In this document: in pieces, positions 1-64,000 of the stretch
Numbering within the stretch: position 1 is the stretch's first letter
Layout of the letters: each line of letters starts with the position of its first letter
Assembly: GCF_009914755.1 (NCBI RefSeq)
Contig: NC_060925.1
Source of the DNA: the human T2T-CHM13v2.0 reference genome, Homo sapiens
DNA: 64,000 bases
Reading direction: 5' to 3' (one strand)
Notes under the pieces: generated by a model
Told to the model about the DNA's origin: nothing
The model's input: the letters and a program-made list of their open reading frames with translations, nothing else
The model's database searches: none
Position numbers and translations under genes: made by a program

Positions 1-2275
1 TGTTGGAAATGTGGTCCCAATGCAGCAGTGTTGAGAGCTTTGACTTTGGAAGGTGACTGTGTAATGAAAGCTTGTCCTCACAAATGGATTAATCCATTCA
101 TGAATTAATGGATAAATGGGTTATCAAGGGAGTGGTTTAGTCATCACAAGAGAAGTCTGTTATAAAAGCCAGTTTCCCTATCTCTCATAAACTTCCCTCA
201 CCATGCGACACCCTGCACCACCTCAGCTCTCTGCAGAGTCCCCACTAGCAACAAGGCCCTAACCAGATGTGGTTCCTTGACCCTGGACATCCTAGCCTCC
301 AGAACTGTAATAATATTCTTTTGTTTATAAATTACCCAGTATCAGGTATTCATTTACAGAAACAGAAAACACACTAAAAAAATTAATACCAAGAAGTGGG
401 ACTAATAACAAACACCTGAAAATGTAGAAGTGGCTTTGGAACTGAGTAGTGGATAGAGGCTGGAAGAACTTAGAGAAGCAGTCTAGAAAAAGGCTGCATT
501 GCCATAAACAGCACTAAGGGTGATTCTGGTGAGGGCTCAGAAGAGCAGACTAGAGAAGTCTGAATCTTTTTAATTGCTTAAGTGGTTGTGAACAGAATAC
601 TGGTAGAATTTGGAATAGTAAAGACTTCTGATGAGGTCTCAGACAGAAATTCTTATTAGAAACCGGAATAAAGGCTGTCTTTGTTATAAAGTAGTAAACA
701 ACTTGGCAGAATTTATGGAAGGCAAAATTTAAGAGTGACAAACTAGGATACCTGGCAAAATAAATATTAATATCTAAGCAAAGTGTTCAAGATGCTGCAT
801 GGTTGCTTTTGCTTGCTTACAGTGAGATTTGAGAACAAAGGGATGAGATTACAAAAAACAATTTATAATCAAAAGGGAAGCAAAGCAGAAAGATTTGGAA
901 AAGTCTCAGCCTGGCCATGTAAAGAATGAACCAAGGGTGTGGCCCAGAAACCATTTGCTAAGGAGTTTAGTACAGATAGAAGGGATCATAAAGACAGTGG
1001 AAGAAGACTCCAAAGGCATTTCAGAGATCTTCTAGGTGGCTCATCCCAACACAGGCCCAGAGATCTAGGAGGGCAGAATGGTTTCAGGGGACAGACCCTG
1101 GGTGCCCTTCAAGAGCCCACTACCCAGAACTACCTTGGGTCCCCAAATTTTGGCAAGGAGTCAGCCACCCCAGCTGTGGCACAAGTGACCCCCATTGGGG
1201 CTGTGCCCACTACTCCAGAAGATGTGAGTCATAAGCCTTGGCAGCATCCACATGGCATTAATTCTGCAGGCTTACAAAAAGCAAAAGCTGTGGAGGAATT
1301 AAGATCCATCTTAATTCCAATGGATGTATCAGATGGCCTGGGAGTCTATGCAGAGATTTATCACAGGGGCAAAACCACTGCAGAAGGCCCCTAAAGGGTA
1401 ATGCCTAGTGGAGACATGGGAGCAGGATTGCCACAGGACCCCAGAACTACAGAGCTATCAGCCTGCAAAGCCAGCCTGGGAGAGCTATACTGTAGACTGA
1501 CCCCAGCAAAGTCACAGGGTCAGGGATGCCCAAGGCCCTGGGGACCCAATCCCTGCACCAGTGTGTCCAGAAGGCAGTACATGGAGTCAAAAGATATTAT
1601 TCTCCAGCTTTAAAGTTTAATGTTTGCTCTGCTGAGTTCAGACTGTTTTGAGACCTATTATTTCTGGCCTATTCTCCCTTTTAGAATGGGAATGTATACC
1701 CCATGTCTGTCCAACCATTGTATCTTGGAAGTAAATAGTTTGTTTTGATTTCACAGGCTCACAGGTAAGACTCTGGGCTTTTGAGTTGATGTTGGAATGA
1801 GTTAAGGCGTTGGGGCTACTGGGATGGAATTAATGTGTTTTACATGTGAAAAGGATGTGAATTTGGGGGCCAAGGGCAGAAAGTTATAGTTTAAATGTGT
1901 GTCTAAAAGTTATGTTAGAAACTTGGTCCCTAATGCAATAGTGTTGAGAGGTGGGACTTTTGGGAGGTGACTGGGTCAAGAGGGCTCTACCCTCATAAAT
2001 AAAATAGGTTATCAAGGGAGTGGATTAGTTATCATGAGAGGGGTCTGTTATAAAAGTCAGTTTCTCCATCTCTTGTGAGCACTCCTCACCATGTAATAAC
2101 CTGCTCTACTCCAGGACCCTGCAGAGAGTCCCCCACTAGCGAGGAGATCCTCACCAGATGTGCCCACTTGACCCTGGACTTCTCAGCCTCGAGAAATGTC
2201 AGAAATACATTGCTTCATAAATTACCCAGTCTTGAGCATTCAGTTATACAATAACAACAGAAAACATATTAAGAT
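1..2275 (+). mobile_element. ERVL-MaLR (MST-family) provirus: 5' LTR (cut by window edge, to ~376), internal region, 3' LTR (~1884-2275)
   Basis: Two similar LTR copies, both ending ...ataaattacccagt...acagaaaac. The internal region starts with the typical MaLR motif aaaatgtagaagtggctttggaactg. ORF 939..1394 lies in the decayed internal ORF. Confidence 0.85.
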
Positions 2276-3567
2276 AGTCCCCTAACATCTCCGCTCCCAG
2301 CCCTACGCCACCACTAGTATCTTCATGTCTCTATAGACTTCCCTATTCAGGAGTTTGATAGTGAATGGAATCATATACTGTGCAGTATTTTGTGACTGGC
2401 TTGTCTCACTTAGCATATTTTCAAGATTCATGCATCAGTGCTTCATTCCTTTTTATGGTTGAATAATATTCTATTGTATGGCTATACAACATTTTCTTTA
2501 CCCACTTTTCCATTGATGGACATTTGAGTTGTTTCCACCTTTTGTCTATTATGAATAATGCTACTAGAAACATTTGTGTATACCCTTGTGTGTGGAAATA
2601 TATTTTATTTCTCTTGGGTATATACACCTAGGAGTAGGATTGCTGGTTCATATGGTAACACTGCTTAACCTCTTGAGGCACTTCCAAACTATTTTACAAA
2701 GTGGCTAATTTATATTCCCACAAGCAGTGTATGAGGGTTCTGCTTTCTTTACTTCTAGCACTTGTTATGTGACTCTTTGATTCTAGCCATCTTAGTGGGT
2801 ATAAAGTGAATATTTCATTGTGGGCTTGATTTCAATTTCTCTGATGGCTAACAATGTCCACCATATTTTCATATGCTTTTTGATCATTTGTATATATTTT
2901 CTTGAGAAACGAGCATTCAGATTGTATGATGAATAATTATTTGTCTTTATTAATGAATTGTAAGAGTTCTTTATATATGATAAAAGCTCTTATCAGATAT
3001 ATGTTTCACAAATATTTTCTATTTCTGTGGGTTATCTTTTCACTCTGTATGTGCTTTTGATGCAAACATTTAAAAATTTTCATAAGGTCAAATTTGTCTA
3101 CTTTTTCTTTTGTTACGTATGCTTTCAGTGTCACATGTAAGAATCCTATGCCAAATCCAAGGTCTTACCCCTATGTTTTCTTCTAAGAGTGTTACAGTTT
3201 TAGCTCTTAAATCTGTCTTTAATAAATTTTGAATTAGTTTGAAAATATGAGGTAAGGGTCTAAGTTCATTCTTTTCCAGGTGGCAATCCAGTTATCCTGG
3301 AACAATTTGTTCAACAGAATATCCTTTCCCCATTGAGTGATCTCGGCAATCATAAAAAAATCAGTTGACTTTAGGTAAATGGGTTTATTTCTGAACTCTC
3401 AATTGTATCCCATTGATCTACATGTCTATCTTTGTGCCAATAACACATGATTTTGATTACTATTGCTTTGTAACTTTTGAAACAGCGAAGTGTGAATCAT
3501 CCTACTTTGCTCTTTTTCAGGATGATTTTGGCTCTTCTGGGTCCTCTGTGATTCCATATGAATTTTA

Positions 3568-3959
<392 letters not shown>

Positions 3960-5286
3960 TGATAACAATTGTGTTAAGTTTACAGATCAGTTTGGGGAGT
4001 ATAACGATCTTAACAATAGTAGGTCTTTTGATCATGACCATGGGATACTTTCCCATTGAATTAGATCTTATTTAATTTCTTTCAATAATGTTTTATAGTT
4101 TTCAGAGCATACATTTTGCACTTCTTTTATTACATTTATTCCTAAGTATTTTACTGTTTTTGATGCTATTGTGAAATAAATCATTCTTAATTTTCAAATG
4201 GTTCTATGCATGTGTCTAGAAATACAATTCATTTGCATATTGATCATGTATCCGGCTGCCTTACAAAACTCATTTGCAAGTCCTAATAGTATTTTAGTGA
4301 ATTCCTTAGGAGTCTGTATATATAACATCATGTCATCTGCAAATAAAGATGTTTTTACCTCTTACTTTCTGAACTGGATGCCTTTTATTTCTTTTTCTTG
4401 TCTAATTTACATGCCTAGAACCTCCATGATAATGTTGAATAGCAATGCAAGGACTTGTCTTGTTCCTGATCATAAGGAGATTAAGTGCGATTAAGTATAA
4501 TGTTAGCTGTGGGGTTTTTGTGAATCCTTTGTCAAGTTGAGGAAATTCCCTTCTATTCCTAGTTTGTTGCGTGTTTATATCATGAAAAGATGCTGGATTT
4601 TTTAAGATGCTTTTCCCTTCAATTTTGTTGATCTTTTTAAAGAACCAGCTTTTGTTTTCATTGATTTTCTCTATTGTTTTTCTATTCAATATTTCATTAA
4701 TTTCCACCCAAATATTTTTTATTTCCTCCCTTCTGCTTATTTCATGTTATTTTGTGTTATTCACTCTTTTTTTTCAGTTTCTTCAGTTGGAAGGGTAAGT
4801 TATTTGAGATCTTTCTTCTTTCTAATACAAATGTATATCTACAAATTTCCCTCTAAGCAGTGCTTTAGCTGTATCCCATAAGCTTTGGTATGTCATGTCT
4901 TGATTATCTATCATCTCAGAATATTTTCTGATTTTCCTTTTAATTTCTTCTTTAACTTACTGATTATTTACCTATCACCATCACAATAGTACATTATTTC
5001 TATTAGTGAATATTTTTCTAATGTAGATTTTAATTTCATCAATGATTTTTCATTATATTTTAAGGTTGAATATTTCATTGTGTATATATACCACTTTTTG
5101 TGTATCCAGTCATTTGTGGATGAGGACTTTAGTTGCTTTCACCTTTTAGCTATTGTGCATAATGCTGATATGAAGATGGTTGTACAAATATCTGTTTGAA
5201 ACTCTGCTTTGAAGTCTTTTGATATATACTCCTTCCTGAATCATATAGTAATTCTACTTTCAAGGTTTGGAGGAATCACGATACTG

Positions 5287-5636
5287 TTTTTCTTTCCTTT
5301 TTTCTTTTGAGAAAGGATATAGCTCTGTCATTTAGGCTAGAGTGCAGTGGCACGATCATAGCTCACTGTAGCCTTGAAATTCTGGGCTCAAGTGATTCTC
5401 CTGAGCATCTAGGCATCTAGGACTACAGGCTTTTGCCACCACACCTGGCTAATTTATTTTTTCATTTTCTTATAGAGATGGGGTCTTGCTATGTTGTTCA
5501 GGCTGGTCTCAAACTCCTGACCTCAAGCAATCCTCCTGCCTCAGCCTCCCAAAGTGCTGAGCCTGGCATCAAGCAATCTTCCTGCCTCAGCTTCTCAAAG
5601 TGCTGAGATTACAGGTGTGAGCCACCATGCCTGGCC
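5287..5636 (-). mobile_element. Alu (AluJ-like) with internal 46-bp duplication
   Basis: Alu consensus motifs. Repeated units at 5516-5561 and 5562-5607. Confidence 0.9.
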
Positions 5637-7001
5637 CTACAATACCATTTTTCATAGTGGCCACACCATTTCACAATCCACTAACAGTATGCAAGGGTTT
5701 CAATTCCTCCATGTCTTACCAACACTTATTTTGTTTTGTTTTTTTTAATAGTAGCTGTCATAATAGGTATGAAGTGGTGTCTTACTGTGATTTTGATTTG
5801 CATTTCCCTAATGTTTAGTGATGTTGAGTATCTTTTCCTGTGTTTGTTGGTTATTTGTACATCTTCTTTGTAAAAATATCTAATCAAGTTATTTGCCCAT
5901 TCTTTTAATTGGGCTGTTTCTTTGTTGTCAATTTGTAGTTATTTATATATTCTGGTTATTAGCATCTTATCAAATATATAATTTGCAAATATTTTGTACC
6001 ATCCTGTGGGTTGTTTTTTCACTCTGTTAATGTCTTTTGATAGACAGAAATTTCTAATTTTAATGTAGTCCAATATATATATTTTTTCTTTAGCTGCATA
6101 TGCTTTTGTTGTCATATGCAAGAAATTGTTGGCAAATAATTTCTTTTCCCTATTTTCCTCTAGGAATTTTACAGAGTTAGCTCTTATTTGGGGTCTTTGA
6201 TCCATTCTGAATTTATTTTTGCAGATGGTATAAGGTAAGGATCCAACTTCATTCTTTTCCATGTGGATATCCAGTTGTCCCAACAAGATTTGTTGACAAA
6301 ACTGTCTTTTCTCCATTGCATAATCTTGGCTTCTTTGTCAAAACCATTTGACCATATATGTGAAATTTTATTTCTGGGCCATTCCATTCCATTGGTCTAT
6401 ACCGTATGTTTGTTTTTATTCCACTACCACCCTGTTTGGATTACTATAGATGTGTAATAAGTTTTAAAATCAGGCAGTATGAGACTTCCAACTTTGTTCT
6501 TCTTATTCAAGATTGTTTGGGCTATTTGCATCTCTTGATATTTCATATACATTTTAGGATAGGTTTTTCTACTTCTGAAAAAATATCACTGGGATTTTGG
6601 AGGGAATGTATTGAATCTGTAAGTCACTTTAGGTAGTATTGACAACCTAACACTATTACGCCTTCCAATCTATGAACAAGAAATGTCTTTCTGTTTACTG
6701 GTGTATTCTTTCCTTTCTTTTGTGTTTTGTAGTTTTCAGCATACAAATCTTTGGCCTCCTTTGTTATGTTTATCCCTAAGTATTTTATTATTTTTGATGC
6801 TATTGTAAATGCAATCTTTTTCTTAATTTCCTTTTTGGAAATTCATTGTTAGAAATGCAACTAATTTGTGTTGTTGATTTTCTGTCCTGCAACTTTGCAG
6901 AATTTTTTAGTTGTGTGTGTGTGTATGTGTAATTTTTACAGTTTTCTGCATATAGATCACATCAGAGAGAACTTTACTTCTTCCTTTCCGATCTGGGTGC
7001 C

Positions 7002-7298
7002 TTTTATTTATTTTGAGACAGAGTCTCAGTCTGTTCCTCAAGCTGGAGTACAATGGCGCTCTCTCTGCTCACTGCAACCCTCTGCCTGCCAGGTTCAAGT
7101 GATTCTCCTGCCTCAGACTCCCAAGTAGCTGGGATTACAGGCACCTGCCACGACGGCTGGCTAGTTTTTTTGTATTTTTAGTAGAGACGGGGTTTCACCA
7201 TTTGGCCAGGCTGGTCTCAAACTCCTGACCTCAAGTGATCCGCCTGCCTTGGCCTCCCAAAGAGCTAGGATTAAAGGCATAAGCCACCATGCCCAGCT
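7002..7298 (-). mobile_element. Alu (AluS-like)
   Basis: Full antisense Alu. Imperfect TSD gggtgccttttattt / ggatgctttttattt. Confidence 0.93.
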
Positions 7299-7440
7299 GG
7301 ATGCTTTTTATTTCTTTTCCTTGCTCAGTTGCCCTGGCTAGGACTGCCACTACTATGTTGAAGAGAAGTGGTAAAAGCAGGCATCCTCCTTTTGTTCTTG
7401 GACCTTAGGAGAGATGCTTTCAGTCTTTCACCATTGGAGA

Positions 7441-7622
7441 AAATATACATATATAATAAATATTTTCACCATTGGAGAAAATAATTTTATATATATATAA
7501 ATAAATGAAATATAGTTTGTGTGTGTATATATACATATGCATATATATTTAAATGCATGTATTCATATATATGTGTATATACACACATAAATAAGTGAAA
7601 TACATATGTGCAAATATATAGT
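7441..7622. repeat. (TA)/(CA)-rich low-complexity repeat
   Basis: Runs of tatata/catata. Duplicated tttcaccattggagaaaat nearby. Confidence 0.7.
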
Positions 7623-8704
7623 ATTTGTTTAATAAAATGAGAGTTGTTTTAGTTTTCCGCCATTATATGTAAAGGTGCTATGAACATTCATGTAGTAGTG
7701 TTTATATAAACTTATGCTTTCTTTTCTCTTGGTAAATACCTAGACATGGAATAGCTGGATGATATAGTAGGTATATTTTAACATTTAATAAGTTGACAAA
7801 TAATTGTTTTCTATTTTCCATGTCTACCAGCCATGTGAGAGTTTTAGTTCCTCCACATACTTGTCAATACTTGATATGATCAGTCTTTTAATTTTAGCCA
7901 TTCTAATAGGTACTTAGCAGTATTGTATGGTTTTTAATTAATACTGATCATCTTTTCATGTGCTCCCATGCTATCTGTTTATCTACTCTGGTGAAGTGTT
8001 AGCTCAAGTATTTTGCTAATTTTTAAAAATTGGGTTGTCTCAATATTGCTTTGAAGGTTGTTTATACATTCTAGTTATAAATATTTTATCAAAATATGCT
8101 TTGTAAATAATTTTCCCCATTGTGTCACATTTCTTTGCATTCTGTTATCAATGTCTTTCAAAGAGAAAAAGTTTTAATTTTGATGAAGTCCAATTTATGA
8201 ATTTTATCTTTTATGGACTCTGCTTTTAATGTCCCATCTAAACAAATGCTGAACCCATTCAAAATTATATATTATATGCTTTTCTGTATATATATAATCA
8301 TTTGATTAAAAGTTTAAAAGAGTCAATTCTTAATTATGAATCTTCTAGTAAGGCAAAATAACTGACTTTATGACAAATAATTTTATTGTATTTTCAAGAC
8401 TATATTGCTGACAACAGTGAAAGATAGTTGTAATGTATATAATTAATACCATAAGCAAATAGTTCTTAAGGTCATGAATAGACTTTTCTCATTCCACTCT
8501 AATATTCTTCTTATCAATAACTAGTTATAGGAGCCAAGTGTCAATATTATGTTGTATGGAATAATATGTGGTAAAAATTAACAAAATCAGTATTTCAAAA
8601 TTATGAGTGATTATCTGAAAGCAGCATATTTTCTATCTTTAACATTTCAATTGAGTTTTTCACAGTGCCATTTTCAAATAAACTCAGAATTCTAAGAATA
8701 TTAC

Positions 8705-8879
8705 CTGTGTTGTCTTTATATTGGGATTTGGTTTTTCTACAGTTTTCAGTTCAGGTGGAATAAGCACGGTTTTGGACACAGCCATTCTGCTTTGATTTGC
8801 ACCAGTATATCCTTTCACTGAAGTTGCTTTCATTGTAGCAAAAAAGCTAATAGACTTCTTTGGTTGTGTGGCATTGTTC
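8705..8879 (-). CDS. DNAI4: DNAI4/WDR78 (dynein axonemal intermediate chain 4) coding exon 2, 175 nt
   Basis: Acceptor ttcttatatag|G and donor CAG|gtaa. Encodes (L)NNATQPKKSISFFATMKATSVKGYTGANQSRMAVSKTVLIPPELKTVEKPNPNIKTTQ. Phase fits exon 1 (170+175=345 nt). Confidence 0.95.
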
Positions 8880-9410
8880 CTATATAAGAAAAATAAAATA
8901 TAATGCAAAGGATTCAAGATTGAAAAGAAAAATCAACCAACAATAAAAAAGTAGATTTCCTGTAAAAACATGTGAACAATCTAAACATATAACAAGAAAT
9001 AATGATAACTATTTGAAATCTTATTATGTATAAACATAGTTCTAAAGAGTTGGCATATATTACATCACTTTCTCCTCATAATTCCAAGAGGTTGCTATTA
9101 ATATTATTTTATATAAAGCCACAGAGGCTTTAAGGGGAAACATTCCTACAATGGTTGAGATTTGAACCCAGGCAGTCAGATCCTAAGTCCATGCTGACTT
9201 CTCTGGGTCTTAGTTTCTTTGTCTGCAAAATGAGGATAATAACAGTACTTAACTCATCGGTTATTATGAGGATTAAATAAATTAATTTTTGTATTATGGT
9301 TAGTAAGTCCCTGGCACATAGTAAGCACACATGAGTGTGTAGTGCAGTTACATAGGCAGATTTAAACATGATTAATAAAGCCTGAGAAAGAATAGCGTGT
9401 TCCTTCCTGA

Positions 9411-9720
<310 letters not shown>

Positions 9721-11650
9721 CTTTTTAATAAGAAGAGAAGTTACAATCAAAATATTTATATCCATGAAAAAATATTTTTTCACTTTTGGATTTACCCTGT
9801 AAATTCCTTAAGACAAGGACTTACCTTATCATTTTATTCCTTCTAGTACTCTGTAATATGGATTTCTATAAAATGGGGATGAGCCTCCCTGAGATTATAA
9901 AAATATGCTTCCAAAGAAAACATTTTAAATAATACATTTACTTTTTAAATCATAAAAAATCTGACAAGAATAAAATATTTTTAAATAACGATCAATCCAG
10001 TTTTCATATTTTATTTTTCTTCATAGCATTTATCGTTACTTGACATTTTGTTGTTGTCCACCCCTCTGCAGAATGTAAGCATGTTTAGGGCAGGAACTTT
10101 GTCTTGTTCACTGCTGTATCCCTAGCACCCAGCACAGTGCCTAGTATACCATGGACACTTAATAAATATTTTTAAAATATATGAGTAAATGAATTCCATT
10201 TGTGCACTATTTCAAATTTACATTTAAGTATCCTACCCTATTCTCCTTCTATCTCTAAGGACTTAACCCCCAACATCTCTAAAAAAAAATAAACTATCAT
10301 TCATGTAAAAATTCCTTCAAATTATTTCACCACCTCCTTTAAATTCTTCTCCCACCTCCTACAAACTCACTTATCTCTTTTTTCCTTTCTCAGTAAAAGA
10401 GTTGCCATTCTTATCTAAGACTAACCTTTTATGTGAACTCTGAAACTTGTCACTGGTGTCTCAGGGACTCTTCTCCATCCATAATTCCAGGTCTCCTATC
10501 TTATTTTTTTCTCTTTTCCCTGTGAGCATAAAATTATGCCCCAATCATCTCCTCAACTTGAAAATCCTTCCTTTAACTATGTCTTCCTCTACCTATTACT
10601 ATATCTCTCCTTCCTTTCAGTCCAACTTCTTAAAATGTTAGTCAGTAATACTGCCTACTACATGACTTCTCTTTTTGCTCTGTAACTACAATGTAGCTTT
10701 ACTCTTTCTTCTTCAGCTGACCATTCCTTCTTAAAATTGACTTCTCAGATTCGTTTCTGTCATACCACAGACTATTCTTCAACCTCCTTGAGACCTCTAA
10801 TCACCTGACCTTTCCATTTCTACCAAATAATCAGAACATTTTAGATTTCTCTTTTCTCTATTAATCTTTAATCCACAATTTATCAATTGAGTCACTCTTT
10901 TGCCATTACCTTCAACTCTCTCATTCTCTTCCTCCTTAACATTTTGCCCTACTATCCTTACAAAATCCGGTCCTCCCATTCCCTTTTCCTTTGAGCTCCC
11001 CTTTTACAGATTACGTTTAGGCTCAAATCTTAGTTACCTGATTTCTCACTATATACACTATCCCTGAGTAAATTCCATGGTTTCAATGACCACAAGTACT
11101 CTACTTTCTTATGGCATTTACCTTTCTCTTCTACCATCCTCTGAAGATTTCATATCCTAAGTCACTGGCTCTATCTCTAATAGCTACTTCTGGCATAATT
11201 CTTGAGCATTTCAATATCCATGAAGGTAATCCTTCAAATACCCTGACCTCTTAGCTCCTTGAAATCTTCTCACATAAATGATTTTACCTGCCTTGCTACT
11301 TCAGACACTTACTCCCATGGTCATACATGTGGCTTTTGTTTTTAGAAGGTCAATCAGCATTTCCTATTTTTCCAGCTTATATACCCTCTCAAACTCCAAT
11401 CCTTCAACAATCCTTCGACCCTATTATGACCTTCAGGCCCTTGATTCTACCATGCTTTATTCCTCTACCATCTTTCTCATGCCATCTCTTCCCTCTTGAG
11501 GTTATGGTTAGTTACTTTAATTGATAGTTAATTATTATAATCATTCTTTACTTACATTCTTACCATACCTTTCCCTTCATTTCAGCATACTTGCTGGCAA
11601 AACCAAAATCATGGTTATTTCCAATTATCCTCTTACTTTGAGCCTATACC

Positions 11651-12172
11651 TGTATATTAACCATGTTTATAGTGTCTGTAAATTTGATACTGTAACATCT
11701 GACCTACATGCATGGGTCAAACACATGCCCTATTCTGGACAACCTGATGCTATGCCTAAGTTACCTTGTCTTGGCCTCTGGCCTCTCTTCTTGCCTCCCA
11801 TCCTCTTTACTAAGAGGAGTCCTCCTCCCAGGCATGCACTTGTCAAATGCAAACTAAGCAATCCAGAATCCACACCATTATGGGGTTTTTACACTCTGTG
11901 CCACTATACCTGTCCTAATCACCCCATGGCCAAATCTCAGACCAAGAGGGGCAGCTCCTGTGCCCCAGAACCTACTGAGATTATTCAAAGTAGCTAATCT
12001 TAAAGTTGTCTATGCTGCTTCACTCATTACTTCTGGGTAGTCCCCTGTGGTGTGGTGGGCCCCCTCTTCCTTGGAACTGTGAATAATAAACTATTTTTTC
12101 AATGGCAATGACTTCCTATCTATTAGACTAACTATACCCTAAATTTTGCAATAATACACTATATTTTAACTC
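11651..12172 (+). mobile_element. ERVL solo LTR (MER74/MER73/MER54-like)
   Basis: Starts tgtatattaaccatgttt. Contains aatccaga, ttattcaaa...aatct and an aataaa poly(A) signal. Confidence 0.6.
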
Positions 12173-12786
12173 AACCTGTGCAGCTAAATGAAACTGGAAG
12201 AAAAATACCCAACTATGATGACAGGTCTCACTTTAAATTATGGGTCATTAACTTAATCAAGGTCCTTAATGTGCCAGCAATCTGTATTTTCTTGGTCCAT
12301 TTTTTACTACACTCTTTAAGGCTATCTTATACCTTCTCTTTCTTCAAATATGAAAACCTCCTCTCACATTTTCACTCTCAGCCATCTGAATGAGAAAACT
12401 GAAGCAATCTGGTAACTTCTTCATACTCCCACTGTCACATCTATGCACTTGCCTATATCTGTGCCTATATTCTCTATTTTTTTCTTGTTACTCTGAATGA
12501 ATTCTCTATTATTGCAGTTCAGGTCACTCCCTCTACATGCATACCAGATTCCATTTTTCTGCCTATTCACGGACATTGCTCTAGCAGTTCTCTCTCTGCA
12601 TCATAAGTTTTTCTCTCTCTATTGGATAATTACCTTCAGCATGTAAACAAGCTGTTATTTCTCCCATCTTAAACAAACAAGAAACTTCTCTTTACTTCAC
12701 CTGTCTTTCCAGCTATCAGTCATTCATGTTTCCTTTAATTACAGCAAACCCTTGGGAAAAATCTCCTATTTATTGTTGCCACCTCT

Positions 12787-12790
<4 letters not shown>

Positions 12791-12838
<48 letters not shown>
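12791..12838. repeat. (AC)24 microsatellite
   Basis: Pure AC dinucleotide run. Confidence 0.98.
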
Positions 12839-12841
<3 letters not shown>

Positions 12842-13581
12842 CTCTCTTGAATAGAGTCTGATCAGGTTTTTGCCCTTATCATTCCATCAAAAGGATTATT
12901 ACCAAGGTCCAATCACCTCCACAATACTAACTCTAATAATGGTCATTTCAATGTTTTCATCTTTCTTATCTGCAGCATTTGACCCAGCTGTTTATTCTTT
13001 TCTCTTTTTTTTTTTTTAACTTGGATCGTAGGACACTCTCTTTGCTTGGTTTTCCTCCTCCCTTTTCTGTGGCAATCATCCTTGCACTTCTCTTTTCTAT
13101 TTACATTCATAGTCTGGTTAACTCATCTAATGCCATGATTTAAAAGTAATCTATGTGAAAATTATTCCCAAATATATGTATATCTCTAACTAGACCTCTC
13201 CTCTGTATATCTGCTTGCCTACTTGACATCACTAATGGAAACTTAGCATGTCCAAAACTAAGTTCCTGACATTAACCTCCACCACCACCACCACCACATC
13301 ACCCTCACCCCATCCAGCAAATCCACTCCTCTTGCACTCTTCCCTATTTTTGTTAAGGGCAACTTTACTCTTCCAGTTGCTTGGGTGAAAAAAAATTTCA
13401 AAATACATCTGGAATCCATTCATTTGTCACCACTCTTGTTGCTACCATCCTGGTCCAAACACTATCCTATCTCTCTTGGATTATTGCAATAGCCTTTCGC
13501 TTCATCTTCCTACTTAACCTTGATCCCCTAAAGTTTATCCTCCACGTAACAACCACAATGACCTCTTTAAAACACATGTAA

Positions 13582-13782
13582 GGGTTGGGCACAGTGACTT
13601 ATGCCTGTAATCCCAGTACTTTGGAAGATTGAGACAGGAGGATTGCTTGAGGTCTGGAGTTCAAGGTTACAGTGAGCTATGATTATGCCACTGTACTCCA
13701 GCCTGGGCAACAGAGCGAGACCCTGTCTCAAACAAATATAGAACAATAAGATAAAATAAAATAAAAATAAATAAAATAAAAT
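13582..13782 (+). mobile_element. Alu monomer (FAM/FRAM-like) with A-rich tail
   Basis: Single ~150-nt Alu arm followed by (taaaa)n. Confidence 0.85.
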
Positions 13783-14364
13783 ATGACTACTCGAAATCCT
13801 TCATTTACCATCCCATTCAGAATAAAAGCCTAAGTCCTTACTATGACTTAAAAAATCTTACATGCATACAGCTAGGCCTCTGATTTCATCTTTCGTGATC
13901 TCTTCCTTGTTTACTCTGCTTCAGCCATAGTGGCATCCTTTATATTCATGCTGGGCACATTTTCATATCAAAGACTTGAATTTATGTTTCCTTTGCCTGA
14001 AATGCTCTTTCTCATACAGGTACATACTTAGCATCCTCACTTTCTTTAGGTCTTTAATGAAAAACTACCCTCTCCCCACCTGCCCTAATCACTCCATGGC
14101 CAAATGCCAGAACAACAGGCGCAGCCCCTGTGCCTCAGGCCTTCCGTGGCTTCCCTTTCTAAAATGTCAAAATTCTCTCTCAAGTACTTCATATCTTCTT
14201 GCCTTATTTTTCTCCTTAGAACTTTTTACTATCTAACATAGTATATCTTTAACTTATTTATCTTGTGAATCAGTTATTGCTTCCCCTTGGAATCTAAGTT
14301 CCATGAGGGTAGGAACTTTAGGCTCTTTCATTCCCTGTTGTATCCCTAATGCTTACAACAGTAC

Positions 14365-15175
14365 CCAAGTGTGGAAAAAACATAAACTGTTTTTGCTCTG
14401 CTCTCAAACCACAACAATCAATACAGATTTCTGTGGCCAAATGCGTAGGGTTTCTCCCCACACACCAACTAAACAATCAGTTCCGCAGTGGATACCATCT
14501 GGTTGTCCTCCAATTCAATTCCAGCACTATCTACCTGAAGATAGTCTCAGATCCTACAGGCAGAGAGCTCAGTCCCATAAGACTACCTCTGACTTCGAAT
14601 GGCAGTTGAAAAAATAGGTTGTGGCCTGTTTCTGAATGACCTGCTATAAAATCAGGGTTCCCACAACCCTCTCCTTGGGTTCAGTTAATTTGCTAGAGTG
14701 GATCACAGAACTCAGAGAAACACTTACTTTTACTGGTTTATTGTAAAGTATATTGCAATGGATACAGATTAAAAGATGCATACGGCAAGGGAAGAGCCAG
14801 TAGCTTACATGCTCTCTCTGGGCACACCACCTTTTAGAAACCTCCATGTGCCCAGCTATCCAGAAGCTCTCTGAACCCAGTCCTTTTGGTTTTTATGGAG
14901 GTTTTATTAAGAAGGCATGATTGATGAAACTGTTGGCTATTGGTGATCAACTTAACATTCAGCCTCTTTCCCCTCCCTGAAGGTTTGGTTGGTGAGGCTG
15001 AAGGTCCCAACCCTATAATCATGCTTTTGTCTTCCAGATGACTAACCCCCATCCTCAAGCTACCTAGAAGGTACTAGTCATGGTCAACTCATTAGCATAC
15101 AAAAAGACAACACTCTGGAGATTCTAAGGACCATTTGATCAAAGACCAAATAAATATTTATTTTACAATATCACA
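14365..15175 (-). mobile_element. MER21-type solo LTR inserted into the L2 3' end
   Basis: Ends ...gaccaaataaatattta...acaatatcaca (reverse complement of the MER21 start). gtac flanks both sides (14361-14364, 15176-15179). Confidence 0.75.
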
Positions 15176-15359
15176 GTACATAATACAGTGGCTGTTTAAT
15201 ACATTTATTGAAACAATGAATAATCTCCAAATCATTATATCCAACTCAAAATATTGCCTTACTCTTCATACTTGTGAAGGAAGGAGTCAAGCTGAGAAAT
15301 GCTCAGGATAAACCTGCCTTCCATTCTATTCAAAGTCATCCCTCTGCTCACTGAGATAG

Positions 15360-15662
<303 letters not shown>

Positions 15663-15722
15663 GATAGATGCATTTTCTGATTGCCTCCTTTGGAAAGGCT
15701 TATCAGAAACTCAAAAGAATGA

Positions 15723-16002
<280 letters not shown>

Positions 16003-17223
16003 AGAAACTCAAAAGACTGCAGCCATTTGTCTCTCACCTACCTGTGACCTGGAAGCCTTCTCTCTGCTTCAAGTTGTTCCACCTTTCTGGATGGAACCAA
16101 TGTACTTCTTACATATACTGAATGATGTCTCATGCCTCCCGACAATGTATAAAACCAAGCTGTGCTCCAACCATCTTCGGCACATGTTTCCAGGACTTCC
16201 TGAGGCTGAGTCACGGGCGCGCATGCTCAACTTTGGCCAGATAAACTTTCTAAATTAACTGAGACCTGTCTCAAATTTTTGGGGTTCACATTTTGGTAAC
16301 CACGAAGGGATTCTGAACGTGGATGCCCCTGACCTTTGACAAATTTCCTATCAGTGCTTGTTAACAGCATGAGCTAACTTTATGGCTCAAACCAATAGGA
16401 CCATTTGCTGAGGTCTGAGAGCACCCCCTTCAGAGAATCCCTGATCTCCCAAAATTTGCTAGGGATCTAAAGTTTATTTTGCTGTACAACTCCCTTTTTT
16501 TTGGAGTTTTACTTGCTTCCAACACAAGAATGGCAAGTTTTTCCTGCTTCCGTGACGATGGAAGGCAGGTAACTCCTTTATGGAGTTTGAGCTTGCTTCC
16601 AACAGGGAAAATGAGGGTTTTTTGGTTTGTTTGTTTTTTCTTTCCTGCTTCTAAGATGGTAGAAAGCAGTCTTCAGCCTGAGACCCATCCCTAGGTAAGT
16701 AACTGACTTGGGGTTTTCCTTGGCTCAAGTTAAGATTAACAACCAGCTGGTCTTAATTTCTCCTCACAATTAGAGCGCTCAGTGATGATGTTGTTGGGGA
16801 TTTTTGTTGTTGTTTGTTCTGGTTTGAAGTTGCTGTTTAAGGATCCTAATTCTAGTTCAAAGATGCATTCTACAAAGTCTTTATTGCTTTTTCTCCCAAA
16901 TTTAATCTTAATTCGGTTTGTCTGTGTGCATTTGGATGAGGAACTGAACTGTTGTTTTCATATGTTAATGAGAGACTGAGTTTTCTCAGCTCCAAAGGAA
17001 AAGGGCATTTGCTCCTCCAAACTGAAAGGTGCCCCTGGGTACCCTGGGACCTCGTGGAAGTATCTGGGCAATTGTGGCCCTGCAGGGAAATCCCCAACAA
17101 AAATTAATTTTAAAAATGGCTTGTCCAGGAAATATATATAAGGGCTAATGACCCAGCATTTTGAGCCCTCTCTGAGGTCACAGACCTCTGGAGAGAGAAA
17201 CTGAGACACAGTAAGAAGGTGGA

Positions 17224-17520
17224 GGCCGGGCGCAGTGGCTCATGCCTGTAATTCCAGCACTTTGGGAGGCCGAGGCGGGCGAATCACGAGGTCAGGAAAT
17301 CGAGACCATCCTGGCTAACATGGTGAAACCCCATCTCTACTAAAAATACAAAAAATTAGCCAGGCGTGGTGGCGGGCACCTGTAGTCCCAGCTACTCGGG
17401 AGGCTGAGGCAGGAGAACGGTGTGAACCCGGAGCGGGCGGAGGTTGCAGTGAGCCTAGGTCGCGCCACTGCACTCCAGCCTGGGCAACAGAGCAAAACTC
17501 CGTCTCAAAAAAAAAAAAAA
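17224..17520 (+). mobile_element. AluY in the ERV internal region
   Basis: AluY-type atcgagaccatcctggctaaca. TSD aagaaggtgga at 17213-17223 and 17521-17531. Confidence 0.93.
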
Positions 17521-19363
17521 AAGAAGGTGGAAACGACTCAGTGGTGACACACAGTGGAGTCCTGTCCACAAACGGCACATATCAATCCACCACACAAAAA
17601 CCCCAGGCCACAGCTCTGTTCCTCCTTTAGAAAAAAAATAAAAATAAAAAAATAAAAAGTGGGAAATAAATAATCTAAGAGTGAGGTGAAAACAAGCAGA
17701 ATGCATCTTTCTAGCATTCCATAGGTTTCACGGCACCTCTACTTGCCAAAGTATACGTAAAATGGAAATAATATGGTCTTTGTGCACATTTACAAGGTCA
17801 ACCTGCAAACTATAGAGTTCCTAAGTCCTCTTTTTCTCTATTTTTTTTCCTTTTCTGCCTGCTCTAAATCTGCTGTTACTTTTCTGTTAAGATAAAAACC
17901 AGTTTTGATCCAACAAGTTCTTTTAGCAAGCCAGTGAATTTGTATTTATCTCGTGGCTAAAAGTTCTGAAGTAAAAGCTATAGAATCTGTGTGTATGTGC
18001 ATTAAAAAGACTTTTATAATTTCTACAATTTTATGTTTAATGGCAATTAAATCCGTTTTCATTTCCTTCTAGCACATAAAACTTTTTCTCTCCGCATCTT
18101 ATAATGTAAATTTTGCTATCTGACTTTCACCTGAGTTGTTTCCTTTAACATGCACATTTAAGGCTATTTAGCTGACAACTGCCCAGGGTTGTGAAACAGG
18201 TTATCAAGAATCAGAAAATCTAAGATAGGAAAAAATGAAAAAAAAAAGGTTTTTATGAACCTATAAAATGTCCTTCTATTTGCATGCCTAATATGTCTAT
18301 GTATCTATGTGTTGTGTACACAATGTTTCACTACTAAAAATATATAAAAGAGCTCTAATTAATTGGCTTAAAAATAAAAGCACTTAAATCAGGTACTAAA
18401 AAGGAAAAGACTAGTCAAATGCTTTTTCGAGTTTATGTAACTTAAGTAAAATCTTTAATAAATAAGCTAGCTTTAAAATTACTGGTAAAGTAACATTAGA
18501 AATGTCCTAAGAATTGCCAGCATACATTTTGTTTGCATTTATTAATCAAGCAATTTCATACTTATCCCTGACAAATACTATAAGGTGTCAAAATTTGGCA
18601 AAGGGTTTATAAAACCATAAACCCAGCCCAAGACAGAATGACCTTTGCTCTGTAATCTTTAATAAATAAGACATTAATATTGGCTTAATGAAAATAGCTC
18701 ATCTTGAATTATTTAGTAAGATTACCATAACTTCTAAACCTGTGGCTTTAGGCATTCTAGTCCACAGGCAATAAGGAGGTTTGTTTTGGGAAAGAACTGT
18801 TATCATCTTTGTTTCAAAGCTAAACTATAAACTAAGTACCTCCCAAAGTTACTTTTGCCTGTGCCCAGGAATGAACAAGGACAGCTTGGAGGTTAGAAGC
18901 AAGATGGAGTCAGTTAGGTCATATCTTTTTCACTGTCTCAGTTATAATTTTGCAATGGCGGTTTCATAACTTTAAATCATGACTACTGCAGTTTTCATAG
19001 GTCATATAGGTAAACAATTAAAATAATTAGGTAAATGTAATGGAATAAATACTTGTAGACAAACTTGTCATAATTTAGAATCTAAGGTTATATTAAATTC
19101 AATAATTGATATTTCATTATTTATTTTCCAAAAAGTTTATATTGTAGAAAAACATTCTTGGTAAAAATAACAAAGAGTGTATCATTTTAAAAAAACGGTG
19201 AACAAGTTTTGTCTAATTCAAAGTTTATTTAAAGGTTATATATAAAACAAGGTAAAAGGAACCAGGAAATAACAGAAATGTAAAGAAAGTTATAAAAATA
19301 AACAGGTTTTTGTGTGGTAAGAAAGCTTAAAGAGAATAATTTTATATGAGAAAAAAAATCTTT

Positions 19364-19626
19364 GGTCAAGCACAGTGGCTCACGTCTGTAATCCAACACT
19401 TTGGGAGGCTGAGGTGGGCAGGTCACCTGAGGCCAGGAGTTTGAGACCAGTCTGGCCAACACGGCGAAGCCCCATCTCTACTAAAAATACAAAAATTAGC
19501 TAGGTGTGGTGGTGTGCACCTATAATCCATCTACCTGGGAGACTGAGAAAGGAGAATTGCTTAAACCCAGGAGGTGGAGAATGGGCAACAGAGCAAGACT
19601 CTGTCTAAAAAAAAAAAAAAAAAAAA
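19364..19626 (+). mobile_element. Alu with a deletion in the right arm
   Basis: Alu consensus jumps from gaggtggag to tgggcaacagagc, followed by a poly-A tail. Confidence 0.9.
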
Positions 19627-22600
19627 GAATCCCATATGGTAAATTTAGTCCTAAAATAAAATGACTGGTTGTTTAAGAAGGAGGGATGTTGTTCAGGACA
19701 AACCAGAAAGTTCAAGCATATCATGAATAATCAGTGTAAATCACAAAAGAGGATTTATTTTAAAAAAAACTTTTATATGATCAAGTTGTCATATTGTTTT
19801 GCTTTGCTTACAAATAAAGAAATTGAGATTAAATTTTTTTTAAATTAAGGTTATTACATCCATGTATCTTTCTGTATCTACTCCTAAAGTACTTGTGACA
19901 TTAAGTTACAGGGTTTTGACTCCTGGGTCTAAAAGGACAAGTCCTGCTAAATCTTAACACTGACAGCAATTAAAGCCTTATCTCCAGGCCCCATAGAAGA
20001 TGCTAATCAAAATAAACGGCATCCCTGAGACACAGGGCCAATAATTAAAGCCATTCAACTCTTCAAGGTCCCGTGACTGTTGTGAAAGAGGTTGGAATGT
20101 GGGATTTTAAGGGCTGCTTTTAAGAGATAAAATAAGTTCAGTTTCTCTATAATCATTACTGTCAAAGGCACACTGATGCAAGACCAGTATATGGGCCCCT
20201 GTGTCAGATTAACAGGGTTTTCTTGAAGCATTAACCAACTCCTTAATAAAGGTTATAAAAGGCATTTGGAAGCTGTATTGCTTTATGTTATGGTCAAAAT
20301 TAAAATTTTATAGTTTATAAAATTTTGAAAAATAAATTTAATTGGCTTCATGCTGTTTTAATTAGGGCTTGTTCAGAAAATTATGTCTCCTTTCTCAAAG
20401 AATGAAGATTTTTGCCTTTTTTTTTTAATTCCTTATCACTTTGGTTAAATGAATGACTTATTTTACAATGACCTATGATCCTATTTCATGGTATCAAGTC
20501 TTTTAAACCTTTGATATTTTACAAACTTTCCAAAATCAATTTATAAATTGTCTTTTCCTGACCTAATTAATCCTTTAAGATATTAGGTCCCCTAAAGTCC
20601 AAAAATGACATAATTTGGCTTATTTGGTATAAAAATTAGACAGGGAGCATTGTCAAATATGAAATGATGTTTGGTTTTCTTTGGGCTATATTTGTATAAA
20701 TGTTATTGGTATGTGTTCCAAAATGATGGGAAACTCCTGTAATTCTGATTTAACTTAGTGAACGTTATCAGTAATTGTAATTGTTGTTAAATTATTGTGT
20801 GCCACAGAGGTAACACATTTGTCAATTGTGTCTTTGATTATGGCTGCCCTAAAATTTTTGTCATCCATGGACAATTGTTGTCTTGTTTTGGTCCTTTTTA
20901 GGTGGTTCTATAATCAACTATGGAACTCAAACAGGTGTTCTTAAATGCAAGTTTCTGATAACTTTGCAGATTGTGACATTAGAATAGAGGGGGAAAAAAA
21001 CTTGCAGGATTCTCATGGAGAGCTGAAGTGTTCATGACTATCAAGCAGAACAGGAGTTAACTCCATAAACTGAACTGACAAGAGACTAAAGCAATCTTTT
21101 TAACTCTTGCTTTAAATGTTGCTTATCCTTTGTTTTTTAGTCTTCAAACTTTTCTTTTGAGCTATTGACAGCTTTTAAGAGTTTAGTATACTCCTATGAA
21201 CAAAATTTTGAGCATATTTGTTTTTCACTACCTGATTTCTCCAGAATTTGGAAATATTTATGAGTATTCTTAACTTATGGTAATACAGTCATTTGCACAA
21301 GTGCAATAAGAATCTGTTTTAATTCGTAACAGGATACAATTGGAGAAATTGGTTATTTTACCAAGGCTTTGACTGAAATAGTGTGCTTTCCTTTAAGGAA
21401 TCAAACGTGACTTATGGAACCAATAAAGCCCTTGGAAAAACTGGCCTCATATTTTGTGTACATAGTCCCTGTACAGGGTTTCTGACCTGTGTTAAGTGAA
21501 GAATGTCACTTTCTGACAGGCCCAGAAGCCTCAGGTTTATCTTGGAACCTCAAGAGGAGAGGAAATTCACCCAACTCATAGGTATTTGATTGCATAAATC
21601 CATGGCTGGGCTTGGCTTTAAAAGAGTCTTATTTGAGATTTCTCCTATGAAAGTCCAAAAAAGCCAGTTTAAAAGCCTATGTAAAAATTTTCTTGTTGCA
21701 TTGTATAGAAATAATTAGGCCAAGTATAATAAAGCAAACCAGTCATACCATGATTTGTCTTTAGTAAAAATGGGAAACTGGAGAGAAAAATTATGTTTCA
21801 AAACTATAGTAGACCTGTTGTTAGATTCTAGTCTTTCCTAATGTTTTCTCAATGTTTATTATTTTCTACAGTTTGGACCAAATTCTAATTTTTCTTGGCC
21901 ACAAGTCTTCAAAATAATGTTTTCAATTTTCTTCCTTCTTTTTTGCCCCATTTTTCCTAAGTTGGAGTCACTGAAAACTAAGCTGTGCTTTCTTAAAGCC
22001 CTGTGAACTGAAGCCAGACAACTTAAACTTCAGAAGAAAATAAACAGCAACCTATTTACATACATAAGCCACTTTCATACCTACTTACTGATGTATGGAC
22101 TTCAGAGTAATATAGCCTATATCAATTTTTCCAGGGTTGTTCTTTTGTTGTTTTTCTCCCTTCCTCCCGTTTCCTCTTCATAGGACATGAGACTTCACAA
22201 TCTGCTAAAAATGAGCTTTGGGACCTAACCCATCTAGGAACAAACTGTCCTAGCCATGAGAGATCAGATAAAACCTGAGACCAGAGACTCATTTTCTTCT
22301 AAAATGTTTTCTCCAAAAGATTTTTTTAAAAAGAAATGGGGGAAATGTAAAAGGAAAATATTTTGGGCCCCAAAATTACTAAGCTAAGGGAGAATTCAAG
22401 CTGGGAACTGCTCAAGACAAACCTGCCTCCCATTCTATTAAATGTCATCCCTCTGCTCACTGATATAGATGCATATTCTGATGGCTTCCTTTGGAAAGGC
22501 TTATCAGAAACTCAAAAGAATGCAACCATTTGTCTCTCACCTACCTGTGACCTGGAAGCCCCCTCCCTGCTTCAAGTTGTCCCTGCCTTTCTGGATGGAA

Positions 22601-22929
22601 CCAATGTACTTCTTACATATATTGATTGATGTCTCATGCCTCCCTAAAATGTATAAAACAAAGACATGCCCTGACCACCTTAGGCACATGTTGCCAGTAC
22701 TTCCTGGGGCTGTATCACGGGTACACATCCTGAACCTTGGCACAATAAACTTTCTAAATTAACTGAGACCTGTCTCAAATTCTCAGGTTCACATACTCAT
22801 GTGAATAATTGACTACTAGATAGCTCTAGTCTAACAGCCATCTCAAAGTGAATATATGCACAATAAAATAATCTCACATTAACTCATAAAACAGTTCTTC
22901 CTCTATTTAAGGAGAACAAACACCTACCT

Positions 22930-24730
22930 TGGAAATTGGAGACAAGTTGAAAACAGAGAATCACAACCTACTGGGAGCAGAAAATGCCACTGAAGCCAGC
23001 AACTTAAAAGACAACTAGCTAACTACTGAAGACTTGAGTGTAGACTAGCTTGAGAGAGAAAATATTCTGGGGATCCCATGGGGGGCCCCTACACTTTCAT
23101 GAGCTTTACCTCCATGTGCCCACAAAGTTCTCAGGATAAAGATTAAAGAAAAATTTCCTCATGGTTCTAGCAGGTGGATAGGAAGTAATCTTTCTAAAAT
23201 ATACCTAGAATGTTATGTTCTCCTTAACAAACACCTGCCCTCAAGGACAACTACTTTACCAGAGCCTAACTAGAGTTTTATCAGGGCCTGACTGACATGT
23301 GGGAATGGAAATACCCAACTCTGGCCCCCAATAGCCATCTTTTCACCCCAAAGAAAAAATGTACTGAAAAGCACTTGTCAAGTCTCATCCCAGGGACAAG
23401 GGCCCATTAAAACACTAAGAGCTAATCATAGGATTGTCCAACCCTTCCCCTCCCCCTACATCTTCCCACTGATAGGAATAGGAAGCAGGGAAATTCTGGG
23501 CAGAAGAAGGCAGGTCCCTGGCGAGGGCCCCACCCTCAAGCCTGGAATCATGGCCCAAAGTGAGAACATACATCTGTGTTTTCCTGCTTGAATGCTGCCT
23601 TTTCAAAACCACCCATGGCCCGCCCTGTCCCACTATCCTGCACCCATAAAAACCCCAGGCTCAGCCAGCAGAAAGAGAAGCAGCTGGACGTTGGAAGTCA
23701 GAGAGAAGTGGCTTGACTTCAGAGGGACAGCTTGATGGTGTAGCTTTGAAGAGGAATCTGGCTGGGGACGGCTGAACTTCAGGGGAAGATTACCCTCCCG
23801 TTCTGTCCCCTTTTCAGCTCCTCTTCCCACTGAGAACCACTTTCACACAATAAAATCCCCTGCATTTACCAGCTTCAACTCTCATGCGACCTCATTCCTC
23901 CTGGACACTGGACAAGAACTCAGGTGCCACGAGTGTGGGTGCAAAAGGCTGTCATGCTGACCCTCCACTGAGCTGTTAACACTTACGCTGTCTGTAGATG
24001 GCAAAGCTAAAAGGGCACTATAACACCTCCTCTGGGGTTTTGGGCATTGTGGATACCCTCCCCTAGATACTGTTGGGGAGTGAGTATGTAGTTTGCTCTT
24101 GAAGGTGCCCAAAAGCACTCACCCTGGCTCCTGCACCCACTCACCTGTGCTCCACCTCCCTCAAGGGGTGGAGCAGCGAGTGAGTGGAGTTCACCCCTGC
24201 CAGCGCCTGCACACTCCAGTTCCCACCTGTGAAGGAGTCACTATCCTGCTTCACCACCATATCTACAGGGCTCCTGTATAATAATTAGATTACAATGGAA
24301 AGAACTGCAAGGCTGAATCTATTTAAGGAGTCCCTAGGGAAACTGTAAAAGACAGAAACAAGGACAGTAGAGGAAACTGATGCCTTACACATTTACAACT
24401 AAACAGTAAACACAGCCTAATTCCTAGCCACACAAACATAAAACACACTATCAGCCTATTTAATCTCAGTTCATATTATCTATACAATATGTTCAGCTTT
24501 CAACAAAAAATTGTAAGGCATATCAAAAGGTACAAAAACAGTGTGAAGAGACAAAGCAAGTATCAGAACCACACTTGGATATGACAGATATTTTGTAACT
24601 GTAAGACTATGAATTTAAAATAATTGTGATTAATATGCTAAGGGTTCTAATGGAAAAAATGGATAACATTCAAGAACAGGTGAGTAATGTAAGCAGAGAT
24701 AAAAACATTAAATAAGAATCAAAAGGAAAC
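22930..24730 (+). mobile_element. Old L1M 5'/ORF1-region remnants, split by a MER50-like LTR
   Basis: L1-like text: aattgtgattaatatgctaagggttctaatggaaaaaatggataacattcaagaacag. Confidence 0.55.
23470..24253 (+). mobile_element. MER50-like ERV1 solo LTR
   Basis: Runs tgataggaataggaagcagggaaattctgggcagaag...tatcctgcttca. TSD CCAC at 23466-23469 and 24254-24257. Confidence 0.8.
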
Positions 24731-25422
24731 AAGAACATGTAAGGAATATAAAGGCACTGGACAGAGAAATAGGATGAAGAGGTGAACAATCAGCAGTTAT
24801 TTTTATTGCAATGGGAGACTTGTCCAGTATTGTAAAGCTAAAGGCAAGAATCTAACACAGGAAAAGAGAAAGTGGAAAACTGACAAATATTTGCTTCATG
24901 AGATCCTTTCCAAGGTCAGGATTAAGTCCTAAAAGAAGGAAGATGAGAAATAACAAATTAGGCCAAACCAAAAGGTTGTAAACTTGTCTGTGAAACTTCG
25001 TTTTAATTAGGTAACATGGCTACTGCAAAAAGTGAAGGTTATACTACTTCCCGTCTCCCACCCCATTCTTTCCTTAATAGATGTTATGAAATTGTCAACA
25101 TTTAAGAAACTCCCAAAGGAATTTTTCTTAGACATCATACTATGAGAGTTGGACAGTTTTTGTATTTTTCAATTTAATAAACTCAATTTAATTTTACATT
25201 AAAATTTCTATACCTTAAGGTGAAAACAAAAACCATACAAGATAAGCAGTAACCAATGTTACTGAAGTAAACACTCATTCATTCAGCAAATATTTATTCA
25301 GCACCTTCTTCAATCTAGGCAATGGATACAGTAGTGAACAAAACAAAAATCTCTGCCTTTTTGGAGTACTATCCTTAGGTGAAGATGGATGAATAAGCAG
25401 GTACACAATAAACTTGTAGAAA

Positions 25423-25751
25423 TTTTTTTTTTTTTTTTTTGAGGTGGAATCTCACTCTGTCGACCAGGCTGGAGTACAATGGCAGTGATCACGGATCACT
25501 ACAACATCACCTTCCCGGTCTCAAGTAATCTTCCCACCTCAGCCTCCAAAGTAGCTAGGACTACAGGCACATGCCACCACGCCTGGCTCAATTTTTTGTA
25601 GAAATGGGGGTTTGCCATGTTGCCCAGGCTGGTTGTGGACTCCCAAGCTCAAGTAATTTGCCCACTGGTTGTGAACTCCCAAGCTCAAGCAATTTGCCCA
25701 CTTCAGCCTCATAAAGTGGTGGAATTACAGGCATGAGCCACTGCGCCTGGC
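25423..25751 (-). mobile_element. Alu (AluJ-like) with internal 36-bp duplication
   Basis: Antisense Alu. Repeated units at 25631-25666 and 25667-25702. Confidence 0.92.
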
Positions 25752-26511
25752 AGGAATAAATTTTATGGAAAAATTCAAGCAAAGGTGAGGGACTGAAGAG
25801 CTCCAAAGGTGAAGTATTATTACTTTATATGGGGTGGTAAAGGACTCTTTGACACAGTGACACCTAAAGGAGGTGAGTCATGAGGTTATCTGGGGGCACA
25901 ATATTCCAAAAAACTGCATATGCACAGGCTCCAAAGGGGGAATATAGTGTGTCTGATGTGTTGTGGGACAACGTGGGATGTAATTAGGCAAGAGGAAGAG
26001 TCTATAGTGAGATCCTGTGGGGCCCTGTAAAGAGTTTTACTGAGTGAAATGGAAAAAACTTGAGAAATGTTTTGAGCAGAACCACATTGATTACTACCTG
26101 GAGGGTGTTGGCAAGGAGACTATTTAGGTGGGTATCACAATGTAACACAGTGATTTACATGGGAGTGGTAGTCTGGATTTATTTGGCAGGTAGAAATGGT
26201 AAAATTTGCTTATAGAGTGAGGTATAAGATAGAAGTCAAGGGTAATCCCAAGGTTTTTCCCCTGAGTAAGTGAAAGAGTGGAATTTGCCATTTACTAAAA
26301 TGAGAAAGATTGCAGTTAATTAGAAAAGACAGAAAATATTATATATTTGGTTTGAGATGTTTATTAACTTATAAGTGCAGGTGTTTTTTCTTAAAATCTG
26401 TTTTCTTGGGAGAGGTCTTAGCCAGAGATTAACATTTGTGAATCATCATTATAGGTGATATTAAAGACATCAGAGTGAAGAGGTTTATGGACTAACCCAG
26501 CAATACCAATA

Positions 26512-26953
26512 CAGTCCTGGATCATCAACAATGAATCACATATACAATGGTGATCTGGTAGCAGAGCTGAAAAATTCCTATTGTCTAACAACGTTGTAGT
26601 TGTCACAACATTCAAGCACAAGACATTACCTTTTCTATGTTTACATACACAAATACTTAGCATTGTGTTACAATTGCCTACAGTATTCAGTACAGTAACA
26701 TGCTATGCAGGTTGGTAGCCTAGAAGCAACAAATGCATTTTCATCATTATGCAAACACCATTTAGTGTACTTACACAAACCTAGATGTATAGCCTACTAT
26801 AGCTTAGGTGTACAGTCTACTATACAATTGTAGCCTAGGTGTATAGTAGCCCATACATCTACGTTTGTGTAAGTACACTAGAAGATATTTGCAAAATGCT
26901 GAAATTGGCTAACAAGGTATTTCTCAGAAGGTATCACCATCGATGCATGACTG
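26512..26953. mobile_element. TcMar-Tigger (Tigger3/MER47-like) DNA transposon relic
   Basis: cagtc...gactg termini with TA flanks. Core sequence cattgtgttacaattgcctacagtattcagtacagtaacatg. Confidence 0.8.
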
Positions 26954-27627
26954 TATTTAGTTATGGTAGTGAGGAACAGATACCAGCAAAGGATCTGGGA
27001 AAGGTGAAACCATGAACCAAGACAAGAACTAGGAAGAGTGGTTTCTCAGAACCCAAATAAAGCTTTTCAAAGATCGAGAAGCGATAAACCCGACCGACAC
27101 TGCTTCATTCAAAAAGAATGAAACTGTGGATCAGCCATTGTATTTGGTTGCATGGCTATTGCTGGCTTTCATAGAAGCTGTTTTGATGGAGTGGTAGGAT
27201 GGACAAAAGCGTGAGTACCATATTCAAGAGAGAATGCAAGGTTCTCTCCCAAGAACTCTCAACAAGTTCCGCTGAAGAAAGATTAGCTGAGGTGGAGGAG
27301 ATTGGAGAGGGGAAGAGAAAACAAATTACTTAGGGAATTTTGGGGGAACTTAGTGGGCAGCATTACGGGCAGCGCTAAGGAACCATTTAAAGTAAGACAA
27401 GTCCACACAGCTGTGTGCTTTTCTACAGTCTTGTTCAACTGCTGCATAACAATAGAATGTTGGAAGCAGGAATTAGTTTTAAAGTAAGATGGTATTGACG
27501 AGACGACAATAAAATACCTCTACTACAGAGCACAGCAATGTTCGGCCTGGTGGCTCACAGAAGCTGAGGCTCTTGAACGTCTGGGCACAGCATGAAAGCA
27601 TCAAGCTTGAGAGACTGCAGGCCTTAA

Positions 27628-28000
<373 letters not shown>

Positions 28001-28189
28001 AGTAGAGATTCTTTTAAAGACTGCGGTAGGTCGATAAAGGAGACATTGTGGCCTAGGAGCTTCAAGGTCTACAGACTGAACCCAGTTAGGGTAGGGCCCC
28101 TTTCCAAATCCAGAAATGGTATCTATTAATAGAAGGGCTCCCTCCGGGTCCCAGGGGGATGGACTACGGTTTTTAGCGCCGGAACTTAC

Positions 28190-28359
28190 AACCCGAAGTT
28201 CTGCTGCTTGTGACTGCCTGCCGGAGAGACTGGCATGGTGGCGACCAGCTGGGGAGTGGTCCACCACCCCTTTTTTTGGCCGCCTCTGAAGTCCCTGTAC
28301 CCCCAAGCTCCTGCGTTAGCGGCTCGGGCCGAGGCTCCGGAATGTTTGCCGGGCGTCAT
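28190..28359 (-). CDS. DNAI4: DNAI4/WDR78 coding exon 1 (170 nt coding)
   Basis: ATG in gccATGa context. Encodes MTPGKHSGASARAANAGAWGYRDFRGGQKKGWWTTPQLVATMPVSPAGSHKQQNFG. Donor TT|gtaagt. Confidence 0.95.
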
Positions 28360-28556
28360 GGCGACGGTGGAGCCCTGGCTCAACAAGCGGCCGCGCGGTT
28401 GGCTGGCGGCACGAGGCCGAGGAGGAGGGCGGAGGCGGAGGGGAGGGCAGAGGGTTGGTGGAGCTGGAGGAAGCTCCGGACGACGACTGGAAGAAGGAGG
28501 CGGGCGGCCCGGGCCTCAGGCCCCTCCCAGGCTCTGAGTCTCCCGGCTGCAGGCGG

Positions 28557-28623
28557 ATGGATGGGGCTTCTTCAGGCGGTGGCGGCAGCAGCGAAGGTGG
28601 CGGCGGCAGCAGCGGCAGCGGCT
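28557..28623 (+). CDS. MIER1: MIER1 exon 1A coding part (long N-terminal isoform)
   Basis: Encodes MDGASSGGGGSSEGGGGSSGSG. Donor T|gtaagt. 67+101 nt keeps frame with exon 2A and the common exons. Confidence 0.85.
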
Positions 28624-29669
28624 GTAAGTGCAGCCTCCACAAGCCATCTCTCCCCTTCTATTCCAGTTTGGGATGAGGGGCTCCTGAGGTGTCCTCAGTC
28701 CCCTTTCTCTCCTTCCCCTCCCCCACGGCAGTGTACCGCCCGGAAGACCCTTAACTTCCGGGGAGGGGCTGCCGCAGAACGCGCCTGGCTTGCTCTCCGC
28801 CGGCTGCCAAAGGCGCATGCGCAGCTTCCTCCCTCTGGCCATCCACTCCCTCCCAGCGCCGCCTTTTTGCCTTCGCGGTGGTGGCGCCGCGCTGGGAATC
28901 CGCTGCGGAGTGAGTTCGCCTCGCCCCGTTCGCTTCGGTCCCTGATCCCAGTCGGGGTGGGGCTAAGCTGACCACCCTGCTGTGGCTCCGCCTCTTTCTC
29001 CTGTATTTCCCTCACTTGTGTCCCATCCCCGGGAGGCTCTCGCTTGCACTGCAGCCTTTATGGTGAGCAGCGCCCTGGGCCAACTTGCCCTTTTCGGATG
29101 GAGTCAGGGAGGGAGGAGAGACTCGAATAGGGTATTACTGTAAGGAAACGAGGTCCTCCTAGCGCGTGGGAGGATCCCTTGGGACAGATGCCCGCCGCTC
29201 TTTACTCTTGTTCTTTCAGCTTGTAGTGGCTAGGTCCCTGGCCTGGAGCCTATCTGTGGTCCCTGCATGCTGTGTAACCTTGAGCGAGTCACTATCCCTC
29301 TCTGGGCTTCAGTTTTCCCTATTTAAAGCTTCCTCCAACGCTAGAATTCTGCATTTCTGCAGAAGAACTTATGTAATTACAAGATTGACTTGGCTATTGA
29401 GGCCGCTTCACCAAGATGACCCGGAGTTGACTGAACCTTCTTCACTTATGGGTGGAATGAGGCGACCTATTTATTGGGTCGCTTTTATTCCTTTATCATT
29501 AGTTACAAATTGCATGACTTAAGGCTCATTAAATGTTTTTCTAAAATTGTCATGGGATCCTTGTCCTGATTCCCGACCATCTTTTTAAAAATGCGAAACA
29601 GGGTGGATGGTGAGCTTGTATCATCGTTTCTGTCTCCTTGCTACTGAGGCTCTCTTTCCTTTGATCCAG

Positions 29670-29770
29670 ATGGTGTGGTCGCTCGATTCTCCCAGTGCCT
29701 GGCTGAGTTTCGGACGTGGTTAAGAACCAACTGGTTGAGGTTCAATGCAGACAAGACGGATGTGATGCTG
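29670..29770 (+). CDS. MIER1: MIER1 exon 2A, 101 nt
   Basis: Acceptor ctttcctttgatccag| and donor CTG|gtaggc. Encodes (Y)GVVARFSQCLAEFRTWLRTNWLRFNADKTDVML. Confidence 0.88.
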
Positions 29771-32417
29771 GTAGGCAGGGGTACACTTGGAGATTAAGGG
29801 AGGGAAAATCCAAACTCCCTCAAGTAATATAAGATTATATTACTCTTCTTATATGTTCCAGTGTTTGAGAACTGATGGGCCAAAAATTTCCAGAATTTGG
29901 GTGAGATAAAAATAACATGTCATCAATGTAAAAACCATAATCATAGTTTGTAATATTCTGATAAAATGGGGCCACTGGATAAAACTGTAAAAATTATGAA
30001 AAGAAAATCCAAAACTGTTATTTGAAGAACCAAAAGCCTATATAAGTGTTTTAGAGTGGCATTAATAACAAAAAATGAAACTAACGAAAGATGATGCTGA
30101 TTGTCACTATAGATGTGGGGCTTCCAAATGTAATAGGCTAAGTTTTTTAGATGTAGGTATTTTCAACCAAATTAGTAATTATCCATAAAATTTTACCACC
30201 ACATCATAAAGACATGGTGTAGGCTGTTGCTTTTAAATAAAAATTTCAGGAAATAGTTTATAAACTAATCTCAAAAGAGACTCATGGACGCTGAAAATTG
30301 TTAGATATAGAATTTTTTAGTTTTGGATGTGTTGTATTAATCTATTTCAGTCAGCTAACCCCAGAGTCTAAATTGTTATAAGTACAGTATTTTCTTGGTG
30401 CATTTTGAGAGGTACCTTTTTGGATTGCATAACAGATAGGTTTATATAGTATATATATGTATGTTACTTGTATTTGAATCAGGTGTTGGTACTGAATAAA
30501 AGGTTATATTTCTTAGGTATATGTAAATTGCCAAAGAAGTTTGTTCATTGGTTCGTTTAAGGTACTGGTTGAAGTAAGATTGTGCTCCTAAATGCTTTTG
30601 TTAAAAGCATAATAATAACTGAGGGGTTTGTGTGTGCGTGCGCCTTATAGCCTCTATAGAATTGTTCAATAACTTTTGAATGGAAGATTCAGTAAATTGC
30701 TTACAAATGATTTATCAATATAATAGCAGTTTTAAGTAGCTTAATGTCATAAAAATTAATGTTACTTTGCCTGAAAATAAGGAGGCTTTTAGGTGGGGAA
30801 TAGGAGCTGAAGAGGCATTTATTCAGGCTTTGTATAGTGGTTTTTTGTTTTGGGACATTAATCACAAACCTCACATAAAATTGGAATTCAGCACACTTTT
30901 TTAGTTTAAAAATTTTATACACAATTCCAACAGAACTACTGTTTTGGATATCACATTAATAAATAACAAAGTGTAATAATTTTAAGCAGACACAATTAAT
31001 GGTGCATTTTCTTATGCCTTTAGCTCTCTCATGTCCTATTTTCAACTCTTCTAGTATGAATAGGCTTTAAAAATAAATTTTTTTTTGTTAACCCAAGTAT
31101 AAATATTAACTGTTTGCATTTGGATACAAAGAAGATATCTGTTGAATTAATCCAAAGTGCTGAAGAACTAAGGGTAATGGATGGAAACAACAAGGAGGTA
31201 GATTCTGGCATAATAAAAGAAAGAATGTTTTAAACATTTGAACTTTTTTTGAAAAGAGCAGCCTTTTTATGAGATATAGTGAGTCACTGGAGGGGTTTAA
31301 ACATAGGCAGAAAGCCTGGTAGTAGAAGCATGATGAGAGATTACTATCTTGACAGGGTAGAGAATTGACTAAAAGATCTCTAAGGTCCCATCCAACACTA
31401 AAATTCTATAACTAGTGAATAGTTAATTTTTATATATTTAATACTGAAGAGGGTAAGTAAGCGTTTTGAGAAAGACTTTTCATTCCGTAAGGTGGCTCCT
31501 GAAAATTTTACAGTTAGGTGTATCACTAAAATAAAATAATAGTGGAAGGATACTGAATTCAGTGGTAATGTGTTACCTATGAATTGCAGTATTAGAGCTG
31601 TTTCTTTTTTATAATATCTGAACCTAAAAAACCCACTGAATCCACATTTATAAAAAGGGGAAGGGGAAAAATATAGAGAGTTTTTTTCCCTCAATAATAA
31701 TAATACCATTTAAAACTAGTAATATTGATACACAATATTAATAAACTTAAAGAGTTATTTAACAGTAAGATAGATACCCATTCAGAAATGTTTCAGACTT
31801 CCATTTTCCTGACAAGTTTAGGATTCATTCAGTAGGTTAATAGACTATGATCCCCTGCTCTTTATCATAGTTGGGATTTCTGTTGGTAGTTTAACTGAAG
31901 AATCAAAGATTCAGTGTACTTAAGCAAGTTATTTCTGTACCTTGTATTGTAACACTTTTAATTTTCCTTTGGTAGCCAAATTTCATAAATTAGCTTTCAT
32001 ATGTTAATGGAAAACCCTCCTTCATCTCCATGGTATAAAGCCTGAGTTTGTACCTCTAGGCCCCTAATTGTGTCTGTACCCACCTCAGGTCCATGTATAT
32101 CCATTGTTCTTTGCCTTCAGCTCTTTTCATTAAGTGTATTGATTGAAAACTATTTGGATATGAACTGACACTTTTAAAAAGTCATTTTTATTTCAAGTCC
32201 AGAGGATTGACATAATTCAACAGGGTAACTATTAGAAACTATATACCTCTGCTAAAATATTTATTCCCCCAAGGAATCCTGAAAAACACTTTTATATAAG
32301 TTTTCTAAAAAATAAAATGAAAATACTGTACAGTACAGTTAATGGTAAAAATTGTTTGTAGATTTGGGAACCTTAAAGTTTTCCTTTCTCTTCTTTCCCT
32401 TGCTTTTCTTTCAGTAG

Positions 32418-32491
32418 AAAATGTGCATCAGATGTTTATGTTTAATTGGTTTACAGACTGTCTGTGGACTCTTTTCCTGTCAAATTACCAG
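32418..32491 (+). CDS. MIER1: MIER1 cassette exon 3A (74 nt); coding from ATG 32432: MFMFNWFTDCLWTLFLSNYQ
   Basis: Long pyrimidine tract plus cagtag| acceptor, and donor CAG|gtaatg. The 20 codons join PSVESSSP in frame and match the recalled MIER1-3A N-terminus. Confidence 0.85.
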
Positions 32492-33519
32492 GTAATGTCC
32501 TTTCACTTAGCAGCTACTTCATATATCTGTAAATGCAGTTTATTCATGCACAGATTATTATTGGACATAACAGTTTCAAATTAACATTGAATCTTTGGAA
32601 ATAGGAAAATGCTTGATAGAGTCTAGAATTTTAAGGGAATATAAATAATTTAATAGCCTCCCCTATATTGCATTATAAGTTAAGTATTAACTTTAAGAAA
32701 AATTGTATATGTACACATTTATGCAATGTAGTATTGGTTCACATTATTTGGAAGGAATGAATAATTCTCGTATTTAAATGGTTGATTTTGGTAGCCACTT
32801 TTGAAACTGCATTAAGAGGAACCCTTGAAGATTAGGAAAAAAATCCCAGTCTTTTGAAATAAAGACTTTCAAACTGGTTTAGTAAAATATGTTAGTGACT
32901 GTTTTAATGTCACCTTTGTGTTATTCAGTATGTGCCTTAGTATAATGGAAGTGAAACATGTTAGTTACTTTGAAATCATTGGTTCTGGCCATCATCAGCA
33001 TTGGCATCACGGCCAATTGGCAGCTGTAGGCCAATACATTAAAATAAACTTTCAAGTTACAGGCATTTCAGGCATTGCAAATAAGTAGGTTCTCCCTCCA
33101 TGCTACTAAATAGATGATATCCATAAAACAGTCAATTTTCAGTATTTTAAATTTTGTCTAGTTGTGCAAAATTCAGTACATAACTGTGTTGCTACCGGCA
33201 TGACAGAAGTGTGTGAGAAAACGCAAATGACATGAGGATGGCGGACTGCCTATCATAACCCCTTCCATTAATTTTTGCTCTGACCTCTCTAGAGATTTGG
33301 GGATATAGAATTTTACATTTCCTGTCGGGAATCTACTGATGGAGAAATATTTGTCAAGGCATAACCGCTTTCAAAGCACAGTTCTTGCCGCCGTTGCATC
33401 ACAGCAACATCCGTTTTTCAGCAAATGCATTTCAAAAACGACCTACATGTAAAATATTACGTATTTTTCCTCTGCTGTGTCAATGCTGGATGTGACTCCT
33501 TTGGCACTGTTCCTTGACC

Positions 33520-34400
33520 TCTCTGATCCGTAGACAACCCCCTCCGCCTGGAGTGGCGGATCAGCTGGAGCCAGCGAAGCGCCCCGCGCGGTTGCCCACC
33601 TCCTCCCACACCCACCTTGACTCCGCCCCCTCCGCTCTTCCCGGGGAGGGCTGGCCGCGGGGCCGCGCGCGCGCCCCTGCTCCGGCGCGTGCTCGCTGGT
33701 CTTTTCCCTCCAGTCCAGCCCAGCCGGGGCGCCGCGAGGGGGCGGAGTGGGGTGTGGTGGGCGCGCTCGGGCGGCTCCTGCGCGTTCCCGCCGAGGCAGT
33801 GGCGGCGGGAGCGGCAGAGACGGCAGCGGCCGGAGTCCCGTTGCTGAGTCTCACATCCGGGTTCTGGCCGTGACCCAGCTGCGGCCGCCGCGGAGATGTG
33901 ACCCGGCAGTACGGCAAATATGGCGGAGGTAAGGGAGCGAGCTCCCCCTCCCTGTCCCGGAGCCGGGCGCCCCCGGCCCTGGGCCGGGGAGGAGTGGAGT
34001 GGGCCTGGCCAGGAGAGGCCCGGCCCTGCTGGCGCCGCTGCCCACCTGTTGTCCGGAACAGGCCATGCTCTGGGCGGGAGCTTCGCCTGGAACTTAGTTG
34101 GGATGGGTCCGGGGGTAGGAGGAAGCGGAGGCGTACTTGGACTTCGGGGGCAGTTTGAAGGGTAGTGCAGCGTAGTAGTGCGGTGCGAGGGGGAGGGGGC
34201 GCCCGCCGGGGAAGGGGTGCCTGTGGCGCAACTTCGCCGGCCGGTGCTAGGGGCCAGGAGAGAAGCTGCTGCTTCCTCTTGCGAAGTTTTTTCCCTTCCT
34301 AACCGAGATGCTGTTGCGCCCTTCCGCGTCACCCCCATCCATTTGCGACTGACATCCAGTCTGTGTTAGTGGGGAAAACGTAAGGCTGACGGCCTTTGAT
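33520..34400 (+). promoter_or_regulatory. Second CpG island / MIER1 P2 promoter
   Basis: CpG-dense with Sp/KLF boxes (ccgccccc, ggggcggag). YY1-like AATATGGCGG overlaps the start codon (33917-33926). Confidence 0.88.
33920..33928 (+). CDS. MIER1: MIER1 exon 1B coding part (MAE)
   Basis: Strong Kozak aatATGG. GAG|gtaagg donor in phase 0, giving MAEPSVESSSPGG... Confidence 0.92.
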
Positions 34401-37400
34401 TAACTCTGTAATTTTCATGATCGTGGTAAAATGAGAGTGGATAAATTAATCTGGCCAGCCGCAATCCAGCCCTCCAGGTTGGGGGGAGTCTGCCCATTTA
34501 TCCAGACAGTTCCATCTCCCGCTCCCCAAGGTACAACCTCTGAGCTGCTTTTCCACCTCCCCCCACCACCTTCACTTTCCAGGTTTCCCCCCACCCCCTT
34601 TCCAAATCAAGGCTACCTATTCTTGTCTTCTTTCTCTTCTAATTTTTCTTTCATTGGAGAAGCTTTTTCTTGTTTCTTTTTGCTCGTTTTATAGTAAACA
34701 AGTTCCTAAAGCCCCTTTTTTTGATTTTACATATTTGGGCCGCAGTTGGCGGGCATACAACTGCTGTTGATTTATTAATCGGAACTAAGTATACGCTACT
34801 GGAACTTTAAATAACTGGAAGTTTAAAAAATGTTTAAAATATCTGAAGTTTTGTGGGATTTGTTTTGTTTCCGTTTTTCCTTACCCGTGGAAGAATTTCA
34901 GTATTCTTTATTCCTGAGAGTTCGAGATGATGTATTTGGATTTTTTTTATGACTCCTTTGAAATAAGCCACTGTAAATTTTGATTGATAAGGCATTTCTC
35001 TTGTTTGAATTGCCATTTTCATGGTTTCACAGGCACCCCAAAACAGATTTAGGAAGGAGGGTGAGATTTTGCTGTAGCAGACAGGACTGTTTGCTGCGAG
35101 TATTCTTTTTAAAACATTCAATATCTCTAATTTACAACTAAATTTAGATCTTAGATTTATTTTCATTTCTTTTGCTCTTGGTGGTTAAAGAATTGTATTT
35201 CCAGGCACATGAATTGGAGAACGTAGTACTTTCTGTTTCCCCAAAATGTGACTGCGTTTGTTCCAGTAGACTGAGAATCGGTACCTGGATTTTAGTCCTG
35301 GTGAGGTTCTTATTCTTAAGTGTTTGTTTCCTTCATGTTTAAGGAGTTGTGTGTAGCTGGATTTATACATTTTGTCAGTTAGTGTCTTCAGTGGACCCCT
35401 TTCAGTGAATATCGGGTAAGCAGCAATGTGCTACATAGGTAATGTGGTTTCTTCTTTCATGGTGTTGCTCAGGATGGTTTGAGCTTTGAGGTGTGTAGTC
35501 ATATACTAAGGCAAGATATTACTGAAGGAAAATAGCTTATACAGAGAAATTTAAGTTAAAAAACTTAAATTTAAAATTTCTGTGTTTTTAAAAAATAAAT
35601 TTTATTGCCGAGGGAACTAAAAAATCTAATATGTAAAAGAAATTATGTTAACTTTTTTGTTTTAAAAATTAAAGATGGTTGCGTTATTGTAAGATAAAGG
35701 AAAAAAATACTTTGATTCACTAATCATTTCCTAATATTTTCTAATGTATGTTTTAGTTTTCTTAAATATTTTATCAGTTGGAGAATGGAATGTTTTGTGG
35801 GAACGCATGGATTGTTCAACTGCAAGAAGGAAAGAACTGGAATTTTGTTTTTATTTGGTTTTTAGTGTTTATTTAATGACCTGGTATCTTTAAACAATTT
35901 ATCTTCTATATTCTTCAGTTACTTGTAGATAGTTTCATGTATAGTGAATTGGGGAAGAGTTAGTGGAACTTTCGTGATCTGTGTCCTACAAAAAAATCTA
36001 AGACAGGTGAAGAAGTGAAAAGTACAATTGATTTATAGTTTTCCTGGCCTCAATACTTGAATAATTATGACGATTTTTGAGACCAGTGGTTTTAAACAAT
36101 TAGACAAAGGAGAAATGCTTGGTTGGCTTTTACTTTGAGCTCTCAGTAGATTCATTCTTTATGAAGCCAATATAAAAGCATGTGATTAAATAATCCAGAT
36201 GCTGAATTATTGTGCTTTTGATCAAATAAATCTGAGGATTTAAGGATAGCTTGTGAAGTAACAGTAAGTGCAAAGCAACAGTATATATCTATTTGTTAAA
36301 TCTGAGGGGGAAAACAGGTTATTGAAGAAGTATGTCTCCAGAGAAAAATGTAGGTATTATGCTTCTGGGCTTTTAAAAAAAAAAATTGATGCTTCCTACA
36401 AGAGCATGACCCTGACCATGTTTTTCCAGAAAAATATTTAATTCTTGAATACAAAGTGCTTTAGATGAGAATAGGATATACTAATTTTTTATATTTGATC
36501 TGATTATCTTAGTCCATAATAGGAAGTATATATTGGTTCTTCAGTTGTGATAACATTAAAGCCGTATTTAATGTACTTAGAATAAATAGCATATGCTCCC
36601 TTGCTTAATACTTTTTGGCAATATTTCTCATTGCTTATTATCCCTTAAAATTATTTACCAACCTTCTAAAAGGACGCTCTCCTAGTCACACTTGAAGGAA
36701 ATTACAGGATAGTTGCAGTTTTACTAACTGCAAAAATAAGAGGAAAATGAGAGAAAAAATAAGAGGAAGAAATAGTTAATCCTTTGGGTTTTATAAGGAA
36801 TGTACTAGGGACCTTTGGGAACGAACAATTTGTCTTGTATTTTAGCGTTTGTAAACACGTAAGGGACTTTCTTCTCAAGGAAAAAAATCCATGGACAATT
36901 CAAGACCTGTCTTTTCACCTAGGCCACATTTCTGTGATATAAAGAGAAAATTAATGGATTTGCTTCTTTCTATTTAAGTATTTTAGTACTTTCAAAGAGG
37001 GTATATAATCTGTTTATTCACTTTCACACCTATCCATTTCTCTTTAAAATGGACTCCTTGCTTAGTATTTTTTGAGTGTATTTGGATTTTTTTAACGAAG
37101 GATTATGTTAAATGTTACTTATGAAAACATTAATTTCTACTCTAAGCAAAATGTGTTTCACTGCAGTGAATTTAAGCTTCAAATAATTCTCGACACTAAT
37201 AATGAATTTTTTTTCATGTTTATACTTCAGAGCTATTAAGATTTTAAAAGTAGTCAAGATCACCAGTGCGTGAGAGTCCTAAAAATCTTAATTCATTGGC
37301 AGTTAAGAGTCAGGGTACTTTAATAGGTGGGAAAGGTTTGGTGGGAGAAACAAGTGAATTACTTTAAGATAATTCTGGTAAGTGAGACTAACCAGTTTTC

Positions 37401-37914
37401 TAAATAATTCAGAAATAAAACACTGCCATTGAAGCTTAAGCATGTCTTTATGAAAAGTAATCAGCTATCTAGAAATGCCTGCCTGGCTTGATGTTCATTC
37501 AAAATTCATTGCAGTGATTAAATTGTTCAAGTACCAGTCATTGCTTGGGGCTTGTTCTGTTTGTCTTATTCTGTGGCTTAGAACAATAACTTATTATGTA
37601 GGTATGAAATTCATGAAGTAGCACCCCAAAAAATTGTTTTTGCAAATTGAGATTTTTTTAACAGTCCTAGATTTAAAAAAATAAATTTAAACATATCCCA
37701 TGCATTTAGCTGCATACTCCTTAGTAGTGTTAGGTTTCTAGAGCAATTTATAATAAAAGTAAAGTTAGGTCTTGAAGAAATCTAAATCTTTTGATCATAG
37801 AGAAAATGAAAGTGAGCAGAGAGTTTACGTAGTTTGTCCTAGGTCGTGCAATTCATCTATGGCACAGTTTAGACTGGAACCCAGCCTTCTGTATTCCTAG
37901 ATTCCTAGTGCTTA

Positions 37915-38224
37915 TTTTCTTTTTCTTTCTTTCTTTTTTTTTTTTTTTTTGAGACAGGGTCTCTCTCTGTTGCCCAGGCTGGAGTGCAGTGGCGCAAATC
38001 ATAGCTCACTACAACCTCAAACTCCTGGGCTCAGGTGATCAATCCTTCCCTCAGAGCCTCTCAAGTAGCTGGGACTATAGGCATGTGCCATCATGCCCGG
38101 CTTTTTTTTTTTTTTTGTGGAGACAGGGTCTCGATATGTTGATCAGACTGGTCTCGAGCTTCTGGCCTTAAGTGATCCTCCTGTCTTGTGCTGGGATTAT
38201 AGGCGTGTGCCACTGTTCCCAGTC
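37915..38224 (-). mobile_element. Alu (AluJ-like)
   Basis: T-run followed by antisense Alu. Confidence 0.9.
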
Positions 38225-39744
38225 CTTATTTTCTATGATATCATTTTACTTCTGAATTATTAATACTGTAGTAAATTGCTAATTTTAATTTCAGTACATT
38301 CTTAACCTTTTTATACCCCAGAATTCCTGAGAGTAATAACAAAGTTAAGTAACTTAATTTTATTGGAGGAGAGGGATGGTGAGCCAGCCCTTGGCACGGT
38401 AACCATCTTTCACCCTAAAGTAGGACCCCTCTTTCCAGGCTTCTATCCCCATCTCCATTGCTGTGAGAATCTCTGACTTAGAGTCTACATAACTAAGTAG
38501 ATGACGGCAATACTTAAAAGAAATGGTGGTAGAATTGTTTTGAGGGGAAAAATTTGTTCAGACGGTAATACTCATTGCAAATAAGCTTTTGATTGCCTGG
38601 AATAAAAAAATCTAGTAATTACTTCATGTTTTTACTATGTTGTTGTTAGGGTTTTTTTGGTGAAAATAATGGTAATGTTGTAGTTAGTTATTTCTTTACT
38701 CTCTCTCAAATTATAGTCTTCTGTTGTATGGGACATTTCCCACCATGTTCTAGAAAAATATAAAAGAGAATTATTTCAGCAAATCTGAGGCATTGAATAT
38801 TCGTTACAACTATTAGCAATTTTATCAACTAAATCATACAAATATGTGGGTGAGGGTCAACTTGCTATAAAAGTTGCTAGAGTTTGTTTTTAATTTGTTT
38901 TAGCCCATTCATACTCTGTGTACAGTCTTTCTGTCTCTCTAGTGTTGTTTTCCATCTCAGATAAGATAAATATGTACCCCCTAAAACACTGAATTTTTCA
39001 AAATTACAGCTTAAAAAATAGTAACAAGTACTAGGTTTTCTTAAAAATCAAAATTTAGAGGAAGAAAATGAAAATGTCTCATAATTCCACAAGATAATCA
39101 GTTCCCAGTGACTTTCATTTTAAGAAAGAATGCATAGTACATGAAAGTGGTTAGAAAATTTCAACAGTACAGAAAGGTATTAAATGAAAAAAGCCTCTTC
39201 TCCCTGACCCCATTCCCTAGAGGTAACTATTGTTAACAGGTTCTTGTATGTCCTTTTGAGGAAAAAAAATTTATTCCATATTATTTCATATTCCAGCCCA
39301 GTTTACGCCCTGTTCTACAGTTTTCTTTATACTCCTAATTTTTTTTGGCATTTATTTCTCTATCAACACAAACAGATATCTCTATTTTTAATGGAGTCAT
39401 AGTGTTCTATTGTTTGGAAGAACTATGTATGGAAGAACTATGTATCATTTCTAATCAGCTAATGCATGGACTTTAAATGTTTTTCTACCTTTTTGTTATG
39501 AACAACTTTGTGGTAGTGAATGTTTTATATATATATGTCTTGGTGTCTTTTTTAAAATATATCAGTAGGATAAGTTCAGGTTAGCAAAATGATCTCCAGT
39601 GTGGTTGACATAACTTTTTTCTACTGATAAGGTTATGAGTACATGTTAAATATATTTTAATGCCCAATTTTAAATCATCTTTCCTAAAAAAGGTATTTTT
39701 TCTAAAAATAGGTATTGTTATAAATAAGCACTTACTTAGCTTTA

Positions 39745-40061
<317 letters not shown>

Positions 40062-40248
40062 TTAGTTTTGTTTTTCTCTCTCCTTTCTAGTTTATGGTAG
40101 TAATTAATGGTAGATGTTGTGGGTTCTCCAGGAAGGTATTGTTAAGATAACAGTTTCTGAAGACTGATAAGTCTGACATGACAGATGACTACTTGCAGTC
40201 ACATTTTAAACATACTTTGAACTGATGAAAATCATTTCAAAAAAGAGA

Positions 40249-40638
<390 letters not shown>

Positions 40639-40831
40639 CTATAAAAGGTATAGAAGGAAGAGTCAGGGTCTAGACTTCAGGCCCGCCTTCACCACCTACC
40701 ATGGAACCTTGATCTAGTCAGTGTGTCTCCTTGGGTTTACTAATTTATAAAAGAGGTGGGCAGGGCAGGTATTATTCCTATATTTATGATTATGATCAAC
40801 TAACTAGATGCTTTTGAAAATGTGTAGCACT

Positions 40832-41179
<348 letters not shown>

Positions 41180-43556
41180 TCATATCTAAATAAAAATTAC
41201 CCTTATTCCACACCCAAACTTCCTATATTAAGATGCTAAACTCACTTGTTATTTTGAAAGATCATCATTTTTGATAATTAGCTATACAAAGTAATGTTTT
41301 ACAGTATGAAATGTTTTCAAATACCAATTTTTTAGAAACTCATCTTTGATTTAATGGGATGTATTTAACTTTAAAGAATCTAATCTCAATCCTACCCCCA
41401 AACATATAGAACAGAATTTTATTTTGGAAGTAAAATACTAAAATATGTATGGATACTAAATGTATCTGTAGGCAGACCACTCCTAGTTCTCCACTTGTGC
41501 TAATCTAGATATGCCTTTAAATCAGTCATTGAAACATTCTAGTATGTCTGACATAATCACTAATGTTACCTTTGAACACTGGGTGTTCTACTCTGTATCA
41601 GCTATGCTTACAAATGCTACTAGTCCTCAAGCATTTGGTATCTTAATCATTGGGAAGTGTTTGCAGCCTTTTTCAGAACTTTAACTATTTACCAATGAAG
41701 CAACAATCAGTAAGATATTTATTGGCATTCAGTGCTCCTGAGGCCTTTTACAAACTGAAATATATGGACACCATTTACAATTCAAAATCTCTATTGTTAA
41801 TATCTAACATCAATAAAAATGTAACTTTTATTCTTCAGTAACTTGTAATTAGAAAGCCTTTTTTTAAATCAGAGAACTGTTAAATGGAATAATTATTCCA
41901 GTGTTCATAAGTCTTATTTTGTGTGGATAGTGAGCTAGGATTAGATGAAGATGATCATTAACATTGCTTGTAGCCTTACAGAGAAGATTGTGCCTACAGT
42001 TGGGAAGTATAACTGCGTGAAACACAAGTGGATTAATATTTTAAAATATTGATTTACTATGTAATAATTTGTGTGGTGGTTAACTCCATTTTGAACCAGA
42101 AATGTGTAGCTCTGCCCAAAAGATGTTAAGCAAGCTAGAAACCCTTTTTGTGGTTGCATTACTCTTGTCATGTCACCCTACTCTCCAAGCTTCCCATTAG
42201 AGGAATGAGATTTAAAAGTAGCACTGTATTGACTGTGTTCTGGCAGAGTAACTTTAAAATAATGGTAGTGGTGTACCATTGGAAATATGCAATACTGGTT
42301 ATTGTCAGATTTTTGCTAGACAATGCTATAGGAAGGAATTATTCTAAGAATTTAACAGAAAAAGTAGGACCTTTGAAAAAGTGTGCCACAAAAGAATGAG
42401 TCACCATATGGAATCTAGAATCCCATACTTACTACAATTACATAATATGTACAGTTTTAAAAACAAATTTTAATACTTTATAGGAATTTGTCTTAGACAC
42501 ATTGTTTTTGAAAAATAGAGAATTTCCCTCTTTTCTGTTTTCTTCTTGCCTCTCTTCCCCATTACTTAGCAGAAAGAAAATACTGCAAGATCCCTATCTT
42601 TCCTTTGCTAGTGCTTTTGGCCTCCCACCATCTGTATTTTCTAATGGGCATGAAATAGATACTTCTGAATGAATTGGTGAAGTTTTAGTTCATGTTATTT
42701 GAAGCATCTTTTGAGTTTTTAATATTTGTTTTGTGGGAGTCTTATGTTTGTAGATGATTTGTTTATAATTGTGAATTAACTGAACTAAGATAAAACACAA
42801 CTGCGCATTGTCAAGCAGTAACATTACTAAAATAAATTGCTACCAATTTTATCTTTAAATTTTCAAGTTGTTTGTGGTTAAATTTATGACAGGTAGAATG
42901 GTAGAGTGGAAGGAGCATTATAATTGGAAATCTGTGCAGTCTTGCATCAGATAACCTAAACTTTCTAGGCATTAGCTTGAATGCTTGCTAATTCTGTTAT
43001 AACTTAAAAATATATTGTTTATCTGTAAAGTTAACCTAATATAGTATTTGGTGCTTAAACAGAATTTTAATTTTTCCTTTTGCTTTGTTACAACTTAATT
43101 TTTATTTGAGATAGTGTCCTAAATTGTTTCTGTCTCCCATCTTACACTCACTTTTTTTAAGTCGGAGACCAGCTTGATAGCAAACTTTGTTCATAGTTCT
43201 GTGTTGATAGGAGAAAATCTATTTCAGAAAATTCCAAGATCTAAAATCATACTACTTAAACCACATATGTTATGAAGCCCACATGTACCTTTAAAATCTG
43301 AATTCTATACTATTGTCTTTATTTCTGGATTCAGGAGTGTTTGGAATTTTTCTTTATGCTTAAATATAATGAAAGGGAAGGGATTATATGGGAAGTTTTA
43401 GTTTGTCTTGGAAAATGCAGACATTAAAACTAAAATGCAGACATTAAAACTTACTGTAGTTTTTGGCATCATAGTAGTCATTGAATAATTTCGGTAATGT
43501 TTGTGAAGATACATTATACAGAAATACTAATTTTTCCTCTTTTCTCCCCTTCTCAG

Positions 43557-43581
43557 CCATCTGTTGAATCTTCAAGTCCAG
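43557..43581 (+). CDS. MIER1: MIER1 first common exon, 25-nt microexon (PSVESSSP-G)
   Basis: Strong pyrimidine tract ttttcctcttttctccccttctcag| and donor CAG|gtaagt. Confidence 0.93.
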
Positions 43582-45216
43582 GTAAGTATTTTCCATATTT
43601 TTTATAATCTCGATTTGAGTAACATTTGTCCTACTAGTTGCATAAAGACTAGAGGAGTTAGACTATTATCTGACTTGCTTTTCTTCTGAATGCTTCTTTT
43701 CTCTGGGGAAAAAGAAATGGATGAAAGGTTTGACTGCCCATGAAAGTACAGGTGAGGCTACTGTGATTTCATCCTAAAAATGACTATTTTTGGGTTTTCT
43801 TTTTTTTTTTTTTTTTTTTGGTGAGTTGCCATATGTATTTCTCACAGTTTTGTATTATTGTTTGACTTGTAGTATATATATAAATTGTGCTTTTTAAAAA
43901 GGAATCATTAGCTTAGAAATATTTGCTTGTGTAGGGATTTCAAAGTATTTTTATTTGAGAAAAAATTGTTAGTGCATTACAGAGGGAGGGGAAAAATAAA
44001 GTAAGCAAACGATTCAACAAGTGAATATTTAATGTAAATAAGGAATATTCTAAATAAGGAAATCATTCTTAGATTTGAATAGGATCAAGTTTTAGGTTCT
44101 GAGCACACATCTAGGATTTTTGTATTCTTTCTCAAATACAGTACATATTCATTTTTTCCTAACTTAGAGATTGCAAACCTGTGATCTTTGAATCAGATCT
44201 GTGCCACAAATTTTTGTTTGGCCACTGTAGTGATCTTTAAGAATATTTTATATATGAAATCTGGATTTAGGGTTCCCATGGTCTGGCACCACTGGGTACA
44301 GTAGTTCTACATGGCAGTAATTCATTGGAGTTGAAGCAGTGAGGAAAGAGTCAAGTACTAGTCTTTTATCCTCAGTGTCCAGTGACTGTCAAGAGAAATG
44401 GGACTGCCTTCTGCATGGGATATGTGGGTTAAAGAGTAGTCCAATATAGAAGAGTGAGAAAGTGAACCCTCTGAGGCATAGTAATGTTTTATTTGAAAAC
44501 ATCTCACATGTATTGAATACTTAGATAGGATGTATTCTGTATTACTGAATTTTCCAGATTATTGAAGCAATCACCTTTCTGTGTTTAAAGTTTTAGAAAG
44601 AAAGCTTTTAAAAATGCTTAACATAAGATAAGCCTGTTTTCATGGTGCAAGGTCCTTTCTATGAACATGAATCACTGGACTCTGAGGGTTGGACTAGATC
44701 ACATCTACATCCCTTTTAAATGACTAGTGTGCTCAGCTGACGTTGATTTTGTCCTTTTGATTTCAGCTGAAAGCATCTTACTCTTTTTAATATGCTTGAG
44801 AGTAAAGTACATTAGGCTTTGTGCATTTCTGAAACTCAATTTTTTTTGAACTTTGTTTTATAAGTATATCCTGGATGGTTAAGATTGGGAGTAATCTGGT
44901 CTTAGATAAGTGTTAGATCACCATATTCATTTTTAGGACATGGAATTATTTCCGATTTTTTTTTTCAAACGCAGAAATTGTTTTCATAGAAAAAATAGAT
45001 CCTACTTGTTTCTTATAGTATTGTGATATTGCAAATAAAACTGAGGAGATTTAGATATTTCTGATGAATTTTTGAGGCATTCATCTGATAGTACATAGAT
45101 ACATAAAATAATTACTCAGAAAGCGATATTAGTAAGTGGCTTTCTCAGTTTCCATTACATTTGAATCAGCCTAGGCTGAACTGGAAGAATAATGGAGTTT
45201 GAAGAATACAAATGTT

Positions 45217-45516
45217 GGCCAGGTGCAGTGGCTCATGCCTGTAATCCCAACACTTTGGGAGGCCAAGACGGATGGATCACTTGAGGTCAGGAGTTTGAGA
45301 CTAGCCTGGCCAACATGGTGAAATCTCGTCTCTTCTAAAAATACGAAAATTAGCCAGGATGGTGGCACATGCTTGTAATCCCAGCTACTCGGAAGGCTGA
45401 GGTGGGAGAATCCTTTAACCTGGGAGGTGAAGGTTGCAGTGAGCTGAGATCATGCCACTGCACTCCAGCCTGAGCTATAGAGCGAGACTCCTTCTCTCAA
45501 AAAAAAAAAAAAAAAA
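45217..45516 (+). mobile_element. Alu (AluS-like)
   Basis: Full sense Alu with poly-A tail. Confidence 0.94.
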
Positions 45517-47035
45517 CAGTCTTTGATAGCTTTGCTACTTGTTGAATACTTAACAGATAGAATGTTTATATTTCTTCAGCTTGTTTTCAGACTGAAATAG
45601 ATCTTTTGAGTTAGACAGTATTTGTCATTTGAGGCTTCTGCCCAGGGCAGTGTTTATTGTTCTTATAAATAATGTTAATTACAGCCAGTTATAAAAGTTA
45701 GTAGAGAAAATTAGAAATACTCATGTAAAAAATTTTTCAGTCCCCTGATGAAAAGGCTATATCCTTTGTAGCATCTGTACTTTGCAATCAATGCTAGTAA
45801 TAATAGTCACATGACCACATTAATTGCTTTGTCTGTAGTCTCCACCAGTGTAAGACAAAGTAGAGGCACAATGTAAGGCTTTTTACCTGTAAGACTAGTA
45901 GCCATTAGAGGTGGGGAATTAATGGAGGTGAAGATAATTTAAAAAGTGATTAAATGAGTAGACATGATACAAACTGAATTTACCTTTGAAAAGATGTAAG
46001 GTACCTTTTCTGCAGTAGGATAGGATTTCATGACAAAGCAGTCACATTTGCCTAACTCTGATGCAAAATACTTAATTTATACAAAGCACCAGAGCCATTA
46101 CCTCTAATGATTTATTATTGGGAATTTTTTTTTTTTCCTAGGAGACAGCCTAATGGTGGGTCTAGCTATTGACAAGAATAAGATGGTTAGTTTGTTCTAA
46201 GGAACAAGGCAAAAAGAAGTCAGATAGAACAGGTCAGATTAAGGAAAGAGAAAAACTGAAAATTGAAAGTTTATAGAAAAAAGCGTAGTGTGCATGTAGG
46301 GAAAGAAATTGGAGTGAGACAGGAAGTAGTTCACCTACACTTTGTTGTTTGATGTAATAAGGGAGTGAAATGGCAAGTCTTCATATATAATTGGCTTTGC
46401 AAATAACAAAAAATGGACTTCAGGTGAGTTACAACACATGCTTTGATGCTATATACCTATGAACTTGAATTTTTTTAAAAGTCAATAGAGTGTAACAAGT
46501 ATAACAAAGAATTAAGCATAATTATTTTTGATAATACCTGTGTCTAATTACAATTATATTCTGATTGGATAATAGTATACAAAGGGATGGTGTGGGGATT
46601 TTTTAGGGTCTTTCTGCCTACAAGGGAGAAAAGTATAGCATTATTTGTAGGGATACATGATTACTGACTGACTCCTCAGTATCCCAGAAGATTGCTGGGT
46701 GAACTAAAAAGTTTGAGGAGAGTTTTCTCTTGAAAACTCAGAAGAGAAAAGGATTGGGACAGAAAACTACACCTATATTAATGTTTCTCAAATTGTGCTC
46801 CTATGGAACCCTTGTGTCCATTGCCTCAAGCAGTACTAAGATGCACTGCTAAAATTGTACTAAGCTTTTCTTAATTTCTGGAAGAAAATTAAGATAATAT
46901 GCTTTTCTAAATGTTTTTATTTAAATTATTCTAAAACTTTGATAAGTGTTAATAACTCATTTTTACTATAATCTGGTATAAGGTATCTGATTTGGCATGT
47001 AATTATGTTTTTAGTTATTTTCTATTTAATATCAG

Positions 47036-47248
47036 TTCCTTTCCTTTCCTTACTATCTTTTCCTTTCCTTTCGTTTAGTTTTGTTTCCTTTCGTTTCCTT
47101 TCCTCCTTTCCTCTTTTCTTCCTTTCTTTTTTGAGATGAGGTCTCACTGTGTTGCCCAGGCTTGTCCTGAACCCCTGAGCTCAAGCAGTCCTCCTGCCTT
47201 GGCCTCCTAAAGTGCTGGGATTACAGACATGAGCCACTGCGCCTGGCC
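47036..47248 (-). mobile_element. Alu left monomer (FLAM-like) with (ctttc)n-expanded tail
   Basis: Pyrimidine repeat followed by a single Alu arm. Confidence 0.8.
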
Positions 47249-47906
47249 TAATACCAATATTTTCTGGTGCTTCTGAAAGGGCACAATGATGTTAAGTGCT
47301 TTGCCATGTGACCTGGCTTGCATTCACTCGTCTTAGTACATAGACTCTCCTTAAGTATTCTTTGAGGCAGTATACTAAAATAATTTACAGGAGGCTTGGA
47401 GTCCAGTAAAAGCATAGGTGTTAGGATTAGTATACCCAGGATTCAAATTCCGTCTTTGCCATCTACTGGCTTTGTAAGTTTAGACTTGCTACTTGAAATC
47501 TCTAAGCCTTGAGTTTTTATTTTTTTTTTTCCTCTTTAAATGGGATGATAATACCTACTTCGTAGGATTATTTGAAGATTAATTGAGATAATGTATATGA
47601 CATGCTTGAACATAGTATCTGGCATATGGTAAGCACTCAAAAAAATGATTCTTTTGAAAATTATTGTGAGTAACTGAAGAACCCTAAGCTTTGGGCATTC
47701 CCTTATTCATAATAGTCGGATTTTCAAGAAGTCAGCTCTATCTCTTTGCTTTACTTATTGTTTATCTTTCTGGAGTGAAATGAAAGAATAGGTACATCTA
47801 TTAATGTCTAACCATCAACAGTTAAAACTTTAAAAATTGTTAATTTTTTCAATGTTCAGTAACTCATTTGTTTATCAGTAAACAATGCTTTTGCAAATCT
47901 AGGTCC

Positions 47907-47981
47907 ACATTGGCAGTAGTAAAACTTGGGGATATTTTACATAGTCTGTAAAATATCCCCAAGTTTTACTACTGCCAATGT
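47907..47981. repeat. Perfect 35-bp inverted repeat with 5-nt spacer
   Basis: acattggcagtagtaaaacttggggatattttaca - tagtc - tgtaaaatatccccaagttttactactgccaatgt. Confidence 0.97.
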
Positions 47982-48243
47982 AGTACAATATTTTACAGAC
48001 AATATTTTACAGACTGTGTATGCCCAGCCTTTGCATTCTACTATTACAAAGCTTGACCCTATAGGGTCCAGCAATATTCCCCAACCACATGTCAGTTAGA
48101 CATGTTTATTAGACTAGATTATTTTTAATGCCTTTGATAGGAGTTCTCTATGCAGTTTTAATAAATTTTGCTCTTCTACTCAGTCTTTGGCGTTATTTCT
48201 GATCAAAATCCACTAAGTTAAGGACAGCTACTCAAATATTAGA

Positions 48244-48552
48244 TTTTTTTTTATTTATTTTTTATTTTTTAAAGTCAGGGCCTTGCTCTGTCTCCCAGGC
48301 TGGAATGCAGTAGTGTGATCATGACTCACTGTGGCCTTGACCTCCCTGGCTCAGGCACTTCTCCTGCCTTAGCCTCCTGAGTAGCTGGGATGACAGGCAC
48401 ACAGCACCACACCCAGCTAATTTTTAAATTTTTTGTAGAGACGGTGTCTCATTATGTTGCCCAGGCTGGTCTCAAACTCTTAGGCTCAGGTGATCCTCCC
48501 TTCTTGGCCTCGTGAAGTGCTGGTATTAAAGCATGAGCAACTACATCCAGCC
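48244..48552 (-). mobile_element. Alu (AluJ-like)
   Basis: Antisense Alu consensus. Confidence 0.9.
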
Positions 48553-48659
48553 ACTAGAATGTATTTTCAAGGAAGTACTTATAGAATAATAATATTTGAG
48601 TGCAGCTGTGTCTTCACTAGACTGTGTATTCAGATGACTGTATATTTCACATGACTATA

Positions 48660-49004
48660 CAGTCATCCTTCGATACCTGTAAACCTCCCTCGGATACCAA
48701 AATCGTGGATGCTCAAATCCCTGACACAAAATGCATAGTATTTGCGTGTAACCTATGCACATTTCTCTTATATGCTTTAAATAATCTGGTGTGTGTGTAT
48801 ATATATATATATATAAAATACCTAATATAGGTAAATGCTATGTAAATAGTTATACTGTGTTGTTTGGGGAATAATGACAAGGAAAAACGCCTGTACGTGT
48901 TGAAGACAGAGGTTTTTTTGTTTTTGTTTTTTTCTCTGAATGTTTTCAATCTGCTGTTGGTTGAATCCACATACACAGAAGCCATGGACATGGAGGGCTG
49001 ACTC
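48660..49004. mobile_element. MER2 (TcMar-Tigger) DNA transposon relic
   Basis: cagtcatccttc...ggataccaaaatcgtggatgctcaa...ggttgaatccac...ggagggctgact. Confidence 0.8.
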
Positions 49005-49087
49005 ACAGTCTCCTCATGGGCCAGAGGAGTTCATACTCATTGGTTCTATCAAACATTAATCAAATGGTTAAGAATTGTGATTTTTAG

Positions 49088-49362
49088 GGCCAGGTACACC
49101 TGTAATCCCAGGACTTTGGGACGCCAAGGCAGGATGATTGCTTGAGCCTGGGAGTTCAAGACCAGCCAGGGCAACATAGCAAGACCCTGCCTTTACCAAA
49201 AAAATATTAAAAAATTAGCTGTGTGTTGTGGTCATAGTCCCAGCTACTTTGGAGGCTGAGGTAGAAGGATCGCTTGGCCCTAGGAGGTCGAGGCTGCAGT
49301 GAGCTGCACCCCAGCCTGGGACAGAGCGAGACCCTGTCTCAAAGAAGAAGAAGAAAAAAAAG
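49088..49362 (+). mobile_element. Alu (AluJ-like, small deletions)
   Basis: Sense Alu motifs and A-rich tail. Confidence 0.88.
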
Positions 49363-49610
49363 AATTGAGACTTTTTTCCACACGAAAAGCCTGTTCTTAT
49401 TTGATATGACCATTTATTATTTACAATTTTTTCATATTTATAACATTATAAACACTTTTAAAGCTATAAACATTTTCCTTCCATTTTTCTGTTGTAACTA
49501 TTAAAAAGCAATACATAATAGTTGCTGTGCGTAGCTTTTTCTTGGTACTTTTGACTTACATCCAGCATCAAATAAAAATATATACATTAATATTAATAAG
49601 ATCCACTTAA

Positions 49611-49805
<195 letters not shown>

Positions 49806-50059
49806 TAGAGCTAGGGTATGAATTGGTTATGACTTTTTTGTGGAAAGGGAAGATCTGAAATTTTGATTCTCTGATTAGGAGAGAAATTGTGTTATATATT
49901 AATGACTGAAAAATTTTGTGTGATCATAGGTGGGATATTTAAAGTTTGAAATGAAAGGATTTAAAAACAATAACTTTATTATGTGCAATAACAGAATTCA
50001 CATAGTTACTTTGGTAAAACATAGACTGTTAAATGATTCTGCTATAAAGGTCTGGTCAA

Positions 50060-51700
50060 AAATGGACTATAAAAGGATTCTACACGGCCTCATATATCCT
50101 TTGTCCTTCCCCAGTTACCATATCTTTTACTTATTCTCCTTCAGAGCCAAAAATTCTTGAAGTATCATTTTCCATTCACTACATAAAGTGCTCTAGATTA
50201 TCTCCACTACATAAAGTGCTCTAGATTATCTCCACCTCTTCCTATCAAGGTGACCAGTGAACTTTCCTTGTTACATCCATTTTTATATTCACTTTTCTCT
50301 CACTACCTTACTTTTTCTCAGCAGTATTCAATATAGTTTAACATTCCCTTCTTTTACTTGAATTCTGGAGTACACCACTGTCTGGTTTTCTTTATCTTTT
50401 TGTTTCTATTCAGTATCTTTTGCAGACTCTTCTTCCGTTACTCAAGGTTTACATGTTGGCAGTTTGTGATTCTCAGTTTGGACCTTCTTTTTTTCTCTCC
50501 TGTCTCTGTCTGGATCAGTGCTCCTCAAAATGTAGTATGAGGGTCAGTTGCATCAGAATCAACCCTGTACTTATTTTAAAAAGCAGATTTTTTGGACCTC
50601 TCCCCCGGCATACTGAATCAGAATCTCTGGAGGTGGGGTTCAGATCCACATCTTCATTAAGTAAGTTGGCATTATATGTACACCAAATTTGAAAATCACT
50701 AAGCTGTGTGATTTAATTTATTCCCTTGGTGTCTATATCCTTAGTATTCTTTAGTTTATATTTCTAGCATTAACCTATTTCCTGTCTCCAGTTTTGTTTG
50801 TCCACCTTGACATTTCTGCTTGCTTAACTAAATGGACATCTCTAAATTATAAATGTCCAAAACAGAACTATTGACTGTTGTTTTTTTCTCTGCTTGTTCT
50901 TTCCCTGTCCTATCAGTAAAAAGTGGTACTACTATTTACCCTGTTGCCTAAGTCAGAAACCAGTGAGTCATTTTCCTTCTCTTTCAATATCTTATTTCTA
51001 AATAAACCTATCATTTGTATCCACAAGAATATCCCTTAGCCGACTCTTGATCCATTGCTGCCTAGATTACCATTCTTTCTAGCCTAGGCTATTGCAGTAG
51101 CTTCCTGACTGGTTTCCCCATTTCCTCTTTTACCATCTTTCTCCTGATACATTTCCACCCAGCAGCTGTGATCTTCTTTTCAAAATGTAAATCAATTAAT
51201 ATCAACCTCCCAGCTTCCTGTTATATCCAAAGAAAACCCAAACTCCTCAACCAGGCCAGCAAGGCCACCTGCATGATAATGGCCTCTTACCCGTGTATCA
51301 CACTACCTCTGTTATAGCCACACTAGCTGCTTTTGTTGTTAAATAGGCTAGTTTCTTCTGCTTCAAGGGTTTTCAGCTCATTCTCACTCTCTGGTATATG
51401 CATCCCAAGGCCGGCTCCTTATCCTCTGGGTTCGGTGTTGCCTCCTCAGAATAGCAGCCTTTCCTGTCCCCTAATTAGGTTTTAATTAGTTTTTTGTTTT
51501 ATTTTTATTTTTTTTTAACCACTGTCCCCTATTCAATGCTTTCTTTAGTGTTAGGACACAATTTGTAATTGTTTGTTTAATTTATTGTCTGTACCTCCAC
51601 TGGTTTTGAGAAGATGAAATAAAATGACTGTTATTCACCAGTGTATTTCATGGTACCTTGCAAGAGTGCTCACTCAAAAGTATTGTATGAATGAATGGAT
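50060..51700 (+). mobile_element. Decayed L2 containing a MER5-type insertion (~50516-50700)
   Basis: L2 motifs aatgtccaaaacagaact and ctattgcagtagcttcctgactggtttccc, with 3' end tgaatgaatgga. MER5 motif tactgaatcagaatctctgg. Confidence 0.7.
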
Positions 51701-52108
51701 ATATCAGTCTGGTATGTTCTAATAAAATATATCATGCATATGATTTCCTGTACTCCATGATAAAAAGAACATAAGAAATAAGACATAGTGCCAGTCTTTA
51801 AGGATTTGGAATACATAATATCATGAAAAATGAATGCTTATACTTTTATGGTAATAAAGACCTATGTCTCATAATTTTAGTTTGTAACTTTTTAAAGTAT
51901 ACATTTAAAGAGCTCAAAAAGGAGTTCTATTACTGTTTATTGAAATCTTGTCAGGTGTTCCCATTGTGGGATTAGAGCTGGCTTTGGGATTAGATCATTT
52001 AGTGATTACAGCTGACTTAATCCACAATGTCTGAATAATTTAATGTGTCAAAGGTGTATATTGGCTATCACAAAAGTCTTTCAAGAATGGGTTAAAAAGC
52101 ATATGAAG

Positions 52109-52387
52109 GGCTGGGCATAGTGGTTTATACCTGTAATCTCAGTACTTCAGAAGGCCAAGGCAGGAGGATTACTTGAGGCCTGGAGGTCAAGACCAGCCTG
52201 GGCAACATAGTGAGACCACCATCTCTGCAAAAAATTTTTTAAAAAGGTTAATTAGGCATGGTGGCATGCACCTGTAGGCCCAACACTTCATGAGGCTCAG
52301 GTGGGAGGATTGCTGGGGTCCAGGAATCCAAGGCTGCAGTGAGCTATGATAGCACTGCTGCTCTCCAGCCTGGGTGACAGAATAAAA
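52109..52387 (+). mobile_element. Alu (AluJ-like)
   Basis: Sense Alu with truncated tail. Confidence 0.88.
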
Positions 52388-53591
52388 ATGTTACTACTAT
52401 TTACCCTGTTTTATTTTTCAGAGACTGTGTGTCTGAAAACAGGGCACTTGAAGAACTTGAAGTCAGAACTATTGTTTAAAAGTAGGAGGCTGGGAAGCGA
52501 TTCAAAAACAGTTATAAGGGAAACAGTTGATTTAACAATCATAGTCACTTCATGTATTTGTGAAGTGAGAAGACAATTATTTTCAGTTTGCCTATATTCA
52601 GAGAAGATCTATCACTTTATATTTTTTGCTTCTGAATAGCCATCTGTGGGATAAAAGGTACAGTAATAAAATCTTGTATTTTCTGTCTTATATTCTATAT
52701 TAGCTAAAATACTAATTAGCAAGAGGAAATAAGTAGTTTTCATAATGGGTTATGAGTTAGTTATTTTTTTTCTATTTCAGAAAATGAGATATTTATTACA
52801 TTTAATTAGTAGAAAATTACTAATGGGCTGTGCTAAAATTTTGGTTATATCATTGCCTTTTCCTGTTTTTCTCTCCTATTCCTTTCCCCAGCCCCATATA
52901 GTGCCTTAAAACTTGCTTTCAAGTGACCCTGCCTTAGGAAATAGAAGTTAAAATAGAATTATTTATAGAGATAGGGAAAAAAAGACAGTTGAACCAATCC
53001 TTTATCATCCTTTCAACTAGACAGCCTTATACCTTCTCAGATTCTTCTCTGACTTCTCCCAGAAACAATTAAAGCTTTAAGTAGCATAGAATGCTTTTCA
53101 TCTGTAACCTGAAGCTAAGCAATATTTTGGGGCCAATTTGTTGGATTTCCTAGAGTTATTAACTCTTTAGGTTTGAACCAAACAAAATTCTTGTTGTGTT
53201 TATTGAAAAAGTGAATAAGATTTTGTTGTGTTGATTATTGATTTGCTTTTATAGAAGCAAAACATTAGTTATGTCAGGGATTGATAGTGTTTTTCACCTT
53301 ACACCTTGGTTGCATGAAATGAATTTTTGATGTATTGTGGCAGAACTCTGACATTCATTCAGGAAATATCAATAACTGTATAGCATGTGGTTTTAAGTTC
53401 ATTCAATTTGAATTCTAGAATTTTTCAGTGAAAATAACTCGAAAGAAGTTTTGATGTGTATTGTTACATTTGTATGCATGGATTATGACAATATAAAAGA
53501 TAAGTGTTTTAATAAAATTGGGTGTATAGGTTATTATTTATTGTAGTGATTAGTGATCTTAGAGGGAATGTCAGAATCATTCTCATAGTAA

Positions 53592-53905
<314 letters not shown>

Positions 53906-54683
53906 ATAGATACACTTTTGTTTGCTACAAATAGAAACACTCTAGTTTAACTCTGTTTTCCAAATGAACTCTTTAAACTCAGAGACTCTAAATGGGCACA
54001 ATTGTGGCAGTCCATTTGGGAAAAGAAAGATCAAGATTGCAATATATTTATGTATTTAGATATATTTTATAAAAATCACACTATAACAGTATCAGTATTT
54101 AATACATACTTTTAAAGTGCTAGATGTGTTCCATCCAGAGCTAGAGAATAATTAAAATGTGTGATTAAAATGTGAGAGATTGCAGTATTTTGACGTATAC
54201 ACACAACATTAATTATATAGATAGAAAAGAAATCTCAGTGTGAGGACTATAAAGAAGAGTTCAGTGCCTTCATTCCTATATAGTTTTATCTTCTAGTCAA
54301 GCCCCAGCCCCAAGAGATTGGTTACCTTAGGAACCATCTCTAGTTCAGTCTGGATGTGGTCCCTTAGGCCTTTTTGGCTGGAAATCTGCCTCTTTCCTTC
54401 TTCCTATCTTCATTAGCATTTTATTGGTAAGTCAGTTTTGGTACAACAGGTGTAAGAGTACTATCTACATCCACCAAATGGCCTTGACTTGAAAGTCAGC
54501 ATCTGCCATTTCTTAATGACTAACCTCCTGATGTGAGGGAGAAGGAGCTAGGAACTAGCACCTCTTCTGCAGCTAGGAGTTGGATGCCACTCCAACCTAT
54601 AATATGTTAGTGTTTGATAACTTTACCCTATTGTCTTGAAATTAGGGCAGACTTAACTTGAGATATAGTATATAGTGTTTATC

Positions 54684-54924
54684 CTTTTTGATACAGGGTC
54701 TTACTCTGTCACCTTCCCAGGCTCATGTGATCCACCTGCCTCACCTCCCACGTAGCTGGGACTGTAGGCGTGCACCACTATGCCCGGCTAATTTTTTATT
54801 TTTTTGTAGAGATGGGGTCTTGCTCTGTTGCCCAGGCTGGTCTTGAACTCCTGTGTGCAAGCAGTCCTCCCACTTCGGCCTCCCAAAGTGCTGGGATGAT
54901 AGGCGTGAGCCACCGAGTCTGGTC
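54684..54924 (-). mobile_element. Alu (AluJ-like, internal deletion)
   Basis: Antisense Alu motifs. Confidence 0.85.
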
Positions 54925-55067
54925 GGTTTATGTTTTTAAAAAGTCCATTTCTCCCACCTTCAGCCAGCCTTCCTTTAGCTTATGCAGACATGATTGCCCT
55001 TCCTTTTGTTACAGTGTAAGACAACTCATTTCTTAAAATACAGTCTGCAAATATAGTGTGTATTCCT

Positions 55068-55240
55068 GTTTTTTTTTTTAAGTTAATTTTTTAGAGACAG
55101 GGTCTCGTTCTGTCGCTCTGGCTGGAGTGCAGTGGTGCAGTCATAGCTCAAGCATCCTTAACTTCCTGCGTTCATGCCTTTCTCTCGCCTCAGCCTCTTG
55201 AGTAGCTAGGACTGCAAGTGCATGCCACCGTGCCTGGCTA
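55068..55240 (-). mobile_element. Partial Alu (right arm)
   Basis: Single antisense arm; attcctgt on both flanks. Confidence 0.8.
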
Positions 55241-56142
55241 CATTCCTGTATTTTTATTCATCATGTACTATGCCCACTTTCCTTATTTCTCACAGTTTAT
55301 CAGCCCTCTTATTTCACATTGTAACAGGATGCTGTATACTTAACCTGACGTTAGATTTTGAAGAAGGCAGTATATATGCATATGTACAGAAGGGCAGTGT
55401 AAAGCAGTGAGTTAGACTGCCTGGGTTCGTAATCCAGTTCTACTACTTATTTCAGTGTGGGACTTAGGATAGGTTACTTAACATTGTTAAACTTCAGATG
55501 TTATTACAAGAATAATATATCTAAAGCGCTTAACATAATATTTGGCACATAATCAACACAAAATAAATCTTAGTTAATGTCATTCATAAGATTCTCAAAA
55601 AAGTCTCTGACCTATAACTGAAAATGTACAACTTGCCACATAATTTTTTCTTTCACTCTGTTCTCGCCTTTTTATACTCTTTTAACACTTACGTGAATGG
55701 GAATAAAACACTGTGCCACTTTATTGTGATGTTTCAATTTAAGTTGAAGTAAGCCCTTGAGTAACTGGTAGAATGCAGACTTTGGTAATATAAACTAATT
55801 AGAAATTCTCTGGAACAGGTGACTGACAGGCCCTGGTATAATAGTATACTACTTTTGGCCAAGTTTTATTCATCCTTAAATCTTTTTTCAGAGGGAAATA
55901 ACGGAATATTTGCGTTACACGATATCATTACTGTTTATAGCATCAGAATTTGGGGGTGCAGAGACAGAAATCTGTCTGTAACTAGATTACAGACAGTCTA
56001 ACCTCAAACTAGGTTAGACAAAATGAAGAATTTCATGTAAGTCTCATGGAATTTCATTAAAGGAGGGATATATCTGCTCCCAGGGACTCAAGTGCCACCA
56101 GAATTTATTTTCTCTATTTCTGCTTTTCTACATGGTTTACCT

Positions 56143-56440
56143 CTTTTTGTTTTTGAGACAGGGTCTCACTTTGTCACTCAGGCTGGAGTGCAGCAGTGCG
56201 ATCTTGGCTCACTGCAGCCTCAGCCTCCCTGGATGAAGCCATCCTCCTGCCTCAGCCCCCCTAGTAGCTGGGACTACGGGCATGCGCTGCCACACCCAGC
56301 TAATTCTTTTTGTATTTTTTACATGGACGGTGTTTCGCCATGTTGCCCAGGCTGGTCTCGAACTCCTGAGCTCAAGTGATCTGCCTACCTTGGCCTCCCA
56401 AAGTGCTAAGATTACAGGCGTGAGCCGTGTCCCACCTGAC
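56143..56440 (-). mobile_element. Alu (AluJ-like)
   Basis: Antisense Alu consensus. Confidence 0.9.
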
Positions 56441-57087
56441 TTGTCTTTTCAGACCAACTTTCTTCATATTATGCTGTCAGTTTGTAGGTCTCCCACATTT
56501 ACTACTTGAGATAGTCTATGCTTCTTTCTTAAGTTGCTGTTGATAAAACTCCAGAAACAAAGTATGGACAAGCTTGGGTCATGTGTCCACTCCAAATCTA
56601 CGGCCAGGGAATACAGTTATTCCAATTATGTCAGCTACTATGGTCAAGGAGGTGAACTTTCAAGAAAAATAAGTGCTTGGAATGGAAGAAAGAACATTTC
56701 ATGTGAGAAGACAAGTACAGAAGTAGAGAGTAGGAGAGGCTTGGAGGGGAAATAATAAATAATCCTTACATGATGCTTGTTTATGCTTGCTAAATCTTTA
56801 CTTCAGTTAGCACAAAGCAGGAACACAAATACATGCTATTGCAATTTGAAACAGGATTCCTCAGCAAAATTGATTCTGATTTTTATTATAGTTGTAGCCC
56901 AGAGTTTGCTGCAAGATTTTCACTTTTACCTTAGATTAAATAAGAGACTTTTTATACTGTCGTGCTTCAACTTGTATTTTTGGTGGTGATGATTTTTTCT
57001 TTGTTGCTTACTAAGCTGATATTACTCACTTGATATTGGGTGACAGCTTGAGTTACAAGTTTAATACTAGTAAGTAAGCATTTTCTT

Positions 57088-57398
57088 TTCCTTTTTTTTT
57101 TTTTTTTAATATTCTTGAGACAGGGTCTCACTCTGTTGCCCAGGCTGGAGTGCAGTGACACAATCTCAGCTCACTGCAGCCCCTGCCTCCTGGGTTCAAG
57201 CAGTTCTCCTGCCTCAGCCTCCTGAGTAGCTGGGATTACATGCCCACACCACCATGCCTGGCTAACTTTTGTATTTTTAGTAGAGTTGGGGTTCCACCAT
57301 GTTGGCCAGGCCGGTCTTGAACTCCTGACCTCAAGTGATCTGTCCCCCTCAGTCTCCCAAAGTACTGGGATTACAGGTGTGAGCCACTGCACCCAGCA
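57088..57398 (-). mobile_element. Alu (AluS-like)
   Basis: TSD taagtaagcattttctt at 57071-57087 and 57399-57415. Confidence 0.95.
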
Positions 57399-58180
57399 TA
57401 AGTAAGCATTTTCTTGATTGAATAAGTAAGGGTATTTTTTTTCCATGTGATAAAGCCCATCTAAAAATAACGTTGTGTAAAAATAAACTATTAGAAGGTA
57501 TATGAAAGTGTAGTTGGGTACAAGGAATATATGGAACCAGGGATTCAGCATCACCAGGACCTCCATCTCTCCTAATCCCTGGTTGAATCCTGTTGCATCT
57601 CTTCAATTTTTTCTTTTCCACAACCACTAATTTAATTTAGGTTCTGATCATAATACAGGTGAATGTGTAGTGAATGATAGCAGTGGATTCCCACATGGCA
57701 AGCAAACTAAATCTTCCCCTGCCTAAGTTCACGTTGAGTGTTTTGTTGTGTGTGTAATTTCCCCTAAATACTTCCAGAGTGTCAGTAACTATTCAGTACG
57801 CTCAAATTGAGTCAGGAGTATAACAGAAGCCTTTAAAAATTACGTAAAACTAGAGAAAGTAGGTAAAAATAGTAATCCTGACTTTCATTAATCTATAACT
57901 GATCTTTCAGTAATGTATGGCCTTCTGAAATGATACTTTGTTTTTAGTTACTGTAAATGGTATGTCTGCTCTAATCAGGGTGACTGGCTTATTCATTTTT
58001 GTTTCTGTACCATACATTTGTCATTTGCTCTGACTTGAATGACTTTTCTCCATCTGTGCCAGTTCTATTACGATTGTAATTCAAGCATTTCCCCTCTAAA
58101 TGCACTGTGATCAGGCTACTTTTGACTCTCTCTGTTCTCTGCTTAGTCAATATTGGAGGTGTTGGAGAATTTTTCTTTGA

Positions 58181-58510
<330 letters not shown>

Positions 58511-58828
58511 TGAATTTTTACAAAGTGAGTCACACTTCTTATCTGTATATCCAGGAGGGAAAAACCTTAATCTATGATTGTCAGACATTCTACATTCTTG
58601 ATAATGGTTAAAAAAGAAAAATTCTTTTTCCATGTAGTTAGTATGTCACCTATCCTTTTGACAAATATTTGAGCTGGATATCATATGTCATACGATAAGC
58701 TTTATTAAAGTTAATGTTCAAGCTTTATTACCTCCCATTGGAAAGGGTGATTTGCAGGTATCTTATCCCAGACCTGTGAGATCAGTGGTTTTCAAGGTAG
58801 TCTCATACCAGCAGCATTAGCATCACCT

Positions 58829-58865
<37 letters not shown>

Positions 58866-59637
58866 GCAGGTACTCGGGCCTCACTGGAGACTTACTAGGT
58901 CAGAAAGTTGGGTGAGGCTCAGCAGCCCATTTTAGTAAGCCCTCAAGGTAATTCTGATACCCTTAATAAGACAGACCAATCGTAGAGAGCCTGAGGGCAT
59001 TTGTTTGGTTGCTAATACACCTTTTTTTGGAGTGAACGAAGTACCATGATCTTGTCAGAAGATGAGTTCAAAATAGAGCATGGCTATGTAATTAGCTGTG
59101 TGGTTTCAAAGGATTAGTTATAACACAGTTATAAAAATTAAAGGTAGTGGTTAACAGGATAGTTTTGAGGATCAAATAAATAATGAAACAAGCTTTTCAT
59201 GAACTCTTAAGGCCTATGTAAATTTCAGTTGCAAACTGTTAACGCTTATGTTTTTTTCCTTTTGGGGCCCTTATTCATACTAGTGACTTCAGTGGCTTTT
59301 ATTCACAATAGTGATCAGTTGCTAAACTTGCTTCTGATTTTGGGGTGCAGGATATGAGCTTAAGAAACGTTACATGACCTGAGATTAGGAGGTCTGGGTA
59401 TTATAATAAAGTATCAGTGCCTGACGTTTCTCTGCCTGGTTTCCTTATTTGCAAATAAAGGTAGCAAGCACTCCATTTGGTACTTCTAAAGATCTAATGA
59501 AATTGTGTGTGTTGACACTGCTTTCATTGTTGCAAGAGAAAAAGACAGTGAAATCAAAGCATCTATCATAAATGCCTGACACATAGAAGATACTTTATGA
59601 CAGCTATTTGTTATTCTTGTATATAAAACTAGCTTTA

Positions 59638-59920
59638 GGCTGGGCACGGTGGCTCATGTTTCCAATCCTACATTTTGGGAAGCCAAGGTGGGCAGATCGC
59701 TTGCATCCAGGTGTTTGAGACCAGCCTGGGCAACATGGTGAAACCCTTCTCTATGAAAAATACAAAAATTAGCCAGGCATGGTGGTGCACATGTATAGTC
59801 CCAGATACTTGGGAGGCTGAGGTGGGAGGATCATTTGAAGGTTGAGGCTGCAGTGAGCAGTGATCATGCCACTGCACTCCAGCCTGGGTGACAGAGCAAG
59901 ATCCTGTCTCAAAAAATAAA
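59638..59920 (+). mobile_element. Alu (AluJ-like)
   Basis: Sense Alu consensus. Confidence 0.9.
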
Positions 59921-61554
59921 TCTAGCCTTTTCATTATATTTCTCTTACTACACTTCTATCTCTTATTTTGAAGTTTTGTTTTAGTTCCTGAGTATTGACT
60001 CTCCAGATTCCCAAATACCAATGTCCTGTACCAGATTCTTGGTACATGGACCAGATACTTGAACACTTAAAGCACTGTTGGTGTTGTACTTTGAGAGACA
60101 CAGTGTAAGAGCTGTCATTTGTTTGCCAGCTGGTTATTTAGCTAGAGTGGCAATACCTTGCCTTGATAAAGTTACCGCTTTTCAGGTTGTAGCTTCTGCA
60201 AATCATTAGGGGTCTTGGAATTGATTTATCTTTCAGAAATAGATTCACAAACTCATTCATAACCAGAATATCCATTTGTAATGGGAAATAGAAGTTTTGG
60301 ATGACAGTTTCTTCCTAGTTCTTCCTAAGAAAATCTTTTCAAATGATAATCATTAATTTCTTCTCACACATGGATTTTGAGTGATGCAGGTTAATTGTAT
60401 CATCTAATCCAGTCTGATTTACCCATATCCATTGTAGCAATGTGTTTAACACATGAGCTAGACTTACTTCTTTCCATGACTGCTGGAGAAACATAAACCA
60501 TGTCTTATTTCATGATTACCCTTTTTTTTCTAGCTTCTAAACTGATTGTTTTCTGACTGTTTTGCTTCAGACCATGTGCATTGTATGTGGGTGTGCATGA
60601 GTGTATAATATGTTCACATGATTTGGATTAAATTTTCTTTTTATAATCAGAATTCTGTTATGTTTCCCTGATGCTGTGCATTTCTTGTTTACTGGTTAGA
60701 GTGAGTAGTTTGTATAGAAAGCTGATTTCATTTCATTGTGTATGGACATTTCTTTTTCATCCACGGAGGGTCTGATTTTTGTGGGGATTGAGGGAAGTCC
60801 CTGGCCAAGGCACCATGGTGTATTGATATGAATATGGGCTTTTGGAGTTAGACTGTTTAAATCTGGCTCTACTACTTGTAACTTGTGTGATTTGTGAAGA
60901 AATGCTTAACCTGTCAGCCTCTGTTTTCGCATCTATGAAATGGAAATAATATAACAAGTCCGTATGATAGATGGTAAGGATTTCATGAGATGATTTTATA
61001 TGTAAATGGAGATAACCATAGAGAAGAATATATGGTTAATGTAGTCCATTATCATTTCTGTATATTACTACTGGTTTGTTTGTGTTTTTTTTTTTTTTTT
61101 TTTTCATGTGTTCGGGCTGAGCTCTGAATTTCGTCTGCCTTTCTGGGTTTGTTAACTTATAGTCTATTTCTCATTGTTCTATTTCTCCACCCTCAAGTTA
61201 AGTATGGTACTCTTATTAAGAGTGGGCATCCATGCATAGCGTTAACTGTCATTGTGCATATACTGAATTGATTGCAAAAAGAATAGTCCATGTTAGACCA
61301 AGGCCACTTTTTAATTATACTTAAAGATCTTGTTGTCAGCAATTATAACTGGTTCATTTTATAGAAATACTTAAAAGATTGGGATATTCCTAGGTTTCAG
61401 AAATATTTTCAGTTTTACTTTTTATGATCCGAGAATTCGTAACACAGCTTTTATTCTTCACTATAGAATGAATACTCCACAGATTTGTGGATTATAGCCT
61501 GGGAATCAGAAATATCACTGATTCAGAGATTACCTTTTATTTTGATTTATTTAG

Positions 61555-61737
<183 letters not shown>

Positions 61738-62335
61738 TAAGATTGTAGTCTTTATTCTTGTTGAAGTTAAAATTGCTTAATATATTTTGATTACTTGTCT
61801 TTATAATCTTTTCTCTTCCTGATTTTAAAAGTGTTAAAAATTAAGATATTACAGAAATACATAATATAAAAATTGGAAATCCCCTGTAATTTACTCCTGA
61901 GGTAACAGTTTGGTCTTGTCATTTCAGGTTTCTTTTTTTCCAGTGCTTATTCTAATTAATTTATACCAACTTTCTAAAAAATGCTATTGCTTTTAAATAA
62001 TAAAGGCTAATTGGCAGTTTGTGTTTATTTTTCTTACTTTATTTTGAAATAATTTTAGATTTATAAAAGGTTTAAAGTTAGTATAGAACGTTCCTGTATA
62101 CTCTTACCTCAACTTCTGCTAAGGTTAACATCTTGGTACAGTGCTATTAACTAAACTGCAGATTGAATTATACCAGTTTTTCTGCTAATGTACTTTTTCC
62201 TGTTGCAGGAACCAACCCAGAGGATGATACTACATCTAGTATATTCATTTTAGTCTTCTGCATATATTAGAACAAAATTTATATGCTATGGTCTTTCATC
62301 TGCAACTGTTTTCCTTACATCTTAGAGAAATTTAA

Positions 62336-62629
<294 letters not shown>

Positions 62630-63178
62630 TAGCAATGCAGGGTCCCTGTTGTTAGTGAATATACTATGGTAATTGTGTCATGTACTACTTGACTTTGGGT
62701 GTATTTGTTTTTTCTTTGCCCTGTTTTTAAATGTTTGTTTCATGGTCATCTTTTTGTTTCTCATAGTCTTTCCCTTAGTTTCCATTTTTTACTTTCTTTG
62801 CCTCTTAGCCTTTTTTAGGTATATTCATAAATACACCTAAATTTCTCTACTTTAAAAGGAAGAAAAACACTTGAAGAAAAATAAACTGTCATGAAATATG
62901 TAGTAAGATAATATTATCTTTATTCTAAATCAGTTTTTTCCCCTAAGTTTTTATAGGAAATCATTTCATGAGAATACAATTATGTAGAAAGTTTATGGTT
63001 TTTTTGGTTTTGTTTTTTTAAGTGATAGGGTGTTAATTATTTGGTTAGAAATATCTTGGCTTAATTCATTAGATATCTTTGAGCATATCCAAATATTTGA
63101 TGGTAGATGTAAAAATAATATGTAGATGTAGACAGGATAAGCAGTCATTTTATAGTATTGGTGTCTTATTTATTCTAG

Positions 63179-63243
63179 ATAGTGAAGTAGAAGAAGAATC
63201 TGAAGAAGATGAAGATTATATTCCATCAGAAGACTGGAAAAAG
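63179..63243 (+). CDS. MIER1: MIER1 common exon, 65 nt (just before the ELM2 domain)
   Basis: ctag|AT...AAG|gtagtt. Encodes NSEVEEESEEDEDYIPSEDWKK. The gene continues beyond the window. Confidence 0.95.
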
Positions 63244-63438
63244 GTAGTTAGAACAATATTTTCCCAAAATTTAGATAAATTAATATTTTTTTAAAAAGCC
63301 TCGTGTAATTATTTTTTTTTTTTACTAACTATGTATATTGATAAAATCGATGTAAGCCCTTTTATGACATTTAAATGTTTGGTAAATGTTCAGATTCCTT
63401 CTTAACACATCTAGGTTAGATTAGAAATCTACATTTCT

Positions 63439-63590
63439 GGCGGGGTGTGGTGGCTCACGCCTGTTATCCCAGCACTTGGGAGGCTGAGGCAGGCGGATCG
63501 CTTGAGCCCAGGAGTTCGAGACCAGCCTGGGCAGCGTTGCGGGACCCTGTCTCATTTTATAAAACAAAACAAAAAATAAATAAAACAAAA
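63439..63590 (+). mobile_element. Alu left monomer (FLAM-like)
   Basis: Single sense arm with A-rich tail. Flanked by aaatc(t/c)acatttctg. Confidence 0.85.
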
Positions 63591-64000
63591 ATCCACATTT
63601 CTGATTTAGTCCTGAACTAGTGCCAAATTAGGCATTTGTTGCCCTGTAAAAAGTATCACGTATATGTTTTTCAATATTATGGAAAGCATTTGTGGAGGCT
63701 TTGATATTTGTTAAGTAAATTTTGTTTAGTAGTTCATATTGCAAGTTTTTCATTCTGTATTACTTTATAAAAGAAAAACTCTCCAAATGATTGAATTTAA
63801 TGTTGACATTTACAACTGATAAGCTTATTATATGAAGAAACAGATTTGGCTTCTTCGTAACTATATACAATTAATTTCTGAAATGAATCTAAAGATAATA
63901 TATTGAGATTAGTTTTTAATTATAAAATTATATAGCATATAATTAATCATACAGTTAAGTTAAAGAATTGTAAGTTATTGTAAAAGAACTGAGCTCTTAG

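What the first reader, a model, noticed from the sequence alone, without database searches (positions are those of the whole stretch)
29648..29797. MIER1 exon 2A looks like an in-frame domesticated fragment of an ancient L2/CR1-type LINE reverse transcriptase
Seen in sequence: the coding frame, extended across both splice sites, reads GSLSFDPD|GVVARFSQCLAEFRTWLRTNWLRFNADKTDVML|VGRGTLGD*. From recalled family knowledge, the segment after YADD in L2/CR1-clade RTs has the pattern YADDTQLYLSF....V..L..CL.(D/E)I..WM..N.L.LN..KTE(V/L)(M/L)LVG. The match (LSF, CL-AE, W, N-WL-N, KT-D-VMLVG) continues into intronic sequence on both sides, as expected if splice sites arose inside an old element. Inference: an RT palm/thumb amphipathic helix was exonized in its original sense frame. 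It would supply the long N-terminus and the ML start of an HDAC1/2 corepressor scaffold. Keeping the RT frame stop-free in so old a repeat hints at selection.
Basis: partly seen in the sequence, partly recalled or inferred. Interest (0 to 1): 0.85.

Follow-up and report, generated by a model that had tools for sequence, protein, structure and literature searches.

The report
MIER1 exon from old L2 element
A small, highly conserved coding exon of the human MIER1 gene really is a leftover piece of an ancient LINE-2 reverse transcriptase gene, but this was already reported with the green anole lizard genome in 2011.

Summary
Window 29648-29797 (+) reads exactly as quoted, in the MIER1 coding frame.

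The origin in a LINE reverse transcriptase (RT) also holds.
- An exhaustive search of 1.84 billion proteins gave 32 hits at E<=0.001. Eight are MIER1 copies, 11 carry Pfam RVT_1, 7 are short RT-like fragments and 6 are repeat-protein artefacts.
- A profile of 29 lizard and tuatara RTs scores the peptide 28.8 bits. The best of 20,000 shuffles scores 10.0.
- The match sits just after YADD and runs about 7-8 codons into both introns.
- Both splice sites lie inside former RT codons.
- In a model of a Komodo dragon RT the segment is the palm helix after motif C plus the motif D loop and strand, not the thumb.
- 25 of 33 exon residues are invariant in 20 mammals, platypus included.

It is not new. 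A 2012 review (PMC3899998) says Alföldi et al. 2011 identified this LINE2-derived MIER1 exon, conserved in 29 mammals.

Still open: whether the peptide is translated or mostly 5' leader, and what it does.

The parts
29670..29770 (+). MIER1 exon 2A. Its 33 codons (from 29672) are derived from an L2-type RT: the helix after motif C, the motif D loop with the conserved Lys, and a beta strand. It ends in ATG CTG, the 'ML' start.
   Evidence: Hub annotation; frame; RT homology; exon equals residues 181-213 of the Varanus RT model: helix 179-199, strand 210-214; 25 of 33 residues invariant in 20 mammals.
29648..29669 (+). Intronic 5' flank still in the RT frame (GSLSFDP + D). The pyrimidine-rich Ser/Leu/Phe codons form the polypyrimidine tract, and CCA GAT (Pro-Asp) gives the CAG acceptor.
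   Evidence: sequence CTCTCTTTCCTTTGATCCAG|AT; alignments start at query residue 2; tblastn of bird L2 fragments starts at 29648-29663 in 12 of 16 and further upstream (29555-29633) in 4 gapped alignments.
29771..29797 (+). Intronic 3' flank still in the RT frame (VGRGTLGD, then TAA). The GT donor is the first two bases of the Val codon of the element's conserved L-V-G.
   Evidence: ATGCTG|GTAGGC; alignments reach query 44-48; aligned LVG/LIG in L2 RTs.
28518..28623 (+). MIER1 first exon (P1 promoter) with the ATG at 28557. It opens the frame that reads through exon 2A.
   Evidence: Hub annotation.
43557..43581 (+). Next constitutive coding exon (PSVESSSP), joined in frame to exon 2A in the selected transcript.
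   Evidence: Hub annotation.
32415..32491 (+). Alternative exon 3A (MFMFNWFTDCLWTLFLSNYQ, ATG at 32432). After exon 2A its first codon is an in-frame TAG, so the L2-derived frame then becomes a 56-codon upstream ORF.
   Evidence: PMC4011797.
33784..33928 (+). First exon of the second promoter, ending in ATGGCGGAG (the MAE start). These transcripts skip exon 2A.
   Evidence: PMC4011797.

Best explanation
Before monotremes and therians split, a LINE-2 type retrotransposon sat in sense orientation in the first intron of MIER1. A stretch of about 47 codons of its reverse transcriptase gene survives. It begins just after the catalytic YADD.

Splice signals arose inside the old coding sequence (inferred from the alignment). 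The Ser-Leu-Ser-Phe codons serve as the polypyrimidine tract. Pro-Asp (CCA GAT) gives the AG acceptor. The Val codon of the element's Leu-Val-Gly gives the GT donor.

The resulting 101-base exon is read in the RT's own frame. In transcripts from the upstream promoter it links a short Gly/Ser-rich start (MDGASS...) to the body of the protein. This adds 33 residues that in the RT formed one palm helix, the motif D loop and one strand.

Shown here: the homology, its position in the RT, the shared frame, the splice sites, and strong conservation in mammals.

Inferred: that the peptide is translated and acts as a helical N-terminal module of the 565-aa isoform of this HDAC1/2 corepressor. It cannot have polymerase activity, because the rest of the RT is gone.
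For: - Frame and sequence.
- Pfam: RVT_1 is the only family hit, at the expected profile positions 166-192 of 205.
- Exhaustive phmmer: 32 proteins at E<=0.001. Of these, 11 carry RVT_1 and 7 more are short fragments with a DDTQL...LN.DKTE pattern.
- BLASTP to Varanus RTs: 22/41 and 23/42 identities at residues 174-214 and 277-318, directly after YADD.
- These RTs belong to a huge reptile family named from Varanus, Anolis, Podarcis, Sphenodon and Naja: 4932 proteins at E<=1e-10 among 8000 scored.
- Independent profile of 29 such RTs: 28.8 bits, against a maximum of 10.0 in 20,000 shuffles.
- This profile's only hit above 5 bits in all six frames of the 64-kb window is 29660-29782.
- The human genome holds 7 other weak matches to the peptide. 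Five of them hit the same profile region, one at 44.7 bits.
- The RT model (pLDDT 80.9) places the segment as helix 179-199, a loop with invariant K208, and strand 210-214. Its best solved match is human LINE-1 ORF2p.
- Conservation: 64 named hits, all mammals, at 82-100% identity, platypus included. 25 of 33 residues are invariant in 20 sequences.
- In print: PMC3899998 cites Alföldi et al. 2011 for this very exon.
Against: - Pfam's RVT_1 score (11.6 bits) is far below its cut-off of 29.6. Longer read-through translations of 75 and 117 residues gave no Pfam family at all.
- No other piece of the element is detectable in the window, so only about 140 bases carry the case.
- The database names never say 'L2'. 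That label rests on the cited paper and on my recall of the YADDTQLY motif.
- Translation is not shown. The gene's discoverers describe the upstream-promoter proteins as starting at M-L-, the last two codons of this exon, or at exon 3A. That would make most of the exon a 5' leader (PMC4011797).
- No paper in the library holds the tryptic peptide FSQCLAEFR.
- The MIER1 N-terminal model is of low confidence (pLDDT 58-72 over the exon).
- The conservation evidence comes from predicted proteins. These cannot show frameshifts, because a gene model would simply skip a broken exon.
Confidence: 0.9

Rival explanations
1. The exon is L2-derived but works mainly as RNA: a 5' leader or upstream ORF. Translation of the main protein starts at the ML codons or later. 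The conservation then reflects splicing or translational control, not a peptide.
For: PMC4011797 gives M-L- and MF- as the starts of upstream-promoter isoforms. With exon 3A joined at 32415 the frame from the exon 1 ATG stops at once at TAG, leaving a 56-codon upstream ORF. Conservation also covers the intronic flank in read-through ORFs of other mammals (P0003, P0005, P0071). No published peptide was found.
Against: RefSeq's selected transcript starts the CDS in exon 1 (hub annotation). The exon 1 start and its Gly/Ser tract stay in frame with exon 2A in horse, elephant, tenrec, deer mouse and lynx models, although the tract varies in length. The five human-platypus differences are all amino-acid changes with no frame break. 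These are predicted models, so the argument is soft.
Confidence: 0.25
2. The likeness to reverse transcriptase is chance, or convergence of a generic helix.
For: The Pfam E-value is only 0.23. Searching PDB sequences gave three unrelated chance hits at E 0.02-1.3 and no RT. Six of the 32 exhaustive hits are repeat proteins unrelated to RT, one at E 1e-14.
Against: 0 of 20,000 shuffles come near the real score (28.8 against 10.0 bits). All RT hits align at the same place after YADD. The match was found independently by others.
Confidence: 0.01
3. The source element was a CR1 or another non-L2 LINE clade.
For: No tool here names clades. Pfam RVT_1 covers all of them. The 44-column tree is largely unresolved.
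Against: P0076 carries two RT pieces. One is, from recall, CR1-like (…KCQVLHLG). The other is of the YADDTQLY type. The peptide aligns only to the second. The nearest relatives all carry YADDTQLY…LNPDKTEVLLVG. The published work calls it LINE2.
Confidence: 0.04

Closest known systems
The MIER1 exon exapted from LINE2, reported by Alföldi et al. 2011 (Nature 477:587, green anole genome), as described in the review PMC3899998
   Same: [quoted passage not shown] My best hits are likewise lizard RTs.
   Different: None in substance. I could not open the primary paper or its supplement, so I cannot confirm that its coordinates are exactly this exon. No other L2-like coding piece exists in the part of MIER1 covered by this window. 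Details added here: position in the RT fold, splice sites inside RT codons, presence in platypus, and shuffle statistics.
ORF2 reverse transcriptase of L2-type LINEs of lizards and tuatara (e.g. P0078, Varanus komodoensis; Pfam RVT_1)
   Same: 51-55% identity over 41-47 residues directly after YADD. The conserved Lys of motif D and the L-V-G that follows are kept.
   Different: Only about 47 of at least 446 codons remain. YADD and all other RT motifs are absent. It is a fragment, not an enzyme.
Decayed L2 RT remnants elsewhere in the human genome (L002-L008)
   Same: Same RT segment, and in six of the seven the same W in place of the lizard K before L-K-L-N. Five of the 6 remnants in the tree group with the MIER1 exon (L007 was left out as too short), apart from squamate RTs, with weak support.
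   Different: They are 33-52% identical to the exon peptide. Three of the 7 are listed with stops inside the match, and a fourth (L008) shows one in my translation of the matched stretch. Whether they are exons was not looked up. The MIER1 copy is nearly invariant among mammals.
Human LINE-1 ORF2p (PDB 8c8j), the closest solved structure to the source RT
   Same: Same non-LTR RT fold (Foldseek E 5e-9 to the model of P0078).
   Different: Only 17-20% identity. It is a different LINE clade, and the exon peptide itself finds no PDB sequence.

Membership tests
Sequence derived from an L2-type LINE ORF2 reverse transcriptase | Significant similarity to the RT domain, colinear and at one consistent position | tested here: met
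   11 RVT_1 proteins at E<=8e-4; BLASTP 50 bits, directly after YADD; 28.8 bits against at most 10.0 in 20,000 shuffles; RVT_1 positions 166-192 of 205.
Sequence derived from an L2-type LINE ORF2 reverse transcriptase | Other copies of the same element segment dispersed in the same genome | tested here: met
   7 other human loci at E 0.002-2.9; 5 of these 7 hit the same region of the independent profile (L006 at 44.7 bits over profile 363-499).
Sequence derived from an L2-type LINE ORF2 reverse transcriptase | Assignment to the L2 clade rather than CR1, RTE or L1 | tested here: inconclusive
   No curated clade profiles are on hand. The relatives carry YADDTQLY, which I recall as L2-typical. 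The recalled CR1-like piece of P0076 gives no alignment. The LINE2 label comes from the literature.
Sequence derived from an L2-type LINE ORF2 reverse transcriptase | Further parts of the element (rest of RT, endonuclease, 3' tail) next to the fragment | tested here: not met
   no other hit above 5 bits in six frames of the window; longer read-through gives no Pfam family. This is expected for a very old fragment, and it limits the evidence to about 140 bases.
Pfam RVT_1 (functional reverse transcriptase domain) | Score above the gathering cut-off, and a catalytic YXDD present | tested here: not met
   11.6 bits against a cut-off of 29.6. There is no YXDD in frame upstream. It is a relic, not a member.
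Exapted transposon-derived protein-coding exon | Canonical splice sites, and inclusion in frame in an annotated CDS | tested here: met
   Hub annotation (NM_001077700.3).
Exapted transposon-derived protein-coding exon | Purifying selection across species | tested here: met
   64 named hits, all mammals, at 82-100% identity; 25 of 33 residues invariant in 20 sequences including platypus. Neutral human L2 copies are only 33-52% identical to the exon peptide. No marsupial name appears in the list.
Exapted transposon-derived protein-coding exon | Selection acts on the protein (synonymous excess) and the peptide is made | not testable with these tools
   No ortholog DNA, PhyloCSF, Ribo-seq or proteomics data are on hand. 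One search found no paper with the peptide. One search reports an ML start.

The most novel reading that the evidence does not exclude
The L2 copy may have been in place before mammals and sauropsids split. Birds hold one conserved locus with a longer decayed L2 RT frame: 16 ORFs, two of them named from Pitangus and Willisornis. This locus and the MIER1 exon are each other's best match. Searched with the bird fragment P0074, the human genome's best hit is the MIER1 exon (E 2.7e-9, next best 6.7e-4). Searched with the exon, the best non-mammal hit among 1.84e9 proteins is P0074 (E 5.7e-9). If the bird locus lies in bird MIER1, the fragment has been kept for more than 300 million years in both lineages. 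That would point to a function older than the mammalian exon. The 44-column tree neither joins nor separates the two. Two well-preserved copies of one old subfamily would also give this mutual best match.
Probability: 0.1. Interest if true: 0.4.

Novelty: already known. Interest (0 to 1): 0.15.

Why it matters
It is a clean textbook case of a piece of a selfish element's enzyme being reused, in its own reading frame, as part of a host chromatin regulator. It also shows that active lizard repeats can reveal the origin of mammalian sequence that is too old to recognise otherwise. Because the case was published in 2011, this check confirms and adds detail rather than discovers. The details are: which RT elements the exon encodes, that both splice sites come from RT codons, and that platypus has the exon. 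The real open question is functional. Nobody seems to have tested what the 33 residues do in the long MIER1 isoform, or whether they are translated.

Tried and rejected
- Pfam on longer read-through translations (75 and 117 residues, X at stops) gave no family. The surrounding decayed sequence dilutes the signal.
- A PDB sequence search with the peptide gave three unrelated chance hits and no RT.
- The word-based search with the peptide returned only MIER1 proteins, because exact 5-residue words crowd out RTs.
- The primary paper could not be opened by DOI or PMC id.
- Upstream extension of the homology to the YADD position. Four of 16 bird ORFs gave gapped tblastn alignments reaching 29555-29633, but with no gain in score. 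The independent profile starts only at 29660. In one other mammal (P0071) the frame upstream reads HCFCLVPTEAFFSF, which loosely recalls HQYADDTQLYLSF. The human needs a one-base frame change to read the same. I regard this as suggestive and unsupported.
- 'Amphipathic helix'. The hydrophobic moment of the 21-residue helix part is 0.29, and 3407 of 10,000 shuffles reach it. Rejected as a distinguishing feature.
- The structure model of a short MIER1 isoform predicts one long helix over the exon, but at pLDDT 58-72. That is too weak to build on.
- A tree to test whether the bird locus is the ortholog had too few columns and left the fork unresolved.
Full report
**1. What is in the sequence**

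The other two frames carry stops.

The annotated exon is 29670-29770. The spliced CDS reads MDGASSGGGGSSEGGGGSSGSGYGVVARFSQCLAEFRTWLRTNWLRFNADKTDVML|PSVESSSPGG....

The acceptor is CTCTCTTTCCTTTGATCCAG|AT and the donor is ATGCTG|GTAGGC.

**2. Is the reverse transcriptase likeness real?**

Yes. Six lines of evidence agree.

- **Pfam.** RVT_1 is the only family at E<=10. The hit is weak (E 0.23, 11.6 bits) but lies at profile positions 166-192 of 205, which is where a segment after YADD should fall.
- **Exhaustive search.** phmmer of the 49-residue peptide against 1.84 billion representative proteins returned 32 proteins at E<=0.001. I scanned 25 of them against Pfam and read 14. The 32 break down as follows:

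| Group | Count | Proteins |
|---|---|---|
| Copies of the MIER1 exon itself | 8 | P0002, P0071, P0004, P0005, P0011, P0046, P0054, P0070 |
| Proteins carrying RVT_1 | 11 | P0075, 76, 78, 80, 83, 84, 85, 86, 87, 90, 91 |
| Short fragments, no Pfam family, visible DDTQL...LN.DK.E pattern | 7 | P0074, 77, 88, 92, 93, 94, 95 |
| Long repeat proteins, matched in several stretches or none; I take these as artefacts | 6 | P0072 (a YadA adhesin, E 1e-14), P0073, 79, 81, 82, 89 |

- **Pairwise BLASTP.** Against two Varanus komodoensis RTs it gives 22/41 and 23/42 identities with no gaps. The matches sit at residues 174-214 and 277-318, immediately after HQYADDTQLYL.
- **Source family.** These RTs belong to a very large reptile family: 4932 proteins at E<=1e-10 among the 8000 scored. 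Names come from Varanus, Anolis, Podarcis, Salvator, Sphenodon and Naja.
- **Independent profile.** To avoid circularity I built a profile from 29 members of that family, none of which was a hit of the peptide search. The peptide scores 28.8 bits (E 4e-7) at profile positions 358-397. The best of 20,000 shuffles scores 10.0.
- **Window scan.** The same profile, run over all six frames of the 64-kb window, hits only 29660-29782 above 5 bits.

**3. Does the match run into the introns?**

Yes. The alignments cover query residues 2 to 42-48, which is 7 codons upstream of the exon and 1-7 downstream.

In the alignment to P0078, the flanks are about as similar as the exon. By my count, 7 of 15 flank positions and 17 of 33 exon positions are identical.

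Read against the alignment:
- the polypyrimidine tract is the run of Ser/Leu/Phe codons;
- the acceptor AG lies in CCA GAT (Pro-Asp, NPD or DPD in the elements);
- the donor GT is the start of the Val codon in the elements' conserved L-V-G.

So both splice sites lie inside former RT codons.

Beyond about 29648 and 29795 nothing significant remains. A possible further 13 codons upstream, in another frame in human, is suggestive only.

**4. Which part of the enzyme is it?**

An AlphaFold model of the Varanus RT (36-row alignment, mean pLDDT 80.9) shows these elements:
- YADD at 165-168, in the hairpin E161-165 / E168-175;
- a helix at 179-199;
- a loop with an invariant Lys at 208;
- a strand at 210-214.

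The exon corresponds to residues 181-213. It therefore encodes the palm helix after motif C plus the motif D loop and strand. The motif names are from established RT nomenclature. It is not the thumb. The model's best solved match is human LINE-1 ORF2p (8c8j, E 5e-9).

A model of a short MIER1 isoform predicts a helix over the exon, but at pLDDT 58-72 only.

**5. Other copies and age**

The human genome has 7 other weak matches to the peptide (E 0.002-2.9, 33-52% identity). Three are listed with stops inside the match, and my translation of a fourth (L008) also shows one. Five of the 7 hit the same region of the independent profile, one at 44.7 bits over 137 profile positions. These look like ordinary decayed L2 remnants. 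Six of them share with the exon a Trp where lizard RTs have Lys.

The exon is found in 64 named proteins, all from mammals. Sixty-one are named MIER1 and 3 are 'hypothetical' or unnamed. Identity to the human peptide is 82-100%, and platypus is included. No marsupial name appears in the list, which shows cluster representatives only.

In an alignment of 20 of these proteins, 25 of the 33 residues are invariant and 7 more nearly so. Platypus differs from human at five positions. At four of them platypus carries the residue common in L2 RTs.

So the exon predates the monotreme-therian split and has been under strong constraint since. The open frame alone proves little, since neutral remnants keep open frames of 33-98 codons.

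**6. Is it translated?**

This is the weak point.

*For translation.* RefSeq's selected transcript starts at the exon 1 ATG (28557) and reads through the exon. Models from several mammalian orders keep that start in frame, although the length of the Gly/Ser tract varies.

*Against translation.*
- The laboratory that characterised the gene describes upstream-promoter proteins as starting at M-L-, the last two codons of this exon, or at MF- in exon 3A (PMC4011797; I read part 1 of 2 of the text).
- When exon 3A is joined at 32415, its first codon is an in-frame TAG, so the L2-derived frame becomes a 56-codon upstream ORF.
- I found no paper holding the tryptic peptide FSQCLAEFR (supplements are not searched).
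- No ortholog DNA was available, so dN/dS could not be computed.

**7. Is it new?**

No. Searches for MIER1 with 'exonization', with 'exapted', and with 'anole' plus 'LINE' each returned the review PMC3899998. I read its passages, not the whole text. [quoted passage not shown] It adds that this was one of 96 exapted elements found with the lizard repeats. The reference is Nature 477:587, 2011.

The primary paper and its supplement are not held. I therefore cannot confirm the coordinates. However, this is the only L2-like coding piece in the part of the gene that I scanned. A wider search listed no other paper among its 15 that joins MIER1 with LINE2 terms.

**8. A lead that goes beyond the paper**

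The best non-mammalian hit (P0074, E 5.7e-9) belongs to a set of 16 ORFs that share flanks. They therefore look like one locus in different birds. Two are named, from Pitangus sulphuratus and Willisornis vidua.

They carry a longer decayed L2 RT frame, from before the YADD position to beyond motif D. Searched against the human genome, P0074 finds the MIER1 exon first (E 2.7e-9) and the next locus only at 6.7e-4.

A 44-column tree puts the MIER1 exon, the bird locus, five of the six human remnants included and the tuatara RT in one poorly resolved group, apart from squamate RTs (SH-aLRT 84). I left out rows with fewer than 28 filled columns (L007), and I masked seven platypus residues that come from other exons.

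A mutual best match is also expected for two well-preserved copies of one old subfamily. Without bird DNA, orthology cannot be tested here. I put it at about one in ten.

**9. Verdict**

- Observation: confirmed.
- Interpretation: supported, with minor corrections (palm not thumb, not notably amphipathic, register of 'LSF').
- Novelty: already known.
- Open questions: whether the 33 residues are translated, and what they do.

Noticed in passing
window 32412-32420 (start of exon 3A): Two acceptors three bases apart (exon starts 32415 and 32418 in the hub table; the sequence reads ...TTTCAG|TAG|AAA). Joined at 32415, exon 3A begins with an in-frame TAG after exon 2A. This ends the frame from the exon 1 ATG after 56 codons. 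Joined at 32418, the TAG is skipped.
   Followed up: partly
window 29862-29900 (+): A 39-base in-frame cassette with AG and GT borders, 92 bases downstream of exon 2A, encodes CLRTDGPKISRIW. Predicted horse and elephant MIER1 isoforms carry the matching peptide between DVML and PSVESS (P0021, P0059). It shows no likeness to the RT profile.
   Followed up: partly
proteins P0074, P0077, P0092, P0094, P0095, P0211-P0221 (not in the window): These look like one bird locus (two ORFs are named, from Pitangus and Willisornis) with a decayed L2 RT frame of about 100 codons, kept open in 16 ORFs. It is the mutual best match of the MIER1 exon. Its genomic position is unknown.
   Followed up: partly
human loci L002 (C2:162772738), L003 (C11:31781773), L004 (C2:66490498), L005 (C8:77352336), L006 (C6:99039185), L008 (C1:163822012): Old L2 RT remnants that are still recognisable at protein level, some with long open frames (L004: 98 codons, no stop). 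I did not check whether they are conserved or lie near particular genes.
   Followed up: no
window 29670-29723 (+), frame of 29670: The first three bases of exon 2A are ATG, in a different frame. This opens an 17-codon ORF (MVWSLDSPSAWLSFGRG, then a stop). It could act as an upstream ORF in any transcript containing this exon.
   Followed up: no
search result: With a 49-residue query, phmmer gave E-values of 1e-14 to 4e-4 to six long repeat proteins unrelated to RT (for example a YadA-type adhesin) by adding up several weak stretches. Whole-protein E-values for short queries against repeat proteins need a check of the single-stretch alignments.
   Followed up: yes
window 29606-29650 and protein P0071: In another mammal's read-through ORF the frame upstream of the exon reads HCFCLVPTEAFFSF, loosely like HQYADDTQLYLSF of the element. 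The human seems to differ by one base in the T-run, so the same reading sits in another frame (CLLATEALF). This is a possible relic of the YADD region and is not significant in any test.
   Followed up: partly

What the first reader, a model, noticed from the sequence alone, without database searches (positions are those of the whole stretch)
47907..48015. Perfect 35-bp hairpin created by a fold-back/template-switch insertion; pre-miRNA-sized
Seen in sequence: arms 47907-47941 and 47947-47981 are exact reverse complements with a 5-nt loop, in unique intronic sequence. Two tandem copies of aatattttacagac follow (47987-48014). The inverted copy (47943-47981) also covers the bases gact, which on the forward strand now occur only after the last tandem copy. 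Inference: the ancestral allele was ...ggggatattttacagactgtg..., and a recent multi-step template switch (MMBIR/TMEJ-like) inserted the inverted copy. The result is a 75-nt perfect stem in MIER1 pre-mRNA, a candidate Drosha/ADAR substrate or a cruciform/fragile site.
Basis: partly seen in the sequence, partly recalled or inferred. Interest (0 to 1): 0.7.

Follow-up and report, generated by a model that had tools for sequence, protein, structure and literature searches.

The report
Template-switch hairpin in MIER1 intron
A 70-base insertion that copied the neighbouring DNA backwards created a perfect 35-base-pair hairpin inside an intron of human MIER1; it is a clean example of a known type of copying error, and nothing found here shows that it has a function.

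Summary
Arms 47907-47941 and 47947-47981 are exact reverse complements with a 5-nt loop, followed by a perfect 14-nt tandem repeat (2.1 copies, 47985-48014). No other short-spacer inverted repeat in the 64-kb window comes close.

The surrounding ~250-bp block (47846-48172) has exactly one other copy in this genome, on contig C22. It is itself an insertion into an old dispersed repeat, so it acts as a fossil snapshot of the chr1 sequence before the event.

Both arms carry the chr1 state at all 7 sites where the C22 copy differs. The inverted copy was therefore made late on the chr1 lineage.

The inverted copy extends to 44 nt with one mismatch, at 48016, where it agrees with the C22 copy. That implies a 4-nt microhomology at the switch and one later substitution. 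The event is probably millions of years old, not necessarily human-specific.

It is not a MITE. Nothing supports a miRNA function: the loop is too short, no Rfam family reaches threshold, and the published base rate is 0.9%. Primate orthologues, human variation and RNA data could not be checked.

The parts
47846..48172 (+). Block with a single paralogue in the genome (contig C22). It is the native sequence in which the event happened.
   Evidence: With the insert left out, 219 of 254 aligned bases are identical to L003:1494-1761 (K2P 0.153). The adjacent chr1 flank 47666-47845 has no dispersed matches.
47907..47941 (+). Left arm, which is the original sequence used as template.
   Evidence: It is homologous to the C22 copy, with 7 of 35 differences.
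47942..47946 (+). Loop TAGTC. It is the spacer in inverted orientation and is part of the inverted copy.
   Evidence: The reverse complement of 47938-47981 matches the pre-insertion template over 44 nt with 1 mismatch.
47947..47981 (+). Right arm, the inverted copy of the left arm. The whole inverted copy runs 47942-47981, or from 47938 if the 4-nt microhomology TACA is counted.
   Evidence: It is absent from the C22 paralogue.
47982..47987 (+). Six bases, AGTACA, with no convincing template.
   Evidence: The greedy tiling explains them only with 4-7-nt snippets, which is not significant.
47985..48014 (+). Perfect tandem duplication of the 14-nt unit ACAATATTTTACAG, 2.1 copies. AC is shared at the unit boundary.
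   Evidence: The unit includes the new junction ACA|ATATTTT, so the duplication came with or after the main event.
47942..48011 (+). Net 70-nt insertion (equivalently 47932-48001). It is bounded by the 10-nt direct repeat ATATTTTACA at 47932-47941 and 48002-48011.
   Evidence: There is a 70-column gap against the paralogue. Direct repeat D3 has a spacing of 70. The insert tiles with 6 greedy local segments, against a mean of 14 and a minimum of 12 in 300 shuffles.
48016..48016 (+). G that was probably A when the inverted copy was made, so one substitution since the event.
   Evidence: One search shows the single mismatch at template position 40. One search shows that the C22 paralogue has A at this site.

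Best explanation
This is a neutral mutational scar: a 70-nt insertion templated from local sequence, produced by several template switches of a DNA polymerase in the chr1 lineage.

Inferred sequence of events:
1. Synthesis of the + sense strand reached ...ATATTTTACA (47941).
2. The 3' end TACA paired with TGTA 6-9 bases ahead on the strand of the same sense. This is an inter-strand switch.
3. The polymerase copied that strand backwards for 40 nt. This produced the inverted spacer (the loop) and the right arm.
4. It returned, with 6 unexplained bases, to a point 10 nt upstream of where it had left. That re-copied ATATTTTACA.
5. A 14-nt slippage with AC microhomology added the tandem copy.

The product is a perfect 35-bp stem with a 5-nt loop, transcribed as part of a MIER1 intron.

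Shown: the anatomy, the insert-free paralogue and the late timing. Inferred: the enzyme and setting (replication fork, break-induced replication, or polymerase-theta end joining), the order of the steps, and the lack of function.
For: Anatomy.

Insert-free relative: the only other genomic copy of the block lacks exactly the 70 nt. A 24-mer from the block, searched with up to 3 mismatches, found 3 places: chr1, C22 and one on C4. The C4 place has no homology in its flanks. The reversed-pattern control gave 0.

Direction of copying: the C22 copy is itself an insertion into an old dispersed repeat. I fetched 8 copies of that repeat. The 5 in which blast found both flanks were aligned, and 5 of 5 run straight across the place where C22 holds the block. 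The other 3 (L013, L014, L016) matched one flank only and were left out. C22 is therefore a derived snapshot of a chr1-like donor.

Timing:
- At all 7 of 35 arm sites where C22 differs, both arms carry the chr1 state.
- One of these sites is CG in C22 and CA in chr1, which fits CpG decay on the chr1 lineage before the event.
- The 44-nt inverted copy has a single mismatch, and at that site it agrees with C22. This removes any need for an untemplated base and gives TACA/TGTA microhomology.

Structure before and after: the C22 stretch homologous to the hairpin site folds at -19.8 kcal/mol, z = -1.37, with 18 of 200 shuffles as good. The window hairpin folds at -58.9 kcal/mol, z = -15.25.

The kind of event is documented. 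PMC10710096 (abstract and passages) reports 53,666 putative template-switch mutations on the human lineage. Of these, 31,007 form new RNA stems and 6,054 are of miRNA size. PMC5453318 (passages) describes inter-strand switches that invert the spacer.
Against: - No orthologous outgroup was available. The ancestral state rests on a paralogue that is 14% diverged.
- Six bases (47982-47987) are unexplained.
- In the four-point model, the order of switch points here puts the return point upstream of the departure point. PMC5453318 says that this type was not observed among single switch-and-return events. The event therefore does not fit the simplest catalogued form and needs extra steps.
- The polarity at 48016 rests on parsimony at one site.
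- If repeated intra-hairpin conversion keeps the arms identical, the timing argument weakens.
- Lack of function is a default based on base rates, not a measurement.
Confidence: 0.82

Rival explanations
1. The hairpin with its flanking 10-nt direct repeats is ancestral to the block. The C22 copy lost it by slippage between the direct repeats, a deletion route that hairpins favour.
For: The 70 nt are bounded by a perfect 10-nt direct repeat (D3). Deletion between those repeats would give exactly the C22 junction.
Against: The two paralogues differ at 7 of 35 arm sites, yet the two chr1 arms are identical. All 7 changes would have to fall on the 35 nt of C22 and none on the 70 nt of the chr1 arms. 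Under equal rates the probability is (1/3)^7 = 4.6e-4. The CG (C22) versus CA (chr1) site indicates a chr1-lineage change that is present in both arms.
Confidence: 0.03
2. The insert is a tiny palindromic mobile element (MITE-like) that landed with a 10-bp target-site duplication.
For: On the surface, the 60 nt between the direct repeats end in 13-16-nt inverted termini (I3: 47941-47956 / 47988-48003, 94%) and are flanked by a 10-nt direct repeat.
Against: The own-genome search with 47800-48120 gave 4 matches: the locus itself, its own palindromic reverse match, and the two halves of the insert-free C22 copy. There was no other copy of the arm. The 'element' carries 35 nt identical to the sequence beside its target, including chr1-specific states. 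A transposon would not. The tool warns that very common words are skipped, but the same tool found 66-77% identical old repeats.
Confidence: 0.01
3. The insert has the same origin but has been taken up as an RNA element: a young intronic miRNA or endo-siRNA precursor, or a double-stranded site for ADAR or other dsRNA-binding proteins in MIER1 pre-mRNA.
For: - It lies on the sense strand of a MIER1 intron, between exons 43557-43581 and 49648-49793 (hub annotation table).
- The stem is exactly the preferred 35 bp (PMC10710096, abstract section).
- Template-switch hairpins have given rise to at least 18 human miRNAs, mostly in sense introns (same paper).
Against: - The apical loop is 5 nt, against 10 nt or more preferred.
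- The stem has no mismatches or wobbles. The paper says these help processing and that most real loci (105 of 111) acquired further mutations after the event.
- By eye there is no CNNC within 39 nt downstream and no UG at the basal junction. These motif rules are recalled, not checked in a paper.
- No Rfam family reaches its gathering score. The best hits are MIR6019 at 46.4 bits against 100 and mir-4798 at 43.7 against 75. The hits are to unrelated plant and animal families and on both strands, so they score a generic hairpin.
- The base rate is 57 of 6,054, or 0.9%.
- A paper search for a MIER1-hosted miRNA returned 4 papers, all on circRNAs by their listing.
Confidence: 0.04
4. The structure is private to, or an artefact of, this one assembly (a rare allele or a fold-back assembly error) rather than a fixed human feature.
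For: Only one haplotype was available. No other human assembly or variant catalogue could be consulted.
Against: The forward copy has acquired a substitution relative to the inverted copy (48016). This is not expected for an artefact or a very young allele. About 0.04 changes are expected in 1 million years over 88 sites at 0.5e-9 per site per year (hand calculation; the rate is recalled). The insert also contains structured extra steps, not a simple read fold-back.
Confidence: 0.05

Closest known systems
Short-range template-switch mutations that create hairpins (four-point model of Loytynoja and Goldman 2017, PMC5453318; Monttinen et al. 2023, PMC10710096)
   Same: - The reverse-complement copy of adjacent sequence appears in one step and makes a perfect stem from unstructured sequence.
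- The spacer is inverted, as expected for an inter-strand switch.
- The site is an intron, on the sense strand.
- The stem is of miRNA size.
   Different: - It is a net 70-nt insertion, not a replacement.
- The return point lies upstream of the departure point, which causes the 10-nt direct duplication. PMC5453318 reports that order as unobserved for single events.
- There are also 6 orphan bases and a 14-nt tandem duplication, so at least three switches are needed.
- The locus was not found in the supplements I could search, and that search was incomplete.
Polymerase-theta end joining / synthesis-dependent MMEJ with templated insertions (PMC4912351, PMC5728401; search listing and abstracts only)
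   Same: - There are repeated rounds of microhomology annealing, short synthesis and dissociation.
- Inserts are copied from flanking sequence in direct and inverted orientation.
- Microhomologies are 2-4 nt (TACA, AC).
   Different: - A simple snap-back on the same strand would leave the spacer in its original orientation, whereas here it is inverted.
- From recall, a 40-nt copied tract is long for such insertions.
- No break or deletion scar is visible, and no bases of the pre-insertion sequence are lost.
Canonical primary miRNA hairpins
   Same: The stem is 35 bp, lies in an intron and is transcribed with its host gene.
   Different: The loop is 5 nt, the stem is fully perfect, no known family matches at threshold, and no expression evidence is available.
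Short inverted repeats / cruciform-forming non-B DNA (PMC12562434, passages; PMC5737083, listing)
   Same: It is a perfect inverted repeat with a 4-8-nt spacer, the class linked to local indels and mutability in spacers.
   Different: The arm length of 35 nt is far out in the tail. The catalogue of 5,243,326 repeats has a mean arm of 7.12 nt and considered arms only up to 25 nt.

Membership tests
Template-switch mutation (four-point model) | The new segment is the reverse complement of nearby sequence at the same locus. | tested here: met
   44 nt with 1 mismatch, and 35 nt perfect within the stem.
Template-switch mutation (four-point model) | A related sequence representing the ancestral state lacks the segment. 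| tested here: met
   the C22 paralogue lacks the 70 nt. Searches show that C22 is the derived copy of a chr1-like donor. A paralogue was used, not an orthologue.
Template-switch mutation (four-point model) | It is explained by one switch and one return, with the return point not upstream of the departure point. | tested here: not met
   the return is 10 nt upstream (order 3-4-1-2), with 6 orphan bases and a 14-nt tandem copy. PMC5453318 did not observe this order. It works like a template switch but is a multi-step variant.
Canonical pri-miRNA | Stem of about 35 bp. | tested here: met
   The criterion is from PMC10710096.
Canonical pri-miRNA | Unstructured apical loop of 10 nt or more. | tested here: not met
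   The loop is 5 nt.
Canonical pri-miRNA | Match to a curated miRNA family. | tested here: not met
   every hit is below its gathering score, on both strands and to unrelated families.
Canonical pri-miRNA | Mature ~22-nt reads with defined ends, and Drosha/Dicer dependence. | not testable with these tools
MITE / small DNA transposon | Multiple dispersed copies of the element. | tested here: not met
   there is no copy of the arm or insert other than the locus itself.
MITE / small DNA transposon | Terminal inverted repeats flanked by a target-site duplication. | tested here: inconclusive
   (I3, D3): the pattern is present. However, it follows automatically from an inverted local copy plus a direct re-copy, and the 'termini' share sequence with the 'duplication'.
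ADAR / dsRNA-binding substrate | Stable intramolecular duplex of about 30 bp or more in a transcribed RNA (threshold recalled). | tested here: met
   predict a 35-bp perfect duplex. The hub annotation table places it in a sense-strand intron.
ADAR / dsRNA-binding substrate | Observed A-to-I editing or protein binding. | not testable with these tools
   No editing or CLIP data are available.

The most novel reading that the evidence does not exclude
The site may be a recurrently unstable spot that is also a newborn RNA element. Three things bear on this:
- The same ~250-bp stretch first donated a copy that was pasted into an old repeat on contig C22.
- It later suffered a multi-switch fold-back insertion.
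- Its differences from the paralogue cluster around the template region: 13 of 49 sites against 22 of 205 elsewhere, Fisher p = 0.009. This comparison was made after seeing the data.

The resulting perfect 35-bp duplex in MIER1 pre-mRNA could already be bound, edited or diced as a species- or clade-specific regulatory hairpin.
Probability: 0.04. Interest if true: 0.45.

Novelty: new member of a known kind. Interest (0 to 1): 0.2.

Why it matters
The finding mainly serves as a worked example. The pre-event state of a template-switch hairpin can be recovered from within a single genome, because an older pasted copy of the same sequence survives elsewhere.

It also documents a multi-step, insertion-type event whose switch order the simple four-point catalogues did not observe. 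Such events may be under-counted.

If the hairpin turned out to be processed or edited, it would add one more case of a gene-like RNA element born in a single mutation. The published base rate (0.9%) and the short loop make that unlikely.

As DNA, a 35-bp perfect inverted repeat flanked by 10-nt direct repeats is a plausible site for deletion polymorphism.

Tried and rejected
- Rfam at permissive E-values, twice. Only sub-threshold hairpin-shaped hits on both strands were returned, so I rejected them as family membership.
- The third 24-mer hit, on C4. I rejected it as chance because blast found no homology in its flanks.
- The outer 32 nt of the 67-nt inverted repeat. It shows 18 of 32 matches by eye, so I treated it as AT-rich noise.
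- Greedy tiling of the insert. It is thrown off by the single mismatched base at 47942 and does not explain AGTACA. I kept it only as a comparison with shuffles: 6 segments against a mean of 14.
- Cis snap-back priming. It would leave the loop in forward orientation, so I rejected it as the sole mechanism (sequence).
- Retrotransposition as the origin of the C22 copy. There is no clear poly-A or poly-T tail at either end. I left this open.
- Supplement searches for MIER1 or for coordinates beginning 66944, 67409 or 67410. These GRCh38 and GRCh37 places are my own estimates from recalled gene starts, not checked.
  - PMC10710096, file 2 only: no hit.
  - PMC9435742: file 1 and files 13-22 were reported as not searched; no hit in what was searched.
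  - PMC5453318: file 1 was not searched; no hit.
  - These negatives are weak.
- One own-genome search failed on the machine. I repeated it successfully.

Full report
**1. What is in the sequence**

Positions 47907-47941 and 47947-47981 are exact reverse complements over 35 nt, separated by the 5-nt loop TAGTC. The pairing ends exactly at the arm ends.

A perfect tandem repeat follows at 47985-48014. Its unit is ACAATATTTTACAG, period 14, 2.1 copies.

The hairpin folds far better than shuffled controls:
- As RNA, 47897-47991 folds at -58.9 kcal/mol, z = -15.25, with 0 of 200 shuffles as good.
- The 161-nt context folds at -68.2 kcal/mol, z = -10.87.
- As DNA, 47900-47990 folds at -39.4 kcal/mol, z = -14.41.

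Among the 24 inverted repeats with a spacer of at most 30 nt in the whole 64-kb window, this one stands alone. The next best have arms of 31 nt at 71% or 22 nt at 82% complementarity. In a published catalogue of 5,243,326 short inverted repeats in the human genome, the mean arm is 7.12 nt, and arms longer than 25 nt were not even considered (PMC12562434, passages).

According to the hub's annotation table, the site lies in the MIER1 intron between exons 43557-43581 and 49648-49793, on the sense strand.

**2. A fossil of the pre-event state**

I searched the window's own genome with 47800-48120. There were four matches:
- the locus itself;
- its own palindromic match on the reverse strand;
- two adjoining pieces on contig C22.

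The reciprocal search gave only the same pair of loci. A 24-mer from the block, searched with up to 3 mismatches, found chr1, C22 and one place on C4. The reversed-pattern control gave 0. The C4 place has no homology in its flanks.

The block 47846-48172 therefore has exactly one paralogue at this sensitivity. The same tool recovered old repeats at 66-77% identity, so it is not blind to diverged copies.

With the insert left out, the two copies share 219 of 254 aligned bases (p-distance 0.138, K2P 0.153). The C22 copy has a clean 70-column gap where the window holds 47932-48001, or equivalently 47942-48011. It reads GGGG followed directly by ATGTTTTACAGAATATA.

**3. Which copy is derived**

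Both flanks of the C22 block belong to an old dispersed repeat, with 81 and 25 matches. Many of the 81 are a local ~40-nt tandem array just upstream on C22.

I fetched eight copies of that repeat. Blast found both flanks in five of them. In the alignment of those five, all five run straight across the place where C22 carries the block. The other three (L013, L014, L016) matched one flank only and were left out.

The C22 block is therefore a ~260-bp piece pasted into an older repeat. On chr1, the 180 nt just upstream of the block have no dispersed matches, so the chr1 copy looks native. C22 is best read as a snapshot of the chr1 sequence, or of a lost third copy, taken before the hairpin existed.

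**4. Insertion, not deletion**

The 70 nt are bounded by a perfect 10-nt direct repeat. Deletion in C22 is therefore mechanically possible.

However, the paralogues differ at 7 of 35 arm sites, and both chr1 arms carry the chr1 state at all seven. If the hairpin predated the split, all seven changes would have to fall on C22's 35 nt and none on the 70 nt of the chr1 arms. The probability is 4.6e-4 under equal rates.

One of the seven sites is CG in C22 and CA in chr1. This is the pattern of CpG decay on the chr1 lineage, and it is present in both arms.

The insert is also made of local sequence. It tiles with 6 greedy local segments, against a mean of 14 and a minimum of 12 in 300 shuffles.

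**5. Anatomy of the event**

The reverse complement of 47938-47981 matches the pre-insertion template (47907-47941 continued by 48012-48020) over 44 nt with a single mismatch. At that site the forward copy now has G (48016). The inverted copy implies A, and C22 has A.

The most parsimonious reading is that 48016 was A when the copy was made and changed later. The base at 47942 is then templated. The switch used a 4-nt microhomology: TACA at the 3' end pairing with TGTA a few bases ahead.

The loop is the reverse complement of the spacer. This is the signature of an inter-strand switch rather than a same-strand snap-back (PMC5453318, legend of its Figure 1).

After the inverted tract come three further features:
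- six bases, AGTACA, with no convincing template;
- a return 10 nt upstream of the departure point, which duplicates ATATTTTACA;
- a 14-nt tandem copy whose unit spans the new junction, so it came with or after the main event.

In the four-point notation the order is 3-4-1-2. PMC5453318 says that orders in which point 4 precedes point 1 were not observed among single events. This is therefore a multi-switch, insertion-type relative of the catalogued events. It is compatible with break-induced replication or with polymerase-theta-type iterative synthesis (PMC4912351, PMC5728401; listing and abstracts only). I cannot tell these settings apart from sequence.

**6. Age**

There is one difference in 40-67 duplicated site pairs. 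I assumed rates of 0.5-1.0e-9 per site per year, which are recalled figures. The most likely age is then about 7-25 million years, with 95% limits from about 0.2 to over 40 million years.

Relative to the paralogue divergence, the copies are 10-16% as diverged. 'Late' is therefore supported. 'Recent' in the sense of human-specific is not, and sharing with some apes is quite possible. No primate sequence, second human assembly or variant catalogue was reachable.

**7. Function**

*Before and after.* The C22 stretch homologous to the hairpin site folds like random sequence (-19.8 kcal/mol, z = -1.37). The structure was created by the event.

*Published base rates.* PMC10710096 (abstract, introduction and passages) reports 53,666 putative template-switch mutations on the human lineage. 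Of these, 31,007 form new RNA stems and 6,054 are of miRNA size. Only 57 of the 6,054 (0.9%) are annotated miRNAs.

*Fit to miRNA features.* The same paper quotes a preference for a 35-bp stem, which is met here, and an apical loop of 10 nt or more. Here the loop is 5 nt. It also notes that mismatches and wobbles help processing, and here there are none.

*Flanking motifs.* By eye there is no CNNC within 39 nt downstream and no UG at the basal junction. Those motif rules are recalled.

*Family matches.* Every Rfam hit is below its family's gathering score, falls on both strands and belongs to unrelated families. A paper search for a MIER1-hosted miRNA returned four papers, all on circRNAs by their listing.

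*Other possibilities.* A 35-bp perfect duplex could in principle bind ADAR or other dsRNA-binding proteins. As DNA it could extrude a cruciform or be deleted between its direct repeats. None of this could be tested here.

**8. Verdict**

The template-switch origin is supported by an independent internal control. The MITE alternative is rejected. Recency and function remain open.

This is a new, well-resolved example of a known kind of mutation, of low to moderate interest.

Noticed in passing
L003:1494-1761 (G000:C22:49408187-49408467): A ~260-bp copy of the MIER1 intron block sits as an insertion inside an old dispersed repeat. 5 of 5 aligned copies of that repeat lack it. There is no clear poly-A or poly-T tail, and both junctions are T-rich. 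It may be a templated patch or a small duplicative transfer.
   Followed up: partly
G000:C22:49405293-49407818 (upstream of the paralogue): The first ~50 bases of the C22 upstream flank match dozens of places spaced about 40 nt apart over ~2.5 kb. This indicates a minisatellite-like tandem array next to the paralogue.
   Followed up: no
window 48055-48068: GACCCTATAGGGTC is a perfect 14-nt palindrome in the window. The C22 paralogue reads GACCTTATTGGGTC, which is imperfect at two symmetric positions (48059, 48063). It cannot be decided without an outgroup whether chr1 gained the palindrome or C22 lost it.
   Followed up: partly
window 47907-48025 (insert excluded): Differences from the paralogue cluster around the template region: 13 of 49 sites against 22 of 205 in the rest of the block (Fisher p = 0.009, a comparison made after seeing the data). 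This is unexplained and could be chance.
   Followed up: partly
window 48270-48417, minus strand: There is a sub-threshold match to metazoan SRP RNA (39.8 bits against 70), next to a T-rich run at 48243-48271. It is consistent with an Alu element in reverse orientation and fits the masked stretch 48232-48512 in the hub annotation table.
   Followed up: no
window ~47515-47665: This stretch matches about 20 dispersed loci at 73-87% identity, so it is an old interspersed repeat fragment. The 180 nt between it and the block have no such matches.
   Followed up: no
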